Assembly: GCA_027330985.1 (NCBI GenBank)
Contig: DAHVZI010000002.1
Location: forward strand, 139,162-203,161
Direction of reading: 5' to 3'
DNA from: Candidatus Uhrbacteria bacterium
GTDB lineage: Bacteria > Patescibacteriota > Patescibacteriia > 2-12-FULL-60-25
DNA: 64,000 bases
Positions 1 to 64,000 of this stretch are shown here, piece by piece. Below the pieces are notes generated by a model. That model had not been told where the DNA came from, did not search any database, and was given only the letters and a program-made list of their open reading frames with translations. The stretch's first letter is position 1. The number at the start of each line of letters is the position of its first letter. The position numbers were made by a program, and so were the translations under genes.

Positions 1-133
1 TCGCTTCAGGCCTGAATTGAGGATTAGACGGTACGACATCAGCTTCGGGTAAGACGGGAGAAACAGGGGCTACACTGGAGTCGAGTTGTGTCTCGACAAG
101 ATATGTATTAAAGTCTGGAAAAGAAGCAAACAT

Positions 134-1270
134 ATGTCTACGACATATAAACAGCGGGTCAGCCAAATCCTCGAGGGTACGGGCATAACGCTGAACGGCT
201 CGGAGCCATGGGACATCCATGTAACTGACGAGCGGTTTTATCCTCGTGTCTTGTCGGACGGGTCGATCGGACTCGGCGAGTCCTATATGGACGGTTGGTG
301 GGAGTGTGACCGGATTGATGAAGCGGTTTCCCGTCTTCTTCGATACGACATACCTTCAAGGCTGAAGATAAATCCTGCCTTGGTATGGAGCGTAGTCAGC
401 GCCAAGCTCACGAACAGACAGAGCGAAAAACGCGCTTTCCACATCGGTCAAGTACATTACGATATAGGCAATGACCTGTATCAAACCATGCTCGATAAGC
501 GGATGACGTACACCTGCGGTTATTGGAAATCGGCGGAAGAACCGAATCGGGCGATTACCCTGGACGAGGCGCAGGAAGCCAAACTAGATCTGGTATGCCG
601 TAAGATCGGGTTGAAGGCGGGTCAGCGGGTGCTTGATATCGGTTGCGGCTGGGGGAGCTTCGCGAAGTTCGCCGCGGAAAGATACGGGGCAGAGGTCGTA
701 GGCGTCACCGTCTCAAAGGAACAACAGAAGCTCGGAAAGGAATTGTGCAGCGGGTTGCCGGTAGAGATTCGTCTGCAGGACTATCGCGATGTCAATGAAT
801 CCTTCGACCACGTCGTGTCTTTGGGCATGATCGAACACGTGGGCTGCAAGAACTACCGAACGATGTATCAGGTCGTCGACAGGTGCATGAAGGATGACGG
901 TCTTTTCCTGCTGCATACGATCGGAGGGAACAAGTCAGCCCATACGACCGATCCTTGGATAGAGAAATACATCTTCCCCAACAGCATGCTGCCGTCAGTC
1001 AAGCAGTTGGCGGCTGCGGCGGAACGGATTTTCGTGATGGAGGATTGGCATAACTTCGGTACCGATTATGACAGGACGTTGATGGAATGGGACCGTAATT
1101 TCGAAACGCATTGGGATTCGCTGAAAGACAGATATGACGAGCGCTTCCGCCGCATGTGGCGTTATTATCTGCTGGCTTGCGCCGGTTCGTTCCGTTCACG
1201 CGAAAATCAGTTGTGGCAAATCGTGTATTCCAAAAAAGGCGTGCTCGGCGGATACGTGGCTGTCCGCTGA
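134..1270 (+). CDS. cfa: cyclopropane-fatty-acyl-phospholipid synthase
   Basis: Near full-length similarity to E. coli Cfa: GESYMDGWWEC, LDIGCGWG SAM motif, FVMEDWHNFG, C-terminal QLWQ(I/V)V. ATG at 134 is inside the TTG-initiated ORF 86..1270. Confidence 0.9.
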   Translation: MSTTYKQRVSQILEGTGITLNGSEPWDIHVTDERFYPRVLSDGSIGLGESYMDGWWECDRIDEAVSRLLRYDIPSRLKINPALVWSVVSAKLTNRQSEKRAFHIGQVHYDIGNDLYQTMLDKRMTYTCGYWKSAEEPNRAITLDEAQEAKLDLVCRKIGLKAGQRVLDIGCGWGSFAKFAAERYGAEVVGVTVSKEQQKLGKELCSGLPVEIRLQDYRDVNESFDHVVSLGMIEHVGCKNYRTMYQVVDRCMKDDGLFLLHTIGGNKSAHTTDPWIEKYIFPNSMLPSVKQLAAAAERIFVMEDWHNFGTDYDRTLMEWDRNFETHWDSLKDRYDERFRRMWRYYLLACAGSFRSRENQLWQIVYSKKGVLGGYVAVR

Positions 1271-1283
1271 TGGAGTTGCGTTG

Positions 1284-1314
1284 AAAAAAGAGACTCCCTG
1301 GTCAGGGGAGTCTC
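1284..1314. terminator. bidirectional hairpin between convergent cfa and VanW-like genes
   Basis: Perfect 9-bp stem GAGACTCCC/GGGAGTCTC with a 7-nt loop. It is preceded by an A6 tract, which is a T-tract on the minus strand. It overlaps the minus-strand stop codon. Confidence 0.55.
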
Positions 1315-2131
1315 AGATCATCTCGACTGCCGCATCGGCAGGGGGTTCGTATTTCATCTCGCAGAAGTTATCCATGATCAACTCTTCACCCAGCGGCTGA
1401 CCGGTTTTGGTGTCGCGGCGTTCGCGGAATATCCTGTTCGCCCGGAAATTCTTGCCGTCTATCTTGCGGCGTAGGTAGCGGTGGTCGCGTTCGTTAATGT
1501 GATAGCGTTCGGGGATGTCTTTTTCGGAGCGTATCTCTCCTTTAAGATGTTGGTCCGTGACCCAAACGGAGATCTGGAATGTCTGGTCGGTCGGATTGTA
1601 GCACTGCAAGTCTACGTAATTATAGAAGAGGGTAGCGCCGGTGCCGAACGGTACGGTGCGGCCGGAGTCGGGGAAGGCATCGAAGCCGTGATGGAAACGC
1701 TCGGTAACGATGAGCGGCGTATGCAAAAACATCCAGTGCAACAAGTTGGCCATCTGGCATAACCCACCGCCGATGCCCGAAGTCACTTCGCCATTGGCCA
1801 AAAGCAGACCTTCGACATAGCCTTTATTTTTGGTAGGGCGTCCGACCAGCTTCCAGAGCGAGAACGTTTCATGAGGCCGGATGGTGACTGAATTGATATG
1901 GCGAGACGCTAGCCTTAGGTTTGTGATTTTGTTGCGTTGGAGGCGTAGGTCGGTCGAGCCGAGTTTGCGGATCAAGAGCGACTGGTGACGGAAGATCGTG
2001 ACGGGCAATAGGTCTGAAACGCGGCGATGAGCGTATCTTTTGGAATCCAAATGCCAAGCCAAACGTCGCTTGGCTTGGAGACCAAGTGAACAGGCTGGTG
2101 CAATTTTGGGGAATCGTTTGGCTAAGCTCAT
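1313..2131 (-). CDS. VanW-like domain protein
   Basis: ORF of 272 aa. The central region resembles VanW family proteins (ETFSLWKLVGRPTKNKGY...GGGLCQ). No close named homolog recognised beyond the domain. Confidence 0.55.
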   Translation of the reverse strand: MSLAKRFPKIAPACSLGLQAKRRLAWHLDSKRYAHRRVSDLLPVTIFRHQSLLIRKLGSTDLRLQRNKITNLRLASRHINSVTIRPHETFSLWKLVGRPTKNKGYVEGLLLANGEVTSGIGGGLCQMANLLHWMFLHTPLIVTERFHHGFDAFPDSGRTVPFGTGATLFYNYVDLQCYNPTDQTFQISVWVTDQHLKGEIRSEKDIPERYHINERDHRYLRRKIDGKNFRANRIFRERRDTKTGQPLGEELIMDNFCEMKYEPPADAAVEMI

Positions 2132-2219
2132 AAAAATGCGCTAATTTAGCACTATTTTGTTGTTTTGTCAACCGAATATATCTCGGTTCTTGGTTATATA
2201 ACGGGTAAGTAGCGCATTC

Positions 2220-2250
2220 TTGACAAAAAGGCGAGTTTTTCCTATTGTTT
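2220..2250 (+). promoter_or_regulatory. sigma70-like promoter (TTGACA-17-TATTGT)
   Basis: TTGACA at about 2220, a 17-nt spacer, then TATTGT, upstream of the wHTH fusion gene. Confidence 0.4.
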
Positions 2251-2256
2251 GATTAT

Positions 2257-2289
2257 CAATAAACGTTGATTATGTATCAATATGTTAGA
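2257..2289 (+). promoter_or_regulatory. putative operator: two TTGAT-N-ATCAA inverted repeats
   Basis: ttgattatcaa and ttgattatgtatcaa are arranged in tandem. They overlap the RBS and start codon of the wHTH gene at 2282. Confidence 0.45.
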
Positions 2290-4105
2290 TAAGCTTTTTG
2301 GATCCAAGACACGAGTCGTCATCTTGTCTTTATTCTTCTCTGACCCCGAACAAGAGCTGTATATCCAAGAAGTCATCAAACGTACGGGTTTGGATCCAGC
2401 CAGCGTCCATCGCGAGCTGACTAAATTGAAGGAGCTCGAGATTCTGGCGTCACGAGATAACGGGAACCAGAAGAATTTTTACCTCAACAGCAAGAGTCCG
2501 TATCTTGATGGACTGAAGAATCTGCTCAAGACCTATGAAGCCGAGTCCCATAAGGACGCTTTTTTCCTGTTCGAGGAATTCTTCGGTTACGGCCCTCAGA
2601 TCGCGGCGGATTTCATGAATGTCGCGGTCTCGAACGCTTTGTTCGAAAAGCTTGGGCTGAAGAGCAGGCTGACCAAGACGATCACGATCTACGAAGATGA
2701 GTATTGGAAAGCCCATTTCATCAAGCAGGAATTCGATGATGTTTCGCGGGAGATCGTCGATCTGATGATCCAGCGTCCGGAATTCTTCGTGGATTTCAAC
2801 CGCGAGTTGATGGCCTGCTCGAACGAGTTGATGGATTTTTCGAATAGCGTCCTGGCCACCAACCTTTCGGGAATGACCGATATCCGATTGGGTGAATTGT
2901 ATGAGAAGGCATTTTCCCTGTATGAGAAGGCGCATATGATGGGTTGGCCGCAGAACGCAGCTGATTTCGGACAGGGCATGCTGAGCAAGTATTTGAGGCG
3001 ATATCTCTCGGACAAGCTGGGGCCTGGGCGGCAAGGCGAGTTGAATGACCTGTTCATAGCCCTGACTACTCCTGAGGAAGAAAGCTATGCCCAGAAGGAA
3101 TGGCGCGAGTTGGTGAAGATATATGACCGCATCAGTTCCGATCCAGTCGCCCGGCAACTCTTCGCAGGTTCAGATCTGCATCTGATAACGGAAGAATTGC
3201 CGCAAAAGAACGAGGCTATCCATGCATCGATAAGGAAGCATGCCAAGGAATTCGGTTTTTTGGGTTATGGGGCGACTGGACCTGCCTGGAACGAAGATTA
3301 TTTCATCGATATCCTGGCGAGTTTCGCCCGACAAGGGAAACGGGCGGATGCCTTGTCTGAAGAAGCGGGTCAGAACAGGAAAGCGTCGCAGAAGACCTTG
3401 GCTGATTGGGAGCTCGCGGCGGGATTGGATGAAAAGCATAAAGCGATCTTCAACATAGCCCGAAGCTTCGTGTTCACGAAAGGTTTCCGTAAAGATGTGA
3501 TGTTCCATCATTGGTGGGTAATGGAGAACGTATTGCGGGAAATAGGAAGACGGAAGTATCTCTCGCTCAAGCAGGTCAGGTTCATGCATCCGCGTGAGAT
3601 CTCCGCCATGATGAAAGGCCTGAAAGTGGACACGAGCGATTTGAGCCAAAGGCCGAAGTTCAGCGTATTCTTTTCCGATGGTCCATACGATTCCGACGTC
3701 ATCTTGACCGGCGAGAAGGCAAAGGATTTCCTTTCCCGTTTCGAGTTCGTGACGGATGCGCAAGTCGAAGTGAACGAGCTGCATGGCGAATGCGCGTCAC
3801 CGGGCAAGGTGAGGGGTTTGTGCAAGATCGTGAATAGCGTGGCTGATATGGCGAAGATGGAGAAAGGCGACGTACTTATCTCCTTGGCGACCAGTCCTGA
3901 ATTGGTGCCGGCCATCAAGCAGGCGGCGGCGATCGTGACGAATGCCGGCGGCATAACATGCCACGCGGCGATCATCTCACGTGAGCTAGCCATTCCTTGC
4001 GTCATCGGGACGAAGAACGCGACCAAGGTCTTGAGGGACGGCGATCTGGTGGATGTGGACGCGGGTCATGGCAAGGTCAGCATCCTCGAGAGATCGGCGA
4101 TATGA
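2282..4105 (+). CDS. winged-helix DNA-binding domain fused to a PEP-utilising-enzyme-like kinase core with C-terminal mobile phospho-His domain
   Basis: N-terminus LFGSKTRVVILSLFF...VHRELTKLKELEIL is wHTH-like and shared with the gene at 51821. The C-terminus GGITCHAAIISRELAIPCVIG...DGDLVDVDAGHGKV matches the PEP-utilisers swivel His motif (GGxTSHAAIxAREL). Confidence 0.7.
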   Translation: MLDKLFGSKTRVVILSLFFSDPEQELYIQEVIKRTGLDPASVHRELTKLKELEILASRDNGNQKNFYLNSKSPYLDGLKNLLKTYEAESHKDAFFLFEEFFGYGPQIAADFMNVAVSNALFEKLGLKSRLTKTITIYEDEYWKAHFIKQEFDDVSREIVDLMIQRPEFFVDFNRELMACSNELMDFSNSVLATNLSGMTDIRLGELYEKAFSLYEKAHMMGWPQNAADFGQGMLSKYLRRYLSDKLGPGRQGELNDLFIALTTPEEESYAQKEWRELVKIYDRISSDPVARQLFAGSDLHLITEELPQKNEAIHASIRKHAKEFGFLGYGATGPAWNEDYFIDILASFARQGKRADALSEEAGQNRKASQKTLADWELAAGLDEKHKAIFNIARSFVFTKGFRKDVMFHHWWVMENVLREIGRRKYLSLKQVRFMHPREISAMMKGLKVDTSDLSQRPKFSVFFSDGPYDSDVILTGEKAKDFLSRFEFVTDAQVEVNELHGECASPGKVRGLCKIVNSVADMAKMEKGDVLISLATSPELVPAIKQAAAIVTNAGGITCHAAIISRELAIPCVIGTKNATKVLRDGDLVDVDAGHGKVSILERSAI

Positions 4106-4140
4106 TTTCCAGATAATCGAAATCCAGATATTATATAAGT

Positions 4141-4941
4141 GTGCGACTTTTGATACCGTTGGTTTTCCTTTTGGAAGCCGTATTATTGGCCATGGTCTTG
4201 TCGACCAGCAATCCGAACCTCGACCAGAAGGATCATGCCGGTGGAGCGGCTACGTCAGTCGTCTCTGCCGTCGGACAGACGCAGACCGAGGAAGCGATGC
4301 CGGTTCCCGTCGAGAAAACCAAAGAGACTGAAGCGCCAAGCGTCCAAACTTTTCCGCGAAAGTTGGTTCTTCCCGTACCTTTCGTGACGGAAGCTCCTGA
4401 AGGCAGCTGGAAAAGCCCTTGGATCAACGCTTGCGAAGAAGCGAGCATGGTCATGGTGGACGGTTTCTATTCAGGTAAGGAATCTGTCGAACCGGCTGAT
4501 GCGGCCAAGAAGATGCGTGAGTTGTTCGTCTATCAGAACGATATCTGGGGTTCGAACGCGAATTCCGACGCGGATCGTACGTTAAAGATAATCGAGGACA
4601 ATTTCACAACATATGGCGCCCGAGCTGTGATTAATCCGACGATCGACGGAATCAAGGCGGAACTTCGCGCTAGACATCCCGTCATTTCGCTGCATTACGG
4701 GAAGGATTTGCAGAACAAGAATATCCCGTTCGCCACGTATGGTTCGTATTACCACATGCTAGTCATCATCGGATACGACGATGAGACGAAGGAATTCATC
4801 ACCAATGATGACGGCGATATGAAGACCGGCGCAGGACATCGTTATGGTTACGATCTCCTCATGCATAGCCTGCATGATTATGACTTTGCGACAAAGAAAA
4901 CCGATAAGCCGGCGACGGTGCTCTTCACTTTCACGAAATAA
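4141..4941 (+). CDS. secreted papain-like (peptidase C39-like) domain protein
   Basis: GTG start with an N-terminal hydrophobic segment. Candidate catalytic Cys (WINACEEASMVM) and His (GHRYGYD) have spacing like Peptidase_C39_2/BtrH-like proteins. Confidence 0.5.
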   Translation: MRLLIPLVFLLEAVLLAMVLSTSNPNLDQKDHAGGAATSVVSAVGQTQTEEAMPVPVEKTKETEAPSVQTFPRKLVLPVPFVTEAPEGSWKSPWINACEEASMVMVDGFYSGKESVEPADAAKKMRELFVYQNDIWGSNANSDADRTLKIIEDNFTTYGARAVINPTIDGIKAELRARHPVISLHYGKDLQNKNIPFATYGSYYHMLVIIGYDDETKEFITNDDGDMKTGAGHRYGYDLLMHSLHDYDFATKKTDKPATVLFTFTK

Positions 4942-4962
4942 AAAGAATACGAAAGTATCGAT

Positions 4963-4973
4963 GTGGTATAATA
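4963..4973 (+). promoter_or_regulatory. extended -10 promoter element (TGTGGTATAAT)
   Basis: TGnTATAAT lies about 10 nt upstream of the ATG at 4983. Confidence 0.4.
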
Positions 4974-4982
4974 TCCCAAAAT

Positions 4983-6203
4983 ATGCCACGCAAAATATCC
5001 GTCAAGAAACCCTCTAAGCCCGTTCCGGCGCAGAAGCCGACTCCTGCTCCGGCCCCGGTCTCTTTGCGCATGCCGGAGATGCCGACACTTACCGAGCAGC
5101 CTAAGCCGGCTGTGGCGGTTACATCAAAAAAACCCCGAAGGGTGAGTGTACTTTTCGCGTTGTTCGCCTTTTTGTTGGCTATCGGCTTATTAGTCATGGC
5201 ATATGCGGTTTATCTCACCCAGCTGAATCTGACTTATACGACGGAAGAGAACCGGACTTTGCGCCAAGCCATAACCTTGATGCAGAAAGAGGCTGCCCTG
5301 CCGGCGATCGGCGGTACCATGACGACTACCAGCGGCATCGGTGACGGTACGCTTTCCGCTCAGCTGAAGAGCGCACAAGATCTGCAGAATCAAGTGCTGC
5401 AGAAGCTGTCTGACGACTGGAAGAACGATCCAGGCTTGAGCAACGGAGTCGGTGATCCTTTGGACGAGAAATATGTCTATCCGAATGCTTTCGACAAGGG
5501 TGAAGGCGACGTTCCACCCGCAAACGGAACGCATTACTACAGCCTGCCGTCGAACGGCGGTGATAAGATGTTGAGGGCTTATTTCATCTGCACGAGCGCA
5601 ATCGCGAGTGCCGACGCTCCGGTCTGCGGAAAATGGGAAGAGGAACTTTGGGTATACGATACAAAGACGCAAGGCCTGACTTATGTGGCGAAACTGCAAT
5701 CGGTCATCGGATCCAATTTCGAATACATCGATATGCCGTTCGCTTGGAGCAAGGATGACCGTCTGATCATCGTCAAAGATGTGATTCTGGGTTTGGGCGC
5801 AGGCGGCAGTGCGACAAGACCGGCATATAGGACTCTGGACACAGCAAAAGGCAATAACGCGAATGAGCAGAAGCCGGTTTTCCTTGCCACGGATTCCGCT
5901 GATTTCTATGATACCTTCGGGAAGGTGATCTATCTGGACCAGGGCGATAAGTCGGTCAAATATATCCAACCTGGACCGCCGAACAACAGCAAAATTGTCT
6001 ATAAGAATATCTTGGGCGGGCAGACAAGGGTCTTGTTGGAGGATCCGGATACGGAGTATGAGTTGATGGGCATAGATACCGAGAAGAAAGTAGAGACGTA
6101 CAAGGCGACGAAATATACATTTGACGACAAGTGTCCGCGCGCCGACGGCAACCAGGATTGCGCAAAGAAGGAAACGGCTGACGGTGAGATCGAGTTACCG
6201 TAA
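4983..6203 (+). CDS. membrane-anchored hypothetical protein (Pro-rich N-terminus, one TM helix, extracytoplasmic domain)
   Basis: ORF of 406 aa. Pro/Lys-rich N-terminus, then a TM helix (VLFALFAFLLAIGLLVMAYAVYL). No recognised domain. Confidence 0.55.
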   Translation: MPRKISVKKPSKPVPAQKPTPAPAPVSLRMPEMPTLTEQPKPAVAVTSKKPRRVSVLFALFAFLLAIGLLVMAYAVYLTQLNLTYTTEENRTLRQAITLMQKEAALPAIGGTMTTTSGIGDGTLSAQLKSAQDLQNQVLQKLSDDWKNDPGLSNGVGDPLDEKYVYPNAFDKGEGDVPPANGTHYYSLPSNGGDKMLRAYFICTSAIASADAPVCGKWEEELWVYDTKTQGLTYVAKLQSVIGSNFEYIDMPFAWSKDDRLIIVKDVILGLGAGGSATRPAYRTLDTAKGNNANEQKPVFLATDSADFYDTFGKVIYLDQGDKSVKYIQPGPPNNSKIVYKNILGGQTRVLLEDPDTEYELMGIDTEKKVETYKATKYTFDDKCPRADGNQDCAKKETADGEIELP

Positions 6204-6220
6204 GTATAGACGAATATACG

Positions 6221-6254
6221 AAAACACCTCGGTAATTAGAACCGGGGTGTTTTC
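6221..6254 (+). terminator. rho-independent terminator
   Basis: AAAACACCTCGG-loop-CCGGGGTGTTTT hairpin followed by T-rich sequence, after the stop at 6203. Confidence 0.55.
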
Positions 6255-6322
6255 GTATAAAGGATTGACAAAACTGCGGTTTTGATTTATGTTTTGCCAT
6301 CGCTTGATCATCGATCGGCGAC

Positions 6323-7003
6323 ATGGGCCGGGAAATGTCTTGGTCGGCACTTTCAACGCAGGAAGGGAAAGCTATGAGTACCATCAAAGGCTTGGTCAAC
6401 CTCCCGCACGGTGGGATGTACGCGACGACCGAGGCGGTTCTGCATGAACTCTTCAGGACGATCGGCGACATGGGCTATGTCGCGAAGCCCAGGCAGACCG
6501 ACGGGCATGATCCGCTCCATCCCGAGTGGGTGATCGAGCCAGGAGAGGGATCTTCAGGCAGGCGCTCGAAATATGTGCACGAGGCTTGGCATTGGGCTCC
6601 GCTCGAGCCTGACCCCAAGCTGCACGAGATCATGCTGACGTCGATAGGGATGCCCTATGACTGCGGGATGTATCTGCAGGATGATACCCCGGGTTTCCAC
6701 GAAATCCATCTTACGCGCCTGCGTTTGTTCGTCGCCGGACTCACGAAGCTCGACATCGCGGCGTGGGATGCGATGGTCGCACGGACGCCGAAGTCGGGTC
6801 CGGAGTTCATCCGCGGCATGGCGGCGTTCTGCCATCCGGACGCGGTCGTGACCGACGTACCGAACGAGGGCAACCTCTTCGTAGCGCTCGGACGCGCGCT
6901 GTCGGGCAGGAAGCCGTCGCGACGCGAGATGGAGGCGGCCGGTAATGCCTGGAGACGGCGCGACCGCGGTCCGGCTCTGCGTAAGCTCGTCGATGACCGC
7001 TGA
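6323..7003 (+). CDS. hypothetical protein (GC-rich island)
   Basis: ORF of 226 aa in a visibly GC-rich stretch. An alternative start is at 6374 (MSTIKG). An opposite-strand ORF 6554..7042 is shorter and probably spurious. Confidence 0.45.
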   Translation: MGREMSWSALSTQEGKAMSTIKGLVNLPHGGMYATTEAVLHELFRTIGDMGYVAKPRQTDGHDPLHPEWVIEPGEGSSGRRSKYVHEAWHWAPLEPDPKLHEIMLTSIGMPYDCGMYLQDDTPGFHEIHLTRLRLFVAGLTKLDIAAWDAMVARTPKSGPEFIRGMAAFCHPDAVVTDVPNEGNLFVALGRALSGRKPSRREMEAAGNAWRRRDRGPALRKLVDDR

Positions 7004-7071
7004 AGAAGTCCGAATCTGCTTGAGGCTTGGGAGAAATCCCAAGCCTCTTCTCTTTATGCTAAGCTATCGGC

Positions 7072-8058
7072 ATGCCAGCACAAAAAATCAGTTTGCCGCA
7101 GGACGAGGGAATTCAGAAGGATCCGATCGAATGGTGGTATTGGAGTGGTCATGCCAAAGGTATGGACGGTAATACCTATTCCTTCATGTTGGCCTTGTTC
7201 AAGGTGCGACCGTTGCCCTACCGAAAAGTCCCCGCGGTCTGGTTCGTGCATTCTTTGGTGTCATGCATCGATACGGGAGAGTTCGAGCCGCATATCGAAT
7301 TCTTCCTGAAAGGATTGGATCGGGGCAGCTTCAGCGGCAAGCAATTCAAGGCGAGCGTCAAGGAAAGGCTGAAGGTCGGTAAAAAAGGCGAGGGCAACTA
7401 CCATATCCAGACGCCGCGCATGGAGTTCGATCTGCACGCATTGAAACCGGTGATGTTGGTGGGTGGGACGGGAAACGTGGATCTGAAAAGCTCAACCACG
7501 ACTTATTATTCTTGGCCGCGGATGTCGGCTAAAGGCAGGTTACGGTTGAAGGGAAGCGTCCCGTGGGTAGAAGCCGAGGGCATGGTCTGGATGGACCATC
7601 AATGGAGCCCGATTTCGTTGCACGGCGAACACGTGTGGCGTTGGTTCTGTTTCCAGCTGGACGATGGGACCGACGCGATGTGTTTCGAATATGGACGCAA
7701 GAAGCGCGCAGCCATGGTGACCTTATCCGATGGCCACGGCGGCACGACCTTCAGCCACAAGGTGGATATCATACCTTTGGGCGAGAGCTGGATCAGCCCC
7801 ACGACAGGGGCGGCCTATCCTTTGGAATGGAAGATCACTGCGCCGGAGTTGGATTTCGAAGTGACATGCCGAGCTCGGGTAAAAGAACAGGAGATGCTGT
7901 TCGGTCTGATGAACTATTGGGAGGGGCCTTTGGCCGCTGAAGCTATGCTTAACGGTAAAAAAACCGAAGGCTCGGGTTTCATGGAACTGGTCGGGTTTCC
8001 GAGGCGTCGATCATTGCCTGCGGTAGCCATGGAAGGTTTGAAGAGATTGTTCAAGTGA
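7072..8058 (+). CDS. AttH/CrtC-like (hydroxyneurosporene synthase family, lipocalin-like) protein
   Basis: The IEWWYWSGH motif is characteristic of the CrtC/AttH N-terminal domain. 328 aa. Confidence 0.5.
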   Translation: MPAQKISLPQDEGIQKDPIEWWYWSGHAKGMDGNTYSFMLALFKVRPLPYRKVPAVWFVHSLVSCIDTGEFEPHIEFFLKGLDRGSFSGKQFKASVKERLKVGKKGEGNYHIQTPRMEFDLHALKPVMLVGGTGNVDLKSSTTTYYSWPRMSAKGRLRLKGSVPWVEAEGMVWMDHQWSPISLHGEHVWRWFCFQLDDGTDAMCFEYGRKKRAAMVTLSDGHGGTTFSHKVDIIPLGESWISPTTGAAYPLEWKITAPELDFEVTCRARVKEQEMLFGLMNYWEGPLAAEAMLNGKKTEGSGFMELVGFPRRRSLPAVAMEGLKRLFK

Positions 8059-8070
8059 TCGCAGACGTCT

Positions 8071-8418
8071 CTACATCTTATCCGCCACTCCGTCTATCTT
8101 GGCGGCGAGGATGAAATCATTCTGCGACAATCCGTCGATCTGATCGGTGGTGAGAACTATCGTGACCAGGAACCTTTCGTTCCTAATTTCCGGATAATGT
8201 TTTTCGGTTGTCGCGATTTCGCCGATTCCATTGACGAAAAACAGGACGTCAGAGGAATTCTCGAACTCGAATTTTTTTTGGACTTTTTTTCCGTCCGCGG
8301 AGATGATCCAGTCGCCGGCTTGTTTGGCCAAAGCTAATGCCTCCTGTCTTTCTAACGGTATCGTCCAAGGCAGGATCGGTATGCAGTGTCGTTTCCGCAG
8401 ATCGTTTGCGCCGGGCAT
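8071..8418 (-). CDS. pterin-4a-carbinolamine dehydratase (PCD/DCoH)-like
   Basis: C-terminal half aligns to PCD (EKHYPEIRNERFLVTIVLTTDQIDGLSQNDFILAAKIDGV against the HHPE...ITLSTHE...LSERDINLA core). It carries the variant HYP in place of HHP. Confidence 0.6.
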   Translation of the reverse strand: MPGANDLRKRHCIPILPWTIPLERQEALALAKQAGDWIISADGKKVQKKFEFENSSDVLFFVNGIGEIATTEKHYPEIRNERFLVTIVLTTDQIDGLSQNDFILAAKIDGVADKM

Positions 8419-8485
8419 ATGGCATCATGATAGGCCGTGCGCACGGAAGTGCCAATAATCGCGGTTTCTGCTATGCTTTCCGCAT

Positions 8486-8902
8486 ATGGCCTATTGGCTG
8501 CTCAAAATGGAACCCGCCAAGTATTCGTGGGAACAACTGGAGAAAGACGGCGAAACCCTGTGGACCGGTACCCGGAACTATCAGGCGCGGAATCATCTGC
8601 GCGAGATGAAGAAGGGGGATTCCGTATTCGTCTATCATTCAGGTGAAGAGAGGATGATCGTAGGTCTGGCACAAGTCGTCGGTGATGCCGTAGCTGATCC
8701 GACGGCTTCGAGCGGCGATTGGTCAGCCATCACGATCAAGCCCTTGAAGCCCTTAAGTCGGGTCATTTCGTTGGATGAGATCAGGAACACTTATGGGCTG
8801 TCGGTCATGCCTTTGGCCAGCCAATCGAGGCTGACTGTACATCCGGTGAGCGAAGCCCAGGCGGCGATGCTGCTCAAGATCGGCAAGACCGTGATGGGTT
8901 GA
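8486..8902 (+). CDS. EVE (PUA-like) domain protein
   Basis: YWLLKMEPAKYSW...DSVFVYHSGEER pattern, typical of EVE domain proteins. Confidence 0.65.
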   Translation: MAYWLLKMEPAKYSWEQLEKDGETLWTGTRNYQARNHLREMKKGDSVFVYHSGEERMIVGLAQVVGDAVADPTASSGDWSAITIKPLKPLSRVISLDEIRNTYGLSVMPLASQSRLTVHPVSEAQAAMLLKIGKTVMG

Positions 8903-8933
8903 TTTTTTAGGGTTTTTCAGGTTAAATATCCGC

Positions 8934-11000
8934 ATGAAGAAAGCACAAAAGATAGCTTTGGGTTGTTTTGCGGCCGTCATTTTTTTCCTGTTCGCCGAAT
9001 GGTTTTGGTCGTTGGGCGCAGTCGCATCGGTGGATGTGGCGCAAGTTAGGGTCGAGAAGGTCAATGCGACGGTCGAGATCAGGAAAGCCGGGGAAAAGGA
9101 TTGGCGAGCGGTGGATACGGCGGCTGAAGTCAGCGAAGGCGATACGGTGCGCACCGACGCGGTCGGCAAAGCGGAAATTCGCTGGGGCGACCGTGGAGTG
9201 ACGCGTCTGGATAGCGGCACGGAAGTCGTCATCGATAAGTTACCCGTCGATCTGCCTGTACTTACCAAGATGTCCGTCGGTCTAAGGTTGAATTCAGGAA
9301 GGGTCTGGTCGCGCGTCATGAAGCTCTTGGATCTGGACAGCACCTTCGAAGTCCGGACGAACGAGGTAGCGGCAACGGTACGTGGCACTTCCTTCGGGGT
9401 TATCGATTCCGCAGAAGGCGCGGACGTGGTTGTCACGGATTCTGCGGTCAGCGTGATGCCTGCATCCGGCGAGGGACAGCTTTCCATCGTCCGCGAGGGG
9501 CGCGTCGCCAGGTATTCGACCAGCGGCACGTTGGCAGGCATGCGTGATCTGACGGAACAGGACGAATGGCCGAACGAAAACCGCGCATTGGATGAAAAAT
9601 ACGATGATGAGTTGCGTCAGGAATGGATGCAGCGAGCGAAGAAACTACATATCGCGGTCCCGGATTGGTTGGTTCTGATGTCGGAGAATCTGCATTTGAG
9701 TTTGGCGAAAGGCGAACAACGCAGAGTGTTGGCCTCCGAGTACATCAAGCGCGATTTGGCGACACTCGCCCTGGATCCGGCTCGATATGCTTCCGCGGAA
9801 GCTTTCCGTAACCGGAACAAGCAGGCTTTGCCGCTGGTCCTGTCGGGGAAAGAACGGGATAATTTCCTACTGGAGATTTCTCGGACGTTATTTTTGTTGC
9901 GCGGCCAGGAAAAGCGCATCCTTCCGGCTGAAAAAGCTCTCGTGGATTTACGATCCAGTCTGTTCGCGACAGAGGATAACGGCGAGTCTTTCGCACGCGC
10001 TTTGGATTATGACGACCGGATAGATGACATAGTCCAGGCGTTGAAGAGCGGGGATCAGAAAGCACGCGTGGAGAAAACGACCGTGGCCGGTGAATTGGAA
10101 CAATGGCTGGGCAGACTGGCGATCAAACAAGATTATGAGAAGCCAGATGAGAATATGTGGCTCAAGGTCTCGGCTTTGTATGAGCGGGTGAGGGAAGATG
10201 GCTCGGCGCCGCAAGATGCCGCGAACGAGGATACAACGACTTCTACGGAACAGTCCTTGGATGACCTGATAGAACCTGCAGAACCAGCGATGGATCAGGC
10301 GCCGGTTACGGTGGGGCAGTCCACAAACGAAAAACCTAGCGTAGCCGGTACGACGGAACTTCCTTGCACCTATCAGACATTGACCTTAGCGGCGACTCCG
10401 TCTTCCGGCATAACCATCGGGGATAAGGTCACGTTGACCTTGCTGGCGGCCTGCGCCAACGGAAAAGTCGACGACGTTACGGCGCGTTCCGTGTTTTATC
10501 CTGTGGAGAAAAACGCGGGTCGGATTTCGGGCAATATCTTCTACCCCGGAATCGCGGGCAGCGTCATACTCATCGGTTCGATGACGGAGAGCGGCGTGAG
10601 CCGGACAGCGGAAGCGACTATCGTCGTAGCTCAAGCGACCAGGACTCTCGAATCGGTCCAGGTGACCGCATCCGGACCCACATCGCTCTCTACGGGGCAA
10701 AGCGTTCCTGTGGATGCTGTCGCGATATATTCGGATGACCGTTCGCAGGATGTGACGCAACAATGCAGGTGGTCGACCAGCGATCCCAAGATGGCCGCGG
10801 TGATGGAGCAGAGGATGACTGCACTGACCGGCGCCGGACAAGTCGATGCGATATGCACCTATACCGAAGGCGGAAAGAGCGTCTCCGGAGCCTTGACCTT
10901 CACCATCAGCATAGAATCGGCGGCGCAGCCCTCCAGCGGAACGGCTCCTTCGAACTTGAACTATTCCATTAACCTGTTAAGCATCCCGCCATTACGTTGA
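8934..11000 (+). CDS. membrane-anchored FecR-domain protein with C-terminal bacterial Ig-like (Big_2) domains
   Basis: N-terminal TM helix. FecR-like beta region (DTVRTDAVGKAEIRWGDRGVTRLDSGTEVVI). Long helical middle. C-terminal Big_2-like repeats (VTASGPTSLSTGQSVPVDAVAIYSDDRSQDVTQQCRWSTSDP). Confidence 0.55.
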   Translation: MKKAQKIALGCFAAVIFFLFAEWFWSLGAVASVDVAQVRVEKVNATVEIRKAGEKDWRAVDTAAEVSEGDTVRTDAVGKAEIRWGDRGVTRLDSGTEVVIDKLPVDLPVLTKMSVGLRLNSGRVWSRVMKLLDLDSTFEVRTNEVAATVRGTSFGVIDSAEGADVVVTDSAVSVMPASGEGQLSIVREGRVARYSTSGTLAGMRDLTEQDEWPNENRALDEKYDDELRQEWMQRAKKLHIAVPDWLVLMSENLHLSLAKGEQRRVLASEYIKRDLATLALDPARYASAEAFRNRNKQALPLVLSGKERDNFLLEISRTLFLLRGQEKRILPAEKALVDLRSSLFATEDNGESFARALDYDDRIDDIVQALKSGDQKARVEKTTVAGELEQWLGRLAIKQDYEKPDENMWLKVSALYERVREDGSAPQDAANEDTTTSTEQSLDDLIEPAEPAMDQAPVTVGQSTNEKPSVAGTTELPCTYQTLTLAATPSSGITIGDKVTLTLLAACANGKVDDVTARSVFYPVEKNAGRISGNIFYPGIAGSVILIGSMTESGVSRTAEATIVVAQATRTLESVQVTASGPTSLSTGQSVPVDAVAIYSDDRSQDVTQQCRWSTSDPKMAAVMEQRMTALTGAGQVDAICTYTEGGKSVSGALTFTISIESAAQPSSGTAPSNLNYSINLLSIPPLR

Positions 11001-11001
11001 T

Positions 11002-12618
11002 ATGGATAAACAAAAATTTTTCGTCACGACGCCAGTATATTACGTCAACGACAAACCGCACATCGGTTCGACATATACCACGGTCGTGGCTGATGCTTTG
11101 GCACGGGCATATCGTTTGCGCGGTGTGCCGACGATGTTCCTGACCGGGACGGACGAGAACAGCCAAAAGAACCTCGAAGCTGCGGAAAAAGCCGGAGCGA
11201 AGGATCTGCCGACTTATCTGGACGGCATGGCGGATATTTGGCGGAACACCTGGAAAGAATTAGGCATCTCGTTCGATGATTTCATACGCACGACTGAGCA
11301 GAGGCATCTGGTCGCGGTGGATAAGTTTTGGCGCGCCGTCTCGGCTTCGGGAGACATCTACAAAGCCGAATACGAACGCGAGTATTGCGTCGGTTGTGAA
11401 TCGTTCAAGACGGCAAGCGAATTGGTGGATGGCAGGTGTCCTTTGCATCCCAATCGTCCGCTCGAGAAGGTACGCGAAGAGAATTATTTCTTCCGGGCGT
11501 CAAAATACAAGGAGGAACTGCTCAAGCTCCTGGCCGAAGAGCCGGATTTCGTGCAGCCGAAGAGCCGTTTGAACGAAATAAGGAGTTATATCGAGATGGC
11601 GTTCGAGGATTTTTCGATTTCCCGTGAATCCAAGAAGCTGTCTTGCGGCATATCTGTGCCCGACGACGGAAGCCAACGCATCTACGTGTGGTTCGACGCT
11701 TTGATCAATTACATGTCGGCCGTAGGCTATGGTTCGGATGAGGAGATGTTCGCCAAGTGGTGGCCGGCGGATCTGCATCTCGTGGGGAAAGACATAATCA
11801 AGTTCCATTGCGCCTTATGGCCAGCGATGATCATGAGCGCGGCCAAATCCGACCCAAGCCTGAGGAACGAAGACGGAACGCCGAAGTTGCCGGAGCGCGT
11901 TTTCGCCCACGGTTTCTTCACCATCGACGGTCAGAAGATCAGCAAGTCATTGGGCAATGCCGTCGACCCTCTTGATCTGGCCAAGGAATATCCATTCGAT
12001 GCGATCAGATATTTTTTGCTGCGCGAGATTCCGTTCGGTGAAGACGGTGATTTCTCTTTCGCCAGATTACGCGAGCGGTATTCGGGTGAGCTGGCGAACA
12101 AGCTGGGCAATCTGGTCAATCGGACCTTAGCCATGAGCGCCAAATATTTCGACGGTAAAGTGCCGGAGGTGGATATCGCGCAAGCTGCAGGAATCAGCGG
12201 AGAGACGTGGAAAGGAAAAGCTGGACTGCGGAAATTGTGGGAAAACGTCGAAAACGAATTGACCAAGAACAGATTGGATCTGATGCTCGAAGCGATCTGG
12301 AATTCAGACGGCGCTTCGCTCATCGCCGCGGATAAGCTGGTGGAAGAGACGAAGCCGTTCAAGCTCATCAAAGAAGATCCGGAGAAGACGGCATTGGTCC
12401 TATATGCCTTGTTGGAAGGTTGTAGGCAGTTCGCCTGGATGATCGAACCGGTCATGCCCAACATCGCGAAAGACATCATCGAACAATTGGGTCAGGATGT
12501 CGTGGCTGAAAGGGTAAAGGGTCTGGAGATTCTGAAGGAATGGGGCGGGCTGGCACCGGGAAGCGCGTTGAAGACTGGCACAGTGCTGTTCCCGCGTTTG
12601 GAGGAAGAAAAAGAGTAG
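11002..12618 (+). CDS. metG: methionine--tRNA ligase (short form)
   Basis: HIGH motif (PHIGS), KMSKS motif (KISKS), zinc knuckle CVGCES...CPLH. 538 aa. Confidence 0.9.
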   Translation: MDKQKFFVTTPVYYVNDKPHIGSTYTTVVADALARAYRLRGVPTMFLTGTDENSQKNLEAAEKAGAKDLPTYLDGMADIWRNTWKELGISFDDFIRTTEQRHLVAVDKFWRAVSASGDIYKAEYEREYCVGCESFKTASELVDGRCPLHPNRPLEKVREENYFFRASKYKEELLKLLAEEPDFVQPKSRLNEIRSYIEMAFEDFSISRESKKLSCGISVPDDGSQRIYVWFDALINYMSAVGYGSDEEMFAKWWPADLHLVGKDIIKFHCALWPAMIMSAAKSDPSLRNEDGTPKLPERVFAHGFFTIDGQKISKSLGNAVDPLDLAKEYPFDAIRYFLLREIPFGEDGDFSFARLRERYSGELANKLGNLVNRTLAMSAKYFDGKVPEVDIAQAAGISGETWKGKAGLRKLWENVENELTKNRLDLMLEAIWNSDGASLIAADKLVEETKPFKLIKEDPEKTALVLYALLEGCRQFAWMIEPVMPNIAKDIIEQLGQDVVAERVKGLEILKEWGGLAPGSALKTGTVLFPRLEEEKE

Positions 12619-12619
12619 G

Positions 12620-12928
12620 ATGGGTACGCCGAAGTTCACACGCGTCAAAGAGGATTTCGTCTGCGGGCATTGCGGTTTGCATGTCGAGGGTTCTGGCTAT
12701 ACCAACCATTGCCCTAAGTGCCTGTGGAGCAAGCATGTGGACATAAACCCGGGCGATCGCGCCGCGGAATGCGGAGGTATGATGGAACCTGTCGGTTTCA
12801 GGGTGGAGAAAGGGGAGTATGCGATATTGCATCGCTGTACGGTTTGCGGTCATGAAAAATGGAACAAGACGGACAAGGCAGATGATTTTGATGAGATTTT
12901 GAAACTATCAAGTGTCTTGTCATCCTGA
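12620..12928 (+). CDS. RNHCP domain protein
   Basis: TNHCPKCLWSKHVD motif and paired CxxC motifs. Confidence 0.65.
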   Translation: MGTPKFTRVKEDFVCGHCGLHVEGSGYTNHCPKCLWSKHVDINPGDRAAECGGMMEPVGFRVEKGEYAILHRCTVCGHEKWNKTDKADDFDEILKLSSVLSS

Positions 12929-13291
12929 ACTTATTTCCCTTTTGTCATTCCCGCGAAGGCGGGAATCCAGGAACTTACGTACTCTTTCCTTGCCACCTTT
13001 TTAGTAAAGGTGGCGCCAAAAGCGCCGGCTAGACTCCACTCGCCGGGAAAATCCATCGAGACTCACTACGCCTCCGCCCGCAACGCCTGAGCGTAGCGAT
13101 GGCGGGCAGGTCACTATACGCTGCGCTTGACGTTCGGCGTTTACGCTCGTTTTCGATGGATGTTTCCTTCGGCTCGGTCGTATGCCGGCAAGGGAGAACG
13201 GTGCAGGGGCTGTGATTATAATTGGAACACCCCGCAGCGAGAGAGCCAGGACGGCTTTCGCTACGGGGTGTTGTCGCGTTGAACGCGATGA
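12929..13291. other. hairpin-dense 360-bp convergent intergenic region (candidate structured RNA or repeat cluster)
   Basis: Contains at least five stem-loops: TTCCCGCGAAGGCGGGAA, CCACCTTT-N5-AAAGGTGG, GGCGC-CAAAA-GCGCC, AACACCCCG...CGGGGTGTT (about 47 nt), and CGCGTTGAACGCG. Confidence 0.3.
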
Positions 13292-14791
13292 TTAGGGGGT
13301 GTAACAGACTTGGCAGGCGGTCACGTCGTACGTGTTCACGCCCACGGAGGTAGGAGCGGTCGAGCAGGCAAGACGCGCAGCGTTTCGGCTGTGCGCATTT
13401 CCCTTGTCGACGTATCTTGCCGGGTCCTCGTTGCCCAAGTAGTAGTTGAGCAACGAGGCGGTCACTGGCACGCACGTCTCGACGCCCGGGGTTGCAGTTG
13501 CGGTTGCGACGGTGGGAGTGGTCGCGGTGGGGGTCGGCTGGGACGAAGCGTGGACGCCCTCGGCGAGCTTGAATGCGCCGAGGATGAGCCCGAGCACGAT
13601 GACCACGCCGATCACCGTGAATACGACTGCCGTGAAGCGCCTGTTGCCGACGGGTTTCACGCCCAAGTTGGCGAGCTCGGCGTCGAGTTCGAGCAGCGCT
13701 GCTTTGTGCTCGGCTTCCAGTTGAGCGCGTTCCGTTCCCTCGACGGTGGCGCATGCCGCAGAGTACGCAGCAATGAGACGTAGGCGTTCGCCGCGGAGCT
13801 TGGCGGCGCGTTTGTTGCGCAGGTCTTGCTCGATCTTCGCGACTTCGGCCTTGTCCTCGGCTTCCGCCTTCTTGCGGTTCGCCTCGGCCTGGTCGAATAG
13901 GGAACGGTCGGCAGCCTCTTTCAGCTGCCTTTGACGTTCCTCCTGTTTGGCGAGGCGTGCGGCTTCGGCGTCAGCGGCAGCCTTGGCTTTCGCTGCGTCC
14001 GCGGCCTCTTTGGCCTTGGCGGCGTCAGCGGCAGCCTTGGCTGCTTCGGCCAACTTCGTGTCGGAGGCAGGTCTGGTCGCATCACCGAACCCTCCAGCCG
14101 CAGCTTCGCCGACCTTCATGATGATCTCGGTCGGTGTGGTGCCGCGCCGGCTCACTGTGGAGCCGCTGGTCGTGGCGGGCGCTGGTTTGGCGCTCGCGCT
14201 TGCCTTGGCGGGTTCCACCTTCTTGGGTGGATCCGGAGCCTTGGCGACGAGAACGGGTGCGGGCGTCCTGGGCGCTTCGACCGTCCGTGCGGCCGGGTCG
14301 ACCTTGGGAGGTGCTACGGCGGGCTTCGACAGCTCGTCGACAATTCCCTCAGCGACCTTCAAGGCAGCATCAATGGAATCGCCGCGCCTGCGGGCAGCGG
14401 CGTAAGCCATGAAGCAGATCACGGCCAGGACACAAACACCCTGGTCTGCCGTGAGCTTTCCTGCCTCGACGGCAGGCTTCACCTTGCGCGCCTTCTCGAG
14501 CGCTGCGGTGATCCACTGCGTCGGGGTCGGGGTGTCGTTCCCTGCATTGTTGCGTGCCGCTGCCACTACGGCTTTGGCGAAATCGGCGGGGACGATGATG
14601 CCGAAGTCGAGTTTCTTCGTCTCGCCAGAAGGCTCGAGCTCGATGAACTCCTTGAATTGAGCCTCATCGAACGCGATGTCGAAGCCGATTTCCGGAGTCG
14701 GAGCCGGCTCTACGGGCGGGGCCGTGATGACGGCTGGCGGAGCGGGTGGAGGCGCGACGATCCCTGCAGGACCTTTGCGGGGCATAACCAT
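13292..14791 (-). CDS. low-complexity Ala/Lys/Glu-rich membrane protein (GC-rich island)
   Basis: ORF of 499 aa. Pro/Ala-rich N-terminus, AKAAADAAKAKEAADA repeats, coiled-coil segment, one TM helix (FTAVVFTVIGVVIVLGLILGAF), Cys-containing C-terminal domain. Plus-strand ORFs here are Gly/Arg-rich and judged spurious. Confidence 0.5.
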   Translation of the reverse strand: MVMPRKGPAGIVAPPPAPPAVITAPPVEPAPTPEIGFDIAFDEAQFKEFIELEPSGETKKLDFGIIVPADFAKAVVAAARNNAGNDTPTPTQWITAALEKARKVKPAVEAGKLTADQGVCVLAVICFMAYAAARRRGDSIDAALKVAEGIVDELSKPAVAPPKVDPAARTVEAPRTPAPVLVAKAPDPPKKVEPAKASASAKPAPATTSGSTVSRRGTTPTEIIMKVGEAAAGGFGDATRPASDTKLAEAAKAAADAAKAKEAADAAKAKAAADAEAARLAKQEERQRQLKEAADRSLFDQAEANRKKAEAEDKAEVAKIEQDLRNKRAAKLRGERLRLIAAYSAACATVEGTERAQLEAEHKAALLELDAELANLGVKPVGNRRFTAVVFTVIGVVIVLGLILGAFKLAEGVHASSQPTPTATTPTVATATATPGVETCVPVTASLLNYYLGNEDPARYVDKGNAHSRNAARLACSTAPTSVGVNTYDVTACQVCYTP

Positions 14792-15029
14792 GGACGTTCT
14801 CCTTGTTCGGGGTGGAGCCCAACTCTCTTGGTGAGAGGTCGAGCATTCTGTTACACGTTGTGAAGAGCAAGTTAAGCGTTCTGTAAGTCAAAAAGAGACA
14901 TTACGAGAACGTGTAAAAATAGCATAAAACGAGGTTTTTGTCAAGGTTTTGGTTAACAGCTTAATTTGTCTAAATTAACATACGTCGGTCTTGTACCAAT
15001 TTGACCTAAAAGCTATTATGATTTGACGT

Positions 15030-16595
15030 ATGGTTGCAAAAATTAAGTCCGAAAGGCTTTCAAAAGGGCCTGTTGTGGTGATTGTTTGGGATGGTTTCGG
15101 TATAAGTTCCAATAAAGAAGGCAATGCGGAATATTATGCCAAGATGCCTGTTTGGCATAAGCTTTTGGCGGAATATCCAGATTCTTTGCTTTGGGCTGAT
15201 GGAATCAATGTAGGCTTGCCGCCGGGACAGCCGGGAAATTCCGAAGCAGGACATGCCACGATCGGAGCCGGCAGACCGGTCGAGACCGATCAGGTCGCCA
15301 TAGATCGTTCGATACGCGACAAGTCTTTCGAGAATAACCAAGCTTTGATGCAGGCGGCGGCGCACTGCTTACGTAACAAGAGCACGCTGCACATGATGGG
15401 TCTTTTGACAGACAACAAAAGCGGTCATGCATCGCCTTATCATGTAGATGCCTTGATCGACTTCGCGTCGACGTTCGATCTGCCACGCGTCGGTCTGCAT
15501 CTGTTCACGGATGGACGAGACACCTCTCCGTTCCGTGCGGCTTCCCTGATCGCCGAGCTGGAAAGGAAATTGCCGAGCAACTTCAAGATCGCCACCGTGA
15601 TGGGACGTTTTTATGCGATGGACCGAAATAAGTATTGGGAACGTACGGCAATGGCGTATGCCGCGTTGACCTCGGGTCTGGGCGTAGTCGCGGAATCGGC
15701 GACTGATGCCATAACGAATGCCTATACGCGCGGAGAAAGCGATGAATTCATCACGCCGACGGTCATCTGTCCGGACGATTACTGCGAAGCACCGGTCATG
15801 GATAACGACGCGATGATCTTCTGGAATCTGCGTTCAGACCGTGCGCGTCAGCTGACCAAGCCTTTCGTCATGCCAGACTTCGAGAAGAAAGAACGTCATT
15901 CCTTCAGGCGTAAGGCCAAGCTGAAGAATCTGATGTACGTCACCATGACAGAATTCGCCAAGGATCTGGACAGCGTCATCTCGGCCTTCCCGCATCGTGA
16001 GGTCCCGGGTACGATCGTGGAAGCTCTGCGTTACGATAAGCAGATGTATATCGCCGAGAGCGAGAAGTTCTCGCAAGTGACTTATTTCTTGAACGGCGGT
16101 TATGATAAGCCAAGGTTCCATGAGGAACGTATCCGTATTCCGTCAAGACGTGTCGCACGTTATGACCATTCGCCGCGCATGAAGGCTGATGAGATCGCCA
16201 GGAACGTAGTCAAATCCATCGGCGAGAAGTATGATTTCATCCTTGTGAATTTCGCGAATGCGGATATGGTCGGGCATACGGGTAACCTGAAAGCAGGCAT
16301 CAAAGCCTGTGAAGCTTTGGATGATGCCTTGGGCGTGATCTGGAAAAAATTGAATAAGGTAAAGGGCACGTTGATCGTGACGGCTGATCATGGGAACGTC
16401 GAACGCATGACTTCACCTTCCGGCGGAGCGGATACGGAGCATGACATGAGTCCGGTGCCTTTTCTTGCGGCAGGGGATTGCGTAAAATCAAAGAAGGCCC
16501 AGCGAGGGACGCTCTCCGACATCGCTCCGACCGCGCTGTGGCTGTTGGGCGTCGAAAAACCTAAAGAGATGACAGGGCATAATCTGCTAAGATGA
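15030..16595 (+). CDS. gpmI: 2,3-bisphosphoglycerate-independent phosphoglycerate mutase, divergent paralog
   Basis: Full-length similarity to iPGM: GNSEAGH catalytic Ser region, TDGRDT, ADHGN. More divergent than the downstream copy. Confidence 0.8.
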   Translation: MVAKIKSERLSKGPVVVIVWDGFGISSNKEGNAEYYAKMPVWHKLLAEYPDSLLWADGINVGLPPGQPGNSEAGHATIGAGRPVETDQVAIDRSIRDKSFENNQALMQAAAHCLRNKSTLHMMGLLTDNKSGHASPYHVDALIDFASTFDLPRVGLHLFTDGRDTSPFRAASLIAELERKLPSNFKIATVMGRFYAMDRNKYWERTAMAYAALTSGLGVVAESATDAITNAYTRGESDEFITPTVICPDDYCEAPVMDNDAMIFWNLRSDRARQLTKPFVMPDFEKKERHSFRRKAKLKNLMYVTMTEFAKDLDSVISAFPHREVPGTIVEALRYDKQMYIAESEKFSQVTYFLNGGYDKPRFHEERIRIPSRRVARYDHSPRMKADEIARNVVKSIGEKYDFILVNFANADMVGHTGNLKAGIKACEALDDALGVIWKKLNKVKGTLIVTADHGNVERMTSPSGGADTEHDMSPVPFLAAGDCVKSKKAQRGTLSDIAPTALWLLGVEKPKEMTGHNLLR

Positions 16596-18172
16596 ATATG
16601 AGACCGAAACCTGTAGTGTTGATCGTAGTGGATGGTTTGGGCATAGCCCCGCCTGCCGACGGTAATGCCGTCGTCGAGGCGGAGATGCCGAATTTCAGGC
16701 GCTATGTCGAAAGTTATCCGGCGATGACCGTGCTGGCTTCGGGTTCGGCTGTGGGTCTTTCCTGGGGCATGATGGGTAATTCCGAGGTGGGGCACTTGAC
16801 CATCGGAGCCGGTAGGATCTTCTTCCAAAGCATCCCGCGCATCAGCTTCGCCATCGAGAACGGAGAATTCTACACGAACAAAGTCTTTTTGGACGCCATC
16901 ACGCACTGCAAGAAGACGGGCGGTAAGATACATCTGATGGGGTTGGTCTCGCCTGGCGGCGTGCACTCCTCGGATGCGCATCTGCATGCATTGCTCGATC
17001 TCTACAGCCGCCAGAAATTCGATAAGGTATTCATCCATGCTTTCCTTGACGGACGCGACACCATCTTCAACAGCGCATTAGGTTTCATCCATGACCTGGA
17101 AGAGAAGATAAAAGAATACAAGGTCGGCAAGATAGCGACGGTCTGTGGGCGTTATTTCGCCATGGATCGCGATAACCGTTGGGACCGCATACAGAAGGCC
17201 TACGACGCCATGACCAAAGGAATCGGCGATCTATTGGCGCCGTCCGCAAGCGAAGCGATACAGCATTGGTATGATCAGAAAGTCTACGACGAAGAAATTC
17301 CGCCGACGGTCATAGAGAAGGGCGGTAAGCCCGTGGCTATAGTGGAAGCTGGCGACGCGGTGATATTCTTCAATACCCGTCCTGACCGTGCGCGTGAAAT
17401 CACCAAAGCCTTCGTGCTGCCGAGTTTCGAGAAGTTCCCGCGCGAGCAGATAAAGGATCTATATTTCGGGACCATGACGGAATACGAAAAGGATCTCCCG
17501 GTGTCCGTGGCTTATCCGCCGTTGGCCATAGACAATTGCCTGGCGAAGGTCGTCTCGGATGCCGGTCTGCGTCAGATGCATATCGCGGAGACGGAAAAAT
17601 ACGCCCACGTGACATTCTTCATGAACGGTATGGTCGAATCCGAATTCCCTGGCGAGGACAGGGTCATCATCCCGAGTCCGCGCGTCTCGACTTATGACAA
17701 AGCACCGGAGATGTCGGCGCCGCTCATCGCAGATCGTGTCGTCGAGGAGGTCTCCAAGGGAAGCTATGATCTGATCATCCTGAATTTCGCCAATCCTGAC
17801 ATGGTCGGGCATACGGGCGACGAAAAGGCGACAGTCGAGGCGTGCCAGACGGTCGATAAATCCATCGCGAGGATAGTGGATGCAGTCTTGGCTGTTGGGG
17901 GAGTCGTACTCATCACAGCGGATCACGGTAATGCCGAAGAGGTGAAGAATCTGATGACAGGCGATATGGACAAGGAACATTCGACCAATCCCGTGCCTTT
18001 CATCATCATCGGAAAACAATTCGAAGGCGTACGCGCGCCTATCGGCGACGTGGTGGGAGGGGACCTTTCGTTGACTACACCGGTCGGCATGTTGGCTGAC
18101 GTGGCGCCGACGATATTGAAGATCATGGAACTGCCGCAGCCAGCGGAAATGACAGGAAAGCCGTTGATCTGA
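16592..18172 (+). CDS. gpmI: 2,3-bisphosphoglycerate-independent phosphoglycerate mutase
   Basis: Strong similarity to E. coli GpmI (VVDGLG, GNSEVGH, LDGRDT, YAMDRDNRWDR, ETEKYAHVTFF, ITADHGNAE, EMTGKPL). The start overlaps the upstream stop (ATGA). Confidence 0.9.
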   Translation: MNMRPKPVVLIVVDGLGIAPPADGNAVVEAEMPNFRRYVESYPAMTVLASGSAVGLSWGMMGNSEVGHLTIGAGRIFFQSIPRISFAIENGEFYTNKVFLDAITHCKKTGGKIHLMGLVSPGGVHSSDAHLHALLDLYSRQKFDKVFIHAFLDGRDTIFNSALGFIHDLEEKIKEYKVGKIATVCGRYFAMDRDNRWDRIQKAYDAMTKGIGDLLAPSASEAIQHWYDQKVYDEEIPPTVIEKGGKPVAIVEAGDAVIFFNTRPDRAREITKAFVLPSFEKFPREQIKDLYFGTMTEYEKDLPVSVAYPPLAIDNCLAKVVSDAGLRQMHIAETEKYAHVTFFMNGMVESEFPGEDRVIIPSPRVSTYDKAPEMSAPLIADRVVEEVSKGSYDLIILNFANPDMVGHTGDEKATVEACQTVDKSIARIVDAVLAVGGVVLITADHGNAEEVKNLMTGDMDKEHSTNPVPFIIIGKQFEGVRAPIGDVVGGDLSLTTPVGMLADVAPTILKIMELPQPAEMTGKPLI

Positions 18173-18187
18173 TTAGGGTATTTTCTT

Positions 18188-18247
18188 TGCTGCGGAACTC
18201 CCCCGCCCTTCGCGAAAGGCGGGGTCAGACTTTCCGAGCCGCAGAAG
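18188..18247. repeat. palindromic intergenic element, copy A
   Basis: GCTGCGGAACTCCCCCGCCCTTCGCGAAAGGCGGGGTCAGAC with outer CTGCGG/CCGCAG arms. About 40/43 nt identical to the core of the element at 61010-61102. Confidence 0.6.
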
Positions 18248-18294
18248 CTGGTACGATCCGATCAGTCAAGAAAAGCAAGTAGAAAAATAATAGT

Positions 18295-19128
18295 ATGCCT
18301 GAATTGCCGGAGGTAGAGACTATAACCAGACAGCTGGATGAAGCATTGGCGGGAAAAAGAATCGAGTCCGTCGAACTTTTGAGGTTCGGGAGGGAGGAAC
18401 CGGTGGGAAAAAAGTTCGTCGCATGTTTGACGGGCAAGAAGATCAAGAAGATAGAACGTCGCGCTAAGCTTGTCGTGTGGCGTTTTGCTGACGGGTCGGT
18501 CATGTTTACGCATCTCAAGATGACGGGACGCTTAGTCTTGGCGGATAAAGGGATCAAACCCGGTAAGCACGACCGGGCGATATTCGGCTTTTCGGTACGC
18601 GGTACGAAGAACGCGGCACGAGACGTTTTAGTCTGGTCTGACGTACGACAGTTCGGTTTCATGAAATGCCTTTCGGCGGATGAGGCGAGGAAAGTCTTGG
18701 ACGCATATGGACCTGAACCTTTGGAGATCAGCGTCAAGGAATTCGCGGATCGACTCTTGAAGCCGAAGACACGTAAGGTGAAAGTAGCTTTGATGGATCA
18801 GTCGACCATCGCAGGGATCGGCAATATCTATGCTGACGAGGCTCTGTTCCGGGCTGGAATAAGACCGACTCGTCCATTGGGCAAGCTGACGGCTAAGGAA
18901 CGTTCGGAGATCGCGAAACAGGTCCAAAAATTGCTGAAGCTCTCGATCAAACACCGTGGGACAAGCGCGAACGACTATGTGGATGCGTCCGGCAAGCAAG
19001 GGAATTTTCTTAAGCTGCTGCAGGTTTACGGCAAAGGCGGGGAAAAGTGCGTGAAGTGCGGTACGCCGATAAAACGAATCGTCATCGGTCAACGTGGGAC
19101 GCATTATTGTCCCAGATGCCAGAAATGA
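18295..19128 (+). CDS. mutM: formamidopyrimidine-DNA glycosylase
   Basis: N-terminal MPELPEVE, H2TH region, C-terminal zinc finger CxxC...CxxC. Confidence 0.9.
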   Translation: MPELPEVETITRQLDEALAGKRIESVELLRFGREEPVGKKFVACLTGKKIKKIERRAKLVVWRFADGSVMFTHLKMTGRLVLADKGIKPGKHDRAIFGFSVRGTKNAARDVLVWSDVRQFGFMKCLSADEARKVLDAYGPEPLEISVKEFADRLLKPKTRKVKVALMDQSTIAGIGNIYADEALFRAGIRPTRPLGKLTAKERSEIAKQVQKLLKLSIKHRGTSANDYVDASGKQGNFLKLLQVYGKGGEKCVKCGTPIKRIVIGQRGTHYCPRCQK

Positions 19129-19138
19129 TCGAGAAGTA

Positions 19139-19170
19139 GAGGAGTTATCCTCATTTTTTTCTTGTTTTTG
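19139..19170 (+). terminator. rho-independent terminator
   Basis: GAGGA-GTTA-TCCTC hairpin followed by ATTTTTTTCTTGTTTTTG. Confidence 0.6.
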
Positions 19171-19444
19171 ATTTACGCATGTGCGTATTTTTTATAAGGA
19201 TGTTTTTTCTGATTCCTTGTGGATAAAATCACAAGCTGTTGTTTTGAAATTAGGGCAATGAAAGTAAATGAAAACAGGCTTTTTTTGGCAAAGAGCACTT
19301 TAGGAGCGATACGTGGACACGAGCGTTGTCGTGGTGTCTTAGGGTATCTATACTTTGCACGCACCTACGTGTTCTTTTTCGTTTGGTCGTCACTTTCGTA
19401 GGTGGGGTGCACGACTGTCCGCGACAGATGAAGAGGTTGAGGCT

Positions 19445-20308
19445 ATGCAGACATCGATCCGTAGTACCATCGTAGCAGTGGGCATCGCGGCTCTGGGTTT
19501 TGCCGCCATCGATTGCGGCGGCAAGGTCGAGACGAGTCCCGAGACGGACGTAACCGCCAGTAGCCAGCAGTCGCTGGCCTTCGACGAATACGGAAAGGAT
19601 GCGGTCAGCGGTACCTTCACCGACGGCGACAACAAGCTCATCTTCATCAGCAAGTGGAGCGAAGGCGACAAGAGCGTGGACTTCCTGGCGGACGGCCAGC
19701 CCGTGGGCAGCGTAGGTTACGCGGCATCGAGCGGGCTCTTCACGGCGGACGCGGAGCTTACGCCGATCGGCAAACAGCTGATCCTCGGGCTCATCTCGAA
19801 CCTGAAGACGCTCGACGAGAACGGGATCGCTGCGACCTTCGGTGACGACGTCAGCCAGACCGCGATGGGTCTGCTCTTCAACTATGCCTCGCACTACGCT
19901 TCGGCGCCTCTCGCGCGGGCGGTGCACTACGAGAAGGTTTGGCCGATCGACGGCGCGATGACGGTCAAGTCATACGGCGGCGAGGGCATCAAGTACCTCT
20001 GGGAGTGCAGCCGCAAGTCGTCGTACAAGTACTCGACGGCGGAGTGGACCGATTCTCGCGGCTATGAATCCGCGTACACCACGTGCGGTACCTGGGCTCC
20101 GGAGTGCGAAGGCCGTTGCGGCGCGGGTTGCCCGTGCAACTCGTGGTATTGCGTGAACCGCTATTACACGAAGGACTGCTTCGACCACGACGTGTGCCTG
20201 GACAACAATCCGGGCGACGGACACAACGATCCTTTCGCGCCGAATTGCGGTGACGAGTGGGGCGACGCTTCCGACGACGTGCTGTTCGGATCCTCCAGCG
20301 GTTGGTGA
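19445..20308 (+). CDS. secreted Cys-rich hypothetical protein (GC-rich island)
   Basis: ATG at 19445 gives a signal-peptide-like N-terminus (MQTSIRSTIVAVGIAALGFAAIDCGG). The C-terminal Cys-rich region has a C-x-x-H-D-x-C motif. The ORF track start at 19355 is TTG. Confidence 0.5.
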   Translation: MQTSIRSTIVAVGIAALGFAAIDCGGKVETSPETDVTASSQQSLAFDEYGKDAVSGTFTDGDNKLIFISKWSEGDKSVDFLADGQPVGSVGYAASSGLFTADAELTPIGKQLILGLISNLKTLDENGIAATFGDDVSQTAMGLLFNYASHYASAPLARAVHYEKVWPIDGAMTVKSYGGEGIKYLWECSRKSSYKYSTAEWTDSRGYESAYTTCGTWAPECEGRCGAGCPCNSWYCVNRYYTKDCFDHDVCLDNNPGDGHNDPFAPNCGDEWGDASDDVLFGSSSGW

Positions 20309-20464
20309 GCGCGAGCTGCGCACGCCGACGTCAGACCCCTAAAGAAGAACCGCATCATCCATCTTTGATGATGCGTCCTGCGGCCCGGTGAGCATCCTGC
20401 CCCACCGGGTTTTCCTTTTTCCCGATCGATTGCATATGATGTCTTAAAATGACATCATAACCAG

Positions 20465-21118
20465 ATGAACTCGCAAAGCAATGCTGCGAAAACCGTGGCT
20501 ATACTAATGAAACGTTATCCGCAGAAAGCGGACATGGATTTAGGTAACCCGGCGGATTCCTTGATCGCGACCATCTTTTCCGCCCGGACGACGGATGCGC
20601 AGGTGCTTAAGATGTTTCCGGCTTTCAGGCAGAGATTCCCGGATTGGAAGAGCCTAGCGCGCGCGAAAGAGTCGGATATCGCGAAATCGATCAACACGAT
20701 CGGCTTGTATCGCAATAAGGCAAAGTCCGTGAAAGCTTTGGCAAAGATGATAATCCGAGATTACGATGGTCGTGTGCCTAAGACGATGGATGAATTGGTG
20801 ACGTTACCGGGCGTCGGACGTAAGACCGCAAGCTGTATCTTGTCGGCATGCTTCGATGTGCCGGCGGTGGCCGTCGATACTCACGTGTTCCGTATCGCGC
20901 ATCGTCTGGGTTGGTCGAAAGGCAAGACACCGGAGAAAGTCGAGGCAGACATCAAGAAATTGCTGCCGCAGAAGATGTGGGGCGAGGTGAACCGTACGAT
21001 GGTGCGTTTCGGACGTGAGATCTGCATCGGCGGAAAGAAGCCGAAGTGCTGGATGTGCCCAGTAGCCGAGTGGTGCGCGTATAAGCCGAAGACGAAAGAG
21101 CCTACGGAAAGACGTTGA
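20465..21118 (+). CDS. nth: endonuclease III
   Basis: HhH-GPD motif (LPGVGRKTA), catalytic Lys/Asp region, 4Fe-4S cluster loop C-x6-C-x2-C-x5-C. Confidence 0.9.
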   Translation: MNSQSNAAKTVAILMKRYPQKADMDLGNPADSLIATIFSARTTDAQVLKMFPAFRQRFPDWKSLARAKESDIAKSINTIGLYRNKAKSVKALAKMIIRDYDGRVPKTMDELVTLPGVGRKTASCILSACFDVPAVAVDTHVFRIAHRLGWSKGKTPEKVEADIKKLLPQKMWGEVNRTMVRFGREICIGGKKPKCWMCPVAEWCAYKPKTKEPTERR

Positions 21119-21165
21119 ATTTCGGATTTCGTTTACCGAATGCTAAACTGATTACGCACAAGGAT

Positions 21166-21726
21166 ATGATTAGTGCATCTTTAGATTTGTTTTCTGTGAG
21201 CCTGATCCAAGGTATTTTTTTGGCTAGTCCGATGTCTAAAGCGGTCGCCGTATTTTTGGCGCGTTGGGCGATTTATCTGTTTCTGATCCCTATCCTTTAT
21301 TTCGTGAAGACGAGGAAGCAGGACCTGCATCACGCCGTCGCCGAAGCCGCTTGGGGTGGAGGTGTCGCGTTGATACTCACGACCGTGATGGCTTATTTCC
21401 TCCAAAGGCCTCGTCCTTATATCGACGCGTCGGGGATCGCGTTGCTGATCCCGTCGCCGCTCAACACATCATTCCCTTCCGGGCACACCGCGGCGTCATT
21501 CGCTATCGCGTTCGCCATCCTGTATGCCGATAAGCGCTGGGGGATTTTCGCTCTGGTGTTGGCTTGTTCGATAGCGCTTGGTAGAATCGCAGTCGGAGTG
21601 CATTATCCGAGCGACATAGTCGGAGGTGTGTTGGTCGGTTTCGCCAGTTTCGCGTTGGTCAGGTTCATGCATGGCGAATTGACGCGTCGCGATGTCGCAC
21701 CACATAACGGCAAAGCAAAAAGATGA
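21166..21726 (+). CDS. PAP2 family phosphatase (BcrC/undecaprenyl-diphosphatase-like)
   Basis: PAP2 motifs RPRPY, PSGHT, GVHYPSDIVGG. ATG at 21166 has AGGA 6 nt upstream. The ORF track start at 21115 is TTG. Confidence 0.75.
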   Translation: MISASLDLFSVSLIQGIFLASPMSKAVAVFLARWAIYLFLIPILYFVKTRKQDLHHAVAEAAWGGGVALILTTVMAYFLQRPRPYIDASGIALLIPSPLNTSFPSGHTAASFAIAFAILYADKRWGIFALVLACSIALGRIAVGVHYPSDIVGGVLVGFASFALVRFMHGELTRRDVAPHNGKAKR

Positions 21727-22751
21727 AAAAGATAATCTTCGTGTTGGCGTTGATTCTGCTTTTTACGGCGGGCTTTTTTTCTTGGTTCGCGCCGGCGGCT
21801 TGGCTGTCCAAACCTGACCAGAATGCCCAGAGCATGAAGTTCACGGTCCCGGAGGGCGCGACGGCCAGCGAAGTGGGGCAGGCGTTGCAGCAAAGAGGGG
21901 TCATCGCTTCGGCTTGGGGATATGGCCTTTACATCAAGATGGATGCTACGGCGCAACGCCCGAAGGCAGGCGATTATCAGGTGAAGACGGGAATGAGTTA
22001 TCGCAGCCTTGCGCGGCTCTTCGCTTTAGGCCCGGAGAGGAACGAGATAGGCGTGAAGATAATCGAAGGTTGGAACCTAAGCGATGAAGAGGGCGCTTTG
22101 GCTAAGTTGGGCGTGGCAGGTAAGGACTTCCGTGCGTTGACGGGTAACTATAAGGCCAGACAACCGTATGCCTCCAGTCTGAAAAACGACTATCTGTTCT
22201 TGTCGGAGTTGCCTGAAGGAGCGTCACTCGAAGGTTTTTTGTTCCCGGATACGTATCGTGTGTGGCAAGACCAGCTGCCGGAAAGCCTGGTGCGTAAGCA
22301 ATTAACGCAGTTCTCTAAGGTCTATGACGAAATTTCTCCGGAGCTGAAGAAGCAGGGGAAGGGCCTGGATGACGTCATCATCCTTGCCTCCATCGTGGAG
22401 CGCGAAGCGACGGACTTGGCGGATAAGAAGATGATCGCAGGAATATACCTGAATCGCATCAAGCGCGGGATGCTGTTGCAATCCGATGCGACGGTGAATT
22501 ACGTGACCGGCGCCGGACGTGCCAGACCGACTTTGGATGATTTGGCCGTCGATTCACCATTCAATACCTATAAATATAAGGGCCTGCCTCCCGCGCCGAT
22601 CTGCAACCCGGGCAAGGATTCGATCATGGCAGCGTTGGATCCTACGCCGTCGGATTATCTATACTATCTGCACGATGCCGACGGAAAAAGCTACTACGCC
22701 AAGACCCTGGATGAACATATCAAAAATCGTTATAAGGCCTACGGGGAGTAA
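21723..22751 (+). CDS. mltG: endolytic murein transglycosylase MltG (YceG family)
   Basis: N-terminal TM helix. YceG-like domain with the conserved Glu region (IIEGWN...) and C-terminal PP..P motif (KYKGLPPAPICNPG). Confidence 0.85.
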   Translation: MKKIIFVLALILLFTAGFFSWFAPAAWLSKPDQNAQSMKFTVPEGATASEVGQALQQRGVIASAWGYGLYIKMDATAQRPKAGDYQVKTGMSYRSLARLFALGPERNEIGVKIIEGWNLSDEEGALAKLGVAGKDFRALTGNYKARQPYASSLKNDYLFLSELPEGASLEGFLFPDTYRVWQDQLPESLVRKQLTQFSKVYDEISPELKKQGKGLDDVIILASIVEREATDLADKKMIAGIYLNRIKRGMLLQSDATVNYVTGAGRARPTLDDLAVDSPFNTYKYKGLPPAPICNPGKDSIMAALDPTPSDYLYYLHDADGKSYYAKTLDEHIKNRYKAYGE

Positions 22752-22881
22752 TCAGTAATCATTATCAGATTCCTTTGTTTTTACTTGTTTTTGATATTCT
22801 TAGGTTGACATTTTCAACAGTTCTAGTTAACTTTACCCATTCCATTTACGGAATGAGGCTCTTTCCACGAAAGGGTTGGCC

Positions 22882-24186
22882 ATGCTCTGTTATCTCCCGG
22901 AGGAAGTGACGGTCAGGAATTCCAAGGGTAGTCTGACGGCAGTACTTGGCAGGTTGCCTTGGGGCGGGGACCATATGGTCCTGAAAGACGGTGCGCTCGA
23001 GCAGCCGCCGGGCAAGAACGGCGAGGTGCTCGTACCCGCCGGATCATTCTGGCGCAGCAACGCAGAGTTGAGGTCGCGGACCAAGGGCAAGTCCACGCAT
23101 GCGCAACTCGTCGATCTGTATGAGTTGGAGCTTGCAGGCCGGCATACGTTGCTCTTCGAGAAGTTCGACAAGGATGAGATGCGGCAGCGGATCGCGGCGC
23201 AACGGGATTTCTCGATCTTCATGCTGAACTTCCCGGCGACGACGGAGGACGAGCGCCGCCTGCTTTTCGAGACGCATTACGGTCTGGCGGGTACGCTCGC
23301 CAAGGTCCGCGACAGCGACAAGATCGCAGCGCGCGAGATGATGCATGCAGCGTTCAGCCTCCTCGATTCGAGCGGCCGGCCGAACCCGGTAGCGAAGGCC
23401 ATGCAGAGCGGCGGCGCCATCGGGCGCTTCAAGACGCGCAGCGCACGGGCGACGGCCATCGCTGATTTCGAGAAGTGGCGCACCGAAAAGGTCGTCGAGG
23501 TGATCGACGACCATCTGTATCTGTATGGGCGCCTGTGGATGGCGCTCAGCATGGCACAGAGGTCAGGAGTGGCTGACGTCGCGGAGAGGATTTTCACGGA
23601 AGACACCTACTTGAGGATCGGCCCGGACAACTGGCTGAGCGACGTACGAGGTCAGGATGGGTTGCGCGCAGCCGCGCAGGTCATCCGATCCTTCATCGAT
23701 CCGCTCTCGACCATCCAGGTGTTGCCGTTCCGCAAGAACACAGCGCATGTGCTGAAGGAGCTCAGGCTCGCGCAGCAACTCTGCGAGCAGGGCAAAAGGC
23801 TGGAGCTCGTCTCCCTGTTGCGCAAGACGCGTCGCGGCTTGCGCTGGGTCTTCGCCCTGCATGCACTACAGCACGACGTGAACATGCCTCTCTCATTGCT
23901 CTTGGACGCCCTGCGCAAGCTCTACTCCAAGAATCTCGTGGAGGATGGTACCGGGCGGCGCAGGGTCGTGATCCCTCGTTCTGCGGCGCCGGATCACTTC
24001 GCCGTGATCGAGAGCGCTCTCGAGTCGGTCAGGACCAGGATCGAAGAAAAGTGCAACGAGGACGACCTCGACCACAAGATCAAGAAGCAGGTCGAGATCT
24101 ACCTCGCCACAGCGCAGGTGGCCCTCGCCGAGGACAACTGGACAGTGGCCCAGAAGAACATAGTCAAAGCGGCCAGGCTCATGTAG
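22882..24186 (+). CDS. hypothetical all-helical protein (GC-rich island)
   Basis: ORF of 434 aa from ATG 22882 (TTG at 22876 in the track). No recognised domain. Strongly GC-rich codons. Confidence 0.5.
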   Translation: MLCYLPEEVTVRNSKGSLTAVLGRLPWGGDHMVLKDGALEQPPGKNGEVLVPAGSFWRSNAELRSRTKGKSTHAQLVDLYELELAGRHTLLFEKFDKDEMRQRIAAQRDFSIFMLNFPATTEDERRLLFETHYGLAGTLAKVRDSDKIAAREMMHAAFSLLDSSGRPNPVAKAMQSGGAIGRFKTRSARATAIADFEKWRTEKVVEVIDDHLYLYGRLWMALSMAQRSGVADVAERIFTEDTYLRIGPDNWLSDVRGQDGLRAAAQVIRSFIDPLSTIQVLPFRKNTAHVLKELRLAQQLCEQGKRLELVSLLRKTRRGLRWVFALHALQHDVNMPLSLLLDALRKLYSKNLVEDGTGRRRVVIPRSAAPDHFAVIESALESVRTRIEEKCNEDDLDHKIKKQVEIYLATAQVALAEDNWTVAQKNIVKAARLM

Positions 24187-24206
24187 CCCAGCCGCCCTCA
24201 TGGCAC

Positions 24207-24237
24207 GCGCCGCCCACCGAATCTGGTGAGGCGGCGC
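24207..24237. terminator. bidirectional terminator hairpin between convergent genes
   Basis: GCGCCGCCCACC-GAATCT-GGTGAGGCGGCGC followed by a T-rich tract. Confidence 0.55.
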
Positions 24238-24246
24238 TCTTCAATT

Positions 24247-25260
24247 TTATTTCTTAAATTTTTTGGCTATCCACTTGGCGAGCCTGTAGATCACATACAG
24301 GATGAGTAGGATCGGCAAGAGTAGGCCGATGCCGTAGAAAAACGCTGCGATGAGGAAATCGACTAGGCCTTGCAGGGCGATGACGAGTCCGCGGAAAGAC
24401 AGCCGTATCGTCTCCAGCGGTTTCCAGGTGCGTGTGGGTATCTCGATCTGGGTTTCCTCGGTGATGGTCAGATTAAGCGTAGCGTAATCCGTCTTGTCGG
24501 TCAGATAACGCAACTGTCCCTGCATCTGTTCGATGCGCGTGCGGACTTGGCTCAAAGCACTTGTGACTTTCAGCGTATCCTCCACGGTCTTGGCTTCTTT
24601 GAGGATGTCGAGATATTGCGCTTCTTCGGCTTGGGCGGCTTTCAGGCGCGCATTCAGGTCCACGAACTGATCCGTCACGTCATCCGCATTGGATGATTCG
24701 GAAAGGACCACGACCGAGAGTTTCTTCGCTGCGGCAACGAGCTCGTCGAATTTATCCGAGGCGACACGGATGGTGATGTAAGCGGTCTTTACTCCGGCGT
24801 TATCCTGCAGGTTGGAGCTGGCGACGAATCCGCCATATTGGGAAGCCAGACCTTTCGCTTCTTCCAGACGTTTCTCCGTATTATCGACGCGGATCGACAG
24901 ATATCCGTTGCGGATGATCTTCTGTCCGACATCGGCGCGTTCTTCGGCGGTTGCGCCGCTGCCTCCATAGTACGGCATGATCTCCGGCATGGCGGAATCC
25001 ATCATGTCGTAGGCCGGACTTGGCGCTGCGCTCGGGGCAATGGCTTTGCTCGAGGCGATCCCACTGGAGACGGAGTAATCCATCATCCCCATTCCGGTTC
25101 CAGCGGTCTGGAGGCTATTGCGGGATGAGGAAGTGGTGCCGAAAGACCAGGCGAGAATTAAGATGACGATAAATGAGACGACGATCGTACCGATGATCGT
25201 CAAAACCACGGTGCGTCCGGTATGCGGACGGACCGGAGGGGGCGTGTTTGGTGTAGGCAT
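24247..25260 (-). CDS. DUF4349-like membrane protein
   Basis: Pro-rich N-terminus, TM helix, central domain with a coiled-coil, and a C-terminal TM helix with a basic tail. This architecture resembles DUF4349. The start is placed at the internal Met (MPTPNTPPP). Confidence 0.5.
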   Translation of the reverse strand: MPTPNTPPPVRPHTGRTVVLTIIGTIVVSFIVILILAWSFGTTSSSRNSLQTAGTGMGMMDYSVSSGIASSKAIAPSAAPSPAYDMMDSAMPEIMPYYGGSGATAEERADVGQKIIRNGYLSIRVDNTEKRLEEAKGLASQYGGFVASSNLQDNAGVKTAYITIRVASDKFDELVAAAKKLSVVVLSESSNADDVTDQFVDLNARLKAAQAEEAQYLDILKEAKTVEDTLKVTSALSQVRTRIEQMQGQLRYLTDKTDYATLNLTITEETQIEIPTRTWKPLETIRLSFRGLVIALQGLVDFLIAAFFYGIGLLLPILLILYVIYRLAKWIAKKFKK

Positions 25261-25480
25261 ATGTGAATAGGATAGCAGGAAACGGGGGGAGGGGCGAGGG
25301 GAGAAGGGAGGTATTTTTGAGATTAAGCTGCGGTATTTATAGGGGAGCGGAATATTTCGGCACAACGTTTGGCAGCTAGCCGAAGTGCCCGCGCCATATA
25401 CGTGTCCGCCGAAGCGTTAGCGGAGGCAATATACAAAAAAGCGGGCATTTTGGCTAGGTGCCGTTATAGCCAGTACGCAT

Positions 25481-26227
25481 TCACGAATAAATGAAATTCT
25501 GAAACGGGTCACGTTCATTTTGGAGTATCTGCCAATCGAAGTCATATCGCAAGTCTGCCGGCCAATTTGTCGGAAATTTTACACGAAAGTAATCGCCGAT
25601 TGCCGATTCTGTACCGTCATTAGGGCCTTCTAAAGTTAAGCAGCTATTTCCTGGGCCGAAATCCTCTGTCCTAAATTGTGATGATAAAACTATAACTAAT
25701 GCAGAAACTGCATCAAGCAGATTGTCAAAATTGGCAAGTTGAAACTTTGAATGTCTGTCGTGCTTTGATTTATTGTATGCCTGATACCAGTCGAGTCCAC
25801 TCTCACTGTCCCATGTCGAGAACGGCCGTCGCACGCGTTTATCACCATGCCATAAAGGAAAACTCACCTCATAAGCTGAAAGAAGGTGAGATTCATTCAC
25901 TTTTCGATAATCGGACATGTTCCAGTTGCCTGATTCATTGTAACCGTTTTCGGTTAAAATAGCGACAAAATTAGCTTCAATTTCAACACATGTCCGTAAA
26001 AGGAGTTCATGAATTCGGAACGAAAATGTCTGAAGATTGGTGTCCGCTGGTTCGACGTAATCAAAAAGAGTGAGGAGGTCTTTCTGTATAAGAAGAAATG
26101 CCCGAACATAATGTTCTGGAGCTACAGCAAATTTGGGATGCGAAATGTATCTTGCCCGTCCGCCTTCAGCGTAATGTCCGTCGACAAATTGTCTAACGGT
26201 TCGTCGATATGGTCTTTGGATAGTCAT
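25481..26227 (-). CDS. orphan hypothetical protein in an AT-rich island (several Rx5H motifs)
   Basis: ORF of 248 aa. Visibly lower GC than its neighbours. Motifs RQFVDGH, RARYISH, RKVNESH. No recognised family. Confidence 0.5.
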   Translation of the reverse strand: MTIQRPYRRTVRQFVDGHYAEGGRARYISHPKFAVAPEHYVRAFLLIQKDLLTLFDYVEPADTNLQTFSFRIHELLLRTCVEIEANFVAILTENGYNESGNWNMSDYRKVNESHLLSAYEVSFPLWHGDKRVRRPFSTWDSESGLDWYQAYNKSKHDRHSKFQLANFDNLLDAVSALVIVLSSQFRTEDFGPGNSCLTLEGPNDGTESAIGDYFRVKFPTNWPADLRYDFDWQILQNERDPFQNFIYS

Positions 26228-26365
26228 GTCGTTGCGTATTGGCTATAACTCGTTTTTATGTGCAATGTTTAGCTGGTAATACTGATTATGCGTATGTTAT
26301 GTGAGATTTTGGCGATGGTTAATGGCAGCCACCGCGATTGTGCTGAACTGTCTTGGGTAAAGATA

Positions 26366-27112
26366 TCATTTTTCGACGTATCCTCCATCCACGACAAAGG
26401 TCGAGCGGGTGATGAAACTGGCGTCATCCGAGACTAAGAATAGGATCGCCTGCGCTATCTCTTCGGGTTTGCCGAACCTGCCAAGCAGAATCTTCTTCGT
26501 TTCGCTTTCCACGTAATCCTTATCAAGGTCTTTGTTTATTTCGGTTTCGACCCAGCCCGGCGCGACTGCGTTGACTCGGATGGTCGGCGCGAGTTGCGTC
26601 GCAAGATTCTTGGTCAAGCTGATGACGCCGGATTTCGATGCATCATAATCCATGGAGTCGGGACTCAACGTGTCGATTCCGTTCGTAGAAGCGATGTTCA
26701 CGATGTTGCCTGAACCATTCTTGAGCATATGCTGCGAGGCATATTTAGAACATAGGTATGTACCGATGAGGTTGACGTCTAGAGTCCTCTTCCATTGTTC
26801 GACGGTTCGTTCCTCAAAAGGGACGTCATAGACGATGCCTGCGTTGTTGACCAAGATATCGATCTTACCGAAAGCCTCGATACATTTTTCGACCATGGAT
26901 TTAACCTGGTCTTCTTGGGCGACGTCGGCCTGTACGATCATCGCTACGCCATTCATTTTTACAATCTCGTCAGCTACCTCTTGGGCCCTTTGTTTTTCTT
27001 TCTCGAAGTTTATGACCACTTTTGCGCCTTCTTTGGCGAAAAGCAGGGCGGTGGCTCTGCCGATGCCTCGGCTCGCGCCGGTGATGAGAGCGACTTTGTT
27101 GTTTAGTTTCAT
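26366..27112 (-). CDS. SDR family oxidoreductase (FabG-like)
   Basis: TGASRGIG Rossmann motif, NNAG, catalytic YxxxK (YDASK). Confidence 0.85.
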   Translation of the reverse strand: MKLNNKVALITGASRGIGRATALLFAKEGAKVVINFEKEKQRAQEVADEIVKMNGVAMIVQADVAQEDQVKSMVEKCIEAFGKIDILVNNAGIVYDVPFEERTVEQWKRTLDVNLIGTYLCSKYASQHMLKNGSGNIVNIASTNGIDTLSPDSMDYDASKSGVISLTKNLATQLAPTIRVNAVAPGWVETEINKDLDKDYVESETKKILLGRFGKPEEIAQAILFLVSDDASFITRSTFVVDGGYVEK

Positions 27113-27306
27113 AAAATGTTTAGTTTATCCTTAGCTTAGTCGAATCATGTGGTGTGGTAAAGATGGGTTTTGTTGCGGGTCGAGGACAAGATCCCGGGTC
27201 AGTGCCCGGGATGACAGAGGAGGGTCGGGAGACTGCGGGTGTGGGTCTGGATTCCCGTTTTCGTGGGAACAACGAAGGAAAAATTAGGATTTTGGGGGTC
27301 TTCTCA

Positions 27307-27335
27307 TTGACAGGACGGCCATTTTGTGGTTTAAT
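27307..27335 (+). promoter_or_regulatory. sigma70-like promoter (TTGACA-17-TTTAAT)
   Basis: TTGACAGG, 17 nt, TTTAAT. An 85-nt 5' UTR with GCCCAT-TTTT-ATGGGC hairpin and GGAGAGGGAAG RBS precedes the ATG at 27429. Confidence 0.4.
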
Positions 27336-27428
27336 CATCCATCAGCTCCTTGAGAATTCAGCCCATTTTTATGGGCATGTCGTTTCATCCAACCCGTAGA
27401 ATCAAGTTCAACCGGAGAGGGAAGAAAG

Positions 27429-28652
27429 ATGCATATCAACATCCGTAGTTTCGTGGTCGCAATCGTTGGTCTCATGTTCCTCGGAATCGCGTCGAGTGCC
27501 TCGGCTGACAACGCCAAGTGGCGCGTGGCTACGGGTAGCGCGAGATCGAGCGTCCGGTGCGACGAGATCGGCGATGTCGTGATCGGCGGGGAAGATGGGA
27601 AAACTCCCATCTACTCGTGCCGGAATGGCGAGGATTGGCAGGCGGTCAAGGGATCGCAGGCCTACACTCCGCGCTGCAAGAGCATGGATCGCATCTGGTG
27701 GTCGTCCGAGAACCGCTCGGTGATGTACACCTGTACAAGCGGTGCAATCTTTATCGGCAACCAGCCGCAACCGGCTGATGGTCCGTGGAAGATGGATTAC
27801 GTGGATGGCGAGGGCTACGTGTGTGGCTATGTGCAGGCTGAGCCTGGTTTTATCAGGTTCACGAACCACTACGCAAACGAGTGCCCTTGGTCATTGATCA
27901 ACCAGAATCATCGCGACGCTGGGCGCTATCAAACCGTGAAGCCGCGTCGCTTCCCGGACGGCGTAGTCGAGCTGAGCTTTGAGTGGACGCCTCCTGCCAC
28001 GGCTGTACCTGCGGAAAGCGACGATCCAGACGTGGAGGTGATTCCGCGTAGCGAGAGCAGCCGTTCCTACGGTAGAGGCTTGGGCTTGGCAGACCTTGGC
28101 ATCAGTCGTCGTTCGGCACCTCCTCGCATTAGGATGTTCGGCAGCGACAGATCTCAACCTATTCCAGTTGGGATGCCGAGCGCGGATCCGACGTCGATTC
28201 CAGGCGAACAAGACGCTGTGGTCTCATGCGGCAATCAGGTTGTCACTCACTATCTACTGGCGAAGGATGCTCCAGTGTGGATCGATAGTCAGACCGGCAG
28301 CGTCCGCGTATGTACCGGCAAGACCTTCGGCAAGAGCTGGCAGAGCACTTGGGATCTAGCTGTTTATGACGACGGGACGTCGAGCTACTTCGCCGGGTCG
28401 GCTGACGGCAATTGGCGTCTGGTCCACGGCTCGGTCGAGGCGACTGCGTTCGGCAATATCCGTTGGCATGAGTGGGTAGAGGTGCGCGGTGCGGCCAAGC
28501 GCGCCTATCTCGCAACAGACAAGGCGGGTGAGACCGCTGATGCGCTCTACCTCATGCTCGATAACCAGCAGCTCGCGCGCGTCACGAAACCGACCAGGCT
28601 GTGGCGTTTCATCCCTGCGGCGGGGAACTTCGTCTACGCCGTGCAGGAGTGA
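27429..28652 (+). CDS. secreted hypothetical protein (GC-rich island)
   Basis: Signal peptide (MHINIRSFVVAIVGLMFLGIASSASA), multiple Cys, 407 aa. No recognised domain. Confidence 0.55.
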   Translation: MHINIRSFVVAIVGLMFLGIASSASADNAKWRVATGSARSSVRCDEIGDVVIGGEDGKTPIYSCRNGEDWQAVKGSQAYTPRCKSMDRIWWSSENRSVMYTCTSGAIFIGNQPQPADGPWKMDYVDGEGYVCGYVQAEPGFIRFTNHYANECPWSLINQNHRDAGRYQTVKPRRFPDGVVELSFEWTPPATAVPAESDDPDVEVIPRSESSRSYGRGLGLADLGISRRSAPPRIRMFGSDRSQPIPVGMPSADPTSIPGEQDAVVSCGNQVVTHYLLAKDAPVWIDSQTGSVRVCTGKTFGKSWQSTWDLAVYDDGTSSYFAGSADGNWRLVHGSVEATAFGNIRWHEWVEVRGAAKRAYLATDKAGETADALYLMLDNQQLARVTKPTRLWRFIPAAGNFVYAVQE

Positions 28653-28771
28653 GTGGTTCCTCACCGCTCCTCGAGACCGTCCGGAGACTTCATAAGAAGC
28701 TTCTTCTCCGGGCGGTCTTTTCAGTTCACTAAAGTACGCGTCATCCTTTAATCGATTAAACGCCGAGGGCG

Positions 28772-29446
28772 CTATTTGTTATCCGTCGCGTTTCCGTCTC
28801 CGGTAATCGGTATCGCCGGACCCAGATAAGTCGGCGCGGGTTTGAAGAATTTGGCGATAAGGAAATCTTTGTCCCTGGCTGCGATCTCACGTAAACGGTA
28901 CGAAGTCATGACCGAGCCGTAATCGCGGAGGTCGGATGGTACTCCGTAAGCTTCCAGACCAAGTTCCCTGGCATCGAACACTGCCCGCATCAAATGATAT
29001 CCCTGGGTGACGACAATTATCTTCTTGGCTTCAAATATATCCCTTGCTCTGTACAAACTCTCATATGTACTGAAACCTGCATGGTCCATGAAGATGTCTC
29101 TGGAAGGTACTCCTTTGTCGATAAGGAATTTTTTCATGGCGTTCACCTCGTCATAATCCTTACTGCCGTGATCGCCACTCACTATTATCTTGTCGGCTTT
29201 CCCTAGTCTGTAGAGATCGAACGCCTCGAGTAAGCGGTCATTCAGCATAGGCGTCGGTGTACCGTCCGATAAGACGTGGGCGCCAAGCACTAATATGGCG
29301 TCTGCCTTGGTGACTTCAGTGGGATTGGTGATGTATATAGAACCTATGTATTTGACGTACTGGTTGATCCCCAAGATCGATCCTACGGCAATAATCATCA
29401 GGCTGGAGAGGACAATCAGGGAACGTTTAAGCCAAGGCTTCAGCAT
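28772..29446 (-). CDS. SanA/YdcF (DUF218) family protein
   Basis: N-terminal TM helix. DUF218 core (ADAILVLGAHV...IIVSGDHGSKDYDEVNAMKKFL..GVP...IFMDHAGFST). Confidence 0.7.
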   Translation of the reverse strand: MLKPWLKRSLIVLSSLMIIAVGSILGINQYVKYIGSIYITNPTEVTKADAILVLGAHVLSDGTPTPMLNDRLLEAFDLYRLGKADKIIVSGDHGSKDYDEVNAMKKFLIDKGVPSRDIFMDHAGFSTYESLYRARDIFEAKKIIVVTQGYHLMRAVFDARELGLEAYGVPSDLRDYGSVMTSYRLREIAARDKDFLIAKFFKPAPTYLGPAIPITGDGNATDNK

Positions 29447-29524
29447 ATTTCTGCATGTTATGTGAACGTAGGGCGTGAGTAAAGGCGGGTTCCGTTATTC
29501 GCGACGCTGGGTTAACATGGCGCC

Positions 29525-31690
29525 ATGTCGGTTTTCGTATTACAGGATGGCGGTGTGCCGGTTTCACGCCGTATAGATTATTCCCGTGAATTGAACCAGG
29601 AACAGCTGGATGTGGTGCTGAACGGCGATGGGCCGTGTTTGGTGTTGGCTGGAGCCGGGTCGGGCAAGACACGCACCGTGACGTATCGCGTGGCCTATCT
29701 TCTGGAGCAGGGCGTAGATCCGCAATCCATCATGCTCCTGACCTTCACCAACAAGGCTGCGCGCGAGATGATGCAGCGCGTCGAATCCCTCCTTGGTCAG
29801 ACGGCGCGCGGCGTGTGGGGCGGGACGTTCCATTCGACGGCGAACCGCATCCTGCGATCGGGGCATGCCCTGTCAGATTATGGACGCAACTTCACGATCC
29901 TGGACCAGGAAGATTCGCAGAGCCTAATCAAGGCTGTGATGAAGGAACTGAAGATCGATCCGAAAGCGCGCAGGTTCCCGACCGCTGCGGTGCTGCAGAA
30001 TGTAGTATCTTTCGCGCGTAACACGCTGCAGAGCGTGGGGAGCGCCTTGGAATTGAAGCACGAGAATTTTTTGCCGCTCCTGTCCGATATCGAAGCCGTG
30101 GCCGAAATCTATGCGCGGCGCAAACGTGAGGCGAACGTGATGGATTTCGACGATCTGCTCGCCAATTGGCTCGGCCTGCTGAACCATCCCGATATCGGTC
30201 CGGCGATCGCCGGTCGGTTCAAGTATGTCCTGGTCGATGAGTATCAGGACACGAATGCGATCCAGGCGGCGATCATCCGACAATTAGGTGGGGTGCATGG
30301 GAATGTACTCGTCGTCGGTGATGATGCGCAGTCTATCTACGCCTTTCGCGGCGCGGATGTGAAGAACATCCTGGATTTCCCGAACGAGTGGCCGAAGGCG
30401 AAGATCTTCAAGCTGTTGACGAACTACCGCAGCGCGCCGGAGATACTCGAGCTCGCCAACGAATCTCTGCAGCACAACACCAAGCAGTTCCAAAAGGATC
30501 TGCGGGCCGTACGAGGGGCGGGCGTCAAACCGAACATGGTCGCCGTCGCTTCGGCCAGTCAGGAAGCGCGTTATGTCGCGGAACAGATCCTGTCTTTGCG
30601 TGCGCAAGGCACGGCTCTCGGCAACATGGCCGTACTCTTCCGTTCGTCGGCGCATTCGCAGGCGTTGGAATTCGAATTGATGAAACGCGACGTGCCGTAT
30701 GAATACCGCGGCGGCATGAAGTTCTTCGAGCGCGCCCACATCAAAGATGCGTTGTCGCATCTGAGGGTCATCCATAACGTACATGATGAAGTCGCTTGGT
30801 TGCGCATCCTGAATCTGCAGACGGGGATCGGCGCAGCGACGGCCGGAACTTTGGTCAACCGTATCCGGGGCATGGAAAGCATCGAGATGGTCTTGGATAA
30901 GGCGGGACAGGAATTGCCGTCACGCGCGACACAGGGATTCCAAGTCTTGGTCGAGATGGAGCGCGACATGCTGGCGCAAGCGCCGGCTCCGGCTTTCATG
31001 CTACGTACTTTCTTGCAGTCGCCATACCGCGATTATCTTGAGCGTGAATATCCTGATTGGCGTGATCGTTTCGAGGATCTGGAGCAATTGGTCGTGTTCG
31101 CCGAGAACTATCATGATCTTTCGTCTTTTTTGGCGGACATCGCATTGTACGATGAGGTGGCGGCGAAGCGTGAAGAGGCTGATGCTTCGGGGGAAAGCGA
31201 GAGGATAATCCTTTCCACCATACATCAAGCCAAAGGTCTTGAGTGGGATACGGTGTTCATCATCCATCTGGCGGATTCGTTCTTCCCGAACAAGCGGGCT
31301 ATGGGCGAAGAAGGGGGGATAGAGGAAGAACGGCGTCTGTTTTATGTCGCTGTGACACGTGCCAAGCAACGGTTGTTCTTGTGTTATCCAGTGACGGCGG
31401 GATATGACGCGCTCATGTTCAATCAGCCGTCGCTTTTTATTGAAGAGCTTTCGCCGCGCTTGATGGAGAGGATCGAAGTCAGGGAAGAGGGGGCGAGTCG
31501 TACCGCGTACCGCGCACCGCGTACGTCAGATGATTGGAGTTGGGATGAAGGTTACGAAGAACCATCGATCGAAATAGATAGGTACGGGAACAGGAATCAG
31601 GGTTCGGCGAGCAAGACGGTGTGGAAGTCGTCGACGAGTAATGACAAGAAGAAACCCTCGTCATTTTTGAGAGATGTGGATGAGCTTTAA
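29525..31690 (+). CDS. pcrA: UvrD/PcrA/Rep-family ATP-dependent DNA helicase
   Basis: Helicase motifs I (AGAGSGKT), Ia (TFTNKAAREM), II (VDEYQDTN), III, and QAKGLEWD. 721 aa. Confidence 0.85.
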   Translation: MSVFVLQDGGVPVSRRIDYSRELNQEQLDVVLNGDGPCLVLAGAGSGKTRTVTYRVAYLLEQGVDPQSIMLLTFTNKAAREMMQRVESLLGQTARGVWGGTFHSTANRILRSGHALSDYGRNFTILDQEDSQSLIKAVMKELKIDPKARRFPTAAVLQNVVSFARNTLQSVGSALELKHENFLPLLSDIEAVAEIYARRKREANVMDFDDLLANWLGLLNHPDIGPAIAGRFKYVLVDEYQDTNAIQAAIIRQLGGVHGNVLVVGDDAQSIYAFRGADVKNILDFPNEWPKAKIFKLLTNYRSAPEILELANESLQHNTKQFQKDLRAVRGAGVKPNMVAVASASQEARYVAEQILSLRAQGTALGNMAVLFRSSAHSQALEFELMKRDVPYEYRGGMKFFERAHIKDALSHLRVIHNVHDEVAWLRILNLQTGIGAATAGTLVNRIRGMESIEMVLDKAGQELPSRATQGFQVLVEMERDMLAQAPAPAFMLRTFLQSPYRDYLEREYPDWRDRFEDLEQLVVFAENYHDLSSFLADIALYDEVAAKREEADASGESERIILSTIHQAKGLEWDTVFIIHLADSFFPNKRAMGEEGGIEEERRLFYVAVTRAKQRLFLCYPVTAGYDALMFNQPSLFIEELSPRLMERIEVREEGASRTAYRAPRTSDDWSWDEGYEEPSIEIDRYGNRNQGSASKTVWKSSTSNDKKKPSSFLRDVDEL

Positions 31691-31751
31691 TGGCTTGACA
31701 AGACGGCTTGGATAATCTAGCTTGCGCTTGTACTTTCTGGAGGAATTCGTC

Positions 31752-32789
31752 ATGCGCAAACTATCGTTCAAGCGGTTCGCCGGGATGATGAGTGAAGAAG
31801 TGGTGCAGGTCCTGCGTCTGGAGCAGGAGATGTTTCATCAAAGCTACTCCACTGATTTCATGAAGTGGTTCAAGCAGCACGGCGCAAAGCTCTCGACGGA
31901 GTGGCTGCGCTACTGCGCGGACAACGACGTCAAGAACTGCAACCGGTTCCATGTCTTGATGGCTTACGCCGAGAGGACAGGGGACCGCGAGAAGCTGTTC
32001 CGCTACCTCGTGCGCACGAATTGGCTCTCGGCTCTGCGCAAGCATTTCTCGGAACGGCTCACTCCGCAGCTGCTCCGCAGCATCGCTGAACGCAACTGGG
32101 CACAGTTGCGCAAGGAGCCGAACGGTGTGAAGTACTCCATAGATGCCTACGAGGCGTACCAGCTGCTGGGCGACGAAGAGGCTGCCGCGGCCGTTCGGGC
32201 ATTCGTCGTCAACCGTGGTCAATGTTCATTCTTCGGACTGCTGCCCAGCCTGCATCTCGACGAGGCAGAACGCGAGATTCTTGTCAGCGTCGTGCTGAAG
32301 AGCGGGAGACACGAGGGCTTGGTCGAGCGCTGCGTGAAGGATCACCACATGGTGCGGTTCTATCGGGCTTACCTCGAAGCCAAGGCGTCCACTTACGGAT
32401 ATCGGGTGTGGCTCGAGGAGGGCCCTGAACTGGGGATCACACCCACGGTCAAGCACCTCTTGGCTTTGGCGCAAAAACAGCACGACATAGACGACGAGAT
32501 CAAGATCTATCGGGTGCTGGCACAGCGCAACCCCAAGTACCAAACAAAGGTTCGGGCATTGTGGCTGGAGAAACGGGAGCACTACCTTGGTCGTCTCGAT
32601 GTCGAGCGGGCGATGGAAGCGGCAACCGAAGCCGGTCAGCCGCTGACGCCGGAGGAACTGCTCGCAGCCAGCCATACTTCCAACGACGAAGAAGCCCAGA
32701 AGGCGCTCAACCTCGCGGCCAAGCTCATCGTCGCGCAACTCGGCGACAAGCCGAGCAAACGCGCGCGTAAGCTCACGGCAGCAGCGTGA
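31752..32789 (+). CDS. hypothetical helical protein, paralog A (GC-rich cassette)
   Basis: ATG at 31752 with GGAGG SD. Paralogous to 33307-34365 (KHFSERLTPQLLRSIAERNW vs KYFPEQVTPKLLRSFARHWL; AGQPLTPEEL vs CGQPLTWNEL; Lys/Ala-rich C-terminal tails). Confidence 0.6.
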   Translation: MRKLSFKRFAGMMSEEVVQVLRLEQEMFHQSYSTDFMKWFKQHGAKLSTEWLRYCADNDVKNCNRFHVLMAYAERTGDREKLFRYLVRTNWLSALRKHFSERLTPQLLRSIAERNWAQLRKEPNGVKYSIDAYEAYQLLGDEEAAAAVRAFVVNRGQCSFFGLLPSLHLDEAEREILVSVVLKSGRHEGLVERCVKDHHMVRFYRAYLEAKASTYGYRVWLEEGPELGITPTVKHLLALAQKQHDIDDEIKIYRVLAQRNPKYQTKVRALWLEKREHYLGRLDVERAMEAATEAGQPLTPEELLAASHTSNDEEAQKALNLAAKLIVAQLGDKPSKRARKLTAAA

Positions 32790-32803
32790 CGCTCCAACCA
32801 AAG

Positions 32804-32845
32804 ACAGCGGTTCGTGGAAACTCCACGGACCGCTTTTCCGTTTGT
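32804..32845 (+). terminator. rho-independent terminator
   Basis: CAGCGGTTCGTGG-AAACT-CCACGGACCGCTTTTCCGTTT. The tail is almost identical to that of the terminator at 34412. Confidence 0.6.
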
Positions 32846-32914
32846 GAGGTTTTTTGACTTTCCGTATAACATGAAATAGGCTTGAGTCGTTCCTTTCAGT
32901 CGAAGGAGGATGTT

Positions 32915-33286
32915 ATGCCGATTACATGCGCTGAGTGTCAGACGGAGCTCTCCATGGGTTTCAACTTTTTCGTGGCCCACCAGGTCATGTTGACCGGGGA
33001 AGTCGCGGAGCTGCCTGACCCTGAAGACAAGACGCGGACAGCGAACGCTTTCGTCTGTCCTGGTTGTCTGGCCAAGGTGCCGGATCACGCCAAGCACGTC
33101 GAGGCGAAGCGCGCCAGACAGCCGCATTGGCACTCGATCATCGCGATTGCGCCTGTCGATACGGCCAAATGCGACTATTCGGCGTTCGGCAAGGCGCCGG
33201 TCACCGGAGAATACACGTTCGTCAAACTCGGCGTGTTCAAGCGACGGCTGCCCAAAGCCATGCTGGAGATCACGAAGAACTTCTAG
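32915..33286 (+). CDS. zinc-ribbon-containing small protein
   Basis: ATG at 32915 with AAGGAGGA SD. CAEC...CPGC zinc ribbon, then an ~80-aa C-terminal domain. No recognised family. Confidence 0.55.
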   Translation: MPITCAECQTELSMGFNFFVAHQVMLTGEVAELPDPEDKTRTANAFVCPGCLAKVPDHAKHVEAKRARQPHWHSIIAIAPVDTAKCDYSAFGKAPVTGEYTFVKLGVFKRRLPKAMLEITKNF

Positions 33287-33306
33287 AGGCGAGGGAGGAT
33301 AAGACG

Positions 33307-34365
33307 ATGGAAACTGAAGTGGGTCGGTTCAGCGGGATGGATCAGAGCCAGATCAAGCAGATGCTTGTGCTGATGAACGGAGTGGTGTTCGGCCACTTCA
33401 AGGATTACGACGAATTCGTAGCGTTCATCGAGCGAGGGGGGCTGACGTTCTTGCCGCGAGACATCCTGGCCTGTGCCCGGCAACGCGAGAAAACCTTCGT
33501 CACGACCTACGCCTACCGGTACTACGGTGCGCAGACCGGGGACATGGGGCTGTTTTTCGACTACCTGGTGCGGCATCATCACCTCGAGACGATCAAGAAG
33601 TATTTTCCGGAGCAAGTGACGCCCAAACTTCTGCGCTCTTTCGCGCGTCATTGGCTTGCGCGGGCGAAAGAGGAGCACAATAAGTGGCCGCTCTATACCG
33701 CCTACGAAGTCTTGTGCGAGGTGCACGACAAGCCGGCGATGGCTCGTGTCCGCAAGCTGGCGATCGAGTTTGGGGATGTCAAGTTCTTTTCGCACTATCG
33801 GATCGTTCTGCGGCAGGAGGAAGGAGAAGCACTTGTCCGGTCGTGTTTCCGTGTGGGCATACCTGATCCTGACGATCTGGCCATATTCCTGATGGTGAAC
33901 GGCTTGAAGCGGCACTACCGCCTTTTCCTGAACGAGGTCTCACGGAAACAAGGTTTCGGTCAGTGCATGCACTTTAGCAGGAAACTGCATGTCAGGCCGA
34001 GTAGCAGACTCCTAGCCGCTATGCTGGACGACTCTTTGACGAAGAGGGACGGCTACGACGCCTTCGGGATCTGCGAAGAACTCCATCGACGGAACCCGCG
34101 CAAGTGGCAAGGCAAGCTGCGCGAGTTGGCGGCCGAGGATAGAGGCAAATGGCTCAAGCTTGGAGAGCCGGAGGAAGCGTACAAGATGGCCGTAATCTGC
34201 GGCCAACCGCTGACCTGGAACGAGCTCGTGGACATCTACTCCAGGTTCGAAAAGGACGACCGGCCGGTCATGCGTGAGAAGGCGGAGCAGGCGCTCGATA
34301 TGGCGGCTGCGCTCATCGCCCGTCAGACAGGAGCTCCTGGGCCCAAGAAAGCGAAGGCGGCGTGA
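33307..34365 (+). CDS. hypothetical helical protein, paralog B (GC-rich cassette)
   Basis: ATG at 33307 with GGGAGG SD. Paralogous to 31752-32789. The upstream part of track ORF 33064.. overlaps the zinc-ribbon gene and is discarded. Confidence 0.6.
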   Translation: METEVGRFSGMDQSQIKQMLVLMNGVVFGHFKDYDEFVAFIERGGLTFLPRDILACARQREKTFVTTYAYRYYGAQTGDMGLFFDYLVRHHHLETIKKYFPEQVTPKLLRSFARHWLARAKEEHNKWPLYTAYEVLCEVHDKPAMARVRKLAIEFGDVKFFSHYRIVLRQEEGEALVRSCFRVGIPDPDDLAIFLMVNGLKRHYRLFLNEVSRKQGFGQCMHFSRKLHVRPSSRLLAAMLDDSLTKRDGYDAFGICEELHRRNPRKWQGKLRELAAEDRGKWLKLGEPEEAYKMAVICGQPLTWNELVDIYSRFEKDDRPVMREKAEQALDMAAALIARQTGAPGPKKAKAA

Positions 34366-34411
34366 CAAAGCATCAGGGCGAGGCGATATGTCTCGACCCT
34401 GCATCAACGAA

Positions 34412-34446
34412 GCGACTCGTGGCTCAACGGGTCGCTTTTCCGTTTC
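34412..34446 (+). terminator. rho-independent terminator
   Basis: GCGACTCG-TGGCTCAA-CGGGTCGCTTTTCCGTTTC. Confidence 0.55.
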
Positions 34447-34483
34447 AGATGACTTGAGGTTCTATTTGGCATACAATCTCCAC

Positions 34484-35056
34484 ATGATTTATTTCCTTTG
34501 GTTTGTCCTGATCGCATTGATCGTATCGACGACGACATCGCTCGCGTTGATCCTGAATGAGACGTGGCGCATCACGATCAGGCGCGGCGTGCCGGCGGTG
34601 TCATCTTCTTGGCCGGTGGTGGATAAGGTCATTAAAGCACAAGTTTTTCCTCGTGAAGGCCTTATCTTGGATTTGGGTTGTGGTACGGGTTGGGCGTTGC
34701 GGAGGATTTGGCGTGCGGGATACAACGGACCGTTCATCGGATATGAGACGGCGTTGTTGCCGTATCTTGTCGGTAGATCCTGGAACTGGATCACGCGCGC
34801 GCCGGTGAAGATCGTGAGGCAGGATTTTTCCGCAGCGCCGTTCGAGAAGGCGAAGGGAATATATCTTTTCCTTTTGCCGCGGATGCTGCCGGAAGTCGGC
34901 AAGATGATCACAACAAAATCTCGCATCGGTACAGTCGTGGTTTCGGCGGAGTTCGCGATCCCGGGATGGGAAGCGGAGAAGGTACTGGAAGCCAGAGGTG
35001 TGACCGCACGGCAAGCGAAAATCCATGTTTACCGCGTGAAAGCCCAGGAATCTTGA
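34484..35056 (+). CDS. class I SAM-dependent methyltransferase with N-terminal TM helix
   Basis: SAM-binding motif I (ILDLGCGTGW). ATG at 34484 lies downstream of the terminator, so the longer track ORF from 34274 is rejected. Confidence 0.6.
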   Translation: MIYFLWFVLIALIVSTTTSLALILNETWRITIRRGVPAVSSSWPVVDKVIKAQVFPREGLILDLGCGTGWALRRIWRAGYNGPFIGYETALLPYLVGRSWNWITRAPVKIVRQDFSAAPFEKAKGIYLFLLPRMLPEVGKMITTKSRIGTVVVSAEFAIPGWEAEKVLEARGVTARQAKIHVYRVKAQES

Positions 35057-35088
35057 GTTTTTACGGGTAAAATGGTAAAGAATCAAGC

Positions 35089-36075
35089 ATGAGATCAGCC
35101 AGGACAAGGCTTCCCGGGCATCCGGATAAGGCGTGTGATTTGGTCGTCGAAGCGATAGTGGACGAATATCTGCGTCGTGATCCGGAGTCGCGATTGAGCA
35201 TCAACGCCATCGGTGGGCGTGGTGCTATTTTTGTTTGTGGTGACGTGAAGAGTGATGCGGATTTCGACGTCACCTCGATCGTGAGACAGACTTTGGGCAA
35301 GGCCGGGGTGATCCAGGAATTCGAGCCCTTCATCGCCATCGAGCAGGTCGCGCCGGAACAAAGGGAGCAGATGACTACGGGTCCGGCCGAAAGCGTCACC
35401 GTAGTGGGATATGCAACGCAGGATACGGTCGATATGTTGCCGCGACCGGTTTCGTTGTCGCGCGTGATCGCCAAGCGCCTGTACGATCTGAGGACGGGCG
35501 ATGAGACGTGGTTTTGGCTAGGTGCGGATGGCGAGGTCGCGGTACATGAGGAGGGTAATGACGTCTATGTACGTCTTTTGATAGAACACGGAAGCCACGA
35601 CTTGAGCTTGGCGAGGAATAAATTGACGGAAGTCGTACGCGCTCTGGCGCCGGAGGCGAAGATAAAGATCAATCCGCTCGGCCCGAACGAAGTGCGTGGG
35701 TTGCATAATGTGTCCGGAGCATCAGGCAAAGACATGTCGGCGTATGGTCCGATGTTGCCGGCGGTGCGCGGAGGGATCGGATATGATTTGCGTCATCCGG
35801 AAAAATCCGGCGCTTGGTTGGCTCGTGCAGCGGCGCGAAAGCTGGTGGCCCAAGGCGCGAAGTCGGCCATGGTGCAGCTGGTCTACGAAGCCGGTGACTC
35901 GTTCCCGTCGCATATCACGGCGCGCGACGAGAAAGGCAACGACCTTTCGTCGTCTTTGGATAAAGAGGAACTATCGATCAAGCGCGTACTCTCCGATTGG
36001 CAGAGACCGGGCCTGAATTCAGAGGCGGCTCTGTGGGGATTCGCCGGTCAAGCTGGGTTGCCTTGGGAAGAATAG
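35089..36075 (+). CDS. divergent, shortened S-adenosylmethionine synthetase (MetK)-like protein
   Basis: GHPDK signature at the N-terminus. The YATQDTVDMLPRPVSLSRVIAKRL..WFWLGADGEV segment aligns to the MetK central domain. GASGKD...SGAWLARAAARKLVAQG aligns to MetK [23 protein letters not shown]. The GAGDQG loop is missing. 328 aa against about 384. Confidence 0.55.
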   Translation: MRSARTRLPGHPDKACDLVVEAIVDEYLRRDPESRLSINAIGGRGAIFVCGDVKSDADFDVTSIVRQTLGKAGVIQEFEPFIAIEQVAPEQREQMTTGPAESVTVVGYATQDTVDMLPRPVSLSRVIAKRLYDLRTGDETWFWLGADGEVAVHEEGNDVYVRLLIEHGSHDLSLARNKLTEVVRALAPEAKIKINPLGPNEVRGLHNVSGASGKDMSAYGPMLPAVRGGIGYDLRHPEKSGAWLARAAARKLVAQGAKSAMVQLVYEAGDSFPSHITARDEKGNDLSSSLDKEELSIKRVLSDWQRPGLNSEAALWGFAGQAGLPWEE

Positions 36076-36100
36076 TTCGGTCTGCTAGAATGAAGCGGTT

Positions 36101-36877
36101 ATGAAAAATAATTGGTTAGCCTATACATCCATTTCTGTCTTATTATTGTTCGGCGCCGGATGCTCCAATGATAATCCGACTGCATTGGACAGACCGTTGC
36201 AGGCCGGAGGAACGGATCAGAGCCAAAACGGGTTGGTCGAACCTCCGCCGAGTCCGCCTCAAGAACAAACTAATAGCGAAGAACAAAATATGTCACAAGC
36301 CAATCCGAGCGATATAACCAATGCCGAAGAGAAAGCGGCTGAAACGACCAGCACGCAGCCTGAAGTCAAGGATGAGCCTTTAGCCTTCCCTGGAGTATTG
36401 CCGAGCGCAGAAATCACGAATAAACAGATCAGGGTCAAGACGTCCAAGGGCGATATCGTTTTCGAGTTGTTGCCCAAGGAAGGGCCGAATGCCGCGTCCA
36501 ATTTCGTCTATCTGGCCAAACGTAAATTCTACGACGGTCTGATGTTCCATCGTGTAGTGCCGCACTTCGTGATCCAGGGAGGCGATCCTTTGACGCGTTA
36601 TCCGCAGGATCCGTATCATCCGTACGGTTCAGGCGATCCCGGCTACAAATTCGCGGACGACAAAGTCACGCAATGGTATACGACGGGAACCGTGGCGATG
36701 GCCAATTCCGGCCCGAACACGAACGGTTCGCAGTTCTTCATCATGCTGGAGACGCCCAACTGGGACATGCCCAAAAGCTATTCGATCTTCGGACGTGTGA
36801 CCAAGGGCATGGATGTGGTCGGCAAGATCGCAGTCGGCGATAAGATAATATCCGTCACAGTGGAGCCGAAGAAGTGA
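36101..36877 (+). CDS. ppiB: cyclophilin-type peptidyl-prolyl cis-trans isomerase lipoprotein
   Basis: Lipobox (LLFGAGC). Cyclophilin core (FHRVVPHFVIQGGDP, GTVAMANSGPNTNGSQFFI). Confidence 0.85.
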   Translation: MKNNWLAYTSISVLLLFGAGCSNDNPTALDRPLQAGGTDQSQNGLVEPPPSPPQEQTNSEEQNMSQANPSDITNAEEKAAETTSTQPEVKDEPLAFPGVLPSAEITNKQIRVKTSKGDIVFELLPKEGPNAASNFVYLAKRKFYDGLMFHRVVPHFVIQGGDPLTRYPQDPYHPYGSGDPGYKFADDKVTQWYTTGTVAMANSGPNTNGSQFFIMLETPNWDMPKSYSIFGRVTKGMDVVGKIAVGDKIISVTVEPKK

Positions 36878-36909
36878 CGTAAAGCCGTTTTTCGGTGTAA
36901 AATGATGGT

Positions 36910-37164
36910 ATGAAGAAATCATCCATCATTTTGGTTTTGGGGCTTTTATTGGTCGCGGCGGGTTTTTTGGTATATTTCGCGTCACGTAGCGAAAATCAGC
37001 CGCAAGAGCAGGCGATGACCACGGAAAAGACGGAAGAAGCCACGCAAGCTACGGGCACGGAGGCGCCTTATGGCGACTACTCTTTGGTCGAAGGCGGGGT
37101 AGCCACGTCGGAACATTTCATGCTCGAATCGACTCCGCAGAACGCTAAGAAAAACGACAAATGA
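36910..37164 (+). CDS. small membrane-anchored hypothetical protein
   Basis: 84 aa. N-terminal TM helix and an acidic, Thr/Glu-rich tail. Confidence 0.4.
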   Translation: MKKSSIILVLGLLLVAAGFLVYFASRSENQPQEQAMTTEKTEEATQATGTEAPYGDYSLVEGGVATSEHFMLESTPQNAKKNDK

Positions 37165-38312
37165 TTATGCAAAAGGTGAATAAATTAGTCCTAGCCGTGA
37201 TCGGTCTGATAGGTTTAGCCGTGCTTTTGGCTTTGTTCGTCGTTTGGCGGAACCAGCTGATGTCGCCATCGAATCAAGCGAAAGAGCCGATGACGCAAAA
37301 AGTCGAGGAGACAGCTACGCAACAAGACAAAAAAGCAGAGGGGACCGGAGTCGAGGCTTTAAGTGCAGAGACGTGCAGGGCACAAGGCGGGACGTGGAAT
37401 GACTGCGGAAGTCTGTGCAGGGGCAAACCAGCCGGGACGGTATGTGCACAGATCTGTGTCCCACAGTGTGAGTGCAGGAGCCAGGACCAATGTCAGAGCG
37501 GGTATGCATGTACTGAATTTTTGAGTGATGGTGTGGGGATCTGTACGGCGAAACAGAGCGGAGAAGAAACCTCTGCTGCTAATCCGGACGAATGGGTAAA
37601 TAAGGAATACAGAAGTTCGGACGGTGTGACCAGCGTCGTGTTGCCGGAAGAGGCGCTCTTCAATCCATTCACCTTCTACGGCACTTCGACGGCTTTCGAG
37701 AATATGATCTCGTGGACAGTCGTACAGTCAGATGACCTGGAGGTGGCTCGCGGAAACGCATATGTTAACAGCCCTGATATCGGGATACCGGGATCTTTCA
37801 AAGTAAAAGGTTATTACGAAAGATTGCCTACGGCCGCTTCCGGTACGTTGAATGTCTTCGAAGCTTCGGCGAAAGACGGCACGCCGATCCATGCAGTCGT
37901 CATCCCGGTGAACCTGATGGTGATGGAAAAATCAAACACCAGGACGCTGCAACTGTATTTCGGCAACAGCAAGAAGAACCCTGACATGTTGGATTGCGGA
38001 AAAGTCTATCCCGTCAAACGAGTCGTGCCGGATGATGAGTATGAGCCCGAAGTGCTGATGCATTATCTTTTGGCTGGTCCGACGGAAGAGGAGAAGAAGG
38101 CGGGATATTTCACTAGCCTTCCTGAATACATCTCGGATCCCGAAGTGTCGGGCGATGAGCTGAAATTCAAGGAAGATCTCGAGGCAGGAGTCGCCGGATC
38201 CTGCAGGGTAAGCGCCATCAGGGCGCAGATCATCGAGACGTGGAAGAACGAATATAAAACCGATCCAGTCATCTCCATCGACGGCAGGACCGAAGATATA
38301 TTGCAACCGTGA
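37161..38312 (+). CDS. membrane-anchored Cys-rich protein with Gmad2/GerMN-like domains
   Basis: TM helix, 12-Cys module (CRAQGGTWNDCGSLC...CECRSQDQCQSGYAC), Ig-like region, and a C-terminal region resembling GerMN (PVNLMVMEKSNTRTLQLYFGN). Confidence 0.45.
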   Translation: MIMQKVNKLVLAVIGLIGLAVLLALFVVWRNQLMSPSNQAKEPMTQKVEETATQQDKKAEGTGVEALSAETCRAQGGTWNDCGSLCRGKPAGTVCAQICVPQCECRSQDQCQSGYACTEFLSDGVGICTAKQSGEETSAANPDEWVNKEYRSSDGVTSVVLPEEALFNPFTFYGTSTAFENMISWTVVQSDDLEVARGNAYVNSPDIGIPGSFKVKGYYERLPTAASGTLNVFEASAKDGTPIHAVVIPVNLMVMEKSNTRTLQLYFGNSKKNPDMLDCGKVYPVKRVVPDDEYEPEVLMHYLLAGPTEEEKKAGYFTSLPEYISDPEVSGDELKFKEDLEAGVAGSCRVSAIRAQIIETWKNEYKTDPVISIDGRTEDILQP

Positions 38313-38737
38313 ATATGCTTTTTCTAGGAGCGGCATCAGGGGTAATAGCGGCATCGATCATGCTGCTTTTCTCCCATCTGGCGCCGTTCTTCGGAGCCGG
38401 GAATTTCGTCCGTGATCTGGACGAACCCAGGGTCTTCGGGAAAGAGATATCGTACCGTGAGGCGCATTATCTCGGCGTATTGCTGCATGTCATGTTCTGC
38501 TTGGTCTCCGGCGGGCTGTTCGGCGCTTTCTTCGACGCCGGTCTGATCAGCGGGGTAGGGCTCTTGAGTGTCATGGGTTGGAGCCTTGTTGCGTTCTTAT
38601 TCTATGGTGGTGTGTTGATGCCGCTCGAAGGGCACGGCGTCTTCGGCGTCAAAGAGGATGCATGGTTTCCGGTCGATCTGTTCTTGACGAACGTGCTTTG
38701 GGGAGTATTGTTCTGGTGGATCATAAATTTGTGGTGA
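38309..38737 (+). CDS. hypothetical integral membrane protein
   Basis: 142 aa with four predicted TM segments. Confidence 0.45.
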   Translation: MNMLFLGAASGVIAASIMLLFSHLAPFFGAGNFVRDLDEPRVFGKEISYREAHYLGVLLHVMFCLVSGGLFGAFFDAGLISGVGLLSVMGWSLVAFLFYGGVLMPLEGHGVFGVKEDAWFPVDLFLTNVLWGVLFWWIINLW

Positions 38738-39840
38738 AAAAACATCTGCTTTTGGCCTTGTTCATGGTCTCGGGTCTGATGCTGGGGACGGTTTTGATGT
38801 TGTTGCCTTTGGTCGGTTTCACCCGAGCCGATACTTTGCCGCGGCAGATGGCCGAAATACCACAGGTAGTGACGCCGGTGTTGACGTTTTTCCATACTTT
38901 GCCGCAAGCCGCGGAGGCCGAACGCGGCATCCATGATGTTTCTCTGCTTTTCGTCGGCGACATGATGTTCGATCGTACAGTTGCGACCAGGATGAAGAAC
39001 GCCGGCTCGAGCTATTATCCTTTCGGTAAGATATCAGGATTCCGCGACGGGACATTCGGGCATGTGGACTTGCTCGTCGGCAACCTGGAAGGGCCGGTGA
39101 CCGGGAAAAAAGCAGCGCCGCTTAAAAGCATCGACTTCAGTTTCGATCCGTTCATGGCTAAAGTACTTAAAGATGAGGGTTTCGATGCCGTGTCTCAAGC
39201 GAACAACCACACCTTGGATCAAGGGCGTAATGGAGCGGATGAATCGCGCAAGACGCTGCAAGAGAACGGATTGAGCGTCTTCGGTGATGAAGTCAGGGAC
39301 GATGCGGAGGATTCCTTGACCATATTGCAGGCCAACGGCAGGAAGATCGCGCTCGTCGGATTCAACATCACCGATAACGCCCTGGACAAGGATGCGGCGC
39401 GCGCATCAATCGACCAGGCCCTGATCAAGGCGGATAAGACAGTGGTATTCATACATTGGGGCAACGAGTACAAGGATAAACCGAACGCGGATCAAATCGC
39501 GTTGGCGCATTGGTTCATCGATCTGGGTGCCGATGCGGTGATCGGCGGTCATCCGCACTGGATGCAGGGTATCGAATCATACGACGGAAAACCGATCGTC
39601 TATTCCCTGGGTAATTTCATCTTCGATCAGGATTGGTCGGAAGAGACAGGCTATGGGCTATCCGTCGTCCTGAATTTCGGCGACAAACGAAGCTCGTTGG
39701 ACCTTTATCCGATTCACATTGAGGCGAGTCAGCCGACGGTGCTCACCGGGGCTGTACGAGATGTGAGGCTGGAGAAGCTGGCGCAGATCTCAGATGCCGC
39801 GCTGCAGGACGGGATCAAGAGCGGGACTCTGGAATTCTGA
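38731..39840 (+). CDS. CapA/PGA_cap family metallophosphatase-like protein
   Basis: GTG start overlapping the upstream stop. TM helix, then the CapA core (LLFVGDMMFDR, GNLEGP, ANNHTLDQG, IHWGNEY, IGGHPHWMQG, SLGNFIFDQ). Confidence 0.7.
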   Translation: MVKKHLLLALFMVSGLMLGTVLMLLPLVGFTRADTLPRQMAEIPQVVTPVLTFFHTLPQAAEAERGIHDVSLLFVGDMMFDRTVATRMKNAGSSYYPFGKISGFRDGTFGHVDLLVGNLEGPVTGKKAAPLKSIDFSFDPFMAKVLKDEGFDAVSQANNHTLDQGRNGADESRKTLQENGLSVFGDEVRDDAEDSLTILQANGRKIALVGFNITDNALDKDAARASIDQALIKADKTVVFIHWGNEYKDKPNADQIALAHWFIDLGADAVIGGHPHWMQGIESYDGKPIVYSLGNFIFDQDWSEETGYGLSVVLNFGDKRSSLDLYPIHIEASQPTVLTGAVRDVRLEKLAQISDAALQDGIKSGTLEF

Positions 39841-39908
39841 TGTTGGTCTGATGCGAGTCTGGACAGCCGGCTCTTTTTCGGTTATGGTCGAATGACCCTG
39901 GCCAGGAG

Positions 39909-40154
39909 GTGATAATGTCTGAAAGGTCCAGACGCGGGGTGACACTGCGCAGCAATCACGTATCCATCGCAGCTTCAGCCGCGTATTTCCGTGAGCACGA
40001 GCCGAGTACCGGGACCAGAACCCGGGAGGACAACGAAGTACGCGAAGACGGCGTATGCAGCGAATGCGGCAGGACGATGTCGAAGCTAAACCTCTGCGTC
40101 TGCGGCAAATGCATCGTAAGATGCTGTACGTGTCCCACCTGCGGCTATCGTTGA
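39909..40154 (+). CDS. small Cys-rich hypothetical protein
   Basis: 81 aa. C-terminal CSECG...CVCGKCIVRCCTCPTCGY metal-binding-like cluster. Low confidence that it is expressed. Confidence 0.3.
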   Translation: MIMSERSRRGVTLRSNHVSIAASAAYFREHEPSTGTRTREDNEVREDGVCSECGRTMSKLNLCVCGKCIVRCCTCPTCGYR

Positions 40155-40205
40155 CCAGCAGGGCTTCCATATTTAGCGCATTAAGGCGCGCGTTCCATCT
40201 CTTAC

Positions 40206-40250
40206 ATCCCAGCTTGCCGAAGCTGGGATAACTCTTTTTGGAATTTTTTT
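40206..40250 (+). terminator. rho-independent terminator
   Basis: ATCCCAGCTT-GCCG-AAGCTGGGAT 10-bp stem followed by CTCTTTTTGGAATTTTTTT. Confidence 0.6.
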
Positions 40251-40358
40251 CTATTCCCGATTCCTGCTTTCGTGGGAATGAGAAAAAAGGGGTCAGGACG
40301 ACGTAAGGCAGTGAATCATCTTTTTGCCTAAGTTTCGCCGGTTGTCTATCATGGCCTG

Positions 40359-41585
40359 ATGCGAGTTCTGCAGGTCAGCGAATTCATCGAGATCGTCAAC
40401 GGCATACTGCGCGAGACCTTGAGCGGTGAGGCTTTTGCCGTGGAAGGCGAGATATCCGGATATCGGGTGAATCAAGGGCAATGGGTGACTTTCGATCTCA
40501 AGGATGACAAATCGTTACTCAACATCTTCATGCCTCTGTGGAATCTCGATGTGCCTTTGGAAGACGGCGCACGCGTCAAGGTCTATGGGATGCCGCGGAT
40601 TTATCCCAAGTACGGAAAATTCTCCATCTCCGCAGAACGCGTAGAGCTTTCTGGCGAAGGTGCATTGAAAAAAGCTTTGGCCGCATTGCGTCTCAAGCTC
40701 GAAAAGGAAGGGATGTTCGACGCAGCCAGGAAAAGGGAATTGCCGCGATTCCCCCGACGCATCGCTCTTATCGCCTCGCGCGAAAGCGCGGCATACGGAG
40801 ATTTCATCAAGATACTGGGCGAAAGATGGGGCGGTCTGGAGATAGATTCGTATCACGTCTTGGTCCAGGGCCAGCGCGCACCGCAGGATATCGTGCAGGC
40901 GATCGAATCGGCGAACTCCCACCCCCTTTCGCTCCCCCTCGGGCAGGGGGAGAGTAATTATTATGACGTACTCGTGATGACGCGCGGCGGAGGCTCGCTC
41001 GAAGAACTGATGGCGTTCAACGACGAAAAAGTCGTGCGTGCAATCCACGGTTCAAAAATCCCTACGTTGGTCGCCATAGGACATGAGCGTGATCTGACTT
41101 TGGCCGAAGAGGCGGCTGATGTGCGTGGGTCGACTCCGACGGATTGTGCACGTCGCTTGGTTCCGGATAGACGTGACGTGCTTTATGAGTTGGCGATGGT
41201 GATGGAGAAAATCGAGGGTTCGGTAACCTCGGATATCGAGGAGAAACACGCCGTCCTGGAACGAGCCATCAGCGCGCCGAGCGTTTGGATTGCGGGCAGG
41301 AAAGTCGAGTTGGAAGGTGTCAGCGCCAGAGTCGTATCATCCGTCGATTCCTGGTTGGATCAGCTCAAGCAGGGGCTGACGGGCAAGATGCGGTTGTTAC
41401 AGTCCTTGGATCCGAAAGCAGTCCTGCGACGGGGTTATGCGGTGGTCATGGATAAGGCAGGAAAAGCCGTGGCTTCAGCCAAGTCGCTGAAGGCAGGGGA
41501 TGCGGTGAAGCTGCTTTTGCAGGATGGCGAGGTTGGGGCTACTATTGATGGTGGCGAAACGAAGATTCAGCCGAAATTGTTATGA
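40359..41585 (+). CDS. xseA: exodeoxyribonuclease VII large subunit
   Basis: N-terminal OB fold (VEGEISGYRVNQGQWVTFDLKD). Catalytic core (RIALIASRESAAYGDF, VMTRGGGS.EEL..FN, IGHERD). Confidence 0.85.
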   Translation: MRVLQVSEFIEIVNGILRETLSGEAFAVEGEISGYRVNQGQWVTFDLKDDKSLLNIFMPLWNLDVPLEDGARVKVYGMPRIYPKYGKFSISAERVELSGEGALKKALAALRLKLEKEGMFDAARKRELPRFPRRIALIASRESAAYGDFIKILGERWGGLEIDSYHVLVQGQRAPQDIVQAIESANSHPLSLPLGQGESNYYDVLVMTRGGGSLEELMAFNDEKVVRAIHGSKIPTLVAIGHERDLTLAEEAADVRGSTPTDCARRLVPDRRDVLYELAMVMEKIEGSVTSDIEEKHAVLERAISAPSVWIAGRKVELEGVSARVVSSVDSWLDQLKQGLTGKMRLLQSLDPKAVLRRGYAVVMDKAGKAVASAKSLKAGDAVKLLLQDGEVGATIDGGETKIQPKLL

Positions 41586-42208
41586 ATGATAAGGATATAT
41601 CGGAAAAACAGGCCATCCTACAATCGGAGGCGAAGAAAGTGTTGGATGTGTTGGGAATACTTACGTTTCTGTCTGAATTCGGTCGGGTTGAGGTCGTTGG
41701 TAGTTACGCTCTTGGACTCATGACCTGGCGAGACGTTGATATCGATTTGGCTGTAGATGAGATCAGGGAAGACGATTTTTTTCAGGCAGTTCGTTTTATG
41801 TTCGGTCGTGAGTCCATCAAACGGTTGGTCTTAGCGGATAACCGGAACGTCGAATCGGATCTTGCTGATCGGGGCATTCCTGCGAGCCTCTATCTAGGCG
41901 TCTTTGTAGCCGCTGTAGATGGAGGGGAATGGAAAATTGATATCCGATTTGTAGAGGGTGGGGATATTAGGACAAAAAACTATCTTGAACAGATAAAGAG
42001 CAGGTTAACAGATGAGAAGCGACTAAAAATCCTTGAAATCAAAGATGCAGTTTGTTTACATCCGAAATATCAGAAAAAGGAAATTTGCGGGGTTGATGTC
42101 TACACTTCAGTCCTAGATGATGGCGTCACGGATGTCGAGGGCTTTGAAAAATTTCTCGCTAGAAAAGGAATTGAATTATTGTCTGACGAACTTGGAGAGA
42201 TGGCTTAG
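41582..42208 (+). CDS. minimal nucleotidyltransferase (NTP_transf_2-like) domain protein
   Basis: GS-x9-DxD motif (VVGSYALGLMTWRDVDIDLAV). 208 aa. Start overlaps the xseA stop. Located between xseA and xseB. Confidence 0.6.
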   Translation: MNDKDISEKQAILQSEAKKVLDVLGILTFLSEFGRVEVVGSYALGLMTWRDVDIDLAVDEIREDDFFQAVRFMFGRESIKRLVLADNRNVESDLADRGIPASLYLGVFVAAVDGGEWKIDIRFVEGGDIRTKNYLEQIKSRLTDEKRLKILEIKDAVCLHPKYQKKEICGVDVYTSVLDDGVTDVEGFEKFLARKGIELLSDELGEMA

Positions 42209-42250
42209 ATCCCGGCTCGATGACCGGGATGACATAATAAACAACAAAAT

Positions 42251-42460
42251 ATGACAGCAAAAAAAGAAGCGAAAGAAATAGACATGGGTAAAGGTTTCGA
42301 GGAGCTCGAAAACATCGCTACCTGGTTCGAGAGCGGTGAGACTGATTTGGATCAGGGTCTGCAGAAATTCGAGCGGGCTTTGGAGATCGCCTCCACGCTC
42401 AAGAAGAAGCTGTCAGATGCCGAGAACAAGATAAAAGAGATCAAAAAGAAATTCGAATAA
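42251..42460 (+). CDS. xseB: exodeoxyribonuclease VII small subunit
   Basis: 69-aa helical protein with the XseB pattern (FEELENIATWFESGETDLDQGLQKFERALEIASTLKKKL). Confidence 0.8.
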   Translation: MTAKKEAKEIDMGKGFEELENIATWFESGETDLDQGLQKFERALEIASTLKKKLSDAENKIKEIKKKFE

Positions 42461-42475
42461 TAATTTAATAACTAT

Positions 42476-42817
42476 ATGTATCTACTTTTAAGATGGCTCA
42501 TCAGCGCGGGATCGGTCATGGCAGCGGCATATCTGGTGCCAGGCGTGCACGTGGCTAATCTGTGGAGCGCTTTGATCGCGGCGCTCGTCATAGGTCTCAT
42601 CAACGCATTGATCAGGCCTTTGATACTTCTGCTCACCTTGCCGGTAAATATCCTGACCCTCGGACTTTTCACCTTGGTCATCAACGCTTTGATGTTCTGG
42701 TTGGCTTCATCCATCGCAAAGGGTTTTGACGTCTCCAGTTTCAGTGCAGCGTTCTGGGGCGCTTTGGTCTATTGGTTGGTTTCATGGATCGCTAACGGCT
42801 TGTTGGGTAAGGAATGA
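42476..42817 (+). CDS. DUF360/phage-holin-4_2-like small membrane protein
   Basis: 113 aa with four TM segments (AAYLVPGVHV...LIAALVIGLINALIRPLILLLTLP...). Confidence 0.55.
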   Translation: MYLLLRWLISAGSVMAAAYLVPGVHVANLWSALIAALVIGLINALIRPLILLLTLPVNILTLGLFTLVINALMFWLASSIAKGFDVSSFSAAFWGALVYWLVSWIANGLLGKE

Positions 42818-43332
42818 GCGTCACAGCATCGAAAAAGAGTCTTATCTGGTCGATTGTCGTCTCGACGGCGTTTTGTCTAACCTCGGTGTGGTTCGTCTTC
42901 GGTCCTTTGATAACCGCCTATCAGCACAAATCGACATGGACCAGGGCGGCTGCGACTATCGAGGACGTCGGTTATTCGAGGTATTACGGCATCACAAACA
43001 GGACGCAGCTGATACATCATCTGATCCCTCAATATCAAGTCAGACTAAGATATGTCTATGCCTTTGGAGGCAAGACCTATGTGGGATATGCGCATAAGTC
43101 ATTGATGATATCGGAAGCCCGAGCTGAAAGGTTCGTCGGCAACTTTGAGGGCAAGGGCATCGAGATAGCGGTGGACCCGCAGAATCCAATGCATAGCGAA
43201 ATCCTGGGGATAGTTGATTTTGAAGGTTATCTACCGCTGCTCGTCCTCAGCTTGATCCTGTTATCTTTGAGTCTGTATAACTATTCATTAGCCAAGAAGA
43301 ATCTATGGCGAAACAAAGCGAAAAACCAATAG
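42814..43332 (+). CDS. DUF3592 domain membrane protein (paralog 1)
   Basis: TM helix, beta-rich domain, C-terminal TM helix. This architecture is shared with 44011 and 44907. Confidence 0.5.
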   Translation: MSVTASKKSLIWSIVVSTAFCLTSVWFVFGPLITAYQHKSTWTRAAATIEDVGYSRYYGITNRTQLIHHLIPQYQVRLRYVYAFGGKTYVGYAHKSLMISEARAERFVGNFEGKGIEIAVDPQNPMHSEILGIVDFEGYLPLLVLSLILLSLSLYNYSLAKKNLWRNKAKNQ

Positions 43333-44006
43333 TGCTGTCCGTCGGCGGTTCCTTGGTCGTGCCGAAAGACGGTATCGCCATCGATTATCTGCGCGAATTG
43401 AATAAGTTCATCCGTAGCCAAATCAAAAACGGAAAACGTTTCATCATCGTTATCGGCGGAGGGTATACGGCGCGACAATATCAGAGCGCGGCGAAAAGCA
43501 TCGCGAAACTGATGGATGACGATGCGGACTGGTTGGGCATACACTCGACCAGGCTCAATGCACAGCTCGTACGCACGATATTCAAGGACATCGCTAATCC
43601 ACGCATCTGCAAAGATCCGACCAAGCGCATGTCCTGGAACGAGCCGGTACTTGTAGCTGCAGGTTGGAAGCCAGGATGGAGCACGGATTATGTGGCGGTA
43701 CGTCTGGCGCGAAAATATGGTGCAGAAAGAGTCGTAAACCTGACCAATATCGACGCTGTTTATGACAAGGATCCGGCGCGGTATGATGATGCGGTGGCGA
43801 TAAAACGTATCGCATGGAAAGATTTTAGGAAGATCGTGGGCGATAAATGGTCGCCGGGAGCGAATGCGCCGTTCGATCCGATAGCCTCGAAACTAGGCCA
43901 GAGGTGGGGGCTGGAGGTCATCATCGCATCAGGGCATGATCTGAAGAACGTCAAATCTATAATCGAAGATAAGAAATTCAATGGAACCGTCATAGACGGG
44001 GAATAA
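43305..44006 (+). CDS. pyrH: UMP kinase, archaeal-type
   Basis: Amino-acid-kinase fold (VLSVGGSLVVP, IVIGGGYTARQY, LVAAGWKPGWSTD). About 233 aa and aligns to archaeal UMPK. Confidence 0.8.
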   Translation: MAKQSEKPIVLSVGGSLVVPKDGIAIDYLRELNKFIRSQIKNGKRFIIVIGGGYTARQYQSAAKSIAKLMDDDADWLGIHSTRLNAQLVRTIFKDIANPRICKDPTKRMSWNEPVLVAAGWKPGWSTDYVAVRLARKYGAERVVNLTNIDAVYDKDPARYDDAVAIKRIAWKDFRKIVGDKWSPGANAPFDPIASKLGQRWGLEVIIASGHDLKNVKSIIEDKKFNGTVIDGE

Positions 44007-44010
44007 AAAT

Positions 44011-44466
44011 ATGAATTGGCAACGCATCATAATGGGGATAATAGGCGCGGCTTTGTTGGTAGGCGCGGGATATTTTACCTATCACCAATATCAATTCCAG
44101 AAGAGCGCCCTTGTCACCAAAGGCCGTGTGACGGCACAGGCAGAACACAGCGGCAGCAAGGGAAGGACGATGTACGCGCCGAAGGTCAGCTTCAAGGCGG
44201 CAGACGGCAACACATATGAATTCACCTCCAAACTGTCCTCATCATCACCGAGCTATGGGGTAGGCGAGACGGTGGAGGTGCAGTATGACCCGGCCGATCC
44301 CAAGAACGCGGAAGTGAAAAGTTTCTTGGCTGCCTGGCTCGTGTCGATCGTTTTCCTCATCATGGGCGGATTCATGTTCTTCTTCAGCGTGTTTGGAGGC
44401 AAATTCTATCAGAAGAAAAACATCGGAACACCGAAAGCGATGACGGATAATAATCAGGCGCAGTAA
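44011..44466 (+). CDS. DUF3592 domain membrane protein (paralog 2)
   Basis: TM helix, beta domain (GETVEVQYDPADPKNAEV), TM helix. Confidence 0.55.
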   Translation: MNWQRIIMGIIGAALLVGAGYFTYHQYQFQKSALVTKGRVTAQAEHSGSKGRTMYAPKVSFKAADGNTYEFTSKLSSSSPSYGVGETVEVQYDPADPKNAEVKSFLAAWLVSIVFLIMGGFMFFFSVFGGKFYQKKNIGTPKAMTDNNQAQ

Positions 44467-44526
44467 GGCATAAAAAAGCAGACCTGACACCCCAGGGTAT
44501 CAGGTCGAGCGACGACGACTGCATAT

Positions 44527-44865
44527 TCAGTTCTCCGGTTTGGGTTCCTCGGGCGGGAGAGATCCGTCCGCATCGTCATAGGTCAGGTTGACCAGCTTTT
44601 CCTGGTCGAGATCGGCGATCACCTCCAGCCGCTTGTCGAAGATGAACATCTTGAATCCTCTGCCTAGAGTACGGAAGAGGTACATGTAGAGGATGACCCC
44701 GCGCATGAATAGGTCGCGCAGGCTAGCCGCACGCGTTTCGTCGGCCATGTGTTGAAGCTGTTCCGCCAGATGATCCGGCACCTCGATCGTGATCTTCATC
44801 GGACACCTACCTTCCACGAATGAATGAACTTTCCATAGAATGAGGTCGCTGCGCGGATATGTCAA
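44527..44865 (-). CDS. small hypothetical protein
   Basis: 112 aa. An internal Met (MKITIEVPDHLAEQL) gives an 89-aa alternative. No recognised domain. Confidence 0.35.
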   Translation of the reverse strand: MTYPRSDLILWKVHSFVEGRCPMKITIEVPDHLAEQLQHMADETRAASLRDLFMRGVILYMYLFRTLGRGFKMFIFDKRLEVIADLDQEKLVNLTYDDADGSLPPEEPKPEN

Positions 44866-44906
44866 AGTCAGTTGTCTTAAGGACGGTTTCGTATTAATGT
44901 CACCAA

Positions 44907-45350
44907 ATGAACGAAAAACATATTCCTTGGATAGTAGGTGCGACGGGGATCGTCTCTTTACTCGTAGGGATGTTTTTGACGCTCCAGACTAGCCACGGTC
45001 TGAAGGGCATGGAAGTTGGGAGGGGGAAGGTGATCTCCAATGTGCTGATAGGCGGAGGGAAGAGCCGTGGCCAGAGGATCGATGTGCAATTTGAGTCAAA
45101 AGAAGGGAAGGTCTACAGAATTACCGACACTGTGCCGTCATTCGTCGAAATCCCCGATATAGGCCAGCAGGTCGAAGTTCTGTATCAACCCGGCCAGCCG
45201 CAGCAAGCACAGGTCAAGAATACCCTGATCCAATGGTTTTATCCGATATTCTTCAGCGGAATGGGATTATTCCTGCTCGCCTCTTCAGCTCTGTTTTTTG
45301 TGTTGTTCAGCAAGCTTTTTCCGCCTAAGAAGGCTCTTGACATAGGTTGA
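44907..45350 (+). CDS. DUF3592 domain membrane protein (paralog 3)
   Basis: TM helix, beta domain (QQVEVLYQPGQPQQAQV), TM helix. Confidence 0.5.
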   Translation: MNEKHIPWIVGATGIVSLLVGMFLTLQTSHGLKGMEVGRGKVISNVLIGGGKSRGQRIDVQFESKEGKVYRITDTVPSFVEIPDIGQQVEVLYQPGQPQQAQVKNTLIQWFYPIFFSGMGLFLLASSALFFVLFSKLFPPKKALDIG

Positions 45351-45379
45351 GATTCCTGTTATTTTGCTGCCAACACTCT

Positions 45380-45540
45380 AAGGTCCTGAGACAGCAGGTG
45401 CTCCAAAAAAGGAGCTTAATCACCACGTAGAACGTGGATAGCCTGCCGAGGCGCATCAGTTCGATTCCAGATTCCGGCCTACGCCGGAACAGCGGAACTA
45501 GGATTGGAAGCCCACAGGAAGCCTGTGGGTGTTTTTATCC
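45380..45540 (+). promoter_or_regulatory. ribosomal protein L10 leader-like 5' UTR with attenuator hairpin
   Basis: Structured 5' region upstream of rplJ, ending in CCCACAGG-AAG-CCTGTGGG plus TGTTTTTA. The L10 leader call is by position and structure only. Confidence 0.45.
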
Positions 45541-45572
45541 CAAAGGTCGAACGTTAAAAGAAAGAAATATTT

Positions 45573-46259
45573 ATGCCAAAAACAAGACAACAGAAAGAAG
45601 CGGAGATCAGCGACCTGGTACAAGAGTTCAAAGGTGCCAAATCGGTCGTGTTCGCCGACTATCAGGGTTTGACCGTGGCTAAGGCAGACGAGTTGCGTAA
45701 CAAAGCGCGCGAATCGGGTGTCCGCTATCTGGTCGCCAAGAAAACCCTCTTGTCCAAGGCGGCCAAACAGGCAGGTTTCGAGTTGGACACTTCCAAACTG
45801 ACCGGCATGTTGGGCGCCGCTTTCGGCAAAGAGGATGAAGTCGCTCCGGCCAAGGTGCTCGGTGACATGACCAAGGATACTCCGATCAAACTGGTCGGTG
45901 GCATCTTCGAAGGCCAGGTCGTCGGTGCCGATAAGGCCATCGCACTGTCCAAGCTGCCCTCCAAGCAGCAATTGCTCGGTCAGTTGGTCGGTACCATGTA
46001 TGCTCCGGTCTCGGCTTTTGTCCGCGCTTTGAACGCAATCCGTGAATCGATGGAGAAGGGTTCTCCGGCAGCTGCCGAGGCAACAGCTCCTGAAGAGAAG
46101 AAGGAAGAGCCAAAGGCGGAAGAAAAGTCCGTTGAAGAACCTAAGACCGAAGAAAAGCCAGCCGAGCCAGAAGCCACACCGGAAGTCTCCGGTGATGCGC
46201 CTGCCGCTCCGGCAGAGACGGCAGAAGCTCCCGCAGCGGATGTACCGCCTGCGGCGTAA
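45573..46259 (+). CDS. rplJ: 50S ribosomal protein L10 with low-complexity C-terminal extension
   Basis: L10 core (SVVFADYQGLTVAKADELR). About 60 aa of extra E/K/P/A-rich tail (EEKKEEPKAEEKSVEEPKTEEKPAEPE...). Confidence 0.85.
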   Translation: MPKTRQQKEAEISDLVQEFKGAKSVVFADYQGLTVAKADELRNKARESGVRYLVAKKTLLSKAAKQAGFELDTSKLTGMLGAAFGKEDEVAPAKVLGDMTKDTPIKLVGGIFEGQVVGADKAIALSKLPSKQQLLGQLVGTMYAPVSAFVRALNAIRESMEKGSPAAAEATAPEEKKEEPKAEEKSVEEPKTEEKPAEPEATPEVSGDAPAAPAETAEAPAADVPPAA

Positions 46260-46289
46260 GATAATTCACAGGAAGATAAACCAAATATT

Positions 46290-46688
46290 ATGTCTGACGA
46301 AATGAAGAACGTCGAAGTGCCGGAGAAATTCAAGGCCTTCGTCGAATCAATCGAGAAACTCTCCGTCCTCGACTTGGCCGAATTGGTCAAGGTCCTGGAA
46401 GATAAGTTCGGCGTATCCGCTGCCGCTCCGGTCATGATGGCCGCAGCAGGCGCCGGTGCAGCAGCAGCTGAAGAGAAGACCTCATTCGATGTCGAATTGG
46501 CGGAAGCCGGCGGCAACAAGATCGGTGTCATCAAGGTCGTGCGCGAGGTGACCGGTTTGGGTCTCAAAGAGGCCAAGGACTTGGTCGATGGCGCGCCTAA
46601 GATGATCAAGGAAGGTGCCGATAAGGCCACAGCTGAAGAGATCAAGAAGAAGGTCGAAGAGGCTGGCGGTAAGGTCAACCTCAAATAA
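46290..46688 (+). CDS. rplL: 50S ribosomal protein L7/L12
   Basis: N-terminal dimerisation helix, Ala-rich hinge, C-terminal domain ([25 protein letters not shown]). Confidence 0.9.
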
Positions 46689-46706
46689 CCATAGGTTTTA
46701 GAAGAA

Positions 46707-46737
46707 AAGAGGCGTCCTGCGGGGCGTCTTTTTTCGT
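46707..46737 (+). terminator. rho-independent terminator after rplL
   Basis: GGCGUCC-UGCG-GGGCGUC stem with G-U pairs, followed by T6. Confidence 0.5.
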
Positions 46738-46849
46738 ATCCGGCATCTTGACCTGTGGCTGTAAAAATGGTGGTGTAATGGGGGTCTTTGGTATGCTTAA
46801 GACGGTACATTCCATCACCTAGAAACTCTGGCGCCAGACAGGAGGTAGC

Positions 46850-48946
46850 ATGCTGGTCCTAAAGGTCGTTTTCAGGTCGCTGCTTCGCGGCGCATGGCGC
46901 GCCAGACGGAGTGGCCTGATGGCGCTCATCGGCGTCATCACCTTCATCGCTTTCGCGGTCGTGCCGCGAAGCGCATCCGCCGCTAATAGCGGTTACTGTT
47001 TCCGCGTGCTCAGCGAGACGGATCAGGCCTATCGGGTAATCACCGAAGCGCATTCGGGCTGTGATATCTACAAGATGATCAGGCTTTACCCTCAGAAGGA
47101 TGGGCAAGGCAACGTGTTGCCGGATCAGGTCCAGCTGCGGAGCATCCATGCCGCTAACCTGATCGACGAGGGGAACGGTAAGTTCTCAGACGGTAGCATC
47201 AAACGTAGGTGTACGAAAGACGGACGGCCGAGCCCTGATAGCAACGCTGAAGAGCTCGCGATCTGCAAACACCTGGTGTTCTTCTATGACCTGCCCAACG
47301 TGTCGTATGTCGTGCCGAAAGCGCGCGTGTACACGCCGGCTGAGAATAGGGTGAGGCAAGCGGCGGAAGAAGCCGAGAAAGCCAAGCGCGATGCCGCTGC
47401 AGCCAAGGCGGCGGAAGAAGCGCATCAGGAGTCGGAAGCTTTCAAGCGTGCCGCCAAGGCGGAAGACGAGCTTAAGCTCGAGCGCAAGAGGTCGGCTGGC
47501 CTGCAAAGCGAGCTGAACGACATCGCGGACAAAGCCTGGCGCGTCGCGACCTTCCCTGAATTGGCGGGTGCATTCATCTGCGCTTTGGCCTATGCATTGC
47601 TGGCTTCGATGCTGGCGGCCCATTATCGCTTCAAGCTGCGGCCATTGACGGTCGATGGTTATGGCTATCCTGATCCGCTCGCTGCCGTGCAGGAGCTGAA
47701 CATGAAGCTTTTGGCACTGCGTGATGAAGTCGCACGGTGGCGTAGGGCCGATTCAGATCGGAGAAGCCTTGAGGCAGCTGAGCAGAAGAAGGGAAGCCAA
47801 GAGCTCCAGGATCTCCAGCAGCGAGCGGAAGCGGCTGAAGCGGAAGCTCTCGCCCTCAAGAAAGAGAACGAGGGTATAAAGAGCAATCTGGAAGCCCTGC
47901 GGAAAGCGCGCGCGAGCGAATCGGGCGGTACGCCTGCGACTGTGAAGCTTCTGGAAGAACGTCTCTCTACCGCGACCATGCAGTACAACGAGCTGGATGG
48001 GCTGCATAAAGGGCTCCAGGAAACGCGGCGTCGACAGGCTGTAGAGATCCAGCGGCTCCAGCAGGAGAACGATGAGGTGCGTGCATGTATGGCGCGCGTC
48101 GAGACCGAGAAACAGGGTCTGTCCGATCGTCTGAAGGCAATCCAAGACGAGCGATTGGCGGAGAATAGTGCGAGTTGGCACCTCGCATCTGTCGCTGACC
48201 CTGAAGAGGCAGTGACGCAGGTCAGGACGCCAAGCAGGGACTCGGTGACGCCGGATTCAGTTGCTGACGCGATCGGGTTCGCCAAACAGGAAGCGCGACC
48301 GCAAGAACCGGAAGAGCTCTTCGCCGGCCTGGCACAGGAGCTGACGGATGCGCGCAGAGAACGCGATCTGTTCCGTGGTGGCTTGCTCAGGATCTCCGGC
48401 CTGCTTTCTTGGGTAGAGGATCTTGAAGCCGAATCGTTCGATGTGCTGCGCACGAAGACTGACAAGATCATCGTAGCGGTGACGGACGCTTGCCGTAATT
48501 GGGCATCGACCGGGCATCCGACGACGGCCAGCGAAGTGCAGGTGGAGAGCAATATCCCCACGGTCAGCGCTTCAGAGGTCGTACGCATCGCGAAGATGTC
48601 CGATATGCTGCAGGAGAGAGCGGTGGATATCCAGGCTTTCCGCGGCATCATGGGTGACGTTTCGACGGCATCAGTCGGGCAATGCCTCAAGGCCTGCATC
48701 CATGAGTGGGCCATCAGGTCGGAGGGCGAACCTTTGGCCTTTGTCCTCGAAGAGCCTCATGAGGCATTCGATCTGAACAGACTCCTGCTATCCCACTTGG
48801 GCTTTGGCCCCAGGTTTTCTTCCACGGTGACATCAAGGTTTGCGGAAGCGGTGGATCGAGTCCATCTCGCGTGTGCTCCGGAATTCAGCCGTAGAGCCGT
48901 GAGTGGATCGGTACCTCCGTCGGCCGTACCTCAAGCAGCCGGATAG
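46850..48946 (+). CDS. large hypothetical protein with signal/TM segments and long coiled-coil (GC-rich island)
   Basis: ORF of 698 aa. N-terminal hydrophobic segment, Cys-containing domain, mid TM helix (LAGAFICALAYALLASMLAA), extended coiled-coil (EAEALALKKENEGIKSNLEALRKAR...). The antisense ORF 47665..48714 is judged spurious. Confidence 0.5.
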   Translation: MLVLKVVFRSLLRGAWRARRSGLMALIGVITFIAFAVVPRSASAANSGYCFRVLSETDQAYRVITEAHSGCDIYKMIRLYPQKDGQGNVLPDQVQLRSIHAANLIDEGNGKFSDGSIKRRCTKDGRPSPDSNAEELAICKHLVFFYDLPNVSYVVPKARVYTPAENRVRQAAEEAEKAKRDAAAAKAAEEAHQESEAFKRAAKAEDELKLERKRSAGLQSELNDIADKAWRVATFPELAGAFICALAYALLASMLAAHYRFKLRPLTVDGYGYPDPLAAVQELNMKLLALRDEVARWRRADSDRRSLEAAEQKKGSQELQDLQQRAEAAEAEALALKKENEGIKSNLEALRKARASESGGTPATVKLLEERLSTATMQYNELDGLHKGLQETRRRQAVEIQRLQQENDEVRACMARVETEKQGLSDRLKAIQDERLAENSASWHLASVADPEEAVTQVRTPSRDSVTPDSVADAIGFAKQEARPQEPEELFAGLAQELTDARRERDLFRGGLLRISGLLSWVEDLEAESFDVLRTKTDKIIVAVTDACRNWASTGHPTTASEVQVESNIPTVSASEVVRIAKMSDMLQERAVDIQAFRGIMGDVSTASVGQCLKACIHEWAIRSEGEPLAFVLEEPHEAFDLNRLLLSHLGFGPRFSSTVTSRFAEAVDRVHLACAPEFSRRAVSGSVPPSAVPQAAG

Positions 48947-49037
48947 ATGGTCCGAAGAAAAAACCATCCGAACTCAAATCCCCGATGCGGACACGCCTCG
49001 GGGATTCGTTTATTTCGTACCTAGGTAGGGTCTTGGT

Positions 49038-49556
49038 TCAAGCCTTCGGCCGCTGTTTTTCCAGCTCTGTCTTGATCAGCCCTACGATATTTTCTGCATC
49101 AGGGTGAGGTAGGACGTAATTGTTCTTGGATCCGCGGCAGAGCAGCAAAATGGCTTGCGGTGCGCCCATCCAGGGATAGGCCGGTTCATAGGCCGCCAGG
49201 ATCCTTACCGGAAGTGGTGTCCTGGGGATATCTATCTGCACGGCTGACGCACTGTCGTTCGGGAAGTCCGGAGTCGGTATGCAACGCACCTCTTCGATCA
49301 CGGAAAACGGGAAATGTGAGATGCCTACGCCCTGGCGTATGTCGACTCCTTTGTCGTCTATGGTCAAGATGAAGAAAGACGAAACCATGGCCCAGATACC
49401 GAGGAAACTGAATATCAGGGCAGAACCTAATGGTTTAGTCTCGATATCCTGGTGGCGCATCGCGGCCATCGCGACGGGAAAGAAGGCTATGACGAAACTG
49501 GCGAAGCTCAAGGCGATATATGGCCAAGCGATCGTCTTAGATCGGTAGACCTTCAT
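49038..49556 (-). CDS. hypothetical membrane protein
   Basis: 172 aa with two N-terminal TM helices. Confidence 0.45.
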   Translation of the reverse strand: MKVYRSKTIAWPYIALSFASFVIAFFPVAMAAMRHQDIETKPLGSALIFSFLGIWAMVSSFFILTIDDKGVDIRQGVGISHFPFSVIEEVRCIPTPDFPNDSASAVQIDIPRTPLPVRILAAYEPAYPWMGAPQAILLLCRGSKNNYVLPHPDAENIVGLIKTELEKQRPKA

Positions 49557-49558
49557 AT

Positions 49559-51682
49559 TTAGGGTAAGGGGACCACGAGCAGCCGGTTGCCGTCTATAAC
49601 TAGGATGCGCTTGCCGGATTCGTCGACCGACACGTCGCGCAGTTCATGGAATTCGGGTGAAGTGATCTGGGCTTTCAGCGTGCCGCTTTTGTCGAAGACC
49701 AGGATGCGTTTTTCCGTCAGGTCAGTGATCACCAAAAGCGATGAGTCCGTCTCCGTCCAGAGCGATGAAGCGGCTTTGAGCGGCGGGTCGATCGTCGGCA
49801 AGCTGAAACTGACTTGACCGCCGGAGAGGAACTGCATGAGCTGGCCGTCATTCTTCAGCACGTATACGTTGGAATCGATGGCCAAGGAGACTGCACCGTT
49901 CAAACTGACGTCGCTGGCTTTGATATAGGAGACTTCGCCGCTGAAGCCGCCGCCGACTGCGTTGTAGCGCCAGATCTGGTTGCCGTTGGCATCAAGACTG
50001 TAGATGCGGTTGGCGTAAAGATATGTGTCCTGTACCGGCGTCTTAGTCGTGCTCCAATTGAGCGTCTTGAGCAGATCGGTGGTTTTGCTCAAAGAGTACA
50101 TCTTGCCGTCTTTCGTAGCGAAATAGATCGAGTCCTTGCCTTCGTTGGCCGAGACCACGGGTTCTCCGCTTGCCGGGATATTTATAGGTTTGATGGATTT
50201 GTCAGCCAGGCTGATCTTCAGGATGTTGTTACTGGATTTATCCGCCACATAGGCCGTATCCTTCATGAGGAGCAGGCCAGAGAGGCTGCCGGAAGGCGTA
50301 CCTTCGGGGAGGGAGTAGAGCACGCTGACGTTATCCGCTTTGACCACCTTCTTGAGTTTTTCCTTTAGCGTGAGCAAGTCTTGATTGACTTTGTCCAATC
50401 TGGCTTTGCGATCAGCGTCATTCTGGTCCGAAGCGAGGCTTGCGACTATCTTGTCGGCTTGGTCGATCTCGTTACGGGCACGCAGCTCGTTGCCGTACAC
50501 CAAGTCGGACTCGGCTCGGTTGCGGTTGTCGACGGCCGTGTCGTAAGTCGAATTCCAGGCAGCGATCTCGGCGGCGACGCGTTTGGAATGTTGCCACCAA
50601 TAATATCCGATGATGGAACCCGTCAGGACGATGCCGACGGCGGCGATGATGAGTTTATGTTTGCGCGTCAGGGCGCTGCGGTAACCGGCGTTCATGCTGC
50701 GCAGGCTGGCCATCGCGACCGGATCCGCCGGTTCGCGTTTTTTGGCCAAACGGCCGATGACCCCAATGGTTTTTTTTGCGCCGGTCTGGATCAATGCGGA
50801 CAATTTAGCGGCAAGTTCCTTGCCTCCCTTCAGCCCATCCAGGGGGGTGAGCACGGGAGCCAGATTCTGTTCGGCTTCCTCTTCGGCTTCCTGAAGCTTG
50901 TGTATGGAATCGGTGCTTGCGTCAGTCTCCGGGAGCTCATCTTTCTTCAGTTCCAGGGTGAGTTGCGGTTCCTGCGGTTTCGTCTCGTAGCAGGCGATGA
51001 TGGCGGCGACGAAATCATCCGGAATGCCGCGACGTTCCAGGTCGTGCTTGAGTTCCATGGCCGCCGTCACCGGTGGCATGGCAGTCAGCCGTTCGGCGAT
51101 ACGGAGTTCACCGCGCAAGCGGTCGAGGTTCGAACTGCCCGCGATGAGCATGTCGCCTGGGTGGACGTCTCCGCAGACGATGGAGGAAAAAGGTTTCTGC
51201 GGATCGGTGTGCGCCGGCTGTTCGAGCGAACCGAAGATATCGAAAGCCTTGAAACTGCCGTCGGTTTGCTTCTGCAGGAAGGTGTTCATCAGGCGGCCGG
51301 TGCCGGTGAAGCACATGTGGCCTTCCGAAAGCTCTATGACGTAGATGTTGATGCGTTGCCATTGCAGCGGAGCGGCTTCTTCATCGACGAATCCGGCGGC
51401 CGTCTCGTTGAGTTGTTGAACCAGTTTCTCGAATCGTGCGAGTGGATCTTGATCGACTTGGCTGACCAGATGGCGAGTCCGTTCAGCTGCGGAGTTCAGG
51501 GCATCCAAAAGACGCTCATAAGCATAGAGCGTGGATTTGATGTCGGCGATCACCAAAAGCGTCGGTCCGACTTTAGGGCGACTTGGGTTGTCGAAACGAA
51601 AAATGCCGACGATGGTGTCGTCGCTTAGGCTTTTGGCCACCTCGAGTTCGGCAATTCGGAATTGTTGTTTTTCGTCGCTCAT
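49559..51682 (-). CDS. large membrane protein with cytoplasmic N-terminal domain and C-terminal beta-propeller-like repeats
   Basis: 707 aa. Single TM helix (IIAAVGIVLTGSIIGYYWW). The C-terminal third has repeated beta-strand blocks (IYFATKDGKMYSL, IYSLDANGNQIWRY, VYVLKNDGQLMQF, ILVFDKSG). Confidence 0.5.
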   Translation of the reverse strand: MSDEKQQFRIAELEVAKSLSDDTIVGIFRFDNPSRPKVGPTLLVIADIKSTLYAYERLLDALNSAAERTRHLVSQVDQDPLARFEKLVQQLNETAAGFVDEEAAPLQWQRINIYVIELSEGHMCFTGTGRLMNTFLQKQTDGSFKAFDIFGSLEQPAHTDPQKPFSSIVCGDVHPGDMLIAGSSNLDRLRGELRIAERLTAMPPVTAAMELKHDLERRGIPDDFVAAIIACYETKPQEPQLTLELKKDELPETDASTDSIHKLQEAEEEAEQNLAPVLTPLDGLKGGKELAAKLSALIQTGAKKTIGVIGRLAKKREPADPVAMASLRSMNAGYRSALTRKHKLIIAAVGIVLTGSIIGYYWWQHSKRVAAEIAAWNSTYDTAVDNRNRAESDLVYGNELRARNEIDQADKIVASLASDQNDADRKARLDKVNQDLLTLKEKLKKVVKADNVSVLYSLPEGTPSGSLSGLLLMKDTAYVADKSSNNILKISLADKSIKPINIPASGEPVVSANEGKDSIYFATKDGKMYSLSKTTDLLKTLNWSTTKTPVQDTYLYANRIYSLDANGNQIWRYNAVGGGFSGEVSYIKASDVSLNGAVSLAIDSNVYVLKNDGQLMQFLSGGQVSFSLPTIDPPLKAASSLWTETDSSLLVITDLTEKRILVFDKSGTLKAQITSPEFHELRDVSVDESGKRILVIDGNRLLVVPLP

Positions 51683-51820
51683 GAGCCGTGGTTTCCGCAG
51701 GGCGAATGTACTGCGAAGTATACGTTATGCAAGCATTTAAGTCTATCCTAGACGACTGTGAGGCAAAACGCACACCCCTTGTCAAGAGCCGTTTATGCAG
51801 GCAGTATGGAGGCATGGAAT

Positions 51821-52408
51821 ATGCTTGAACACTTATTTGGCTCAAGAACTAGACTAAAATTGCTCATGTTGTTCATACAGTCACCCGACGAGGTGTTTTA
51901 TGTGCGCGAATTGACCCGTCGCGTGGGCACGCAGATCAATGCCGTCAGACGAGAAATCCAGAACCTAAGCGGCATAGGATTGATAATGGAAGGCGCCTCA
52001 AAGGACGATGAAGCCAAGTTGCCTGGCTTGAAGCGTAAGTACTACACGGCCAACATGGATTTCCCGCTCATGCAGGAAGTCCGGGCTTTGTTGCTCAAGG
52101 CTTATGCCTTGATGGAATGGAAGTTGGAGGACCGCATCAAGTCTTTGGGGGACATCCGGTTTCTTGCGCTCATGGGCTATTTCATCGGACAGACCAACCA
52201 GCCGGTCGATGTGTTTGTCGTCGGCGAGGTAAGCAAGTCGGAGCTGAAGGAACTGATGAAGCAAGCCGAAGAAAAATTGGGCGCAGAGATCAACTATACG
52301 GTCATGACCTCGCAGGAGTATGCTTACCGTAAGGAGATGGCCGATCGTTTCCTGGAGGGTATACTGAAAGCGCCAAAGAGCGTGGTCATCGACAAGTTGG
52401 ATAAGTAA
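51821..52408 (+). CDS. winged-helix transcriptional regulator-like protein
   Basis: MLEHLFGSRTRLKLLMLFIQSPDEVFYVRELTRRVG is paralogous to the N-terminus of the gene at 2282. ATG at 51821 was chosen by that analogy. The track ORF begins at 51758. Confidence 0.55.
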   Translation: MLEHLFGSRTRLKLLMLFIQSPDEVFYVRELTRRVGTQINAVRREIQNLSGIGLIMEGASKDDEAKLPGLKRKYYTANMDFPLMQEVRALLLKAYALMEWKLEDRIKSLGDIRFLALMGYFIGQTNQPVDVFVVGEVSKSELKELMKQAEEKLGAEINYTVMTSQEYAYRKEMADRFLEGILKAPKSVVIDKLDK

Positions 52409-52412
52409 CCAA

Positions 52413-52808
52413 GTGACTATGGGTTGGCTTTTCATCGAGACGACCAGACCGGGTGAGTTCCGGTTGGGGTTATTGACGCCAAAGGACGTCAAGGTGAAGA
52501 CCTTCAAAGGGCGCTCTAATTCGGTGTTGACGCGCCTGTCGTCTTTGGTGAAACGGACGGCGCTCAGCAGCCTGAACGGCATCTGCGTAGTCTGCGGTTC
52601 TGGTTCTTTCACTTCGGTGCGCACGGGTGTGCTCATCGCGAACATCCTGGCGCGCAAACTCAAGAAACCGTTAGTTGGGATCAATGCCGAACAGGCGCAA
52701 GACATGGACGAGTTGGTCGCTAAACTGTCGCATGGCAAGCTAAAGCGAAGTACATACGTCAAACCTGTGTATGACGCCGAACCTAATATTACGTTGCCTT
52801 CAGCATGA
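52413..52808 (+). CDS. truncated TsaB/YeaZ-like protein (ASKHA N-terminal half only)
   Basis: LFIETT...SLNGICVVCGSGSFTSVRTGVLIANILA matches the TsaB/TsaD N-terminal motif (GPGSFTGVRIG). Only 131 aa. Confidence 0.5.
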   Translation: MTMGWLFIETTRPGEFRLGLLTPKDVKVKTFKGRSNSVLTRLSSLVKRTALSSLNGICVVCGSGSFTSVRTGVLIANILARKLKKPLVGINAEQAQDMDELVAKLSHGKLKRSTYVKPVYDAEPNITLPSA

Positions 52809-54313
52809 ATACGGATAGGTTGAAAATGCGTCTCTACGAGATCCTGCCCGGCGCATTAGTCTGGCTGACGCTCATCGCGTCGGTTGTTTTGTCTTTCTTC
52901 CAACCGCTGTGGGTCATCTATTTCGTGGTGGTGTTCGATCTATATTGGCTCTTCCGCGTGGCTTACTACATGCCATTCCTATTGATCTCTTGGTGGCGTT
53001 ATCGCACCGCGCTGAAGAAGGATTGGCAGGCTGAGGCGGAGAAGCTCCAAGGTTACGATGACATAAGGCATCTGATTTTACTTCCGACGCTCAAAGAAGA
53101 TGAGGTAGTCGTCAGGGAGACGCTGGAATCATTATACAAAAGTCCATATCCCGCGGATCGCATGATAGTGGTCTTGGGTGGGGAAGCTCGGGCCCATGAC
53201 CATTTCGTACCGATAGCGGAGGCGATGCGGAAAGAGTTCGGCGATAAGTTCATGAAACTCTGCATCACGGAGCATCCGGTTGGTTTGCCCGAAGAGATCA
53301 GCGGCAAAGGATCGAACCTGAACTGGTCGGGCCACCAAGTCTTGCCTGTGGTGACGGAGGAGCTCGGTCTCAATCCGGACAAGGTAATAGTCTCTTCATT
53401 CGACGTGGATACGCTCGTGCATCCGCAATATTTTTCTTGCCTGACTTATTTATATCTGACTACGCCGGAACCGACGCGCAGCTCTTTCCAACCGATCCCT
53501 CTCTACAACAACAACCTGTGGGATTCTCCGGCCGCTGTGCGCGTCGCCATGTTCGGTACGACCTTCTGGCTGATGACCGAATTATCGCGTCCGGAAGGCA
53601 TGATGACGTTCTCTTCGCACTCGATGAGTCTGCGCATGCTGATCGATGTGGATTTTTGGCAGAAGGATATCGTCAGCGAAGACTCAAGGATTTTCCTGCA
53701 GGGACTGATGCATTATCACGGACGCTATCGGGTGACGCCGATGTATCTGCCGGTCTCGATGGATACGGTCATGACGGGGGATTACTGGAAGGCATTATGG
53801 GCTTTGTATAAACAATTGAGACGTTGGGCTTGGGGGGTCGAGAATTTTCCGTACATGATGCGTGAGTTCTCGAAAGACAAGGAGATGCCATGGAACCTTA
53901 AGGTATTCTTCATCTTCAAACAGCTCGAAGGCATGTATACCTGGGCCACGGCGCCGATCTTGATTTTCGTCCTCGGGCGCATGCCCTTTTGGGTTGCCCC
54001 TGATGCTTTCCGCGAATTCGCCGTGTTCCAGAACACGCCATTCATGCTCCAATGGCTGATGCGCTTCGCCATGGTCGGTGTTTTCGTCTCGGCCGGTCTG
54101 GCTTTTACCTTGTTGCCTCCAAAACCTTCGCACATCGCACGTCGTCAATATGTCGTGGTGACCATCCTGCAGTGGGTTCTGTTGCCGATTACTTTCGTGA
54201 TTTTCGGAGCCATCCCGGCCATCGATGCCCAGACAAGACACATGCTTGGCGGGAAGTGGCGTTTAGGGTTTAATGTGAGTCCGAAGAGGGCAGGCAAGGT
54301 CGGAAAGGAGTGA
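52805..54313 (+). CDS. processive family-2 glycosyltransferase (cellulose/chitin-synthase-like membrane GT)
   Basis: Multiple TM helices, DxD region (SFDVDT), and the Q(L)RRWAWG motif (QxxRW) typical of processive beta-glycosyltransferases. Confidence 0.65.
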   Translation: MNTDRLKMRLYEILPGALVWLTLIASVVLSFFQPLWVIYFVVVFDLYWLFRVAYYMPFLLISWWRYRTALKKDWQAEAEKLQGYDDIRHLILLPTLKEDEVVVRETLESLYKSPYPADRMIVVLGGEARAHDHFVPIAEAMRKEFGDKFMKLCITEHPVGLPEEISGKGSNLNWSGHQVLPVVTEELGLNPDKVIVSSFDVDTLVHPQYFSCLTYLYLTTPEPTRSSFQPIPLYNNNLWDSPAAVRVAMFGTTFWLMTELSRPEGMMTFSSHSMSLRMLIDVDFWQKDIVSEDSRIFLQGLMHYHGRYRVTPMYLPVSMDTVMTGDYWKALWALYKQLRRWAWGVENFPYMMREFSKDKEMPWNLKVFFIFKQLEGMYTWATAPILIFVLGRMPFWVAPDAFREFAVFQNTPFMLQWLMRFAMVGVFVSAGLAFTLLPPKPSHIARRQYVVVTILQWVLLPITFVIFGAIPAIDAQTRHMLGGKWRLGFNVSPKRAGKVGKE

Positions 54314-54345
54314 GGCGGCATCCGACCAAGAATAAGGGTTAAAGC

Positions 54346-55398
54346 ATGCAAGAAGCGAAGAAAACAATCATCAATGTAGTCACCTGGAACGGGCTGGCAT
54401 ATCTGCCCAATTTTTTTGCATCCCTGGATGAGCAGACGTATCGGGATTTCACGGTGTCGGTGGTGGATAATGCTTCGGACGACGGGACTCTTGCTTGGTT
54501 GGAGAGTGAACGGCCGGACACGGCTTTATTGCGGAATTTCAAGAATCAGGGGTTTGCCCGAGCGAATAATCAGGCGATCACCTTGGCTTTATCGCGTTGG
54601 CCTGAAGAGACCTGGAAAGACCATTACATCCTGATCGCTAACCAAGATCTGGAGCTTGCGCCGGATTGTCTTCGTCAGTTGGTGGCGGCTTTGGATGCTG
54701 ATCCTGATTTAGCTGGAGTCCAACCAAAGTTGCTGCAAGCAAGCTTCGTGGCTGAGACGGACGGTACGCGCGAAACGGAACGCGGTAACTCCATCGATTC
54801 CGTAGGTATAGTCCTGACCAAGGCACGTCGTGCGTACGAGCGCGGAGCAGGCGAGACAGATCGCGGGCAATATGATGTCGCCTGTGAAGTTTTTGCCCTG
54901 ACTGGCGCTTTGGCGATGTACCGCGCATCGGCTCTGGCTGAGGCGAAGCTGGCCGGAGAATTTTTCGATGAGGATTTCGGATCGTATAAGGAGGATATAG
55001 ATTTGGGTTGGCGCATGCGTAGATTGGGTATGCGGGTGAGTTTGGTGCCGGGCGCCGTAGCTTGGCACCATCGCAGTGCGGCGAGCTCCAAGCAGGGGTT
55101 GCTTTGGCTGAAAGCCTTTTTTCGTCGCTTCAAGAAACCCAAGAGGATAAATTTCGCTTCCACCCGGAATCATCTCTGGCTGACCTGGAAGAACGATGAG
55201 ACGGTCGATCGTCTAGTCCACGCTTTTTGGATCGTGCCTTATGAGACCGGTAAGTTCATTTCGTATATCTTCACCCCGAGTTCGTTCAAGGCGACTTTTG
55301 CGGCGTGGGGTGGTTATCTCAAGATGAAACGTAAGCACAAAGAGCTGGCGCAGAGGACTAAGGTGTCAGGATCGGAGATGCGCAAGTGGTACGTATGA
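54346..55398 (+). CDS. family-2 glycosyltransferase
   Basis: GT-A fold N-terminus (VVTWNGLAYL, VSVVDNASDDGT), DxD-like EDID. Confidence 0.7.
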   Translation: MQEAKKTIINVVTWNGLAYLPNFFASLDEQTYRDFTVSVVDNASDDGTLAWLESERPDTALLRNFKNQGFARANNQAITLALSRWPEETWKDHYILIANQDLELAPDCLRQLVAALDADPDLAGVQPKLLQASFVAETDGTRETERGNSIDSVGIVLTKARRAYERGAGETDRGQYDVACEVFALTGALAMYRASALAEAKLAGEFFDEDFGSYKEDIDLGWRMRRLGMRVSLVPGAVAWHHRSAASSKQGLLWLKAFFRRFKKPKRINFASTRNHLWLTWKNDETVDRLVHAFWIVPYETGKFISYIFTPSSFKATFAAWGGYLKMKRKHKELAQRTKVSGSEMRKWYV

Positions 55399-56237
55399 GC
55401 GAGGCTTATCCAGTGAAGGTCACGTTCGTCACCGTGGCTTATCGGACGCCGGACCTTATCCGGACGTTGCTTTCAGGTATCGAAAAGTTGGGTTTCGATT
55501 TTCCCTTCGAGTACATATTGGTGAACAACGCACCGGGTGACGGGACGAGCGAGATGGCGCGCGAGAGATTTCCCTGGGTGAAGGTATTGGACGCGCCGGG
55601 AAACGTTGGTTTCGCCGGTGGACATAATATCGCGTTCCGTGAAGCACGGGGTGAGTACATCATGTTCATCAACCCTGATCTGATCGTGTTCAAAGGCGAG
55701 ATGGAGAAATTGCTGGCAGCGGCGGAGCGTCTGCCTAAGTCCGGCATCGTCGGTCCGCGCCTCATGTATCCCAACCATGAGATGCAGCGCTCGTTCCATC
55801 GTTATCCGAAGCTCATGACGCCGGTTTATCGCCGTACGTTCCTGGGGCGTACATCATGGGGGAAGCGACACGTGGACTGGTACTTCATGCGGGATGTGGA
55901 TGAGAAAAAGACGATAGATGTAGACGGCATCTTCGGGGCGGCGTGTCTGATCAGACACGATGTGCTTAAGGAGGTCGGATTTTTCGATGAGCGCTATTTC
56001 ATGTATTTCGAGGATGTGGATCTATGTAGACGCACACGCGAGAAGGGCTGGCGCGTAATCTATTTTCCAGACGCGGTTTTCGTGCATTATCACACGCGCG
56101 AAAGCAAAGTTTCTCGCCCTTGGCTCATCCTGACCAACCGCCTGGCTCGCGCACATATCTCAAGCGCGGTAAAATACTTCTGGAAGTTCCGCGGCAAGGC
56201 TCTGCCTGCCGTGCCCGAGCCGATACATGAAACATAA
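55386..56237 (+). CDS. family-2 glycosyltransferase
   Basis: VTVAYRTPDL, ILVNNAPGDGT, DVDLC motifs. The start overlaps the upstream gene. Confidence 0.7.
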   Translation: MVRMSEAYPVKVTFVTVAYRTPDLIRTLLSGIEKLGFDFPFEYILVNNAPGDGTSEMARERFPWVKVLDAPGNVGFAGGHNIAFREARGEYIMFINPDLIVFKGEMEKLLAAAERLPKSGIVGPRLMYPNHEMQRSFHRYPKLMTPVYRRTFLGRTSWGKRHVDWYFMRDVDEKKTIDVDGIFGAACLIRHDVLKEVGFFDERYFMYFEDVDLCRRTREKGWRVIYFPDAVFVHYHTRESKVSRPWLILTNRLARAHISSAVKYFWKFRGKALPAVPEPIHET

Positions 56238-58443
56238 AGCTCCAAATTTTTTGACCTGTCCGATATATCCGGATTCACCTTCGCCTGAAAAGCATGAGGA
56301 AGAGGTTAGGCGTGCCGAAGCCGCAAAAGAAACGCCTAAGGCCAATAGCCCTGTGCCGCAGGAGTCTTTCGCGTTGAGGCCCGTGCTTCAAACGGGTGCG
56401 TCCCAAGACAACGCAAAGCACCCAGGTCACGCATCGGATGACAGGCGGGGGTCAAGCGAAGGGAAGAAGACCGGTGGGGCGGGCCCGAAATTCGGAGTGA
56501 GAAAATTGATCTTGGCGGGAGTCATGGCCATCATATTGATCATGGCCATCTTTACGGTTCCGGCTGTCGTAGCCGGCGTGCAGGCTTTGATACGTTTCAA
56601 TTCCGCAAAGGTGGCTTTGAATGATGCGGCAGATAGCCTCAAGAAATTGGATGTCGGAGGTGCTGCGGATAAATTGGATGAAGCTCGCAACGAACTCACT
56701 GCGGCGCAGGACGACCTGAAGGGCGTCGGTTTTTGGCGGGATATGCCGGGTGTCGGCGTACAGATCAAAGGTTTGGAAGGTGCGACTGCAGCGGGTATCA
56801 GTACCCTCGATGGCGTAGGCGATCTGTTGCAGGTGTTCCGCGTAGTGACGGATGCCTTGCAAGTCGGTGCTGAGGCCGAAGGCAGCGTGCCGCAAGTCGG
56901 TGCGACCCGGAGCTTCGGCGATCTGTCGCCGCAGGAAAAGCATGACATGCTGCAGAAGCTGAATGACGCGCTGCCTAAATTGCGTTTGGCACGGGACAAC
57001 ATCGATTTGGCCATGGAACTCTGGAGCCGTGTCCCGCAGGATGAGCTTTATGCGCCGCTCAAGAGCGCACTCAAACCTTTGGCCGATAATCTGCCGGTTC
57101 TGCGCCAAGCGCTCGATCAGTCGGTGCCTTTGGCGGAAGTGTTGATCCCGCTCGCCGGTTATCCCAACCAGATGCATTATCTGTTGCTTTTACAGAACAC
57201 CGACGAGATACGTCCGACGGGTGGTTTCATCGGCAATATCGGCCTCATGACATTGGATGCCGGAGAGATGACGGATATCTCATTCGCCGATGTCTATAAG
57301 CTGGACGGTCCGGCGGAAGGAAGATGGAAGGCAGCGCCGCCCTTACCCATCAAAGAACGATTGGGCTTGTCGACATGGTATTTCCGTGACGCCAACTGGT
57401 CGCCTGATTTCCCCACATCAGCCGAGACCCTGTTGGATTTCTATTCCGGTGAGCTTGCGTCGTATGGCGTCAAGGATCCGAATCCTCCGACAGCGGTCAT
57501 TGCGTTGAATCCGTCCTTCTTCAAATCGTTGTTGCATCTGACGGGTGCGTTGGAGGTTGATGGGAAGATCTTCGACGAGAACAACTTCTTCGATCAGATC
57601 CAGTACGAAGTGGAGCAGGGATTCTTCAAGGAGGGCGTGCCGGTTTCGGAGCGCAAAGCCATCATCTCGAAGTTGGGTGAGCAGATGGTATCCAAGATAG
57701 AAGCATTGCCGGCAGCGCGTTGGGGGGATCTCTTGGATATCGCGACGAAATCCTTGGAGCGCAAACAGATCATGGCATATGCGCGTGATCCCGCCGTGCT
57801 TTCGGTCTTGGACAAGCGCGGTTGGACGGCGCGGGCCAAACCGACACAAGACGACTATCTCTGGATCGTGGATGCGAACCTGGCGGCGCTCAAGACCGAT
57901 GGTGTGATGGACAAGAACGTGAAGTATGAACTTGATGCGACCGATCCGCAGGGTCCGGTGGCGACCGTCACCCTGACATATAAGAACACGAACAAGATCA
58001 TCGACTGGAGATATACGCGTTACAGAAGCTATACGCGCGTCTATGTGCCTGACGGCAGCCAGTTGATATCATCTTCCGGTGCCATGAAGGACGACCGCTA
58101 TAAGACAGGGGGTGTCGCGGTGCCGGGTCGCGTGGATGTGACGCATGAGTTGGGCAAGACCGTGTTCGGTGCGTTCTGGTCCATCGAACCGGGACAGACG
58201 GGTACGCTCCAATACAAATACCGCCTTCCGTCGTCGGTCGCGGAGAAAGCCTCGCAGGGCGGATACATACTGGATTGGCAAAAGCAATCAGGAGCGGATA
58301 AAACGGGATTGACTCTTGACCTCAAATTCGGTAAGAACATAGTGTCTGCCGTACCGGGAGAAGACCAGGAAAAGTGGGGAGATAACCGGTATCAGTATGT
58401 GACGGATTCGTTGGTCGACAGGACGTTCGAGATAAAATTTTAG
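56227..58443 (+). CDS. DUF4012 domain membrane protein
   Basis: TM helix, then the conserved LLLLQNTDEIRPTGGFIGN motif of DUF4012. 738 aa. Confidence 0.6.
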   Translation: MKHKAPNFLTCPIYPDSPSPEKHEEEVRRAEAAKETPKANSPVPQESFALRPVLQTGASQDNAKHPGHASDDRRGSSEGKKTGGAGPKFGVRKLILAGVMAIILIMAIFTVPAVVAGVQALIRFNSAKVALNDAADSLKKLDVGGAADKLDEARNELTAAQDDLKGVGFWRDMPGVGVQIKGLEGATAAGISTLDGVGDLLQVFRVVTDALQVGAEAEGSVPQVGATRSFGDLSPQEKHDMLQKLNDALPKLRLARDNIDLAMELWSRVPQDELYAPLKSALKPLADNLPVLRQALDQSVPLAEVLIPLAGYPNQMHYLLLLQNTDEIRPTGGFIGNIGLMTLDAGEMTDISFADVYKLDGPAEGRWKAAPPLPIKERLGLSTWYFRDANWSPDFPTSAETLLDFYSGELASYGVKDPNPPTAVIALNPSFFKSLLHLTGALEVDGKIFDENNFFDQIQYEVEQGFFKEGVPVSERKAIISKLGEQMVSKIEALPAARWGDLLDIATKSLERKQIMAYARDPAVLSVLDKRGWTARAKPTQDDYLWIVDANLAALKTDGVMDKNVKYELDATDPQGPVATVTLTYKNTNKIIDWRYTRYRSYTRVYVPDGSQLISSSGAMKDDRYKTGGVAVPGRVDVTHELGKTVFGAFWSIEPGQTGTLQYKYRLPSSVAEKASQGGYILDWQKQSGADKTGLTLDLKFGKNIVSAVPGEDQEKWGDNRYQYVTDSLVDRTFEIKF

Positions 58444-58493
58444 TCGTTTTCGGCGCATCATGCACGGTGAGCTGTGAGTGAGTAGCAATATTT

Positions 58494-59498
58494 ATGTTCT
58501 CAAAAAAAATTGGAATCGATCTGGGCACGACAACGGTGCTCGTTTATATCCCCAAAAAGGGGATCGTATTGAACGAACCTTCGGTGGTTGCGGTGTCTTT
58601 GGCCGATAAGCGCGTCTTGGCCGTGGGTAAGGAAGCGAAAGAGATGCTTGGCCGCACCCCTGATACGATCGTGGCACGACGTCCGCTCAAAGATGGCGTC
58701 ATCGCCGACTATCGGACGACCGAGGCGATGCTGCGATATTTCATCAATAAAGCCGTGGGCGGCGTAAGGCTGTTCCGACCCGAAGTCATGGTCGCGGTCC
58801 CGGGCGGCATCACATCGACCGAACGGCGCGCCGTCATCGATGCGACGATCTCCGCGGGCGCACGGGCCGCCTACATCATCAAAGAACCGGTCGTGGCGGC
58901 CATCGGTGCGGATATCCCGATCGGTTCCGCTTCGGGCCACATGATCGTCGATATCGGCGGTGGCACTTCGGAGATCGCGGTCATCTCGCTCGGCGGAATA
59001 GTGTCCTCTTCTTCCGTACGTATCGGCGGCAACAAGATCGACTTGGCGATACAGGAGCATGTCCGCAGGAAATATGGATTGGCGATCGGCGAACGTTCAG
59101 CGGAAGAGATCAAGATACGCATCGGTTCCGCTCTGTATCTGGAAGAGAAGATGGAGATGCAGGCCAAGGGTCGTGACATGATCACGGGTCTGCCGCGCAT
59201 CATAACCGTGACGAGCGATGACGTAACCGATGCCATACAACACGAACTGCAAGGCATCATCGAAGCCGTCAAAGATGTGCTGCATGCCACGCCTCCGGAG
59301 CTTTCAGCTGACGTGATGGAAAAGGGCATGGTGATGTCCGGAGGCACTTCGCAACTGCGCAATCTCGATCGTCTGATCTCGGAAGCCACGGGCGTGCCTG
59401 TATTCATGGCCGATACGCCGCAGCTTTGCGTGGCCAAGGGGACAGGCATCGCTTTGGAGAATCTGGAGAGCTATAAGCGATCGATTTTCAGTTCGTAA
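58494..59498 (+). CDS. mreB: rod shape-determining protein MreB
   Basis: Actin-fold motifs (IGIDLGTTTVLVY, MIVDIGGGTSEIAVIS, MSGGTSQLRNLD). Confidence 0.9.
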   Translation: MFSKKIGIDLGTTTVLVYIPKKGIVLNEPSVVAVSLADKRVLAVGKEAKEMLGRTPDTIVARRPLKDGVIADYRTTEAMLRYFINKAVGGVRLFRPEVMVAVPGGITSTERRAVIDATISAGARAAYIIKEPVVAAIGADIPIGSASGHMIVDIGGGTSEIAVISLGGIVSSSSVRIGGNKIDLAIQEHVRRKYGLAIGERSAEEIKIRIGSALYLEEKMEMQAKGRDMITGLPRIITVTSDDVTDAIQHELQGIIEAVKDVLHATPPELSADVMEKGMVMSGGTSQLRNLDRLISEATGVPVFMADTPQLCVAKGTGIALENLESYKRSIFSS

Positions 59499-59544
59499 GG
59501 ATCAAGGGCGCGAAGGAGTCCCGTGCATTGACGCGCGGGCTTTT

Positions 59545-60324
59545 TTGGTCTACTTTCCCAGCGGAGGTAAAGGTATGCCTGCACCCAAGAAATCACGCCG
59601 CAAGCTGTTCGACCCGACGTCCGACAAGCCGTACGAGCTGAGCCGCAGCAAGCTCGACCTGTTGATGCGCTGTCCAAGGTGTTTCTACCTGGATCGTCGC
59701 CTCGGCATCAAGCGTCCCTCCGGTGCGCCGTATACGCTCAATAACGTCGTCGACACGCTCCTCAAGAAGGAGTTCGACATCCATCGCGTCGACGGTTCGC
59801 GCCATCCGCTCTTTGATCAGTACGGTATCGATGCCGTCCCATTCGAGCACGAGGAATTGGACACCTGGCGCGACAACTTCAAAGGCGTGCGTCACCTTCA
59901 TCCCGGCACCAACCTGATCCTCACCGGCGCCGTCGATGATCTCTGGGTTAGGCCTGTCGCCAAGAAGTTGGTGGTAGTGGACTACAAGGCGACGGGTAAG
60001 GAAGCGACGGTGACCGCTCTCGACGATAGCCCATGGCACGATGGCTACAGGCGGCAGATGGAGATTTACCAGTGGCTCCTGCGCCGCAACGGGTTCGACG
60101 TCGACGACACGGGATATTTCGTCTATTGCACGGGAAAGGCTGACCGGTCAGCCTTCGACGGCAAGATCGAGTTCGATATCGCGGTGATCCCTTACGTCGG
60201 CGACGACAAGTGGGTCGAGCCGCTCGTGCGCAAGGCCAAGCGGATCCTCATGGCGGATGCGCCTCCTGCATCCGCCAAGGCCTGCGAGTACTGCAGCTAT
60301 GTCTCACAGGCGTCCGGCGTCTAG
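59545..60324 (+). CDS. PD-(D/E)XK nuclease superfamily protein with Cas4/RecB-like Cys cluster
   Basis: D...VVVDYK motif (motif II/III). N-terminal CPRCFY and C-terminal CEYCSY Cys pairs, as in Cas4/AddB Fe-S nucleases. No CRISPR context. Confidence 0.5.
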   Translation: MVYFPSGGKGMPAPKKSRRKLFDPTSDKPYELSRSKLDLLMRCPRCFYLDRRLGIKRPSGAPYTLNNVVDTLLKKEFDIHRVDGSRHPLFDQYGIDAVPFEHEELDTWRDNFKGVRHLHPGTNLILTGAVDDLWVRPVAKKLVVVDYKATGKEATVTALDDSPWHDGYRRQMEIYQWLLRRNGFDVDDTGYFVYCTGKADRSAFDGKIEFDIAVIPYVGDDKWVEPLVRKAKRILMADAPPASAKACEYCSYVSQASGV

Positions 60325-60441
60325 CCGAAACGACATCGAGCCCCGGTCAGCACAAACTGTGCGCCGGGGCTCTTGCTTTTGATAAGCAAACGAACGGAGG
60401 TTGTCCGTTCGTGAGCGCGACGTGAGTCGTCGCGAGGTAGG

Positions 60442-60966
60442 TCAGCCGTGTCTCGGTGTCTTGAGGCCGTTCGCGCTCAATACATCGAGGTCGAAGCAGA
60501 CGGCCATGATGGCATCGCCTTGGCTTACGGGGAAGTAGTAGTCAAGGAAATTCCTGTCCTGGACGACTAACGGACTGCCCGCGTCCAAAGATTGCAGCAG
60601 ATCGCGGTAAGCCTGGACGTAGAGGTGCTCATCCACCATCAAGCGGCTGAAAAAAGCTTGGGCTTCGGTCAGCGTCGATACGTCGGCCAGTGTAGTGTTG
60701 GCCGAGTAGTCGTGCGCCGCTTGGCATTTCCACCAGACGTTAACGATGGGGTGACGTTCATCGCGTGTTCCGACATCAGGGTCGGTCGAGCTGCGTTCGT
60801 ACAGCAGGGAGATGAGGAACGCATTCTCATCCGCATGTCCGAAATGCATCCGTAGGACGCGTTTCCCGGCGAAGTGGACGGCCAGGATATCGGCGTAGCA
60901 GAGGGTGATGGTTGGAGCTGAACGACTGACTGGGCGAAAAGTACGTTCTTGCATGGCGACGGGCAT
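60442..60966 (-). CDS. hypothetical protein
   Basis: 174 aa from the internal ATG (MPVAMQERTF). The longer track ORF to 61509 would read through the palindromic repeat element and is rejected. Confidence 0.4.
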   Translation of the reverse strand: MPVAMQERTFRPVSRSAPTITLCYADILAVHFAGKRVLRMHFGHADENAFLISLLYERSSTDPDVGTRDERHPIVNVWWKCQAAHDYSANTTLADVSTLTEAQAFFSRLMVDEHLYVQAYRDLLQSLDAGSPLVVQDRNFLDYYFPVSQGDAIMAVCFDLDVLSANGLKTPRHG

Positions 60967-61009
60967 ACAGTAGGCACGATGTAGGTTGGGGGTCAAGAGA
61001 GGGGGGTGA

Positions 61010-61102
61010 CCAGATGAAAATGGTTTTTTGGGCTGCGGAACCCCCCGCACTTCGCGAAAGGCGGGGTCAAACAGTCCTCGCCTCAAAAAACCATTTTCAT
61101 CT
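61010..61102. repeat. palindromic intergenic element, copy B, with perfect 20-bp terminal inverted repeats
   Basis: CAGATGAAAATGGTTTTTTG ... CAAAAAACCATTTTCATCTG flank the core GCTGCGGAACCCCCCGCACTTCGCGAAAGGCGGGGTCAAAC, which is shared with 18188-18247. Confidence 0.65.
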
Positions 61103-61204
61103 GGTCTTAGAAAGGAAAGAAAAAGGCTGCGGGGCGAGAGTCTCGTTCTTGAAAAATAGTTCGTTTTACGGTACAAGCGTGTTGGCTCTTTTTTTACGGA
61201 GGTT

Positions 61205-61891
61205 GTGATGGATGACGACGACCATGAGACCGACGATGAGGGTCGGGCAGGGAATTCCGGCTGGCCCTTCAGCTCGCTTGTCGGCGTGGCGCCGATAACT
61301 TTCCTTACGTTCGCATTGAGCGTGTGGGTGCTGAACCTGATCCGGTTCAAGTGGCAGATAGATTTGCCGGCTGATTGGCTATTGGATTGGATGCTGTTCA
61401 TCTTCCTGCCATACTTGTGCATCGCTGGGGCCGCGAACAATGGGATCGTCCCACGCGTCTCTGGCCCGGCTTTCATCTGGGTGACGCGATTAATGCTGCT
61501 GGCGAACACGTCCGCGATCCTGTCTTTTCCCGTGTTCCATGCGTGGACGTTCGGTCCGGATCATTGGGATTGCTTTAGGGACCCCGGTATATGGAAAGAA
61601 CATCATCCCGAGGTCGGGGGTAAAGTCAGCGGTTATCTTTGCGACTCGAACCTGCGCGAATGCGTCGTCGGCGTCCTTGCGGAACCAAAGTCGGCGTATA
61701 AGGTAGAGATGGATGTGTTGCCTTGGTATGAGCCGCACTTCGCCGTCGATGAGGAAGACTGCAGGAATATGGTCGCACGACCGTTCAGCGGTGAGGCTTT
61801 GCCAGCCATCGGGCGCCGAGTCGTCATCAAGCGTGAACTCTGCACGACCCTACGCCGACTTCCGCCTGGCACTTTCCGTGTTTCGCCTTAG
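61205..61891 (+). CDS. hypothetical membrane protein
   Basis: 228 aa. Asp-rich N-terminus and three or four TM helices. Confidence 0.45.
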   Translation: MMDDDDHETDDEGRAGNSGWPFSSLVGVAPITFLTFALSVWVLNLIRFKWQIDLPADWLLDWMLFIFLPYLCIAGAANNGIVPRVSGPAFIWVTRLMLLANTSAILSFPVFHAWTFGPDHWDCFRDPGIWKEHHPEVGGKVSGYLCDSNLRECVVGVLAEPKSAYKVEMDVLPWYEPHFAVDEEDCRNMVARPFSGEALPAIGRRVVIKRELCTTLRRLPPGTFRVSP

Positions 61892-62073
61892 GGCAGCACG
61901 GTGTATCGCCGTTCCGGATCCTTTCGGGGCGGCGTTTTCTTTATCATGCTATAATCGCCTTGATTATGTCCCGTTAGAAGTCCGACGGGACGCATAAGCA
62001 TGCCTCAGTCGAAGAGGACTTAAGTCTGGAGTGATTGTCTGTCGAGATTTTAACTTAATACTTCTAACGGGAT

Positions 62074-63201
62074 ATGATGATCGGAATAGAGGCGACGCGC
62101 GCCAACAAACCCGGCAAAACCGGGGTAGAATGGTACGCTTGGCATATAATCCAAGAGCTCAAGACCCTGACCGCTGGCGACGGGAATTCATGGATCCTTT
62201 ATTCGAATAAGCCGTTGACCGGGGGGTTGGAGAAGTTACCGGAAAATTGGTATGAAGTGCGGCTAAAATGGCCGCTGCCTTACGGTTGGACGCAGATCCC
62301 TTTTTCATACGAGCTCCATCGGCACAAGATAGATGTCTTGTGGATGCCGGGGAGCACATTGCCGAGGATTTTTCCGGCCAAGACGGTCGTGACCGTCCAT
62401 GACATCGGCTTCCATCGCTTGCCTCATCTGTACAAAAAACGTCAGGTCCATATCCACGAACGGGCGATGAAGGAGATCGCGAAAAAGGCGGCGCGAGTGA
62501 TCAGCGTCTCGGAATTTTCCGGACGCGAGATCTCCGAAGCCTATGGGATCAACTCGAATAAAATCGCCATCGCCTATAACGGCATAGATCATGGGACGTA
62601 TAAACAGATCAAAGATGGGGATGCGGTGGAAGAGAGATTACGGCGCTATCGCGTCAACCAACCGTTCTTTTTGGCCATCGGCAGACAGGAGGCGAAGAAG
62701 AACATCGCCATGCTGGTCAAGGCATTCACGCAATTCAAGGTTCGCCGTGGCGTAGGCGATCCTTTCAAACTTGTGTTGATGGGACCGCAGGGATTCGGAT
62801 ACGAAGACATCAAACGCGAAATAGCGAATTCGAGCGTCAAATCCGACATCCTTGAGTTGGGATATGTGCCGGAGGTTGATAAACCGTACATAATCTCGGC
62901 GGCGCACGCCTTGATCCATCCTGCATTCTACGAGGGGTTCGGCATCCCGCCGATCGAAGCGATGGCCTGCGGTACGCCGGTGATTTCGTCGAATGCCGCT
63001 TCATTGCCCGAGATCATGGGCGACGCGGCCCTGTATTTTTCGCCGGAAGAACCGGAACAGCTGATAGGCATGATGGACAGGCTGATCCAGGAGCCGAATC
63101 TGCGGACAACGCTCTCGACGGCTGGTCTTGAGATGGCGAAACGCTATACATGGAAATCAGCAGCCGAGAAGATCTTGCCGGTACTTACACGATGGGCGTA
63201 G
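62074..63201 (+). CDS. family-4 (GT-B) glycosyltransferase
   Basis: EGFGIPPIEAMACGTPVISSN E-x7-E motif region typical of GT4. Confidence 0.8.
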   Translation: MMIGIEATRANKPGKTGVEWYAWHIIQELKTLTAGDGNSWILYSNKPLTGGLEKLPENWYEVRLKWPLPYGWTQIPFSYELHRHKIDVLWMPGSTLPRIFPAKTVVTVHDIGFHRLPHLYKKRQVHIHERAMKEIAKKAARVISVSEFSGREISEAYGINSNKIAIAYNGIDHGTYKQIKDGDAVEERLRRYRVNQPFFLAIGRQEAKKNIAMLVKAFTQFKVRRGVGDPFKLVLMGPQGFGYEDIKREIANSSVKSDILELGYVPEVDKPYIISAAHALIHPAFYEGFGIPPIEAMACGTPVISSNAASLPEIMGDAALYFSPEEPEQLIGMMDRLIQEPNLRTTLSTAGLEMAKRYTWKSAAEKILPVLTRWA

Positions 63202-63207
63202 AGAAAA

Positions 63208-63276
63208 TTACGAATGACGAATGACGAATGACGAATTGTTGGAAGGGGTTGGGTTAATTACGAATTACGAATTGAC
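63208..63276. repeat. short tandem heptamer repeats (ACGAATG x3, ACGAATT, then TTACGAA x2)
   Basis: Direct repeats immediately downstream of the GT4 stop and upstream of a TTGACA box and the TrmB-like gene. Confidence 0.6.
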
Positions 63277-63282
63277 ATCGGT

Positions 63283-64000
63283 ATGCATGAGGCGACATTG
63301 AGGTTGTTGGAACTTGGGTTGAGCAATAAAGAGGCAAGCGTGTATCTTGCGATGTTGGAGATCGGACCAGCTGGCGTACAGGATATAGCGCAGAAAGCCG
63401 GGGTAAACCGCTCGACGACTTATCTGACATTGGATGAACTAAAGAAGCGGGGGTTGGCTTCATCCAGTACGGAGAACAAAAAGACCCTGTTCACGGCGGA
63501 ATCGCCCTCGCGACTTTCTGCTGTCTTGAACAGGGAACGTGATGAGCTGGAGAGCAGGAAGAAGAAACTGCAGGAATCGATTCCTTATTTCATGGCGCTC
63601 TACAATGCGATCGATGACAAACCGCAGGTCAGGTTCTTTGAGGGCGAAGAGGGGATAGTGGCCTTGCGGGAATTCATGGCCCAATCCAGAGGGGAATATC
63701 TGAGCTTCACCGCGATCGATGAAGGGACGTTGCGCATGGCCAACATCAATCCTGCACAACGTCTCAAGATGTCGCGTAAAGTGCATGGGAGGTATATTTT
63801 TTCGTTGAAGCCTAAGTTCGCGATCCCGAAGATGGATCTGACGAATTGGCAGGTCAAACAGCTCCCGTACGGCGCTTATCCTTTTACGGGCGAGATAAAT
63901 ATCGTGGATAATAAAGTCGCGGCCTATGTGGTCAAGAACAAGCCGCTCGGGATCTTGGTCGAGAACAAAGAGATGACGGATCTGTTTCGCGCCATGTTCA
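63283..64000 (+). CDS. TrmB-family transcriptional regulator (3'-truncated at window edge)
   Basis: Not in the ORF track because it is open-ended. My translation gives MHEATLRLLELGLSNKEASVYLAMLEIGPAGVQDIAQKAGVNRSTTYLTLDELKKRGL..., the TrmB N-terminal HTH. Confidence 0.6.
   Translation, partial: MHEATLRLLELGLSNKEASVYLAMLEIGPAGVQDIAQKAGVNRSTTYLTLDELKKRGLASSSTENKKTLFTAESPSRLSAVLNRERDELESRKKKLQESIPYFMALYNAIDDKPQVRFFEGEEGIVALREFMAQSRGEYLSFTAIDEGTLRMANINPAQRLKMSRKVHGRYIFSLKPKFAIPKMDLTNWQVKQLPYGAYPFTGEINIVDNKVAAYVVKNKPLGILVENKEMTDLFRAMF

Follow-up and report, generated by a model that had tools for sequence, protein, structure and literature searches.

A strand-specific hairpin module with two near-invariant blocks at the tips of free inverted repeats in a Patescibacteria genome and in unrelated bacteria

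Streamlined genomes of Patescibacteria are thought to be poor in repeated or selfish DNA, and the question raised by this locus is what a long, near-perfect palindrome with a second, partly degenerate relative represents in such a genome. The 64-kb window, by which we mean the whole stretch of DNA that was analysed, carries the palindrome at 61008-61106 (copy 2) and its relative at 18164-18269 (copy 1). The sequence-only reading that preceded this work proposed a REP/MITE-like repeat family, a conserved small RNA, a protein-binding site, or recombination or insertion boundaries. The host belongs to the Patescibacteria (CPR), the label carried by the nearest named homologue of the 227-aa protein encoded beside copy 2, and the window is 98.6–98.8% identical to the MAG "bacterium isolate FK3.bin42". 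Its gene content, including MetRS, a UvrD-type helicase, exonuclease VII, ribosomal protein L10, MreB, Nth, and Fpg, is ordinary housekeeping. The window encodes neither a RAYT nor any transposase, integrase, or reverse transcriptase, and a tRNA/tmRNA scan of it returned nothing. GC content and GC skew are flat over both copy sites, and the word GCTGCGG is not enriched among the intergenic words of the window.

Copy 2 consists of an outer stem (P1), two conserved blocks (A and B), and an inner hairpin (P3) held between the blocks, with the following parts.

61008..61030, minus strand, copy 2 outer stem P1, first arm; the plus strand reads GACCAGATGAAAATGGTTTTTTG, the exact reverse complement of 61084-61106
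61032..61042, minus strand, copy 2 conserved block A; plus strand GCTGCGGAAC-C, family consensus GCTGCGGAACTC, invariant in the family alignment
61043..61066, minus strand, copy 2 inner hairpin P3; CCCCGCA CTTCGCGAAA GGCGGGG, based on folds and family covariation
61067..61082, minus strand, copy 2 conserved block B; plus strand TCAAACAGTCCTCGCC, family consensus (C)TCARACAGTCCTCGC
61084..61106, minus strand, copy 2 outer stem P1, second arm; plus strand CAAAAAACCATTTTCATCTGGTC, pairing with 61008-61030

The perfect 20-bp terminal inverted repeats described earlier are real and slightly larger, with 23 perfect pairs between 61008-61030 and 61084-61106, and the 53-bp core between the arms has the letters quoted. 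Arm pairing extends inward at lower quality (32 nt at 88%). RNA folding of the whole element, a check that the sequence-only reading had suggested, gives -57 kcal/mol on the plus strand and -60 kcal/mol on the minus strand, with a z-score of about -8, and P3 on the minus strand folds into a stem of roughly 10 bp including a U-G pair. The arm sequence is absent from copy 1 and from every family member compared, and its 22-mer has no other site in the window at ≤3 mismatches, with none expected by chance. Relative to FK3.bin42, the sole difference in copy 2 is a 1-nt T indel in block A, where the T is missing in the window strain. The gap that contains the element measures 238 bp. On one side is a minus-strand 174-aa gene (60442-60966), on the other a plus-strand 227/228-aa gene (61205-61891), and neither gene has a Pfam match. 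A target-site duplication, which the sequence-only reading had suggested looking for, is absent from copy 2, where the flanks (...GGGGGGT and TTAGAAAG) have only a single T in common.

Copy 1 is located in a 122-bp gap between gpmI (16592-18172; the second of two tandem paralogues) and fpg (18295-19128), and gene coordinates on each side bear out the intergenic placement claimed for both copies. Its parts are as follows.

18164..18269, minus strand, full extent of copy 1 with its imperfect outer stem; the gpmI-side arm spans the last gpmI codons and the stop codon (TTG ATC TGA)
18189..18200, minus strand, copy 1 block A; GCTGCGGAACTC, canonical
18201..18224, minus strand, copy 1 inner hairpin P3; CCCCGCC CTTCGCGAAA GGCGGGG, differing at one position from the P3 of copy 2
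18225..18240, minus strand, copy 1 block B, degenerate; TCAGACTTTCCGAGCC where TCAGACAGTCCTCGCC is expected

The core identity of about 93% reported between the copies was reproduced, with 39/42 positions (93%) identical between 18189-18230 and 61032-61072, one 1-nt indel, and two substitutions; a repeat finder describes the similarity as 47 nt at 83%. The CTGCGG/CCGCAG outer arms attributed to copy 1 are present, but they are merely the inner end of a longer imperfect stem spanning ~18164-18269. The fold of copy 1 has a z-score of -1.1 over its full extent (plus strand) and -2.2 over its inner 76 nt (minus strand). The two copies have the same orientation and lie 42.8 kb apart. A third copy in the 64-kb window was found neither by mismatch search nor by covariance model, and the core 17-mer occurs at ≤3 mismatches at two sites only (0.4 expected), matching on both strands because it is palindromic.

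A genome-wide search for the core, which the sequence-only reading had proposed as a copy count, found few sites within the genome, whereas the blocks proved widespread outside it. On the 1.52-Mb contig of FK3.bin42, a core-derived 20-mer occurs at the same two loci only, a query that copies with other inner hairpins would escape. Scanning a genome collection with the exact 20-mer CTTCGCGAAAGGCGGGGTCA returned the two FK3.bin42 loci and five chance matches in other taxa, the string being part of the variable inner hairpin. We then ran the degenerate pattern GCTGCGGAACN{15,45}TCARACNKTCCKMG on metagenomes and viral contigs, and it matched at least 120 metagenome loci from unrelated bacteria. 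Viral contigs contributed 4 loci only, which rules out a phage-typical module. A covariance model (R1), trained on 34 members, picks up 130 copies within 100 of the metagenome loci, of which about 20 were missed by the pattern, with more copies in further loci. The same model, which answers the covariance search suggested earlier, also finds both window copies: copy 2 at 61028-61084 (39.5 bits, E 4e-9) and copy 1 at 18185-18242 (14.9 bits, E 0.14). The low score of copy 1 is due to its diverged block B, as its orthologues in three relatives (L011, L012, and L141) score 47–51 bits.

The family is defined by two near-invariant blocks, GCTGCGGAACTC and CTCARACAGTCCTCGC on the window plus strand, that flank a covarying hairpin of free sequence, and the whole module caps the tip of a long inverted repeat that is likewise free in sequence. 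Block invariance is partly imposed by the search pattern, and diverged members exist, such as a Variovorax variant and copy 1 of the window. Several positions that the pattern left unconstrained are constant nonetheless, namely the TC after AAC, the A and G in ACAG, and the TC in TCCTCG. The GC content of the host loci examined ranges from 0.33 to 0.71; one carrier contig (L048) belongs to Gallionella/Gallionellales, and the variant lies on a Variovorax paradoxus replicon. Plasmid sequences searched by BLAST with the mosaic element and the canonical 47-mer yielded only the Variovorax variant and unrelated partial matches, none of them annotated.

Covariation supports the proposed anatomy. All 5 modelled pairs of P3 show double changes, and the covariation score across 123 distinct sequences is 0.324 compared with 0.091 after shuffling, a value that 0/500 shuffles reach. 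The pairs immediately outside the blocks also covary, and slid-partner controls collapse. GCUGCGG/UCCUCGC, seven positions with two mismatches among them, is invariant in the main family. The Variovorax variant has the fully complementary CUCGCAG/CUGCGAG in its place, which supports a helix there and leaves AACUC and CUCARACAG as an invariant internal loop. Outer stems range from 7 to 52 bp and are often 20–50 bp long, and the 121 inner hairpins include 56 triloops and only 5 tetraloops.

The strand built to fold is the complement of the strand quoted in the sequence-only reading, i.e., the minus strand of the window, and three independent signals agree on this. The folding strand reads 5'-GCGAGGACTGTYTGA, then a stem, a GNA loop, and the returning stem, and then GAGTTCCGCAGC-3'. 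Among the 56 triloops, 51 are closed by C-G, and TGC, TAC, and TTC on the plus strand correspond to GCA, GTA, and GAA (GNA) on the minus strand. Isolated mismatches in P3, read on the plus strand, are A.C in 14 cases versus G.T in 3, and an ungapped count over 39 non-redundant clean outer stems gives A.C 19 versus G.T 4. A plus-strand A.C becomes a G.U or G.T wobble on the minus strand, and the summed wobble-type mismatches favour the minus strand by 33 to 7. An earlier gapped count of outer-arm wobbles (58 vs 61) is unreliable, as its alignments ran into flanking direct repeats, and the ungapped count was used instead. The minus strand is also the more stable one in 126–130 of 140 elements with RNA parameters and in 121–122 of 140 with DNA parameters, and both window copies likewise fold better as the minus strand. 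The usual leading-strand C-to-T mutation bias would produce the opposite strand asymmetry.

The age of the module at these loci can be read from related genomes, whose syntenic contigs were reached via homologues of the flanking proteins. In the gpmI-fpg gap of three other species (L011, L012, and L141), both blocks (GCTGCGGAACTC and CTCAGACAGTCCTCGC) surround an inner hairpin of unrelated sequence, and Fpg is 86% identical to that of the window in L011 and L012 and 63% identical in L141. The outer stems of these three modules exceed 20 bp, are of unrelated sequence, and are near-perfect in L011 and L012; in all three, the gpmI-side arm takes in the last gpmI codons and the stop codon, and the opposite arm is complementary to it. 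The gpmI-fpg hairpins of L011 and L012 fold with z-scores of -6.6 and -6.95, and that of L141 has -57.6 kcal/mol on the minus strand versus -49.0 kcal/mol on the plus strand. Three further relatives (L013, L014, and L142) have long hairpins between gpmI and fpg without the module. A long gpmI-fpg hairpin is present in 7/7 related genomes, and the module is at its tip in 4. L141 groups with two module-less relatives (73–74% Fpg identity), which implies at least two losses of the module or, alternatively, at least two gains at the hairpin tip.

At the copy 2 locus, L008 and L010 contain an altered, non-hairpin version, GCTGCGGGGCTCGTTTCAGTCTATCTCGAACACATCCTCG, with an identical 28-nt centre and flanking proteins that are 47% identical. 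Copy 2 is canonical and copy 1 degenerate in the window, and the reverse is found in the L008/L011 genome. Each of the two fully sampled genomes has one canonical and one degenerate copy, which suggests that one good copy, at the least, may be required. Both loci occur in the same order in a related genome, about 34 kb apart. The canonical blocks are kept at the orthologous locus beside Fpg proteins of 63–86% identity, where the intergenic surroundings have become unrecognisable. Judged from these comparisons, the persistence of the blocks resembles purifying selection for a host function and would not be expected of a selfish repeat. P3 is nearly identical between the two window copies and unrelated in their orthologues, from which we infer that copies 1 and 2 probably exchanged sequence by gene conversion within the genome. 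In this small genome, the module is low-copy and old, with no active spread.

Across the wider family, the module is mostly intergenic and occurs in all four orientations relative to the neighbouring genes (13/12/10/9), with no bias toward either replication strand as judged by GC skew (23 vs 18). Clustering of ORFs within 600 bp and over whole loci, for about 130 members, found no recurrent neighbouring protein family beyond spurious ORFs read from the repeat and generic ABC ATPases, and Pfam searches of the translated repeat found nothing. A cis element linked to one gene class was therefore rejected, given unrelated neighbours and all four orientations. An intrinsic terminator was rejected as well: a T-rich tail follows only 2/76 simple-context members on the plus strand and 6/76 on the minus strand, and a terminator scan was negative at both window sites. 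Where low-GC loci have co-directional neighbours, the mRNA sense falls on the plus strand in 11 cases versus 4, so the stable fold tends to be antisense there. On Betaproteobacteria-like contigs, the module is present once in each arm of 600–700-bp inverted mosaics, together with other small hairpins, an arrangement that resembles BIMEs. A low-GC contig (L119) has four copies within 12 kb in a single orientation, three of which share inner arms. Their complementarity runs into unique flanks (e.g., GCTCG...CGAGC in one copy and GATTA...TAATC in another), with the flank repeat inverted rather than direct, which indicates that the inverted repeat did not just arrive as part of the element. Either palindromes that already exist receive the tip, or templated correction would extend the palindrome after arrival.

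Any reading has to accommodate the anatomy, covariation, strand asymmetry, wide distribution, and age at these loci, all of which are directly observed. We tentatively prefer a REP-like repeat that folds as single-stranded DNA (or as a transcript) and presents an invariant internal loop to a putative protein partner, and we give this reading somewhat less than an even chance. The minus strand would fold as a single strand, presumably of DNA rather than RNA, and the internal loop would serve as a docking site for the putative protein. The repeat would establish itself at intergenic hairpin tips and stay there, and the long arms of these hairpins may grow by templated correction of the palindrome. 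We prefer this reading because orientation is near random, inverted pairs occur in mosaics, promoter and terminator signals are lacking, the GNA triloops are of a DNA type, and the module sits at hairpin tips. It is weakened by the presence of just two copies in 64 kb, the missing GTAG/CGTC tag, the lack of a transposase in the window, the invariance across phyla, and the signs of purifying selection, and these same features suit a structured ncRNA or RNA domain transcribed from the minus strand. In such an RNA, the rod-like hairpin would show the invariant loop to an RNA-binding protein or ligand, two 5'-GA-3' steps would flank the apical stem, and RNase III could act on the long perfect stem. 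Strong covariation argues for it, as do the wobble tolerance and higher stability on one strand, which form the classic signature of an RNA helix; functional RNA motifs typically combine invariant loop nucleotides across phyla with free stems, orthologous loci have kept canonical copies, and the pairing of one canonical with one degenerate copy in each genome fits a trans-acting gene. However, Rfam 15, searched at gathering and relaxed thresholds with the window and 12 family loci, returned only one tRNA and chance matches to miRNA-type hairpins, and scans found no terminator beside the hairpin on either strand and no promoter-like site nearby. The loops are mostly 3-nt C(GNA)G with 5 tetraloops among 121, and such triloops typify stable DNA mini-hairpins rather more than RNA families. 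In addition, the stable strand is antisense to genes at the low-GC co-directional loci (11 vs 4), the likely promoters of the two divergent genes, placed by eye on the basis of conservation, both lie downstream of copy 2, and inverted pairs occur inside mosaic repeats on Betaproteobacteria-like contigs. We regard a minus-strand ncRNA as the main rival, though a rather unlikely one. The conserved small RNA of the sequence-only reading survives in this form, but on the strand opposite to the one quoted.

The remaining explanations fare less well against the same evidence. Copy 1 and its orthologues begin at the gpmI stop codon and are flanked by two co-directional genes, stems are often 20–50 bp long, and there is some excess of the plus orientation with co-directional genes at low-GC loci (11 vs 4), all of which would fit a cis-acting hairpin on the plus strand of an mRNA, at an intercistronic position or 3' end, that, like REP and Correia hairpins, stabilises or processes the upstream message with its tip as a protein or RNase site. 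Nevertheless, the plus strand folds worse and its mismatches are of the kind that breaks plus-strand pairs, orientation is near random over all loci, sites between divergent genes occur (e.g., copy 2), and a U-tract is absent, which makes this account improbable. A double-stranded operator for a dimeric transcription factor, with a TTCGCGAA centre and GCTGCGG boxes and control over fpg and the divergent pair, would explain why both window copies are upstream of plus-strand genes, why three lineages have kept a second GGCTGCGGGG box (61125-61134) ahead of the 227-aa gene, and why the non-hairpin 28-mer of L008 and L010 is identical beside flanking proteins of 47% identity. We consider it highly improbable, since the palindromic centre is the least conserved part of the family (P3 is free and changes by compensation), strand asymmetry is meaningless for a duplex site, and the module occurs in any orientation beside unrelated genes. 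The strand asymmetry and the covarying hairpin of free sequence likewise clash with the earlier suggestion of a protein-binding site in double-stranded DNA. Least probable of all, to the point of being scarcely credible, are attL/attR-type boundaries of an integrated 43-kb element. Such boundaries would be in keeping with two copies of the same orientation 42.8 kb apart, but GC content and skew are flat at both sites, and the interval holds housekeeping genes neighbouring MetRS, the UvrD-type helicase, exonuclease VII, L10, and MreB, with no integrase. Moreover, both loci are found in the same order about 34 kb apart in the related genome. Recombination or insertion boundaries, as put forward in the sequence-only reading, find no support in these observations, as the 43 kb between the copies is housekeeping DNA of flat composition and the two loci keep their order in a relative.

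The REP/BIME repeats are among the closest known systems. Like the module, they are imperfect palindromes in non-coding, intergenic DNA; they can face either way and form alternating mosaics in some hosts, have strand-specific features implying a single-stranded form, and can sit at the 3' ends of genes. REPs are lineage- or species-specific, number tens to hundreds per genome, and are mobilised by RAYT/TnpA-REP tyrosine HUH transposases. In contrast, the core of the module is invariant across phyla, and what is conserved is an internal loop around a free hairpin rather than the palindrome itself. A 5' GTAG/CGTC tag is missing beside the hairpin on either module strand, and RAYT (a Y1 HUH transposase) is found neither in the window nor recurring beside the roughly 130 members. 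The two copies in 64 kb are far below REP densities, although L119 is denser (4 per 12 kb). The REP/MITE-like family proposed earlier is thus the closest of its options, but the module is not high-copy here, being spread widely across genomes instead, and it is missing both the MITE features and the REP tag. It differs from MITEs in that copy 1, copy 2, and other members each have arms of unrelated sequence, copy 2 has no target-site duplication, and the flanks in L119 continue the inverted repeat.

Other hairpin systems share part of this anatomy. The Correia/NEMIS elements of Neisseria are MITEs whose inverted repeats form mRNA hairpins cleaved by RNase III; like the module, they are long, near-perfect intergenic hairpins of ~100 nt, and some are co-transcribed with their neighbours. 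However, Correia elements are confined to one genus and show TA duplications as well as terminal inverted repeats that are conserved, whereas the module conserves its tip only. A 9–10-nt stretch, CAGACAGT, presumably resembles Correia sequence. Integron attC sites resemble the module as folded single strands with a variable terminal hairpin, conserved unpaired or bulged basal positions, and apical length variation. Unlike them, the module has neither RYYYAAC/GTTRRRY boxes nor a complementary AAC/GTT pair, and it occurs singly or as inverted pairs, without the cassette arrays, uniform orientation, or integrase context of attC. The sub-terminal hairpins of IS200/IS605 elements and of their miniature derivatives (PATEs) are strand-specific DNA hairpins read by protein as ssDNA, but they conserve the hairpin sequence and form direct ends around tnpA/tnpB or a remnant, whereas the module hairpin is free, its paired copies are inverted, and replication-strand bias is absent. 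Shorter likenesses, which we take to involve the hairpin-ribozyme substrate (GACAGUCCU), the type I-E CRISPR repeat (GAGTTCC), 5S rRNA (GAACUCAGA), a K-turn-like tandem G.A, and a CsrA GGA motif in a bulge, are unsupported by the rest of the module anatomy.

Intergenic palindromic repeats are a known kind of element; a conserved, strand-specific loop carried on free hairpins from Patescibacteria to Betaproteobacteria is not known to match any described family. Searches of the published literature by block sequence, mosaic motif, and REP/CPR keyword found nothing relevant, although a description may exist under another name, and the supplementary REP tables of two REP surveys do not contain the core string. 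It is conceivable, if doubtful, that the module represents a new cross-phylum class of structured element with a ~27-nt invariant loop, shown on one particular strand at the tip of otherwise free hairpins, and a widespread protein reader, either a loop-targeting mobile hairpin or an ncRNA class. If so, a motif of ~50 nt would fix ~27 positions over 33–71% GC and at least two distant phyla while standing outside Rfam. Motifs fixed to this extent usually point to a conserved machine as partner or to a highly promiscuous mobile element, and model R1 makes the partner searchable by phylogenetic profiling. An old, strand-specific hairpin at fixed loci would then be a rare regulatory or structural element or a sign of gene flow with other bacteria, and its sharing between Patescibacteria and co-occurring Betaproteobacteria could be a trace of DNA passed between ultra-small bacteria and the cells that neighbour or host them. 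As a minor observation, several of the other hairpins in the Betaproteobacteria-like mosaics show the same C-TGC-G loops.

At the copy-2 locus, two relatives of the window (L008 and L010) carry a 28-nt intergenic sequence, GTTTCAGTCTATCTCGAACACATCCTCG, where the hairpin of the module would be, and a second, GCTGCGG-containing box is found at the same locus:

L008 9865-9892, 28-nt intergenic sequence
L010 1-28, the same sequence, letter for letter
Window 61125-61134, second box, GGCTGCGGGG
L008 9933-9943, second box
L010 71-81, second box

The 28-nt sequence has no hairpin form, and no further copy of it was found in the window or the fetched loci. The flanking proteins of the L008 and L010 lineages share only 47% identity, although GTTTCAGTCTATCTCGAACACATCCTCG matches fully between them, and the sequence is clearly under selection. 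The second box, AAGGGCTGCGGGG, is kept across three lineages (the window, L008 and L010) and lies immediately 5' of the 227-aa gene's likely promoter. The window's version of this promoter is TTGAAA-N17-TACAAG, that of the relatives TTGATT-N17-TATAAG. The second box may have a regulatory role, or else may be the leftover of another module.

Open reading frames cross the module both here and in L119, a 40% GC contig holding four module copies in 12 kb:

Window 60442-61509, minus strand, 355-aa ORF through copy 2
Window 61014-61208, plus strand, 64-aa ORF through copy 2
L119 1438-11107, four module copies, all in the orientation of the surrounding genes
L119 4980-5744, 254-aa ORF containing two of the four copies

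Both ORFs spanning copy 2 are almost certainly artefacts; one public assembly (L009) lists the 64-aa ORF among its genes, and the true minus-strand gene beside copy 2 starts at ~60954-60966. The 254-aa ORF of L119 is probably not a gene.

Other hairpins and an inverted repeat also lie in the window:

Window 60338-60412, terminator-like hairpins set back to back in the gap separating the convergent PD-(D/E)XK nuclease and 174-aa genes
Window 61963-61981 and 62060-62078, inverted repeat, 19-nt arms (89%), 78-nt spacer
Window 6215-6259, near-perfect hairpin, 19-nt arms (TATACGAAAACACCTCGGT and ACCGGGGTGTTTTCGTATA), 7-nt loop

The plus-strand hairpin at 60338-60412 (GAGCCCCGG...CCGGGGCTC) is followed by a T-run and its minus-strand counterpart (ACGAACGG...CCGTTCGT) by a T-rich tail; the genome therefore does use canonical terminators, from which the studied element differs.

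The gpmI-fpg gap, which holds copy 1, follows tandem gpmI paralogues (cofactor-independent phosphoglycerate mutase), an arrangement kept in every related genome examined:

Window 15030-16595, gpmI, 521 aa
Window 16592-18172, gpmI, 526 aa, overlapping the first by 4 nt
L013 1087-1183, L014 3943-4000 and L142 2408-2500, long hairpins in the gpmI-fpg gap

These three hairpins of related Patescibacteria are A+T-rich or repeat-like and are present despite the lack of the module. Long hairpins in intergenic DNA seem typical of this clade.

In the mosaic elements, the module co-occurs with a companion small hairpin, GTACTTTCTTTTGC-TTCG-CCAAAAGAAAGTA followed by CCAAAGAAAAGGCGACCCC:

L021 900-1000 and L140 1500-1560, companion hairpin
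Matches H2-H18, similar copies on plasmid or chromid replicons of distant genera (Ralstonia, Pasteurella, Ilyobacter and Chitinibacter)

The copies in these replicons carry no annotation.

The inverted repeat at 61963-62078 is no module copy; it ends at the codon where translation of the GT4 glycosyltransferase gene begins. The 6215-6259 hairpin lies 3' of the 406-aa gene, and a TTGACA-like box comes next.
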